IMG/VR virus record: IMGVR_UViG_3300012275_000021
DNA from: a virus
Lineage: Duplodnaviria; Heunggongvirae; Uroviricota; Caudoviricetes
Reading direction: 5' to 3' (one strand)
Length of the DNA stretch: 7,795 nt
In this document: positions 1 through 7,795 of the stretch, in pieces
How the letters are laid out: the number at the start of each line of letters is the position of its first letter
How positions within the stretch are numbered: the first letter of the stretch is position 1
Made by a program: the position numbers and the translations under genes
The notes under the pieces: generated by a model
Database searches by the model: none
What the model saw: only the letters and a program-made list of their open reading frames with translations
Told to the model about the DNA's origin: nothing

Positions 1-1013
1 CGCTGGTTATTCGTACCGCTTACCGGGAGCAACCAGGGGTTTTCAAAATTCCGGTCCGGTCCAAAAAACGTCGTCGCTCGCTGAACAAATTCCGTTCCCG
101 CTTTCCCGGTAGCCGCCAGATATCTTGCGTAACGCCTCACGCCATCCAGCATGGCCTCTGGTGGCACCCCCTCGCGTAATCTGGCCTTCCAGGCACTGAA
201 AGCGGATTTCTTCGGGTTTGCCCCAGCACGCAACGGGTACTCCCGCCAGACCTGTTCGAACACATCCGGATAATCCACTCGTCCCACAGACTGCCCGGTG
301 TTTTCCGGAACTACCCGATCGGCTTCCCGCTGAATGGCGGAATCGGCTTCAGGCTGCTGCAGTTGGTGTGATTGCTCCGGCCTTGCGGTCATCACCTGCT
401 GCACAGCGCCCGAATCGGCTTTCAGCGCATACGCTGAATCGGCTTCCGGTGTCGTGCCTGCTGGCTGACCAGGATTGACGGCCTGAACATCCCCTGCCTG
501 GTTCGTGGCGTTTTTTACGCCATGGACCATAGTATTTTGATCTTCTTGATCTGTATCTTTATCTGTATCTTTATCTGTCGTGACTCGTCGTGACATGTGC
601 GTGACATTTCGTGACGCGCCGTGACAATCGCCATTTTGTTCCCGCTTTCTTTCCCTCTCTCGCTGCGCCCTCTTGCGCTCTGCAGGAGATTTTGCGGTTT
701 GCGATATATTGCCGTTGTCCTCTTTAAGCACTTGGCGTTTTTCCCATCCAGTGATTAAATCACCATCAAGTACCCGCCCCTGCATCGTCTGCAAAATTGA
801 ATCAATTACCTCTTCTGTTACGTCGAGCGCACTTGCCAAATCTTCTGTCGTGACATCAATGTGACCTCGCGTGACATTTCGTGACGCGCTCACCAGGAGG
901 TGGATATACACTGCCATCACTGTTGCAATTGGCTGCCCTGACACCCTGGCAATTGTTCGCCACTTAGGGTCATTTGGCATGTCATGCCATAATCTGAGCC
1001 AGGCGTTAGCCAT
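1..1013 (-). CDS. Lambda O-like replication initiation protein, 3'-truncated by window edge (start at 1013, runs off position 1); origin-like iterons embedded in the coding sequence
   Basis: Hand translation of the minus strand from ATG 1013-1011 gives an uninterrupted frame to the window edge (MANAWLRLWHDMPNDPKWRTIARVSGQPIATVMAVYIHLLVSASRNVT...YPDVFEQVWREYPLRAGANPKKSAFSAWKARL...). A GAGGTG Shine-Dalgarno lies 3 nt upstream of the ATG. The gene sits downstream of the cro-like and CII-like genes, as O does in lambda, and carries intragenic iterons plus an AT-rich repeat. The track missed it because the ORF has no in-window stop. The functional name is inferred from position and architecture, not from a recognised motif. 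Confidence 0.6.
   Translation of the reverse strand, partial: MANAWLRLWHDMPNDPKWRTIARVSGQPIATVMAVYIHLLVSASRNVTRGHIDVTTEDLASALDVTEEVIDSILQTMQGRVLDGDLITGWEKRQVLKEDNGNISQTAKSPAERKRAQRERERKREQNGDCHGASRNVTHMSRRVTTDKDTDKDTDQEDQNTMVHGVKNATNQAGDVQAVNPGQPAGTTPEADSAYALKADSGAVQQVMTARPEQSHQLQQPEADSAIQREADRVVPENTGQSVGRVDYPDVFEQVWREYPLRAGANPKKSAFSAWKARLREGVPPEAMLDGVRRYARYLAATGKAGTEFVQRATTFFGPDRNFENPWLLPVSGTNNQ
549..578. repeat. Tandem 12-mer ATCTGTATCTTT x2.5, AT-rich, immediately flanking iteron cluster A (candidate DNA unwinding element)
   Basis: Direct reading: atctgtatcttt at 549-560 and 561-572, then atctgt at 573-578. On the minus strand it encodes a DKDTDKDTD peptide repeat in the O-like protein. 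Confidence 0.6.
579..628. repeat. Iteron cluster A: five CGTGAC cores phased at 10-11 bp (candidate replication origin iterons)
   Basis: GTGAC at 580, 590, 601, 611 and 621. The 20-mer cgtgacatttcgtgacgcgc at 600-619 is an exact copy of 870-889. Confidence 0.65.
849..890. repeat. Iteron cluster B: four (C/T)GTGAC cores phased at 10-11 bp, second copy of the 20-bp element
   Basis: GTGAC at 850, 861, 871 and 881; exact 20-bp match to 600-619. Lies in the N-terminal domain coding region of the O-like gene. Confidence 0.6.
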
Positions 1014-1084
1014 ACTCACCTCTTCTGATACCGAATCTTTTTACTCACGAGTTGCCGGAAGCGATTCGATATGGCTATTGTCAG

Positions 1085-1510
1085 TCAATGTACTGCCACA
1101 GCATTTCCTGCCGGGCCACCACGGTTCATCTGATTGAAACCGGCGATTGCCACTGCGACAAAATCATCAGCGTCTCTCACCAATCGCTCCCGCGTCTCCA
1201 CCAGCTCCCGAAAATAAGCTGAACTGTGGCTGCGCATTCTGGCCACCAGCAAAGGTGGCATTGCCTTTTCGATCGCTGGTAACAACGCCTGAATTTTTTC
1301 AACTGCATCAGGGGTGTCTTTCTCTACCCAGCGGAAAATTTTCTGGGTATTGCGAGCCAAGGCTTCCGGATGGCTGTCGTCATACAGTTCAGGAAACGTC
1401 ATACCCAACTCAAAATAAGCCTGGGTTATTCCAGCTGCTGGAACTTTTTCGCCATCAGGACGCGCCCAGGCATTCATCGCCATGCGGATGTGTTCATGCT
1501 TGATTTTCAT
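1085..1510 (-). CDS. ydaT: YdaT-like protein (CII-position regulator of Rac-type prophages)
   Basis: 141-aa ORF beginning MKIKHEHI, which I recall as the YdaT N-terminus. GGAGG Shine-Dalgarno 5 nt upstream. Start codon overlaps the stop of the upstream cro-like gene as ATGA (1510-1507). Position is immediately downstream of the cro-like gene. Confidence 0.7.
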   Translation of the reverse strand: MKIKHEHIRMAMNAWARPDGEKVPAAGITQAYFELGMTFPELYDDSHPEALARNTQKIFRWVEKDTPDAVEKIQALLPAIEKAMPPLLVARMRSHSSAYFRELVETRERLVRDADDFVAVAIAGFNQMNRGGPAGNAVAVH

Positions 1511-1737
1511 GAATCCTCCCCTTGGTTAGAAGGCGGATTATGATCAGAACCGGGAATGACAACCGTCGGTATGTGTAACTCATATTTGAGCGCCCCGGCA
1601 GTGACTGCCTGAATTAGCAACGCCCATTTCCACGGAACCTCTTCCCCCCACATGCTGACTGTGGTTTTTGACGTTCCTAGAGCTGCGGCTGTTTTAACAA
1701 CTCCGCCAAAATAGCCTAATACTTCTGATTTTTTCAT
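1507..1737 (-). CDS. ydaS: YdaS-like Cro-type HTH regulator
   Basis: Track ORF 1507..1785 trimmed to the internal ATG at 1737-1735 (MKKSEVLGYFGGVVKTAAALGTSKTTVSMWG...), which has a GGAG Shine-Dalgarno 8 nt upstream; the longer form has none. Small HTH-like protein divergent from the repressor gene. Family name from memory. Confidence 0.75.
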   Translation of the reverse strand: MKKSEVLGYFGGVVKTAAALGTSKTTVSMWGEEVPWKWALLIQAVTAGALKYELHIPTVVIPGSDHNPPSNQGEDS

Positions 1738-1828
1738 GAGTCGCTCCATAAAACTGAACGCCAAAAGTTTAATAATCAAAACCAAAGAAAGTCAAGAAAC
1801 AAAACCATCTGTGTTTTAAAATCAAAAC
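1738..1828. promoter_or_regulatory. Divergent operator/promoter region between cro-like and repressor genes (PR/PRM analogue)
   Basis: A+T-rich 91-bp spacer. Perfect-arm palindrome TGTTTTaaaatcAAAACA at 1812-1829 abuts the repressor ATG. CAAAAC half-site-like motifs at 1777, 1800 and 1823 are spaced 23 bp apart. TAAAAT -10-like hexamer at 1817-1822 sits 6 bp before the repressor ATG. TTGACT on the minus strand (complement of 1790-1795) is a candidate -35 for the leftward promoter. Confidence 0.6.
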
Positions 1829-2467
1829 ATGAGCAAGCAAACAATATCTGAACGCATAACCCAACGTATGCATGCGCTAAACCTGAAAGGCAAAGACCTT
1901 GTCAATGCCACTGGCGCATCAAAAGGCTCCGTAAGTCAATGGATGAACGGTGGAGGAGCGCCGTCCTCGCGTTACATAAGTTCACTGGCAAAGATATTGA
2001 AAGTAAACGAAAATTGGCTTCTTAATGGAGGAGAGTTAAATACAGGTGATTCGCTTGATCTATCTTTACCGCCGATAAAAACGGTTCCGCTACTATCACT
2101 TCAGCAGGCAGCAAGCTGGAGTGATTATATGAAAAATTCCTCAATAACCTCTTGTGTGCAGCTTGTCGGAGAAATCCCGGCCAATACCTTTGCAGTTGTT
2201 CTAGAGAGTGACAGTATGTCAACATCTGGTGGGGGAGTTTCCATCCCAAATGGTTCAACAGTTTTTGTTGATCCCGATCGAACCGTACAACCAGGAAATA
2301 TTGTCCTTGCCTTACCCAAAGGGACCACAACACCTGTCATTCGTAAACTGGAGATAGAAGGGCCGGATATTCTTTTAGTCCCCACGAATCCTCGCTACCC
2401 TTCAATTATGCTGGATGATCTATCTTGCATATTGGGCGTATGCTTTAAAATTCAACAAGATATTTAA
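1829..2467 (+). CDS. CI-like prophage repressor, N-terminal HTH (XRE-type) plus C-terminal S24 LexA-like peptidase domain
   Basis: 212 aa. N-terminus has an HTH signature (LKGKDLVNATGASKGSVSQWMNG). C-terminus has S24 motifs: VVLESDSM (Ser motif), GSTVFVDPDRTVQPGNIVLA, and PVIRKLE (Lys motif). Divergent from the cro-like gene. No Shine-Dalgarno upstream of the ATG. Confidence 0.85.
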   Translation: MSKQTISERITQRMHALNLKGKDLVNATGASKGSVSQWMNGGGAPSSRYISSLAKILKVNENWLLNGGELNTGDSLDLSLPPIKTVPLLSLQQAASWSDYMKNSSITSCVQLVGEIPANTFAVVLESDSMSTSGGGVSIPNGSTVFVDPDRTVQPGNIVLALPKGTTTPVIRKLEIEGPDILLVPTNPRYPSIMLDDLSCILGVCFKIQQDI

Positions 2468-2533
2468 CCAACCTCATCTATTTGATTAACTGTATGCCAT
2501 CGTGGCGATGGCTTAACAGCTGCCTGCTTAAAA

Positions 2534-2580
2534 TGTTTTGATAAAAAAACATTGACCTGAAAAGTTCATTTTTCTAAACT
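2534..2580 (+). promoter_or_regulatory. Candidate early-left promoter with overlapping operator palindrome, driving the ydfA-dicF-dicB operon
   Basis: Second copy of TGTTTT-N6-AAAACA at 2534-2551, directly abutting a -35 TTGACC (2552-2557), a 17-bp spacer and a -10 TAAACT (2575-2580). Base positions read directly; promoter function is inferred. Confidence 0.5.
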
Positions 2581-2759
2581 TCATTCATTCCCTCACCCCA
2601 CCCCACAGAATGCAGGGCAATACTTCGAGTTACCAGGCAGTGGTCAGGGGTTAAGTAGCCAGCCCGAGGCGTAAGAACATGACGGCAGGGTTCAACTTTA
2701 ATAACTATGCAGCAGGTTTTTGTTCCGCTACCCCGGCGTTAAGGGGAAATGAGGTCAAC

Positions 2760-2915
2760 ATGGATACTATCGATCTTGGCAACAACGAATCTCTGGTGTA
2801 CGGCGTGTTTCCCAACCAGGACGGCACATTCACCGCGATGACGTATACCAAAAGCAAAACGTTTAAAACCGAAAATGGTGCCCGTCGCTGGCTGGAAAGA
2901 AACTCAGGTGAGTAA
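2760..2915 (+). CDS. ydfA: YdfA/YdaF-family small protein (DUF1391-like), first gene of the dicB operon
   Basis: 51-aa product MDTIDLGNNESLVYGVFPNQDGTFTAMTYTKSKTFKTENGARRWLERNSGE, matching my memory of the K-12 YdfA/YdaF paralogues. GAGGT Shine-Dalgarno 5 nt upstream. Track ORF 2679..2915 is the same frame from an upstream ATG with a weaker ribosome-binding site. Confidence 0.7.
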   Translation: MDTIDLGNNESLVYGVFPNQDGTFTAMTYTKSKTFKTENGARRWLERNSGE

Positions 2916-2916
2916 T

Positions 2917-3045
2917 ATGGATTTCGACACAATCATGGAAAAGACTTACGAAGAATACTTCGAAGGCCTTGCCGAAGGCGAAGAAGCTCTCAGCTTCAGT
3001 GAGTTTAAACAGGCGCTTTCCAGCTCGGCAAAATCTAACGGCTGA
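2917..3045 (+). CDS. ydfB: YdfB/YdaG-family small protein (42 aa)
   Basis: MDFDTIMEKTYEEYFEGLAEGEEALSFSEFKQALSSSAKSNG. ATG lies 1 nt after the ydfA stop (taatATG), with AGGTGAG upstream. Not in the ORF track, presumably under its length cutoff. Confidence 0.65.
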   Translation: MDFDTIMEKTYEEYFEGLAEGEEALSFSEFKQALSSSAKSNG

Positions 3046-3074
3046 TAAGCGAAGCAGCACCGCGAGGAATCAGT

Positions 3075-3293
3075 ATGCAGAAACGAGAACCCGTCATCAT
3101 CGCGCCAGACTATACCGATGATGAACTTTATGAGTGGATGCGCCAGAAAATTAATGCAGCGCAGGATCTGAAATGGGCCAATGAAGCCAGGGCTAAGCAG
3201 GCTGAAAATCTGTCCGCTCTGGAGCAGGATATCACCAATCTGGAAAAAGCAGCGGCATTAAGCATTGCCAGAATGATTACATACCCGCGTTAA
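3075..3293 (+). CDS. ydfC: YdfC-like small protein (72 aa)
   Basis: Track ORF with a GAGGA Shine-Dalgarno. Sequence MQKREPVIIAPDYTDDELYEWMRQKINAAQDLKWANEARAKQAENLSALEQDITNLEKAAALSIARMITYPR matches my memory of Qin YdfC. Order ydfA-ydfB-ydfC-dicF-dicB matches the dicB operon. Confidence 0.7.
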   Translation: MQKREPVIIAPDYTDDELYEWMRQKINAAQDLKWANEARAKQAENLSALEQDITNLEKAAALSIARMITYPR

Positions 3294-3633
3294 TAGCTAA
3301 CCAACGAAGCTAAGGTTGGTAATTAAGGAGTTCTCCACGGGTGAGGTGGAGTGCGTGCGCCGGACACGGGTGAGCATCCGGCACTGACAGTTTACTGAAA
3401 GGATATTTCCATGAAAAGTCAGACCATAACGCGAAAGCGCACGGCGAGGTAGCTGGTTCATAGATAGCCTGTCGTTAAATTTTCGTCGACCGTGCGCTTC
3501 CGGTTGTGGCACTCCGCGAAATGGCGCGGCGGTAAGTATGGCGGGGTTATTCCTTCCCCGTTGAGGACACCGGGTTGTCAGGTTGACCATACGCTTAAGT
3601 GACAACCCCGCTGCAACGCCCTCTGTTATCAAT

Positions 3634-3691
3634 TTTCTGGTGACGTTTGGCGGTATCAGTTTTACTCCGTGACTGCTCTGCCGCCCTTTTT
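3634..3691 (+). ncRNA. dicF: DicF small regulatory RNA (antisense inhibitor of ftsZ translation) with 3' intrinsic-terminator-like stem and U tract
   Basis: tttctggtgacgtttggcggtatcagttttactccgtgactgctctgccgccctttt matches the DicF sequence as I remember it. GGCGG (3649-3653) pairs with CCGCC (3681-3685) and is followed by TTTTT (3687-3691). Sits between ydfC and dicB as in Qin. Exact 5' end is processing-defined and approximate here. Confidence 0.8.
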
Positions 3692-3860
3692 AAAGTGAAT
3701 TTTGTGATGCGGTGAATGCGGCTAAGCGCACGCGGAACAGTTAAAACCAAAAACAGTGTTATGGGTGGATTCTCTGTATCCGGCGTTAATTGTTAACTGG
3801 TTAACGTCACCTGGAGGCACCAGGCACCGCATCACAAAACTCATTGTTGAGGGCGCGATA

Positions 3861-4049
3861 ATGAAAACGTTATTACCAAACGTTAATACGTCTGAAGGTT
3901 GTTTTGAAATTGGTGTCACTATCAGTAATCCTGTATTTACTGAAGATGCCATTAACAAAAGAAAACACGAACGGGAGTTATTAAATAAAGTATGCATTGT
4001 TTCAATGCTGGCCCGTTTACGTCTGATGCCAAAAGGATGTGCACAATGA
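3861..4049 (+). CDS. dicB: DicB cell-division inhibitor (acts with MinC on FtsZ)
   Basis: 62-aa product MKTLLPNVNTSEGCFEIGVTISNPVFTEDAINKRKHERELLNKVCIVSMLARLRLMPKGCAQ, near-identical to K-12 DicB as I recall it. Internal start of track ORF 3756..4049 chosen for length match and a GAGGG Shine-Dalgarno. Confidence 0.85.
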   Translation: MKTLLPNVNTSEGCFEIGVTISNPVFTEDAINKRKHERELLNKVCIVSMLARLRLMPKGCAQ

Positions 4050-4237
4050 ATCCAGTATTTGCACTTATTCTGACGGTTTTTCTTGTTTCCGGAGAGCCAG
4101 TTGATATTGCAGTCAGTGTTCACAGAACAATGCAGGAATGTATGGCAGCAGCAACCGAACAGAAAATTCCAGGCAACTGTTATCCGGTCGATAAAGTTAT
4201 TCACCAGGATAATAACGAAATCCCGGCAGGATTTTAA
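4046..4237 (+). CDS. ydfD: YdfD-like small membrane protein (lysis-associated in Qin)
   Basis: 63-aa product MNPVFALILTVFLVSGEPVDIAVSVHRTMQECMAAATEQKIPGNCYPVDKVIHQDNNEIPAGF with a hydrophobic N-terminal segment. ATG 4046-4048 overlaps the dicB stop 4047-4049 (ATGA coupling). Internal start of track ORF 3992..4237. Confidence 0.75.
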   Translation: MNPVFALILTVFLVSGEPVDIAVSVHRTMQECMAAATEQKIPGNCYPVDKVIHQDNNEIPAGF

Positions 4238-4330
4238 AACAGCACCGTAATAAATATCCAGTTTCATTCTTATATGTCAGCAATGGCAGAGATTTGTTCA
4301 CACTTAAATCTGTGATGAGGTTTACCAATA

Positions 4331-6837
4331 ATGAGCACTGATAAAGAAGAATTTGCACTATATTGCGAAGCAAAAAATGACAAAGTAAGAAAACGCCTAG
4401 GAATTAAAGGTGGTTTTTACTGGACTACAGCAAAAAAATTATCTGTTGCAATCTCCCGCTGCATTACCGCAATGGATGACAACGATTATGATGAAGACGA
4501 CTTTAAAAAACCCGTCCGCGTCAATTTGCCCGTTGTTGACGACCTTCCGCCAGAAGGCGTGTTTGATACTGAATTCTGCAACCGCTATGAAAAAGGCGGG
4601 AAAGATGGCATCACAATGACATTTATCGGCCCTTCCCCCTCTGTTCAGGACAAACCAGCCAGCACTGACAATACCAACATCAACGGCGAAGACATGACTA
4701 AGATTGAGGAGAGCATGCTTCTGCCTGTCTCCGGTCAGGAACTGCCCATTCGTTGGCTTGCTCAACACGGCAGCGAAAAACCAGTAACGCACGTTTCACG
4801 CGACGAACTCCAGGCATTACACATTGCACGGGCTGAAGAACTACCGGCTGTTACTGCCCTGGCTATTTCGCATAAAACCAGTCTGCTCGACTCGCTGGAG
4901 ATTCGCGACCTCCACAAACTGGTTCGTGACACTGACAAAGTTTTCCCTAATCCTGGTAATTCAGACCTGGGACTAATAACTGCTTTTTTCGAAGCATACC
5001 TGGACGCTGACTACACTGATCGGGGTCTGCTGACAAAAGAGTGGATGAAAGGAAATCGTGTTTCACGCATCACCCGCACGGCTTCCGGTGCTAATGCTGG
5101 CGGTGGGAACAAAACCGATCGCAATCCGAATTTAGTACACACCCTCGACACACTGGATGTGGAGATTGCAGCAGCCACACTTCCGATGGATTTTAATATT
5201 TATGAAATTCCGGGCAGCGTTTATCGTCGCGCAAAAGAAGTAGTCCTGAACAAAGAAAGTCCGTTCAAAGAATGGTCCGCAGCACTTCGTGCAACCCCGG
5301 GTATTCTGGACTATTCCCGCGCCGCTATTTTTGCACTTATCCGAAGCGCACACCCTGAATTTTATCACTACCCGGGACGCCTTCAGGGGTATATCAACGC
5401 CTATTTGACGGAAACTGATCACGAGAACCCCAGCAAGGAAACTCTCACAGCTGCCCGGCATACGCCGGAAAAAGATATCCTGGAAAAAATTAACCGCGAG
5501 GTGGTTACTGAGCGTGAAACAGAAGAAGAAAAACCACAACCATCTGACGCAATGGCAGGTGAACAGGCAACAACTGAAACAATGGAACCGGATACAACTG
5601 AACATGGCCAGAACGCGCAGTCGCTGGATGCTCAGTCGCAGGTGAGTTCCGCTAACCAAGTAAAAGTCACCGCTGACGAAGTAAACAAAATTATGCAGGC
5701 AGCCAATATCAGCCAGCCTGACGCCGATAAGTTACTTGCTGTATCGCGTGGTGAATTTGTTGAGGGGATTAGCGACCCTAATGATCCGAAATGGGTCAAG
5801 GGGATCCAGACTCGCGATTCTGTGAACCAGAACCAGCATGAATCGGAACGGAACGACCAAAAAGCGGAACAAAACAGCCCAAATGCGTTACAAAACGAGC
5901 CAGAAACGAAACAATCCGAACCAGTAGCGCAACAGGAACCGGAAAAAGTCTGCACCGCCTGCGGTCAGAGCGGTGGCGGCAACTGCCCTGATTGTGGCGC
6001 GGTGATGGGCGACGCAACATACCAGGAAACATTCGATGAAGAGAATCAGGTTGAAGTTCAGGAAAATGATCCGGAGGAAATGGAAGGCGCTGAACATCCA
6101 CACAAGGAGAACCCTGGCGGCAATCAGCATCACGCCAGCGATAATAAAACTGGCGAGGCGACAGATCCCTTAATTAAGGTGAATGGTCATCATAAGCTCA
6201 CATCCACCAGCAGAGCGGGGATTCATCTGATGATCGACCTTGAAACCATGGGAAAAAATCCCGATGCCCCGATTATCTCAATAGGCGCAATATTTTTCGA
6301 TCCACAAACCGGAGATATGGGACCGGAATTTAGCAAGACCATCGATCTGGATACTGCTGGCGGAGTCATTGATCGTGACGTCATTAAATGGTGGCTGAAG
6401 CAATCACGTGAAGCGCAGTCTGCCATTATGACCGATGAAATCCCGTTAGATGATGCACTACTGCAATTGCGGGAATTTATCGACGAAAACTCCGGTGAAT
6501 TTTTTGTTCAGGTCTGGGGTAATGGGGCCAACTTCGACAACGTGATTTTACGCCGTTCATACGAACGACAGGGTATCCCCTGCCCATGGCGCTACTGNNN
6601 NNNNNNNNNNNNNNNNNNNNNNNNNNNNNNNNNNNNNNNNNNNNNNNNNNNNNNNNNNNNNNNNNNNNNNNNNNNNNACGCACAATCGTTGAGCTGGGGA
6701 AAGCCATAGACTTCGATGCCAGAACTGCTATCCCATTCGAAGGTGAGCGCCATAATGCACTTGATGACGCTCGTTACCAGGCAAAATACGTTTCAGCTAT
6801 CTGGCAAAAACTGATCCCGAGTCAGGCTGATTTTTAA
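4331..6837 (+). CDS. Large multidomain exonuclease: N-terminal region of the kind annotated exodeoxyribonuclease VIII/RecE-like in prophages, acidic linker, CxxC-x7-CxxC zinc ribbon, C-terminal DEDDh (DnaQ-like) 3'-5' exonuclease domain; interrupted by an 80-N run
   Basis: Track ORF 4331..6709 reads through the Ns in frame 2, and its tail after the Ns (AQSLSWGKP) is out of frame. The true continuation is frame 1 from 6679 to the stop at 6835-6837 (RTIVELGKAIDFDARTAIPFEGERHNALDDARYQAKYVSAIWQKLIPSQADF). DEDDh motifs: exo I MIDLET (~6236-6247), exo II WGNGANFD, exo III HNALDD after the gap. Zinc ribbon CTACGQSGGGNCPDCG at about 5951-5996. Acidic low-complexity linker at roughly aa 390-620. Confidence 0.75.
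6598..6677. other. Run of 80 ambiguous bases (assembly gap or masked segment) inside the exonuclease gene
   Basis: Direct reading: 80 consecutive n. Flanking reading frames differ (frame 2 before, frame 1 after), so the true missing length is not 80 if this is one continuous gene. Confidence 0.95.
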
Positions 6838-6895
6838 TGTTCAACCCTAATTGCCGCTAACCGTATATAGTTAGCGGCGGTTATGAGATATAGCT

Positions 6896-7099
6896 ATGAG
6901 CAGCTTATTTTTAACCGAAGATGAATTGCTAATATTAACGGGCTGCAAATATGCAAGCCACCAGCGAAAATGGTTAATGGAAAACGGGCTTCCGTTCTAT
7001 ACCAATCGTAGTGGCAAACCGATTGTCAGCCGGGATCTATTTACCTGCAATAAAACTTTACCACCACGCGAGGTAGAGCCGAATTTTGGTGCGATCTGA
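6896..7099 (+). CDS. Small excisionase-like protein (recombination directionality factor candidate) upstream of and coupled to int
   Basis: 67-aa ORF MSSLFLTEDELLILTGCKYASHQRKWLMENGLPFY... Its stop TGA (7097-7099) overlaps the integrase ATG (7099-7101). Xis-like position; family assignment from memory is tentative. Confidence 0.55.
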   Translation: MSSLFLTEDELLILTGCKYASHQRKWLMENGLPFYTNRSGKPIVSRDLFTCNKTLPPREVEPNFGAI

Positions 7100-7795
7100 T
7101 GGGAAGACGAAGGAAAAATCCTGAACACGAAAAATTACCTCCAAATGTATACCCAAATAAATATAGTTATGTATGGAAACCAACATCCAGAGAATCTGTC
7201 ACACTAACCGCCATCAAGGATGGTTTAGCTGCTTTATGGAAAAAGTATGAGGAAACTGTAAATAATCGCGATCGTGCAATGACATTCGGTCGCTTGTGGG
7301 AAAAATTCCTCGCCAGCGCCTATTACAGTGACCTTAGTCCAAGAACACAAAAAGATTATCTGCAACATCAAAAAAAGTTGCTTGCCGTATTCGGTAAGGT
7401 ACCAGCGGATTCCATAAAACCAGAACACATCCGTCGATACATGGACAAAAGAGGGGAGCAGAGTAAAACGCAAGCCAACCATGAAAAAAGCAGTATGTCC
7501 CGTGTTTACAGTTGGGGGTATGAGCGAGGGTACGTCAAGGCTAACCCATGTGCAGGTGTAAGTAAATTCAAGGCCAAAAACCGCGAACGATATGTAACCG
7601 ACAAAGAATACCAGGCAGTATTAAGCGTTGCACCTCTTCCTGTTTTTATCGCAATGGAAATTGCCTATCTGTGTGCAGCGAGGGTTTCCGATGTGTTATC
7701 GCTGAAATGGGAACAGATTGGAAACGACGGGATATTCATCCAGCAAGGGAAAACCGGAAAAAAACAGATAAAAGCATGGAGTCCACGATTACAGG
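7099..7795 (+). CDS. int: Lambda-family tyrosine integrase, N-terminal arm-binding region onward (3'-truncated by window edge)
   Basis: Hand translation from ATG 7099 is open to the window end: MGRRRKNPEHEKLPPNVYPNKYSYVWKPTSRE...HIRRYMDKRGEQSKTQANHEKSSMSRVYSWGYERGYVKANPC... The MGRRR...LPPN-Y N-terminus resembles lambda Int. Not in the track because there is no in-window stop. Confidence 0.9.
   Translation, partial: MGRRRKNPEHEKLPPNVYPNKYSYVWKPTSRESVTLTAIKDGLAALWKKYEETVNNRDRAMTFGRLWEKFLASAYYSDLSPRTQKDYLQHQKKLLAVFGKVPADSIKPEHIRRYMDKRGEQSKTQANHEKSSMSRVYSWGYERGYVKANPCAGVSKFKAKNRERYVTDKEYQAVLSVAPLPVFIAMEIAYLCAARVSDVLSLKWEQIGNDGIFIQQGKTGKKQIKAWSPRLQ

Follow-up and report, generated by a model that had tools for sequence, protein, structure and literature searches.

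An origin of replication located inside a gene is a known arrangement. In the Bacillus phage SPP1, oriL lies inside gene 38 and contains iterons bound by G38P together with an unwinding element (PMC5737612, PMC6316719), and ori-lambda lies within gene O, where 4-6 iterons form a single block (PMC7466680). Rep of iteron plasmids also makes contact with the unwinding element in its single-stranded form (PMC4081077, PMC10602881), and for the Rac prophage an active origin, oriJ, has been reported (PMC3945230).

[quoted passage not shown] With a probability of about 0.75, these repeats, together with an unwinding element, would make up an iteron origin in two parts that lies within the gene for its own initiator. 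The element carrying it is most likely a Rac/Qin-like lambdoid prophage of a kind common in E. coli, with this locus as its vegetative replication origin, and the two-part form, most likely undescribed, is conserved across many bacteria. All the computational tests that were run agree with an intragenic origin under both coding and DNA-site constraint. Binding by the encoded initiator, unwinding of the tract and initiation of replication at this site are what we infer.

The candidate origin resembles SPP1 oriL in lying inside the initiator's gene, with direct repeats (the 'AB boxes' of SPP1) beside an AT-rich unwinding element. The likeness extends to an initiator without AAA+ domain, from which a separate helicase loader takes over (PMC5737612, PMC6316719). 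In SPP1 the second origin copy, oriR, is far away, whereas here the second block stands about 230 bp off in the same gene. No significant sequence relationship was found between the two systems; here the cores measure 5-6 bp with a spacing of one helical turn, and the hosts are Proteobacteria instead of Bacillus.

Like ori-lambda, the candidate origin is situated mid-gene, between the parts encoding the N- and C-terminal domains (cluster A and the tract, in codons 130-155), with the order from iterons to AT-rich tract running along transcription and with the gene context cro - cII-like - initiator. The iterons of lambda are about 18-19 bp each, palindromic and bound by an O dimer, whereas here two blocks of 5-6-bp direct cores are present, one of them inside the region coding for the DNA-binding domain. 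In addition, the initiator gives no match to Phage_rep_O (PF04492), even at E<=10 with a full-length copy. The earlier note, made from the window's sequence, had proposed an intragenic origin as in lambda O; the architecture could be retained, while a lambda O-type protein and O-site-type repeats could not. Extra iterons add residues to the protein in both cases, 13 in Stx phages (PMC7466680) and seven here.

The iteron plasmids P1 (incC/incA), F and R6K share with this locus the phased direct repeats, a winged-helix initiator and a distant second block. Plasmid iterons are 17-22 bp long, spaced by about two helical turns and located outside the rep gene, in contrast to the intragenic 5-6-bp cores here with their spacing of one turn, and no Rep_3-type domain was among the Pfam matches of the initiator. 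The Rac gene ydaU is comparable in its context (ydaS - ydaT - initiator - ydaV), in the C-terminal tail ..IPPGFRG of its product, in an AT tract with 18 identical nt (AAAGATACAGATAAAGAT) and in a layout of distal plus proximal repeats. It differs in its N-domain, which is DUF1376, and in its core, CAGnTGTTCAA, whose copies are spaced by 33 and 12 bp. No paper on the initiator family of the window was found in the literature, and older work on oriJ plasmids may mention related repeats.

Initiator gene and its product

The initiator gene lies on the minus strand at 1..1013 and starts with the ATG at 1013. Only 337 of its roughly 356 codons are included, since its 3' end falls past the left window edge (<1). 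In the encoded protein, residues 1-95 form an N-terminal winged-helix domain and residues 110-130 a basic helix, followed by a disordered linker at 129-160 with pLDDT <50 in the predicted structure. By prediction the N-terminal fold is that of a winged helix and resembles the N-terminal domain of DnaD. The counterpart in DnaD serves mainly for oligomerisation, so the DNA reader could be the basic helix or another part of the initiator.

PHROG 3729, 'replication initiation protein', matched the window protein with E=2.8e-241, and two PHROGs named 'replisome organizer' (4880 and 5968) matched it with E=5e-6 and 2e-4; the RefSeq name is 'phage replisome organizer'. PF09681 (Phage_rep_org_N) aligned residues 5-122 to profile positions 1-118 of 121 with E=0.12, its score of 12.8 bits being under the 23.3-bit cut-off. 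Pfam gave no family for the window protein at E<=0.01, Pfam and NCBIfam together gave no significant family for the N-domain, and a sequence search of solved structures with the initiator returned nothing useful. The initiator is a winged-helix "replisome organizer"-like protein and no lambda O homologue.

Among related loci, the C-terminal domains of the initiator co-vary with the type of helicase loader, DnaC-like or P-like, and a P-like loader is present with alleles having a DnaT-like C-terminal domain. As for the downstream partner that the earlier note had assumed, the downstream gene is outside the window itself, and loci with the window's allele carry a DUF977/Ren-like gene after the initiator gene and no helicase-loader gene there.

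Repeat clusters and the AT-rich tract

Cluster A, the proximal iterons, occupies 579..625 on the minus strand, where five GTCACG cores (in the sense direction) are found in codons 130-146, which encode the disordered interdomain linker. Read on the other strand, the exact CGTGAC copies are at 579-584, 589-594, 600-605, 610-615 and 620-625, spaced by 10, 11, 10 and 10 bp. Cluster B, the distal iterons, occupies 849..885 of the same strand in codons 44-55 and has four cores, sense GTCAC(G/A): exact CGTGAC at 849-854, 870-875 and 880-885 and the variant TGTGAC at 860-865, with spacings of 11, 10 and 10 bp. In the predicted structure, cluster B corresponds to the end of helix 3 and the loop preceding the helix-turn-helix. 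The nine GTGAC cores are in one orientation throughout, and the plus strand of the gene is free of GTCAC. CGTGAC occurs 11 times in the window against 3.0 expected, a number reached by none of 200 shuffles, and five GTGAC copies fall inside 50 bp, the maximum being three in 500 first-order Markov simulations.

An exact 21-bp element is common to both clusters (599-619 = 869-889), with an offset of 270 bp or 90 codons, and this identity is peculiar to the window's allele. The peptide ASRNVT is encoded twice, at residues 43-48 and 133-138, and DKDTDKDTD is encoded at residues 147-155, as the earlier note had read. Its core numbers of five and four were also right, one of the four being the TGTGAC variant, and so was its description of a shared exact element and of a tandem 12-mer flanking cluster A. 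Several of its boundaries had to be shifted: cluster A begins at 579 and not 580, cluster B at 849 and not 850, the shared element is 21 bp long instead of 20 (600-619 = 870-889), and the 12-mer repeat starts at 544 instead of 549.

A degenerate inverted core, GTTACG, was found at 817..822 on the plus strand, 33 nt downstream of the last cluster B core in the sense direction. It is GTCACG in nearly all relatives and is intact in phage Tritos and other E. coli alleles. The corresponding GTGAC at gene nucleotide ~192 is kept in most loci, and its D-V-T codons show conservation at synonymous positions, the third base being G for V in 13 of 14 and A for T in 11 of 13.

The AT-rich tract of low stability, a candidate DNA unwinding element, spans 529..578. 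Within it, positions 544-578 carry the 12-mer TCTTTATCTGTA in 2.9 copies (95% matches), and the sense strand, (GATAAA/GATACA)n, is what encodes DKDTDKDTD. The GC content was 0.32 at 511-570 versus 0.43-0.65 over the remaining gene. The lowest duplex stability of any 40-mer in the gene belongs to 529-568, at -43.0 kcal/mol (mean over the gene -57.3, sd 4.0); in the whole window this 40-mer comes second. The least stable 30-mer begins 0-60 nt past the last cluster A core in 62 of 70 genes; relatives carry a conserved CAGATAAAGATAAAGAT after that core, and among E. coli alleles the copy number of the repeat varies by +12 and -6. All these putative origin elements are placed in structurally permissive coding parts.

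Directly past the tract there is an imperfect 13-bp inverted repeat at 499..529 (TGGTTCGTGGCGT / ACGCCATGGACCA, 5-nt loop), which may belong to the origin. Inverted repeats follow the tract in many relatives, with a mean best perfect stem of 6.2 versus a background of 4.8, which is weak evidence. Promoter and terminator functions were also considered, on account of a weak promoter-like match at 601-628, overlapping the iterons, and of the hairpin at 499-529, and neither was taken as evidence. Near-matches to the DnaA box (15 vs 16.7 expected) and GATC sites (26 vs 28.5 expected) were not enriched, so there is no case for control by DnaA or SeqA. The Rfam search returned DicF only, far from the repeat region.

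Conservation among homologues and competing explanations

Comparison was made with 76 distinct homologues from beta- and gamma-proteobacteria. Of 118 intervals between cores in 20 loci, 88 measured 10 bp and 30 measured 11 bp, with no multiple of 3 among them, in line with the 10-11 bp phasing that had been proposed for both clusters. Cluster A keeps from three to nine cores in relatives, in which its reading frame and peptide differ. Among E. coli alleles, indels of -1 and +1 in the cluster A spacers compensate each other, and alleles with six cluster B cores have a 21-bp (7-residue) insertion in cluster B. One and the same hexamer is translated in each of the three frames, giving V-T, S-R and C/G-H.

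Synonymous sites were tested with 16 genes of 42-68% GC and a median amino-acid identity of 71%. The third codon positions of the cluster B cores showed 0.04 bits versus 1.31 elsewhere (Mann-Whitney p=3e-6), and synonymous positions were invariant inside these cores only. These positions are frozen across beta- and gamma-proteobacteria, presumably because the cores are protein-binding sites. As read from the compared sequences, selection evidently acts on the DNA itself at the clusters. The double constraint of DNA site and coding that the earlier note had suspected is thus upheld, by the frozen third positions in cluster B and by the cores of cluster A being kept across frames.

Subfamilies change the core (GTCACG, GTAACG, CGAACGC) jointly in both clusters. 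A de novo search for periodic 5-mers, run on the two regions separately in the 76 distinct genes, gave the class pairs (cluster B, cluster A) of (GTCAC, GTCAC) in 45, (CGAAC-type, CGAAC-type) in 16 and (AACGC, GTAAC) in three, and no discordant pair was seen, with core switches in two or three independent lineages only. The core classes go along with changes of the initiator at residues 67 and 117 and with a deletion of nine residues in it. Since the iterons are physically linked to the DNA coding for the N-domain, their joint inheritance in mosaics would be expected, whether the two are functionally coupled or not.

The distance between the clusters is usually 229 nt, which corresponds to 22 turns, yet it is 18 nt longer (247 nt) in the two loci L021 and L023. 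Strict helical phasing between the clusters was therefore rejected, and a rigid loop geometry is not required. The repeats were invariably inside the initiator gene among the loci compared, and in the phage Tritos genome (46,360 bp) no clusters of at least three cores exist besides these two. Two other types of initiator N-domain, including that of Rac YdaU, have the same layout with their own repeat cores. The arrangement in two iteron blocks instead of one, as first noted in the window, is conserved among homologues and hence no accident of this window. A scan of viral contigs found only copies identical to the window and added no diversity.

Functions other than replication could be imagined for such repeats. 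A parC-type centromere, which in R1 also has 11-bp repeats phased in two blocks, was rejected, there being no partition genes in the Tritos annotation or among the window ORFs; for the centromere and packaging-site readings alike, partner genes are lacking and the repeats are always inside the initiator gene. It is improbable that the repeats are initiator sites with a control function only, such as autorepression, an intragenic transcriptional roadblock, or titration and handcuffing as at P1 incA, with the true origin elsewhere in the prophage. A control role would suit the position of cluster B close to the gene's 5' end and a long way from the AT tract, as well as the variable distance between the clusters, and the two separated blocks recall those of plasmids, where the iteron blocks of origin and control stand apart from each other. 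In most homologues (62/70), however, cluster A lies right beside the gene's least stable DNA, the related phage Tritos offers no other cluster in its whole genome, and the order from iterons to AT tract along transcription is that of characterised intragenic origins (PMC7466680, PMC5737612). A control role of cluster B is moreover compatible with the origin reading, not opposed to it.

Recognition of the cores by some other factor, which might be a host protein, some other phage product (YdaT/cII-like or DUF977, for example) or an RNA-binding factor reading GUCACG repeats in mRNA, is very unlikely. The single orientation of the cores is also what an RNA motif would lead one to expect, but an RNA motif gives no reason for a period of 10/11 nt, which matches the helical repeat of B-DNA and is awkward for coding, and the inverted core, conserved at a distance of 33 nt, speaks for a reader of duplex DNA. 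The same cores are kept beside neighbour genes which vary from locus to locus across many genera, while the core classes follow the initiator changes given above. The operator published for YdaT is a different inverted repeat. The slightest chance of all is left to repeats devoid of function at the DNA level, as a by-product of the duplicated ASRNVT peptide and of slippage-prone DKDTD coding. Such an origin of the repeats would account for the in-frame 21-bp repeat (90-codon offset) specifying one peptide twice and for copy-number changes in slippage-like steps; it is contradicted by the reading of the hexamer in all three frames, by cores which persist while the cluster A peptides differ, by the restriction of the exact 21-bp identity to the window's allele, and by the invariance of synonymous positions inside the cores only. 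By this synonymous-site test the peptide-repeat explanation was ruled out.

Putative initiation mechanism and significance

For a two-part origin inside the initiator gene, the following mechanism is proposed. The N-terminal region of the initiator, with its winged helix and basic helix, would bind the GTCACG cores head-to-tail, and cores one helical turn apart would place it on one face of the DNA. The five cores of cluster A directly adjoin the conserved AT-rich hexamer tract, asymmetric in purines and pyrimidines, which would melt to give an entry site for the helicase. The four cores of cluster B, which lie upstream in the gene at a distance of about 230 bp, would be bound by the same initiator, and cluster B could serve as an auxiliary half of the origin through cooperative loading or looping; it may also limit transcription of the initiator gene. 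The C-terminal domain of the initiator would recruit the DnaB helicase, through a DnaC-like loader, a P-like loader or host factors, depending on the allele. Transcription from the early rightward promoter would cross cluster B, then cluster A and then the tract, as in lambda.

A more general proposal is put forward tentatively, being rather doubtful at present. The distal array would have to pair with the proximal one, by looping or by a continuous protein scaffold, in order to open the hexamer-periodic tract, and this design would be general to at least three unrelated families of initiator N-domains of enterobacterial prophages, Rac oriJ included. Taken further, the proposal would have the loop peptide that cluster B encodes help to read the iteron. 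Site and reader would then be encoded by the same nucleotides, and so they must switch specificity together.

At least 80% of positions 1-1100, covering the initiator gene and its upstream flank, was found in 1647 of 5426 complete E. coli genomes. The gene is also carried by inducible phages, e.g. Tritos and Evi, and its C-terminal module is present in some Stx phages; in the papers that deal with non-O/P replication regions of such phages, origins and iterons go unmentioned. A defined origin would give a target for studying or blocking the replication of these prophages and hence the amplification of toxin, and a candidate sequence is supplied for Rac oriJ. The locus would also be a clean natural example of overlapping codes, in which the gain of an iteron lengthens a protein loop. 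With three core classes (GTCACG, GTAACG and CGAACGC) and few class-specific residues, the family would provide a ready system for the evolution of origin specificity.

Repeat arrays and the unstable tract

Two arrays of short repeats were identified inside the initiator gene, with cores reading CGTGAC on the plus strand and GTCACG on the sense strand. The proximal array (cluster A) held exact CGTGAC at 579, 589, 600, 610 and 620, and the distal array (cluster B) held CGTGAC at 849, 870 and 880 together with TGTGAC at 860. The five and four cores reported in the earlier note were thus recovered, starting at 579 and 849 rather than 580 and 850. All of them shared one orientation, and their spacing was 10 or 11 bp in both arrays, as claimed. 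CGTGAC occurred 11 times in the window against 3.0 expected, a count reached in 0/200 shuffles, and GTGAC occurred five times inside 50 bp, with a maximum of 3 among 500 Markov simulations. The exact element common to both clusters was also real (599-619 = 869-889, offset 270 bp), with a length of 21 bp instead of 20. An inverted core was found 33 nt from cluster B (817-822), mutated to GTTACG here and reading GTCACG on the plus strand in nearly all relatives. The complete Tritos genome (46,360 bp) contained no clusters of at least three cores besides A and B.

Beside cluster A lies an AT-rich tract (529-578), in which the proposed tandem 12-mer (TCTTTATCTGTA, 2.9 copies) was present, extending over 544-578 and not 549-578. 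The least stable 40-mer of the initiator gene was 529-568, 3.6 sd from the gene mean, which was also the second least stable in the whole window. Directly past the tract, at 499-529, there was an inverted repeat, imperfect and 13 bp long, around a loop of 5 nt. In relatives with other C-terminal domains, GC-rich palindromes stood at this place, often coding P-P-R-G (CCCCCC..GGGGG).

The initiator gene and its product

The initiator gene begins with ATG at 1013 on the minus strand, and 337 codons were visible because it continues past the left edge of the window; a full-length copy, TRITO_36 of Escherichia phage Tritos, has 356 codons. Two minus-strand genes are located upstream, one YdaT/cII-like (1085-1510) and the other P22-Cro-like (1507-1737), and an S24-type repressor gene (1829-2467) is divergent. 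The DicF antisense RNA was found on the plus strand at 3635-3686 (Rfam RF00039, 76.7 bits), with dicB, ydfD and exonuclease VIII genes to its right according to the annotation of the matching Tritos region. A recE-like ORF (4331-6709) was broken by a run of N at about 6560-6650, masked or unknown bases which were translated as X. The region belongs to a Rac/Qin-like lambdoid prophage of E. coli and forms its early part. Of 5426 complete E. coli genomes, 1647 contained at least 80% of positions 1-1100; seven temperate-phage records in the databases, Tritos and Evi among them, did so too, with 97-98.5% identity.

The comparison with lambda O drawn in the earlier note held for the architecture, an origin-like region inside an initiator gene, and failed for the protein, which is not an O homologue since the Pfam search gave no match at E<=0.01. 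The product belonged to PHROG 3729 'replication initiation protein' (E=2.8e-241), and in RefSeq it was named 'phage replisome organizer' or else hypothetical. Phage_rep_org_N of Pfam aligned end to end below threshold (E=0.12). Any relation of the family to replisome organizers is distant. The final 24 residues were weakly similar to the tail at the C-terminus of DnaT (E=0.0015).

An AlphaFold model, for which 39 homologues were used, gave a confident winged-helix domain at residues 1-95, followed by a basic helix at 110-130 and disorder at 129-160. The domain comprises helices 4-11, 16-25 and 29-45, loop 46-55, two more helices (56-63, 67-77) and a beta hairpin near 78-87. Cluster B occupies codons 44-55, which in the model cover the last part of helix 3 and the loop that precedes the helix-turn-helix. 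Cluster A and the AT tract encode the disordered interdomain linker. The repeated peptides noted earlier were confirmed, with ASRNVT at residues 43-48 and 133-138 and DKDTDKDTD at 147-155. In the model, all the DNA elements are placed where the protein can tolerate dictated or variable sequence.

Constraint on the DNA and paired core classes

Twenty-six loci (47-91% identity) were fetched from other species, the sources including Escherichia albertii, Rahnella, Serratia, Aquitalea, Bordetella, Pseudomonas, Acidovorax, Gilvimarinus and Chromobacterium, and with extra viral contigs the number of distinct N-terminal sequences compared rose to 76. The layout was kept in about 19 of these 26 loci, with four GTCAC cores at gene nt 128, 138, 148 and 159, 3-5 more beginning near nt 386-390, and (A/C)nAGATAAAGATAAAGAT directly after the proximal cores. 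Layout and phasing were conserved in this comparison, which had been proposed as a check; across 20 loci the core spacing was 10 bp 88 times and 11 bp 30 times, with no other value. Since neither is divisible by 3, the period suits the DNA helix and runs against coding convenience.

Synonymous sites were compared in 16 genes (median 71% amino-acid identity, 42-68% GC), using columns of conserved amino acid only. Third-position entropy was 0.04 bits within cluster B cores (8 codons, 7 invariant) against 1.31 bits in 53 other codons (Mann-Whitney p=3e-6), and synonymous sites inside these cores are frozen. In cluster A the reading frames differ among homologues while the cores stay, hence the encoded peptides differ; the core hexamer reads V-T, S-R or C/G-H according to frame. 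Both results agree with the suggestion that the DNA is constrained as binding site and as coding sequence. Two E. coli alleles were separated by compensating -1/+1 indels in cluster A spacers, and the allele indels were confined to repeat units, +12 and -6 in the 12-mer tract and +21 in cluster B, the last giving two extra cores and seven extra residues. In 62/70 genes the 30-mer of lowest stability began 0-60 nt past the last cluster A core. AT made up 68% of the unstable tract across genes, compared with 46% of the gene, and purines made up 70% of its sense strand.

In some subfamilies the core was replaced in both clusters at once, GTCACG giving way to GTAACG or CGAACGC. When periodic 5-mers were sought de novo, separately in the two regions of the 76 distinct genes, the search found GTCAC in both clusters of 45 genes, CGAAC-type cores in both clusters of 16, and AACGC in cluster B with GTAAC in cluster A in 3. 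No discordant pair occurred among the scored genes; 12 of the 76 were unscored, having no chain of at least three cores in at least one region or no classifiable core. The switches are few independent events. Outside the iteron-encoded peptides, only two aligned columns had disjoint residues between the GTCAC and CGAAC classes: residue 67 (window 811-813; D/E/N versus A/C/G/I/S/T), where the putative recognition helix starts, and residue 117 (window 661-663; Q/Y versus W), in the basic helix. A 9-residue deletion ahead of the basic helix also separated these classes. Coming from few lineages, these three differences give a hint of candidate specificity determinants.

Initiator modules and the origin model

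In E. coli the N-terminal part, which carries both clusters (window 556-1100), also occurred joined to another, DnaT-like C-terminal domain (PF17948), with a lambda-P-like loader gene next. The window's own C-terminal part (1-538) also occurred joined to an unrelated N-domain, with a DnaC-like ydaV gene next. The gene after the initiator falls outside the window. In loci with exactly the initiator allele of the window and in Tritos, the next gene was DUF977/Ren-like and not a helicase loader (L035:2612-3448; L001:3480-3902). The breakpoints coincided with the AT tract (window 538-556), which the modules have in common and which may be a recombination joint between them; co-inheritance of the iterons with the N-domain is expected from linkage alone.

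The unrelated N-domain (MRDYAKVSPRFW...), typical of O157-type prophages, lacked GTGAC altogether and had its own core, GAAGGGGCTTC, with 2-3 copies in its coding part and 2-3 again about 255 nt further, followed by a (GAACAG/GATCAG)n tract (L005:2514-2860; L275-L354). This two-block layout was retained at 78% protein identity. YdaU of the K-12 Rac prophage (DUF1376) had the same layout with a different core, CAGnTGTTCAA (L007:2740-3160), distal copies being at 2763 and 2848 and proximal copies (region 2974-3075) at 2974, 3007, 3040 and 3052 plus an inverted one near 3070. Next came a tract, AATAAAGATACAGATAAAGATC, that has 18 nt in common with the window, and after it a C7...C7G5 palindrome. 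Rac is reported to possess an active origin, oriJ (PMC3945230), for which the ydaU repeat region is a candidate sequence.

The data best support a model of an iteron origin within the gene of the initiator, in which we infer binding, unwinding and initiation. Initiator monomers would bind head-to-tail on cores one helical turn apart, the proximal array would adjoin the unwinding tract, and the helicase would be recruited by the C-terminal domain. By analogy with PhoB, which binds pho boxes as tandem winged helices with an 11-bp period, such binding is physically plausible. The architecture has precedents in oriL within gene 38 of SPP1 (PMC5737612, PMC6316719) and ori-lambda within O (PMC7466680). 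Cluster B may serve as an auxiliary half of the origin, as a roadblock or site of autoregulation, or in copy control; the distance between the clusters departs from strict helical phasing, since two loci (L021 and L023) have 18 nt more. The tract was conserved in sequence beyond AT content alone and was strand-asymmetric, for which sequence-specific contacts with DNA in single-stranded form, of the kind demonstrated for plasmid Rep proteins (PMC4081077), or R-loop help during transcription through the origin might speculatively account.

An origin within an initiator gene is a well known kind of element. The literature on replisome organizers, iterons, ydaU and oriJ, its subscription titles covered in part, yielded no account of the origin of this family, and two publications on non-O/P replication regions of Stx phages made no mention of iterons or origins. 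For this proposed iteron origin, what appears to be new is the conserved two-block layout with one block in the DNA coding for the DNA-binding domain, the very short cores spaced by one helical turn, and the core classes switching jointly in both blocks.

Follow-up and report, generated by a model that had tools for sequence, protein, structure and literature searches.

One and the same 18-bp palindrome was found at two early promoters of a prophage, one lying between divergent repressor and cro-like genes and the other in front of a dicB operon. This raised the question of whether a single type of operator controlled both the immunity switch and the dicF/dicB/ydfD genes, as had been suggested by an earlier reading made from the letters of the DNA (hereafter, the sequence-only reading). 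We addressed this question in a window of 7,795 nucleotides, which was the whole stretch of DNA analysed, and in related cassettes. Judging from the sequence evidence, it was very probable that the palindromes were operators of a lambda-type immunity module and that both promoters shared them.

The window came from a lambdoid E. coli prophage and represented its left arm. Its minus strand encoded a replication protein, YdaT (1085-1510; Pfam YdaT_toxin) and a Cro-like protein of 76 aa (1507-1737). On the plus strand, a divergent cI-like gene (1829-2467), separated from cro by 91 bp, encoded a repressor of 212 aa in which an HTH_3 domain was combined with a Peptidase_S24 domain. Further on the same strand lay the dicB-operon cargo (2760-4237), consisting of ydfA (DUF1391), ydfB, ydfC, the DicF RNA (3635-3686; 76.7 bits in Rfam), dicB (3861-4049) and ydfD (4046-4237), and downstream of ydfD there were a RecE-like exonuclease gene, xis and int. 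The sequence-only reading had labelled the small divergent regulator as YdaS-like. This label had to be replaced: the protein belonged to the Pfam P22_Cro family (PF14549; 57.8 bits with a gathering threshold of 30.2), matched the PDB entry 1rzs (P22 Cro) at E = 2e-8, and was unrelated to the YdaS of the CP-933P prophage. Of 5426 complete E. coli genomes, 1042 (~19%) contained the region 1500-2700 with at least 98% identity, O157:H7 being among them, and three phage records contained it as well. Similarity to many other prophages resumed at ~2594, a short distance beyond the candidate PL promoter. Thus, the immunity cassette ended there, as expected for lambdoid mosaics.

The exact pattern TGTTTTNNNNNNAAAACA had only two matches in the window. 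The first of them (1812-1829, TGTTTTAAAATCAAAACA) abutted the repressor start codon, its last A (1829) being at the same time the first letter of the ATG with which the 212-aa open reading frame began. The second one (2534-2551, TGTTTTGATAAAAAAACA) was directly followed by TTGACC (2552-2557), the -35 hexamer of the PL-like promoter of the dicB operon. Both locations were therefore as the sequence-only reading had described them, and so was its estimate that two copies were unlikely by chance. Namely, the expected count was 0.01, and none of 200 dinucleotide shuffles of the window contained two or more matches. The GTTT-N8-AAAC core occurred three times, each time inside one of the two intergenic regions.

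A position weight matrix was trained on six distant lineages only (described below) and then run on the window. Exactly four matches of at least 8 bits were found in the 7.8 kb, starting at 2534 (23.4 bits), 1812 (22.6 bits), 1766 (17.2 bits) and 2563 (16.8 bits). When only the two A+T-rich intergenic regions were shuffled (5000 dinucleotide shuffles), the score of either palindrome was never reached, and scores at least as high as those of the two weaker sites (16.8 bits) appeared in 6-8 shuffles. The sequence-only reading had proposed a search for the motif in the rest of the prophage; in a 40-kb record that included the whole phage with its host flank, the four sites were among the five best matches, with one extra site of comparable score at 22525 (14.7 bits). 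As read from these sequences, the consensus of the motif is the 18-bp TGTTTw-N6-wAAACA with the core GTTT-N8-AAAC.

In the cro-cI intergenic region, the sites formed a layout resembling the right operator of lambda. Site a (1766-1783, AGTTTAATAATCAAAACC; OR1-like) was found by repeat finding. Its left half was the reverse complement of TAAACT, the -10 hexamer of a PR-like promoter (TTGACT-18-TAAACT, 1766-1795, minus strand) that was directed toward cro, ydaT and the replication genes. Site c (OR3-like) was the perfect-armed palindrome at 1812-1829, starting 46 bp from site a and covering the PRM-like -10 hexamer TAAAAT (1817-1822). Site b (1789-1806, AAGTCAAGAAACAAAACC) was midway between them at the OR2-like position, with the PR -35 hexamer (TTGACT, minus strand) in its left half. 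The symmetric matrix gave site b -4.4 bits and only its right half AAAAC fitted the motif, and site b was accordingly rejected as a full operator and retained as a half-site. Thus, the two full sites of this region were both located over -10 hexamers. The three sites were separated by 5 bp each, and this 23-bp register was kept in homologues. The sequence-only reading had also pointed to CAAAAC at 1777 and 1800 as possible operator subsites. Both copies were present, but they differed in status: the one at 1777-1782 was the right half of the full palindrome of site a, and the one at 1800-1805 belonged to the half-site b.

On the far side of cI, the same type of operator was found at the PL-equivalent promoter (TTGACC-17-TAAACT, 2552-2580, plus strand), which was directed toward ydfA, ydfB, ydfC, dicF, dicB, ydfD and the genes beyond and was kept in nine lineages. 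The perfect-armed palindrome at 2534-2551, located directly upstream of the -35 hexamer, was designated as OL2. Additionally, repeat finding revealed a degenerate site resembling site a, OL1 (2563-2580, AGTTCATTTTTCTAAACT), in the spacer of PL, with its last 6 nt forming the -10 hexamer; TGTTC or TGTTT variants of it occurred. OL1 was probably the site that would directly occlude RNA polymerase at PL. It had been missed by the sequence-only reading, and the set of two palindromes and stray half-sites proposed there was thus extended to five sites. No further OL sites were found around OL2 and OL1 when the 23-bp register was followed in both directions. The spacing between OL2 and OL1 was 29 bp and varied among homologues, in contrast to the fixed 22-23 bp of the OR sites, which argued against lambda-like pairwise cooperativity at OL. 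Moreover, the two best sites were located at PRM and upstream of the PL -35 hexamer rather than over the -10 hexamers of PR and PL. This was the reverse of the affinity order in lambda, making the order of occupancy uncertain.

The position of site c was closely connected with the start of cI. There was no Shine-Dalgarno sequence before its ATG, and the distance between the TAAAAT hexamer and the ATG was 6 nt, so that a transcript from PRM would start at A1829. By analogy with the CP-933P prophage, where the counterpart is GATAAT-6 nt-ATG, a leaderless cI message transcribed from a PRM that lay inside site c was the likeliest arrangement. The GenBank and RefSeq annotations placed the cI start at M14 or M101, and such mis-annotation could be explained by the absence of the Shine-Dalgarno sequence. 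Residues 1-13 of CI aligned with helix 1 of the 434 and P22 repressors, and the 212-aa open reading frame was intact in all 82 near-identical copies checked. We therefore rejected a truncated cI in the O157:H7 copy, for which RefSeq listed the C-terminal 112 aa only.

Since both palindromes could fold as A-U hairpins of 7-8 bp, they might instead have acted as RNA, that is, as a terminator or stabiliser after cI or as a translational element at the cI start. However, the folding energies were just -3.6 and -5.7 kcal/mol and no U-tract followed. Site c would not be transcribed from PRM if cI was leaderless, sites a and OL1 shared the motif with poorer self-complementarity, and a G+C-rich hairpin at 2496-2512 (-13.1 kcal/mol) was a better candidate for a structure at the 3' end of cI. 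Given these energies and this context, a role of the palindromes as RNA hairpins was hardly credible. Rfam, searched both with its gathering threshold and with an E-value limit of 1, returned DicF alone with no match in 1480-2800, and for the conserved PL leader the hairpins predicted by RNAalifold were all weak.

Variants of the cassette were recovered by protein and locus searches. In one group (L003-L006), the CI proteins were 84-85% identical to that of the window. In the other, the identity was only 43-53%, and this group included Symbiopectobacterium, Regiella, Phlomobacter, Arsenophonus and two metagenome contigs. A search of viral contigs with the Symbiopectobacterium CI gave no match. 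In every variant recovered, a gene of the P22_Cro family was divergent from cI. In all of them, an 18-bp TGTTTa-N6-tAAACA site had the A of the cI ATG as its last base (this held for the equivalents of site c in 9/9 lineages), a half-site was located five bases upstream of it, and a full site covered the PR -10 hexamer. Downstream of cI, all variants had TTGAC(A/C/T) followed after 4-5 nt by TGTTTTGnTAnnTAAACT, whose last six bases were the -10 hexamer, and a further palindrome 0-5 bp upstream of the PL -35 hexamer. OL1 and site a of the distant lineages fitted the consensus as well as site c did. The neighbouring genes varied: one flank carried YdaT or a CP76-family protein, and the other flank carried either the dicB operon or an N-like gene. 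Thus, the motif travelled with the CI/Cro pair.

Within E. coli, 86 near-identical copies of the cassette were analysed. Only one of the 36 core positions of the operators was variable (2567, C to T, toward the consensus) compared to 56 of 128 non-operator intergenic positions (Fisher p = 7e-7), and the arms of OL2 were invariant. The variation was clustered in the cro leader, in the spacer between sites b and c (1807-1810), in the five bases that separated OL1 from the PL -35 hexamer, and at the symmetric site positions 6 and 13. Part of the constraint on the operators must come from the promoter hexamers that they overlap.

The motif was accompanied by particular recognition helices. In the lineages that shared it, residues A30, S31, K32, G33, V35, S36, Q37 and W38 of CI and residues S23, K24, T26, V27, S28 and W30 of Cro were invariant. 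Moreover, the two helices were nearly identical to each other (ASKGSVSQW in CI, with SKGSVSQW corresponding to SKTTVSMW in Cro), and the repressor/Cro pairs of phages 434 and P22 share their operators. We also found relatives (ZF40, a Klebsiella phage and an E. coli phage) with Cro proteins that were 53-56% identical but with different helices, SRVxxTKW in CI and HPAVCRW in Cro. At the same positions, these relatives had palindromes of the GTAAC/GTTAC type. The layout was kept: one palindrome abutted the ATG at the cI start, another was located between the PL -35 and -10 hexamers, and one more was upstream of the -35 hexamer.

These comparisons were informative with respect to the idea that the palindromes were by-products of A+T-rich promoter architecture, with 2534-2551 being an UP-element-like tract upstream of the PL -35 hexamer and 1812-1829 the -10 and discriminator of PRM. 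In favour of it, the former palindrome spanned about -38 to -55 of PL, which is the location of an UP element, both regions were A+T-rich, and the overlap with promoters added to the conservation. However, the shuffles of the same local composition did not reproduce the scores, and the conserved positions were the core G and C, which could not be explained by A/T richness. In addition, unrelated palindromes containing G and C appeared together with changed helices while the promoter layout remained constant. Thus, an origin of the palindromes from base composition and promoter overlap was very improbable, and their function as operators was the preferred reading.

The cryptic CP-933P prophage of E. 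coli O157:H7, whose immunity promoters are PRM933P, PR933P, PL933P and PRE933P, provided an experimentally studied counterpart. Its YdaT was 84% identical to the one in the window, and it had a homologous PL leader and dicB operon, a similarly short intergenic region (97 bp vs 91 bp in the window) and the same TTGACT and TAAACT hexamers at PR and PL. In both systems, 18-bp palindromes with GTTT/AAAC cores were embedded in -10 hexamers, operators were also present at PL, and the repressor ATG was preceded by a -10 hexamer and 6 nt. The transcription starts of PR and PRM in CP-933P were mapped by 5'-RACE, and the paaR2 gene was found to be leaderless with its transcript starting at the ATG (PMC8630535), an arrangement that we infer for cI from sequence. 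DNase I footprints of PaaR2 and YdaS covered equally spaced 18-bp palindromes, and YdaS bound PRM first (PMC8630535). PR, PRM and PL were repressed in reporters, the PL fusion being repressed ~100-fold by PaaR2 or YdaS (PMC8630535).

On the other hand, the regulators of CP-933P were different. BLASTP aligned neither PaaR2 with the CI nor YdaS with the Cro of the window, and we rejected homology for both pairs. PaaR2 had 123 aa and no S24 domain, and its gene was followed by the paaA2-parE2 toxin-antitoxin pair. The half-site in CP-933P was GTTTAGTAA, with GTTT-N10-AAAC at PR and PL compared to only GTTT-N8-AAAC in the window. Additionally, the OR of CP-933P contained four palindromes, and its PRM-proximal site ended 11 bp before the ATG rather than on it. 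Together with the GTAAC/GTTAC relatives, this contrast indicated that the operator sequence and the DNA-reading parts of the regulators always changed together, neither changing without the other. Thus, the proposal of the sequence-only reading that one operator type served the promoter of dicF, dicB and ydfD as well as the cI/cro switch gained support from sequence comparison: the sites were in the same places in distant homologues with the same helices, other palindromes were present where the helices or regulators differed, and the core was almost invariant in the 86 E. coli copies.

CP-933P was also helpful in assessing whether the sites might bind another factor, either the CII-like YdaT or a host nucleoid protein (IHF, Fis, H-NS). 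The YdaT of the Rac prophage binds within the racR-ydaS intergenic region and recognises an inverted repeat of the same 6-N6-6 form. However, the YdaT box footprinted in Rac and CP-933P, TTGATT-N6-AATCAA, differed from our motif, and the window contained a separate copy of it at 1500-1517 (TTGATTTTCATGAATCCT; 10/12 matches). Moreover, the YdaT of CP-933P did not bind its own cI-cro intergenic region, and the motif there was different in spite of the 84% identity between the YdaT proteins. The motif also persisted without YdaT next to cro, since Regiella had a CP76-family protein at this place and Phlomobacter and Arsenophonus had neither. Binding by another factor was thus even less probable than an origin from promoter composition. 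As for the YdaT box itself, it was located over the ydaT start codon, which fell within its spacer, as in Rac. By analogy, this suggested CII-like activation of a PRE-type promoter reading toward cI.

Returning to the operators, many features of the switch were shared with lambda, 434 and P22. They included divergent cI and cro genes, an apparently tripartite OR with ~23-bp spacing (although site b was a half-site here), an O1-type site in the spacer and -10 hexamer of PR and PL, and an O2-type site at or next to the -35 hexamer. As in P22, the operators were 18 bp long, and the Cro was 47% identical to P22 Cro. A leaderless cI, predicted here, is also a feature of lambda. The CI had the HTH and S24 domains of the lambda repressor, and its S129 and K173 aligned with the S149 and K192 dyad. 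The differences were that no more than two OL sites were detected, the strongest matches were the OR3-like and OL2-like sites, the operator sequence was different, the PL operon had dicF and dicB and no N gene, and the CI was only 24-30% identical to the repressors of lambda, 434, P22 and phage 21. Furthermore, an Ala-Ala (QA-A; putatively Ala94-Ala95) aligned with the Ala-Gly cleavage site of lambda (QA-G), the canonical Ala-Gly or Cys-Gly being absent; among homologues, the P1' residue of CI was A, E, G or V. This made SOS inducibility uncertain, and RecA-dependent induction seemed plausible but not assured.

From the arrangement of the sites, we considered it highly likely that they represented the CI and Cro sites of a lambda-type switch over PR, PL and PRM. 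According to this model, dimers of CI (212 aa) and of Cro (76 aa) would recognise the same half-site via their nearly identical helices. In the lysogen, CI would occupy site a (possibly with b) as well as OL1 and OL2. Since site a covered the -10 hexamer and spacer of PR, site b its -35 hexamer, and OL1 and OL2 the corresponding parts of PL or the bases next to them, both promoters would be occluded. As a result, the cro-ydaT-replication genes and the ydfABC-dicF-dicB-ydfD-recE-xis-int genes would be silent. Site c, placed over the -10 hexamer and the predicted start point of the leaderless cI transcript, would serve for negative autoregulation by CI, and it would also be the place where Cro stops cI expression after induction. 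The transcripts would be expected to begin at A1829 (plus strand) for cI, at ~1759 (minus strand) for cro and at ~2587 (plus strand) for the dicB operon.

A variant of this scheme that deserved attention was an unequal division of the sites between the two proteins. Here, site c and OL2 would be Cro sites or anchors for long-range looping, and CI would act mainly via site a and OL1 or via another determinant, so that the single operator type of the sequence-only reading would be no more than half correct. It could be argued for from the location of the perfect sites, where a lysogenic repressor would silence its own gene (site c) or fail to occlude the core promoter (OL2). The 0-5 bp range in the distance between OL2 and the -35 hexamer pointed in the same direction, and in CP-933P YdaS bound PRM first, with PaaR2 repressing PR more strongly. 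On the other side were the near-identity of the recognition helices of CI and Cro and the equally good match of OL1, site a and site c to the consensus in the distant lineages. To our knowledge, both proteins bind all operators in every characterised lambdoid system (lambda, 434, P22), and this also counted against a division. Thus, split operators were a live sub-variant, although an unlikely one, and we preferred a common set of sites for CI and Cro.

The control of the same cargo in the Qin prophage of K-12 had a similar general plan. In both cases, the repressor gene was directly upstream of the ydfABC-dicF-dicB-ydfD promoter and a cro-like gene was divergent from it. For the control of dicBp by DicA and DicC, lambda-like operators have been proposed at both promoters (PMC10448788, PMC3441716). 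DicA has 135 aa without the S24 domain, is not inducible via RecA or by mitomycin, and is relieved by the antirepressor Rem (PMC10448788, PMC3441716). In contrast to Qin, the repressor in the window was of the full-length, 212-aa CI type, and its motif was unlike the validated DicA operator Oc (TTGTTAGTCATAACTAACAA). Since a different, S24-type protein was the repressor here, findings on the K-12 DicA were not transferable to the strains with this cassette.

A full-text literature search with the four operator sequences found no paper. Taking into account this result and the low identity of CI to the lambda, 434, P22 and phage 21 repressors, the TGTTTw-N6-wAAACA specificity with CI and Cro helices of the SKxxVSxW type appeared to be uncharacterised. 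The design itself is that of ordinary lambdoid immunity, and it was the sequence specificity alone that was new, with no new principle involved.

The conservation of the operator type and helices in spite of the 43-53% identity of CI raised the possibility of a cross-genus immunity group, whose members from E. coli to Arsenophonus, Regiella, Phlomobacter and Symbiopectobacterium might be able to repress each other. The same tentative proposal, again based on sequence comparison, included rewiring of the E. coli switch, where the strong PRM and OL2 sites and the degenerate OL1 could have resulted in tight autorepression of CI, in a 0.7-kb loop between OL2 and site c, or in both. The products of such a dicF/dicB operon block cell division and alter phage susceptibility, and in EHEC they affect the expression of virulence genes. 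With the cassette located directly upstream of the dicF/dicB operon, a rewired switch would mean that in roughly one E. coli strain out of five, O157:H7 among them, this operon was under a cleavable and possibly SOS-responsive repressor, unlike in the case of DicA in K-12. The operator consensus and the map of the five sites defined targets for mutagenesis, reporter assays and ChIP, and the same map also accounted for the incorrect cI starts called by annotation pipelines.

The leader immediately downstream of PL, the promoter-like site (2552-2580) facing the ydfABC-dicF-dicB-ydfD operon, was strongly conserved in primary sequence across window positions 2600-2695, including the segments …CGAGTTAC…TAAGTAGCCAGCCCGAGGCGTAAGAACATGACGGCAGG…. 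It was found at 2627-2727 in the compared locus L095 and at 2325-2420 in the Symbiopectobacterium locus L007, as well as in Phlomobacter (L089), Arsenophonus (L090) and two metagenome contigs (L091 and L092), and megablast matched it in approximately 3700 E. coli genomes. The leader was common to prophages with unrelated immunity cassettes (such as CP-933P of O157:H7) and to those with a CI repressor only ~45% identical. In relatives carrying N, boxA/boxB-like nutL sequences stood after it. The leader had no match in Rfam, and the hairpins proposed by RNAalifold were weak, with a few compensatory pairs.

A G+C-rich hairpin, GCCATCG-TGG-CGATGGC (2496-2512; -13.1 kcal/mol including flanks), was located between the cI stop codon and the predicted operator OL2. 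In the 84-85% variants its stem was conserved and its loop variable, and no T-run followed the stem on the 3' side. In the cI transcript, this hairpin may serve as a 3' structure. Position 2506 was C in the window, whereas 85 of the 86 other copies had T.

The start of cI has been annotated inconsistently. Namely, it was placed at M14 in ON470612 and at M101 in the RefSeq O157:H7 record, where a 'LexA family protein' of 112 aa was listed. The 212-aa reading frame beginning at the ATG inside the palindrome was intact in all near-identical copies checked (82/82); the start region lay at 1829-2130 in the window and at 6368 and 6629 in the compared loci L001 and L002. The absence of a Shine-Dalgarno sequence, as in a leaderless gene, probably produced the shorter calls as an artefact. 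In the region aligned with the lambda CI cleavage site, the repressor had Q93-A94-A95 (2105-2113), so that Ala-Ala was aligned to Ala111-Gly112 of lambda. Among CI homologues the second residue of this putative cleavage pair was A, E, G or V, and the Ser/Lys dyad was kept.

The Cro C-terminus and the cro/ydaT overlap varied among copies (1507-1520 in the window versus 5995-6011 in L001). Cro had 76 aa and a 4-nt overlap with ydaT in the window, while some records were one base short, giving an annotated 80-aa 'DicC' and a 17-nt overlap. The ydaT start codon lay within the spacer of a YdaT-box-like inverted repeat, TTGATTTTCATGAATCCT (1500-1517), as it did in Rac and CP-933P. This repeat agreed with the footprinted TTGATT-N6-AATCAA at 10 of 12 positions and was the window's sole match at ≤2 mismatches, which alone was not significant (98 of 200 shuffles). 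YdaT itself shared 84% identity with its CP-933P counterpart, whose structure has been characterised. Nearby, TATGAT at ~1540-1545 is a possible -10 for a PRE-like promoter directed at cI.

The recE-like gene encoded Exonuc_VIII and Rv2179c-like 3'-5' exoribonuclease domains; the 80-N run within it (6598-6677) was an assembly or masking gap and no biological feature. Within the replication-protein gene, clusters of short direct repeats (ATCTGTATCTTT; CGTGAC/GTGACA units; 540-640 and 840-890) had the look of an origin with iterons of the lambda-O type.

Follow-up and report, generated by a model that had tools for sequence, protein, structure and literature searches.

The inverted repeat that brackets the dicF–dicB spacer is very probably the closing helix (P1) of an RNA domain of approximately 130–150 nt, which forms in the sense RNA transcribed from the dicBF operon and is cut in the centre of this helix by RNase III. 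The window, i.e., the whole stretch of 7,795 nucleotides that was analysed, belongs to a Qin-like prophage and includes its early-left operon, at a locus 98% identical to K-12, and the stem is for the most part a rediscovery of a known site, as RNase III processing 3′ of DicF was reported in 1990 according to later papers that cite this report. What seems to be new is that the spacer forms a structured and conserved RNA domain, a relative of the abundant STnc100 prophage RNAs, and that this domain recurs directly before two unrelated division inhibitors (dicB and kilR) and before tciA/terB in P1-like phages.

Genomic context and the inverted repeat

The 53-nt form of the small RNA DicF was placed at positions 3634–3686 (plus strand) by mapping MG1655 dicF (1649382–1649434), and the Rfam model of DicF (RF00039) matched 3635–3686 with 76.7 bits; a U-tract (3687–3691) lies directly 3′ of the DicF terminator hairpin. 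The dicB coding sequence (62 aa, plus strand) spans 3861–4049 and is preceded by the Shine–Dalgarno sequence GAGGG at 3850–3854. Positions 3600–3900 were 98.3% identical to K-12 MG1655 (Qin prophage dicBF operon) and 100% identical to some E. coli chromosomes; the matching region carries the annotation dicB. Given the MG1655 coordinates of dicF and of the dicB start (1649609), window coordinates equal MG1655 coordinates minus 1645748. The locus is thus the same as that of the K-12 dicBF operon (ydfABC-dicF-dicB-ydfD), with five substitutions in or beside the element, three of which alter yet keep the pairing. By C>T at both 3710 and 3828, the adjacent C–G and G–C pairs of the window become tandem G·U pairs in K-12, and C>T at 3840 removes an A·C mismatch of the window (3699/3840) to give 21 contiguous pairs, so that the uninterrupted helix measures 15 bp in the window versus 21 bp in K-12. 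The window represents a variant allele, which some phages and strains of the SK1144 type also have.

A 2023 study of the operon reported no internal promoter (PMC10448788), and a scan of positions 3300–4100 likewise detected no promoter-like site on the plus strand; an internal dicB promoter was accordingly rejected as an explanation of the element. Elsewhere in the window, a divergent pair upstream of the operon (1829–2467 and 1507–1785) includes a 212-aa frame, which is far longer than the DicA annotations of two related phages (~130–150 aa); because of this size difference, the immunity region may differ from that of classical Qin. A frame of 792 codons at 4331–6709 is interrupted by 80 masked positions (N) at 6598–6677.

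The upstream arm TTTTGTGATGCGGTG (3700–3714) is the exact reverse complement of CACCGCATCACAAAA (3825–3839), with 110 nt separating the two arms, and all coordinates given for them in the preliminary description were correct. The ATG of dicB (3861–3863) follows the downstream arm after a gap of 21 nt, in agreement with the earlier estimate of about 20 nt. If the single A3699·C3840 mismatch is allowed, pairing reaches 19 nt, and the P1 arms are therefore taken as 3696–3714 (5′ arm, with 3696–3699 added across the mismatch) and 3825–3843 (3′ arm, perfect up to 3839), both on the plus strand. With loops of up to 200 nt, this is the longest perfect inverted repeat of the entire window; among 300 shuffles that preserved its dinucleotide composition, the longest repeat was 13 bp and none reached 15 bp, and the inverted repeat is beyond chance. 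The stem foreseen for the RNA was used in the minimum free energy (MFE) folds of 176, 301, and 501 nt (z-scores of −5.25, −5.9, and −5.4, respectively). In the 301-nt and 501-nt folds, CGCCCUC just 5′ of DicF (3617–3623) also pairs with the perfectly complementary GAGGGCG (3850–3856) over the dicB Shine–Dalgarno sequence; this pairing is probably due to chance, since A at 3853 in K-12 breaks it.

A conserved RNA domain between the arms

The 110 nt between the arms had been described as a spacer. They turned out to form, together with the arms, a conserved multi-hairpin domain of five helices (P1–P5) that is related to STnc100. Homologous copies were collected by a scan of viral contigs for the shared 3′ signature TCACCnGGAGGCACnnGGCACC, which is common to more than 100 viral contigs and yielded 120 stretches, and by a genome scan for the 5′ motif of the subfamily. 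Most matches of the latter lay in G+C-rich genomes and were due to chance; of its 65 stretches, 14 had the 3′ signature downstream of the 5′ motif, and after removal of 4 duplicates these gave 10 distinct new copies. The resulting alignment (A2) comprised 33 distinct subfamily sequences from viral contigs and enterobacterial copies. A four-way alignment resolved two invariant blocks (3708–3745 and 3779–3831) around a variable middle, with flanks that could not be aligned.

Inside P1, the plus strand first forms hairpin P2 (3718–3733; GCGGC UAAGC GC-A-CGC), which is nearly invariant in the subfamily and has 100% of its alignment cells paired. It is followed by the variable region P3 (3734–3781), which differs in sequence and length per lineage (alignments A1 and A2) and whose fold is predicted for the window sequence alone. 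Hairpin P4 (3782–3808) has 7 of its 10 pairs changed on both sides, and hairpin P5 (3810–3824; CCUGG AGGCA CCAGG) contains an invariant GGAGG, represents the signature motif common to STnc100, and has a middle pair that is U–A in 22 and G–C in 11 sequences.

Across the 33 sequences, 87.8% of the cells of P1, P2, P4, and P5 formed standard pairs, compared to only 33–41% when the partners were slid by 1–3 columns, and 21 pairs of these helices were changed on both sides. The observed value was matched by none of 500 shuffles for any measure; because relatedness alone can exceed such a shuffle control, the slid control and the explicit compensatory changes, which were found in four helices, are the stronger evidence. 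RNAalifold independently yielded the 9-bp P1, P2, and P5. Conservation of the repeat in homologous operons, on which the preliminary description had let its proposal depend, was hence found, and with compensatory changes.

Conservation within P1 itself is graded. Its inner 9 bp (3706–3714 with 3825–3833, as delimited by the alignment and RNAalifold) were essentially always paired and covarying in the 33 distinct homologues: one inner pair was A–U in 20, U–A in 9, G–C in 3, and U–G in 1 of them, and another was C–G in 20, U–A in 8, and U–G in 5. Over the whole superfamily (83 distinct arm pairs), pairing counted from the inner end was at least 90% at positions 1–6, 78% at position 7, and 65% at position 8, and about random beyond position 8–9. 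The outer positions were paired mainly in copies downstream of a DicF-like terminator. In one such outer P1 (L055), GUGAA..GAUG was replaced by GCGAA..GGUG and matched by a change of UUCAC..CAUC to UUCGC..CACC; a second (L049) carried a U–A to G–C change, and a copy from Lelliottia had an unrelated 14-bp extension of P1. Since outer pairing occurs mainly in copies of this kind, the long helix is a specialisation of DicF- or KilS-linked copies built on a short, family-wide P1.

The pattern of tolerated mismatches assigns the structure to a strand. Read on the plus strand, P4 contained 77 G·U versus 9 A·C combinations and the outer P1 contained 52 G·U versus 19 A·C, and the K-12 transitions give tandem G·U pairs. 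This large excess of G·U places the structure in the plus-strand RNA, i.e., in the sense of dicB. An antisense RNA was rejected as contradicted by this pattern, even though the fold predicted in silico for the minus strand is nearly as good. The same observations bear on a function at the level of DNA, e.g., as a protein-bound palindrome, as HpaI-type sites, as a miniature transposable element, or as a conserved linker by which phage modules recombine more readily. The element does lie at module boundaries, before different genes in different phages, one viral contig (L124) has its breakpoint within the element, and the minus strand folds almost as stably as the plus strand (−58.3 versus −64.6 kcal/mol); however, G·U wobbles that keep the RNA paired would be A·C mismatches in DNA or on the opposite strand, four helices show compensatory changes, and the outer arms are the least conserved part, opposite to what terminal inverted repeats would show. 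A DNA-level role is consequently regarded as highly improbable. A miniature inverted-repeat transposable element in particular was rejected on account of these poorly conserved outer arms, of arms that are unrelated in P7 and D6, and of flanks in which no target-site duplication was found.

Two GTTAAC palindromes had been described as paired hexamers within the loop. They do lie there, at 3792–3797 and 3800–3805, and nowhere else in the window, but they are parts of the single covarying hairpin P4 rather than paired sites: the first occupies the P4 loop, its initial base taking part in the final pair of the stem, whereas the second lies in the 3′ arm of P4. Two copies are not above chance (1.67 expected), so that only their clustering is unusual. 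A role as protein or restriction sites was rejected on this count and on the diverged members of the family, which drop the hexamers yet keep the hairpin, an observation that further weighs against a DNA-level feature. A tRNA-like element was rejected as well, since ARAGORN found no tRNA in the window, and so was a small coding frame that would cross the element, since on inspection the variable middle has indels of lengths not divisible by three and the variation of the conserved blocks does not follow a codon pattern. An intrinsic terminator was likewise rejected: CTCATTGTTG comes after the 3′ arm, and no plus-strand terminator was detected here by the scan.

Copies of the domain upstream of other genes

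A BLAST search of phage genomes returned matches of 81–87% identity that were confined to window positions 3681–3845 and situated directly 5′ of kilR in Rac-SA53, in the Shigella Stx phage 75/02, and in a phage deposited as Actinobacillus phage, as well as matches over 3708–3831 upstream of terB/tciA in P7 and D6. The Rac kilR leader parallels dicF–dicB in its layout, with the DicF-like sRNA KilS (b4833) and its intrinsic terminator, a long-stem domain, and then kilR, which like dicB encodes a small FtsZ-directed division inhibitor. The 5′ arm of the Rac leader is identical to that of the window (AAAGUGAAUUUUGUGAUGCGGUG); the leader differs in a bulge of one base in its 3′ arm (CAUCA-A-CAAAG) and in the gene that follows.

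KilS, which lies in the kilR 5′ UTR (MG1655 1418405–1418502, minus strand, L193; 2490–2544 in L003), appears to be a homologue of DicF. The Rac-SA53 sequence scored 41.1 bits against the Rfam DicF model, i.e., under its cut-off of 48 bits, and the paper naming KilS makes no mention of DicF. An rnc-dependent site in kilR–sieB (1418510) lends no support to cleavage in Rac, because it falls 8 nt 5′ of KilS and outside the domain.

Two further arrangements were observed. The viral contig L124 (~3380–3600) is a natural recombinant in which dicB and the 3′ half of the domain (onward from TCCGGCGTTAATTG) are retained, with unrelated sequence in place of the 5′ half and the upstream arm, which makes it a natural deletion of the upstream arm. 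In L128 (1426–1587, minus strand) and L189 (5321–5482; E. coli, Shigella flexneri), the order is reversed, with a domain closed by a 9-bp P1 coming first and a DicF-like sRNA with its terminator following about 15 nt after it.

Probable processing by RNase III

The proposal that the stem is an RNase III substrate is supported by the K-12 literature, by an rnc-dependent coverage site, by the geometry of the helix, and by the conservation of the repeat. Dependence on RNase III in K-12 is established from the literature; the exact cuts on both strands and all consequences for dicB are inferred. A 72-nt form of DicF has been described as the RNase III product of the full-length transcript in K-12 (PMC5069750 and PMC9438474, with reference to Faubladier 1990). 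If counting starts at the 5′ end of DicF, its 3′ end corresponds to position 3705 (3634 + 71), which puts the putative cut of the 5′ strand between 3705 and 3706 on the plus strand; this assumes that the 72-nt and 53-nt forms share a common 5′ end (RNase E), and the exact position depends on the figure of 72 nt as quoted by these two secondary sources.

Three independent features meet at the putative cut after U3705, inside the upstream arm: 72-nt DicF ends there, the K-12 helix of 21 bp has its centre (dyad) there, and the family-wide P1 of 9 bp has its outer edge there. In the K-12 helix, 10–11 bp lie on the outer and 9–10 bp on the inner side of U3705|G3706. For the 3′ strand, RNase III geometry with a 2-nt 3′ overhang (PMC6212723) predicts a staggered cut between 3835 and 3836 (plus strand). 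The two pairs between the cuts would be G3704–C3835 and U3705–A3834, one of them G–C, in agreement with the rule derived in vivo that the two positions enclosed by staggered cuts form base pairs, of which one or both are usually G–C (PMC6212723). Double cleavage by RNase III calls for a helix of about two turns (~20–22 bp), and a helix of this length is present, with 15 bp in the window plus 4 after the A·C mismatch.

In an RNA-seq comparison of the wild type with an rnc deletion mutant, an rnc-dependent site at 1649470 is listed for 'dicF-dicB' and marked as known, with 0 and 0 reads in the wild type versus 26 in the rnc mutant (PMC5371410, Table S1). This site corresponds to window position 3722, inside the loop of the repeat; the positions given in that study are peaks of a coverage ratio and not mapped ends. 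The 2023 operon study confirmed a different RNase III event, at the 5′ end of the 190-nt DicF precursor, and this is the only RNase III site that it discusses (PMC10448788). A long hairpin about 135–200 nt 5′ of DicF (window ~3435–3448 with 3486–3500; repeat I4, 13 nt, 92%) matches the position expected for that RNase III-made 5′ end (3690 − 190, ~3500).

Taken as a mechanism, transcripts that pass the DicF terminator would fold into the domain, and in copies linked to DicF or KilS the 9-bp P1 is lengthened to about two helical turns. This length (15 perfect bp + 4 in the window, an unbroken 21 bp in K-12) would make P1 a substrate for RNase III, which would cut the helix centre after U3705, as the published 72-nt DicF implies, and probably before A3836 on the other strand. 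Cleavage would then part a 3′-extended DicF (with a 19-nt tail) from the dicB–ydfD message, excise a 130-nt core (3706–3835), and leave dicB with a 25-nt leader carrying a 5′-monophosphate, the mRNA 5′ end being at A3836. The A·C mismatch of the window helix, which is absent from K-12, counts against an explanation by RNase III, as do P7, D6, and most Buttiauxella copies, in which P1 has 9 bp only and is too short for this enzyme. Cleavage moreover cannot be the whole function, because the near-invariant core sequences are conserved to a much greater degree than cleavage by RNase III would demand of a helix.

Possible roles of the core and the leader

One explanation for the conserved core is that it acts as an autonomous, STnc100-like RNA, with RNase III freeing the 130-nt core (3706–3835) and the separation of DicF from dicB being secondary. 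This reading accounts for blocks 3708–3745 and 3779–3831, which are invariant despite unalignable flanks, for the STnc100 match of the element (E-value 3.5e-7) and of all nine other subfamily copies tested, and for the putative cut exactly at the edge of the family-wide P1. It is also in line with the classical STnc100 copies, which have a sigma-70-like promoter that places P1 at the 5′ end and which are expressed, one of them on a Northern blot (PMC5331693). On the other hand, the literature holds no 130-nt species from the dicF–dicB locus, coverage within the element is zero in the wild type with reads only in the rnc mutant, and no member of the STnc100 family with a known function was found in the literature. 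The zero coverage suggests that the excised piece does not accumulate, with the reservation that the libraries may not have retained small fragments. An autonomous RNA is therefore considered possible but doubtful.

A second explanation, translational control of dicB, was part of the preliminary description; the ribosome binding site would be masked or exposed, or ribosomes would be recruited via the invariant GGAGG of P5. An open reading frame with a Shine–Dalgarno sequence follows the domain in every subfamily copy except one (L019), and, measured from the inner 3′-arm end, its start lies downstream by 36–70 nt in most copies and by 139 and 213 nt in two. The genes concerned include dicB, kilR, terB/tciA, and several unknown genes. 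Judged from these arrangements in the sequences, a leader function of the domain is plausible. In the window, a small hairpin (3841–3864) additionally pairs the dicB AUG, and the GGAGG of P5 is invariant across the superfamily. Nevertheless, P1 excludes both the Shine–Dalgarno sequence and the AUG, the former lying 10 nt past the end of the perfect arm (3839) and 6 nt past the end of the extended arm (3843). The AUG hairpin is ordinary (z-score −0.91; 31 of 200 shuffles fold equally well) and by inspection is not retained in the kilR or P7 contexts, and the literature found contains no experiment on dicB translation. Control of dicB translation by the domain is on balance unlikely, and somewhat more so than an autonomous RNA.

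Joining the central RNase III cut in P1 to the conserved domain leads to a wider proposal, which we put forward tentatively and rate as distinctly less probable than the cut itself. The dicF–dicB spacer and the leaders of kilR and of tciA in P1, P7, and D6 may constitute an unrecognised subfamily of STnc100/PasD, in whose DicF- and KilS-linked copies the extended P1 would serve as an RNase III cassette that excises the 130-nt core exactly at the border of its family-wide 9-bp helix, to yield either a stand-alone regulatory RNA or a switch for DicB/KilR. If so, this stretch of the operon would yield three products, i.e., DicF, the core RNA, and DicB, instead of two. Should the domain control or accompany the expression of toxic genes, it would add an extra layer to the gating of host cell division by cryptic prophages and would offer a first testable role for the STnc100 family.

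Comparison with known RNAs and RNase III sites

STnc100 is a multicopy, prophage-associated sRNA of gammaproteobacteria that is expressed in enterohaemorrhagic E. coli, where one copy was detected on a Northern blot (PMC5331693); it is located downstream of stx2 (PMC12370729) and has been linked structurally to the sRNA PasD (bioRxiv 10.64898/2026.05.13.724894). The STnc100/PasD literature found, including this preprint, makes no mention of dicB, dicF, or kilR. The element matched the Rfam model of STnc100 (RF02076) at 3698–3838 with 38.8 bits (model positions 21–154 of 206), which is below the gathering score of 47 bits, and the nine other subfamily copies scored 31.9–45.1 bits, all below this cut-off as well. 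In the cmscan alignment, P1, P2, P4, and P5 fell on helices of the model, the closing helix of which aligned with the inner part of the repeat, so that the consensus architecture of STnc100 was recovered. The likeness to STnc100/PasD extends to signature sequences: P1 starts with ...GGUG and AAU comes next, the loop of hairpin P2 reads CUnnGCG, the hairpins in the middle vary, and the last hairpin, CACCnGGAGGCACCnGGCACC, leads without a gap into the 3′ strand of P1. Both STnc100 and the dicF–dicB element reside in lambdoid prophages.

Two differences stand against these similarities. P1 measures 15–21 bp in the dicF–dicB element versus 6–8 bp in classical STnc100 copies, and the element lies inside an operon directly 5′ of a coding gene, whereas STnc100 has its own promoter and terminator; for the element, no promoter-like site was found within 3300–4100 and no T-run after the 3′ arm. 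Many of the classical copies (L009, L078, L113, and others) carry a near-consensus sigma-70 promoter (TTGACA, 17 nt, TAAATT), and since the −10 box ends about 7 nt before P1, P1 would form the 5′ end of these RNAs. Several classical copies in viral contigs are located 110–250 nt upstream of holin-like genes.

As a processing site, the dicF–dicB helix resembles the T7 sites R1–R5, the lambda N leader, and sib, in which helices of about 20 bp in polycistronic phage early transcripts are cut by host RNase III. The cuts at these sites separate functional units, which is what is proposed for the helix between dicF and dicB. The T7 and lambda sites are, however, simple hairpins, some of them with internal loops, whereas the dicF–dicB helix closes a domain of five helices.

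Follow-up and report, generated by a model that had tools for sequence, protein, structure and literature searches.

RecE (exonuclease VIII) of the Rac prophage of Escherichia coli K-12 is encoded late in the early-left operon, in the same slot as the gene described here. It couples a long N-terminal region to a PD-(D/E)XK nuclease head, with the Pfam DUF3799 domain spanning residues 615-850 of the K-12 protein, and its gene is followed by recT. In full-length RecE, the N-terminal scaffold enhances linear-linear recombination (PMC11611040, PMC5861427). Stand-alone DEDDh nucleases form the second set of relevant systems. Rv2179c of Mycobacterium tuberculosis, founder of Pfam family PF16473, is a bacterial stand-alone 3'-5' exoribonuclease according to the Pfam family description; it was compared here by HMM only, and a phmmer search of our protein against PDB sequences returned no match to it. 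Phage T4 exonuclease A (DexA; structures 8kel and 8ken), a protein of 227 aa with extra loops, is a 3'-5' DNA exonuclease that scavenges host DNA (PMC12153337), and its stand-alone E. coli homologue EcD (HREX) degrades DNA containing 5hmC and confers protection against T4 (PMC12153337). In the early-left region of the lambdoid phage mEpX2, the 182-aa gp31, annotated as a '3'-5' exoribonuclease', is encoded between ssb and abc2, just after the Erf annealase gene. Finally, the Qin prophage of K-12 carries ydfE, a pseudogene truncated by IS2. Our literature search for a fusion of the RecE scaffold to a DEDDh nuclease found no experimental study.

The window, i.e. the whole 7,795-nucleotide stretch of DNA that was analysed, carries such a fusion as a single gene (4331..6837, + strand), combining an open reading frame at 4331..6709 with a frame running from 6679 to 6837 and ending with a TAA stop at 6835-6837. 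An assembly gap of 80 N (6598..6677) interrupts it, and the preliminary description had considered that the two flanks could prove to be separate genes once the gap was filled. The length of the gap was taken from E. coli chromosomes 99.8% identical to the window: window positions 6597 and 6678 map to positions 8267 and 8283 of one near-identical chromosome (L001), the 80 N standing for 15 bases that complete codon 756, extend through codon 761 and read C-NDRDV in relatives. As these 15 bases are in frame, one continuous frame of 813 aa crosses 6598-6677 and the flanks belong to the same gene. Exact 813-aa proteins are present in NCBI under the names "exonuclease" or "3'-5' exonuclease". The gene is real and intact, and represents a very common, already annotated prophage gene of E. 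coli. Searching for homologues of the full protein returned near-identical E. coli entries only, and its diversity was therefore sampled by a search at the level of 50%-identity representatives (150 clusters). Scanning for promoters and terminators around the gene revealed background levels only.

The C-terminal part of the protein (aa 632-803; 6224..6804, +, broken by the N gap) matched PF16473, the Rv2179c/DexA-like DEDDh 3'-5' exonuclease family, over profile positions 2-177 of 177 (E 8.8e-66, 221.4 bits vs a Pfam cutoff of 27), a score far beyond chance; the window's own two fragments reached 149.6 and 47.6 bits. The motifs lie where the preliminary description had placed them: Exo I, MIDLET (6230..6247, +; D636 and E638), is invariant compared with DexA, EcD and mEpX2 gp31, as are F and D in Exo II, NGANFD (6521..6538, +; D736), and H and D in Exo III, HNALDD (6751..6768, +; H786 and D791, of the 'h' type). 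All five catalytic residues match those of the three enzymes and are kept in relatives out to 25% identity. DexA was the top PDB match by sequence (8kel, E 5.6e-5, phmmer) and, in a Foldseek search with the AlphaFold model of the domain (pLDDT about 64-95 per 10-residue block), also by fold (8kel, E 2e-7, TMt 0.65), followed by RNase T, Cas DnaQ and Orn (E about 1e-6 to 1e-5), which assigns the modelled domain to the RNase H-like DnaQ fold. Although DexA is the nearest solved structure and shares the DEDDh residues, identity is only about 25%, and our protein adds a 625-aa N-terminal scaffold. Closer relatives are EcD, from the same host species and Pfam family, with the same catalytic residues and 37% identity over 183 aa, and mEpX2 gp31, which is 58% identical to the C-terminal domain and has no scaffold. 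Across alleles with about 7% DNA difference, dN/dS was 0.11, and the head is under purifying selection. Judged by its residues, the head appears catalytically complete and is predicted to be a metal-dependent 3'-5' exonuclease.

The canonical PD-(D/E)XK domain of RecE was absent from the profile searches: PF12684 (DUF3799), against which K-12 RecE scores E 4e-28, gave no Pfam match in the protein. The NCBIfam equivalog model of exonuclease VIII (NF007259) scored 945 bits, below its cutoff of 1269, with a match limited to aa 1-616 (profile positions 1-603 of 877). An assignment to RecE was rejected on the missing domain and the missed cutoff. The fold thus differs from that of the RecE nuclease, as first proposed. 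Since a DEDDh RNase H-like fold replaces PD-(D/E)XK, a 3'-5' polarity is expected in place of the 5'-3' polarity of RecE; this second part of the initial proposal stands as an expectation from the domain type.

Ahead of the head, the protein resembles RecE. Residues 58-615 align with residues 50-591 of K-12 RecE at 58% identity (BLASTP), parts of the DNA being 92% identical, whereas the first 57 aa differ and do not align. The similarity takes in the RecE N-terminal family PF06630, a helical middle domain, an acidic linker and a four-cysteine motif; no BLASTP similarity extends past RecE residue 591, and the alignment places the end of homology where the PD-(D/E)XK nuclease of RecE starts. The likeness to the function-unknown part of exonuclease VIII noted in the preliminary description was therefore right in kind, but its extent of about 400 N-terminal aa was not, as the shared region is aa 58-615 and includes the zinc motif and the linker. 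The region starts with an alpha/beta subdomain (aa 1-100; 4331..4630, +) predicted as a confident fold (pLDDT 84-98), overlapping the PF06630 match (Exonuc_VIII, aa 57-189; 4499..4897, +; E 3.8e-36, 125 bits vs a cutoff of 25). No other part of the scaffold is conserved as widely as the helical middle domain (aa 120-400; 4688..5530, +; pLDDT mostly >90), whose motifs in the conservation profile are RTxSGxxAGGGxxTDR and PGILDYSRA and whose counterpart in relatives matches Pfam YdfE_C (PF27432). Both folded domains are confidently predicted, with a modelled fold of unfamiliar type.

These domains are tethered to the head by the long acidic linker that had been described (aa 401-625; 5531..6205, +), which is rich in Q/N (41 residues), has a net charge of -26 and is predicted to be disordered (pLDDT <50 over most of its length); its DNA is 75% identical to recE up to nt 1844 of the gene. 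It contains a conserved short helix and linear motif (aa 465-496, LLAVSRGEFVEGISDPNDPKW...; 5723..5818, +), with a helix modelled at aa 465-472 and, at each of A470, D482, P483 and P486, with the window residue shared by 80% or more of the aligned sequences not gapped at that position. On conservation and modelling, this motif is a candidate partner-binding site. Further along, the CxxC-x7-CxxC motif expected at about 5951-5996 is indeed present (C541, C544, C552 and C555; 5951..5995, +), in a pattern identical to that of K-12 RecE, and represents a candidate zinc knuckle or ribbon. Its match to Pfam DZR is weak (E 0.12, 13 bits vs a cutoff of 27.3), and the model shows a short beta-hairpin with a local pLDDT of about 63. 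Among the 150 representative clusters, 14 have the motif, including proteins with DEDDh heads and with PD-(D/E)XK heads, while most scaffold relatives lack it.

The gene lies downstream of dicB (3861-4049, +) and of a DUF1482/ydfD-like gene (4046-4237, +), and upstream of a DUF4224 gene at the xis position (from 6896, region 6896..7099, +) and of the integrase (from 7099, +). With dicB and the ydfD-like gene upstream, it therefore occupies the ydfE slot of Qin-like prophages. The intact Qin-type form of 823 aa (P0130; WP_000048342.1) shares this order (dicB - ydfD - gene - xis - int), and is 90% identical to our protein in the linker and zinc motif and 95% identical in the DEDDh head, with DNA identities of 92-97% from nt 1331 of the gene onward. 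Its first ~250 aa are unrelated, being of the YdfE_N type rather than the RecE PF06630 type. The reading of K-12 ydfE as a truncated copy of our gene was ruled out, its first 255 aa being unrelated; by sequence comparison, P0130 is the intact form of this pseudogene and a sister allele sharing the linker and the DEDDh head.

Because the DEDDh domain sits exactly at the position of the PD-(D/E)XK domain of RecE, the two proteins represent a swap of nuclease heads on a shared scaffold. Of the 50%-identity representatives, P0121, P0127, P0130, P0131 and others combine the scaffold with a DEDDh head, and P0123, P0132, P0147, P0148 and others with a PD-(D/E)XK head; the C-terminal tails of some scaffold relatives have no Pfam match, and a third head type is possible. 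The DEDDh head was found in 74% of complete E. coli genomes (4041 of 5426, at 8086 places in all), often in several copies, compared with 1730 genomes for the RecE head.

The genomic contexts of the two heads also differ. Between the repressor (1829-2467) and int (from 7099), where DUF1391, ydfB, ydfC, the DicF RNA, DicB and DUF1482 are encoded, no annealase was detected, and the absence of a RecT-like gene before xis noted in the preliminary description was thereby confirmed. In eight DEDDh-fusion contexts (the window and seven others), the fusion is the last gene before xis/int and has no adjacent annealase (RecT, Bet, Erf or Rad52-like), whereas recT comes next in the PD-(D/E)XK fusions examined. 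PD-(D/E)XK heads thus come with RecT and DEDDh heads without it. The whole prophage of the 99.8%-identical relative likewise contains no annotated annealase; it does encode RusA.

We consider it probable that this two-module early-left gene of Qin/Rac-like prophages encodes a solo, Mg-dependent 3'-5' DNA exonuclease that acts on induction and is targeted by a RecE-type scaffold. Its first module (aa 1-615) is the RecE-type scaffold and its second (aa 632-803) the DEDDh exonuclease of the DexA/Rv2179c family, the head swap presumably having arisen by the mosaic recombination usual in lambdoid phages. Expression would follow inactivation of the S24-type repressor, and the scaffold may deliver the enzyme to the same partner or DNA structure as the N-terminal region of RecE. 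By analogy with DexA, free 3' ends of DNA would then be trimmed by two-metal chemistry. During lytic growth, the protein would act as a solo end-processing nuclease and not as one half of an exonuclease-annealase recombinase. This reading is also favoured by the stand-alone homologues, which adjoin DNA-metabolism genes: the gene order is Erf-SSB-exo-Abc2 in mEpX2, a Vibrio phage has SSB-exo and a Morganella phage helicase-exo.

A rival reading is a role in phage recombination, with the enzyme processing DNA ends like RecE but together with host RecA/RecFOR, SSB or the annealase of another prophage. The scaffold common with RecE, the occupation of the recE slot and the RusA of the relative's prophage are consistent with such a role, as is the position of the stand-alone mEpX2 homologue. 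However, the expected polarity is opposite to that of all known exonuclease-annealase pairs, a 3'-5' enzyme would destroy the 3' tails needed by annealases and RecA, and an adjacent annealase is absent in all eight contexts. We thus regard a recombination function as unlikely.

Prophage defence of the HREX/EcD type appears unlikely. In such a scheme, the head would degrade phage DNA with modified cytosine and shield the lysogen from T-even phages, as suggested by the anti-T4 activity of EcD, by its 37% identity to our domain, and by the neighbouring dicB, reported to be protective against phage (PMC6832061). However, the residues proposed to recognize 5hmC are not retained: W152 of DexA corresponds to C756 and D169 to K769, as read in the 99.8%-identical relative, codon 756 being TG + N in the window itself, which would formally allow Cys, Trp or stop. 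The W152 position is Tyr in the Qin-type allele. EcD, about 189 aa long, has Trp and Glu at the two positions proposed for recognition; a 189-aa protein consistent with the published EcD primers and with A78 was recovered. The tetramer residue D90 of DexA, absent from EcD, where Ala78 takes its place, is kept as D708 in our protein. Filing the protein as HREX was rejected on these residues, the equivalents of W152 and D169 being absent and that of D90 retained. Apart from a weak hit to a Cas-associated DEDDh protein (E 4.9e-5), PADLOC matched no defence system. In addition, the gene belongs to a repressor-controlled early operon and is therefore probably silent in the lysogen, which counts against defence.

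We consider improbable a role in counter-defence or host takeover, by which the enzyme, soon after induction, would remove nucleic acids of the host or of a defence system that expose a free 3' end, for example retron msDNA, ssDNA signals or the 3' ends of RNA. This would agree with an early-operon gene placed beside the host-directed dicF, dicB and ydfD-like lysis gene, with the scavenging of host DNA by DexA (PMC12153337), with the PF16473 name pointing to an exoribonuclease in the family, and with the very wide distribution of the gene in E. coli, where it occurs in multiple copies, but the searches made found no link to a known anti-defence family. Lastly, a decaying, functionless prophage remnant, as the truncated ydfE of K-12 and the frameshifted copies in PPompW_EH2201 and vB_EcoM-606R7 might suggest, is very improbable given an undisrupted frame, both here and in thousands of genomes, and catalytic residues that are all kept to 25% identity, and the pseudogene reading was rejected on the dN/dS of 0.11.

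The gene bears on annotation, as many of its copies still carry the name 'exodeoxyribonuclease VIII', a misnomer as far as the catalytic domain is concerned. The gene also bears on the recent claim that E. coli homologues of DexA act as anti-T4 defence, because it represents a very abundant subgroup without the proposed recognition residues. The opposite expected polarity, the lack of RecT and the occurrence in three quarters of complete genomes together suggest a function of the scaffold that does not depend on RecET recombination. We tentatively propose, as a rather unlikely reading at this stage, that the N-terminal region of RecE is a general delivery platform with interchangeable heads, the DEDDh form doing a distinct job on induction. 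If true, this job might consist in processing ends without an annealase, or in disabling a defence or repair intermediate of the host that exposes a free 3' end. In that case, comparing two heads on one scaffold would show what the N-terminus of RecE binds, and these prophages offer a natural head-swap pair for testing the role of its ~600 N-terminal residues.

Within the window, the open reading frame that begins the exonuclease gene (4331-6709, 792 codons) enters an 80-N block at 6598-6677, which interrupts codon 756 after TG; the reading frame is picked up again at 6679 and closed by a TAA stop at 6835-6837. Complete E. coli chromosomes match both flanks at 99.8% identity (megablast, complete E. 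coli genomes), and in these chromosomes the gap measures 15 bases, in frame (window 6597 and 6678 correspond to 8267 and 8283 of L001, a locus from one of them). The gene (4331-6837, plus strand) is therefore one reading frame of 813 codons. Because the 80 N are a placeholder of fixed length, window coordinates downstream of them are off by 65 from the true sequence.

The C-terminal head of the protein (residues 632-803) belongs to PF16473, the Rv2179c-like 3'-5' exoribonuclease domain (Pfam, E 8.8e-66); RNase_T also matches, weakly. Among solved structures, T4 DexA (8kel) ranks first in sequence similarity (E 5.6e-5) and in fold similarity (Foldseek, E 2e-7, TMt 0.65), followed in the fold ranking by RNase T, a Cas-associated DnaQ domain and oligoribonuclease. 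The motifs named in the preliminary description were located at 6230-6247 (MIDLET), 6521-6538 (NGANFD), 6751-6768 (HNALDD) and 5951-5995 (the cysteine motif), and its observation and structural interpretation of the gene, as a DEDDh exonuclease with a CxxC-x7-CxxC motif (a candidate zinc ribbon) and no RecT-like partner, proved correct. The DEDDh residues D636, E638, D736, H786 and D791 are invariant in an alignment with DexA, E. coli EcD and the stand-alone gp31 of phage mEpX2. Between the window allele and the Qin-type allele, which diverge by ~7% in DNA, dN/dS is 0.11, indicating that this domain is kept by selection.

Upstream of the head, residues 58-615 align to residues 50-591 of K-12 RecE (58% identity), a part that takes in PF06630, a long helical domain, an acidic Q/N-rich linker (net charge -26) and the CxxC-x7-CxxC motif, which with its flank forms the best-conserved linker block. 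The alignment ends at RecE 591, the PD-(D/E)XK domain (Pfam DUF3799) lying at 615-850, and the NCBIfam exonuclease VIII equivalog scored 945 bits against a cutoff of 1269, only positions 1-603 of its 877 being matched. Identity as RecE was rejected on these two grounds; the protein instead joins a RecE scaffold to another type of nuclease head. At the DNA level, sequence comparison presents the gene as a typical lambdoid mosaic, nucleotides 339-792 and 1192-1844 being respectively 92% and 75% identical to K-12 recE, and nucleotides 1331-2507 being 92-97% identical to the 823-aa exonuclease gene of intact Qin-type prophages. The AlphaFold2 model (61-sequence alignment) folds the scaffold confidently in two regions, an alpha/beta one at aa 1-100 and a helical one at ~aa 120-400. 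Disorder is predicted for aa 400-625, where the model places a short helix (465-472) and, at the cysteines, a hairpin of low confidence; the DEDDh domain is again modelled with confidence. Overall, the protein couples a catalytically complete DexA-like domain, through a disordered acidic linker, to a folded scaffold common with RecE.

An exhaustive HMMER search with aa 1-615 against 1.84 billion 50%-identity representatives matched just 265 clusters, revealing a narrow scaffold family. The longer matches, sorted by comparison with reference segments, included representatives with a DEDDh head (P0121, P0127, P0130, P0131, P0136-P0138, P0144, P0163, P0170, P0174, P0187, P0204, P0209 and P0258), others with a PD-(D/E)XK head (P0123, P0126, P0132, P0135, P0141, P0146-P0149 and others), some whose tails have no Pfam match, and one RecT fusion. 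This fusion, P0124 (703 aa), carries PF06630 at 2-178, the middle domain and part of the linker, then a RecT domain (PF03837) at 528-678, and looks as though an in-frame loss of the nuclease head had joined recE to recT. Of the scaffold modules, the middle domain (aa 190-400, matched by Pfam YdfE_C in relatives) is the one most widely shared; the cysteine motif is confined to 14 of 150 clusters, yet appears on both head types. In P0199 (L048 4001-6921), YdfE_N and YdfE_C precede a ~450-aa tail lacking a Pfam match, and a Sipho_Gp157 gene comes next in place of RecT or xis; this tail may represent a third kind of head, paired with a partner of its own.

The gene neighbourhood comprises YdaT-like (1085-1510, minus) and P22 Cro-like (1507-1785, minus) genes and an S24-peptidase cI-type repressor (1829-2467, plus), then DUF1391, ydfB and ydfC, the DicF small RNA (3635-3686, plus; Rfam RF00039, 76.7 bits, E 4e-16), dicB (3861-4049) and, directly before the exonuclease gene, a DUF1482 (ydfD-like) gene (4046-4237). 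An intact dicBF-type operon thus lies 5' of the exonuclease gene. The immunity region (1085-2467) differs in type from the DicA/DicC of K-12 Qin, so that the dicBF operon would here be under an SOS-cleavable repressor; it also diverges from the otherwise 99% identical L001, 1087-1515 being only 85% identical and 1516-2593 unmatched. Downstream come a DUF4224 gene in the xis position and, last, the integrase. An inverted repeat (6848-6883; 14-nt arms, 86% complementary, 8-nt loop) lies within the 58 nt that separate the exonuclease stop codon from the xis-position gene. Lacking a T-run, it does not qualify as a classic intrinsic terminator and may instead serve in RNA processing or retroregulation, or bind a protein.

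No annealase gene was found in the window, nor in seven other DEDDh-fusion contexts, namely phage PPompW_EH2201, a Qin-type prophage at rspB, and representatives of five divergent clusters in other assemblies (P0131, P0163, P0137, P0170 and P0258). The complete prophage of a 99.8%-identical relative has RusA and no annotated annealase. In every context examined, the DEDDh fusion is the final early-left gene ahead of xis/int. By contrast, recT adjoins the RecE head in every PD-(D/E)XK-headed E. coli member among the matches listed, and a RecT gene directly follows in PD-(D/E)XK-headed members of two divergent clusters. Head type and annealase presence are therefore correlated. In three divergent prophages (L033, L042 and L045), the place immediately before the DEDDh fusion, taken in E. 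coli by dicB and ydfD, is occupied by a small gene of the Rrf2 family (PF02082). Outside the window, the prophage of a near-identical relative has in its late-regulation region a gene for QueH, epoxyqueuosine reductase (L041 46003-46668), together with hokD and four tRNA genes (Gly, Thr, Lys, Ile).

Under purifying selection, in a repressor-controlled early operon and without an annealase, the gene probably encodes a Mg-dependent 3'-5' exonuclease that, after induction, would act on free DNA 3' ends, solo rather than as one half of a RecET-like pair. The scaffold would bring the nuclease to a partner or DNA structure also recognised by the RecE N-terminus, and the linker's conserved SDPxDPxW motif and cysteine knuckle perhaps help targeting. 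The catalytic part of this proposal stands on far firmer ground than the biological role. DNA is favoured over RNA as the phage substrate since stand-alone phage homologues have DNA-metabolism genes as neighbours (Erf, SSB, exo and Abc2 in mEpX2; SSB, exo and a metallophosphatase in a Vibrio phage; helicase and exo in a Morganella phage).

A rival role is defence of the kind described with the 2025 DexA structure, where the stand-alone E. coli homologue EcD was reported to digest 5hmC-containing DNA and to protect against T4 ('HREX' in the authors' wording), and where DexA W152 and D169 were proposed for 5hmC recognition (PMC12153337). The EcD candidate recovered through the published primers (189 aa, starting MIDTET, Ala at 78) matches that description and is 37% identical to our DEDDh domain. 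In the latter, however, W152 and D169 are replaced by C756 (as read in the 99.8%-identical relative, the window codon being cut after TG; Tyr in the Qin-type allele) and K769, and the DexA tetramer residue D90, missing from EcD, is kept as D708; by the published criteria, EcD-type identity was rejected for this subgroup. Recombination is a second rival and would proceed with host or trans-acting partners. Counter-defence or host takeover, compatible with the early-operon position, is likewise a less likely role. Decay of the gene sits poorly with the purifying selection. The solo, scaffold-targeted exonuclease is the reading we favour.

DEDDh-head DNA is present in 4041 of 5426 complete E. coli genomes, in up to 7 places per genome (at least 80% coverage), the RecE nuclease head in 1730, and the window's exact scaffold-head combination in 1180 (at least 80% of the whole gene). 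The K-12 Qin counterpart is the pseudogene ydfE, cut by IS2E (L036 5079-5999; NC_000913.3 1650078-1650998), whose 256 remaining residues match the beginning of P0130 at 99% identity; P0130 is an 823-aa allele that differs from the window protein at its N-terminus and has the same linker and DEDDh head. ydfE thus represents the 5' portion, truncated by IS2E, of a gene for an 823-aa DEDDh exonuclease, and this gene is intact in other strains (e.g. L037 4096-6567, WP_000048342.1).

The gene, already catalogued with its DEDDh and RecE-scaffold architecture, is among the commonest E. coli prophage genes. Identical proteins in NCBI are named 'exonuclease', '3'-5' exonuclease', '3'-5' exoribonuclease' or 'exodeoxyribonuclease VIII'; the last name, used in many records, is wrong for this protein, best described as a DexA/Rv2179c exonuclease family member bearing a RecE scaffold. 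A literature search, thin on subscription journals and hence weak evidence of absence, found no paper on the head swap or on the tie between head type and RecT. Both seem of specialist interest: the swap is clean and its expected polarity opposite, and the strict tie between head type and RecT presence gives a way into the still unexplained N-terminus of RecE.
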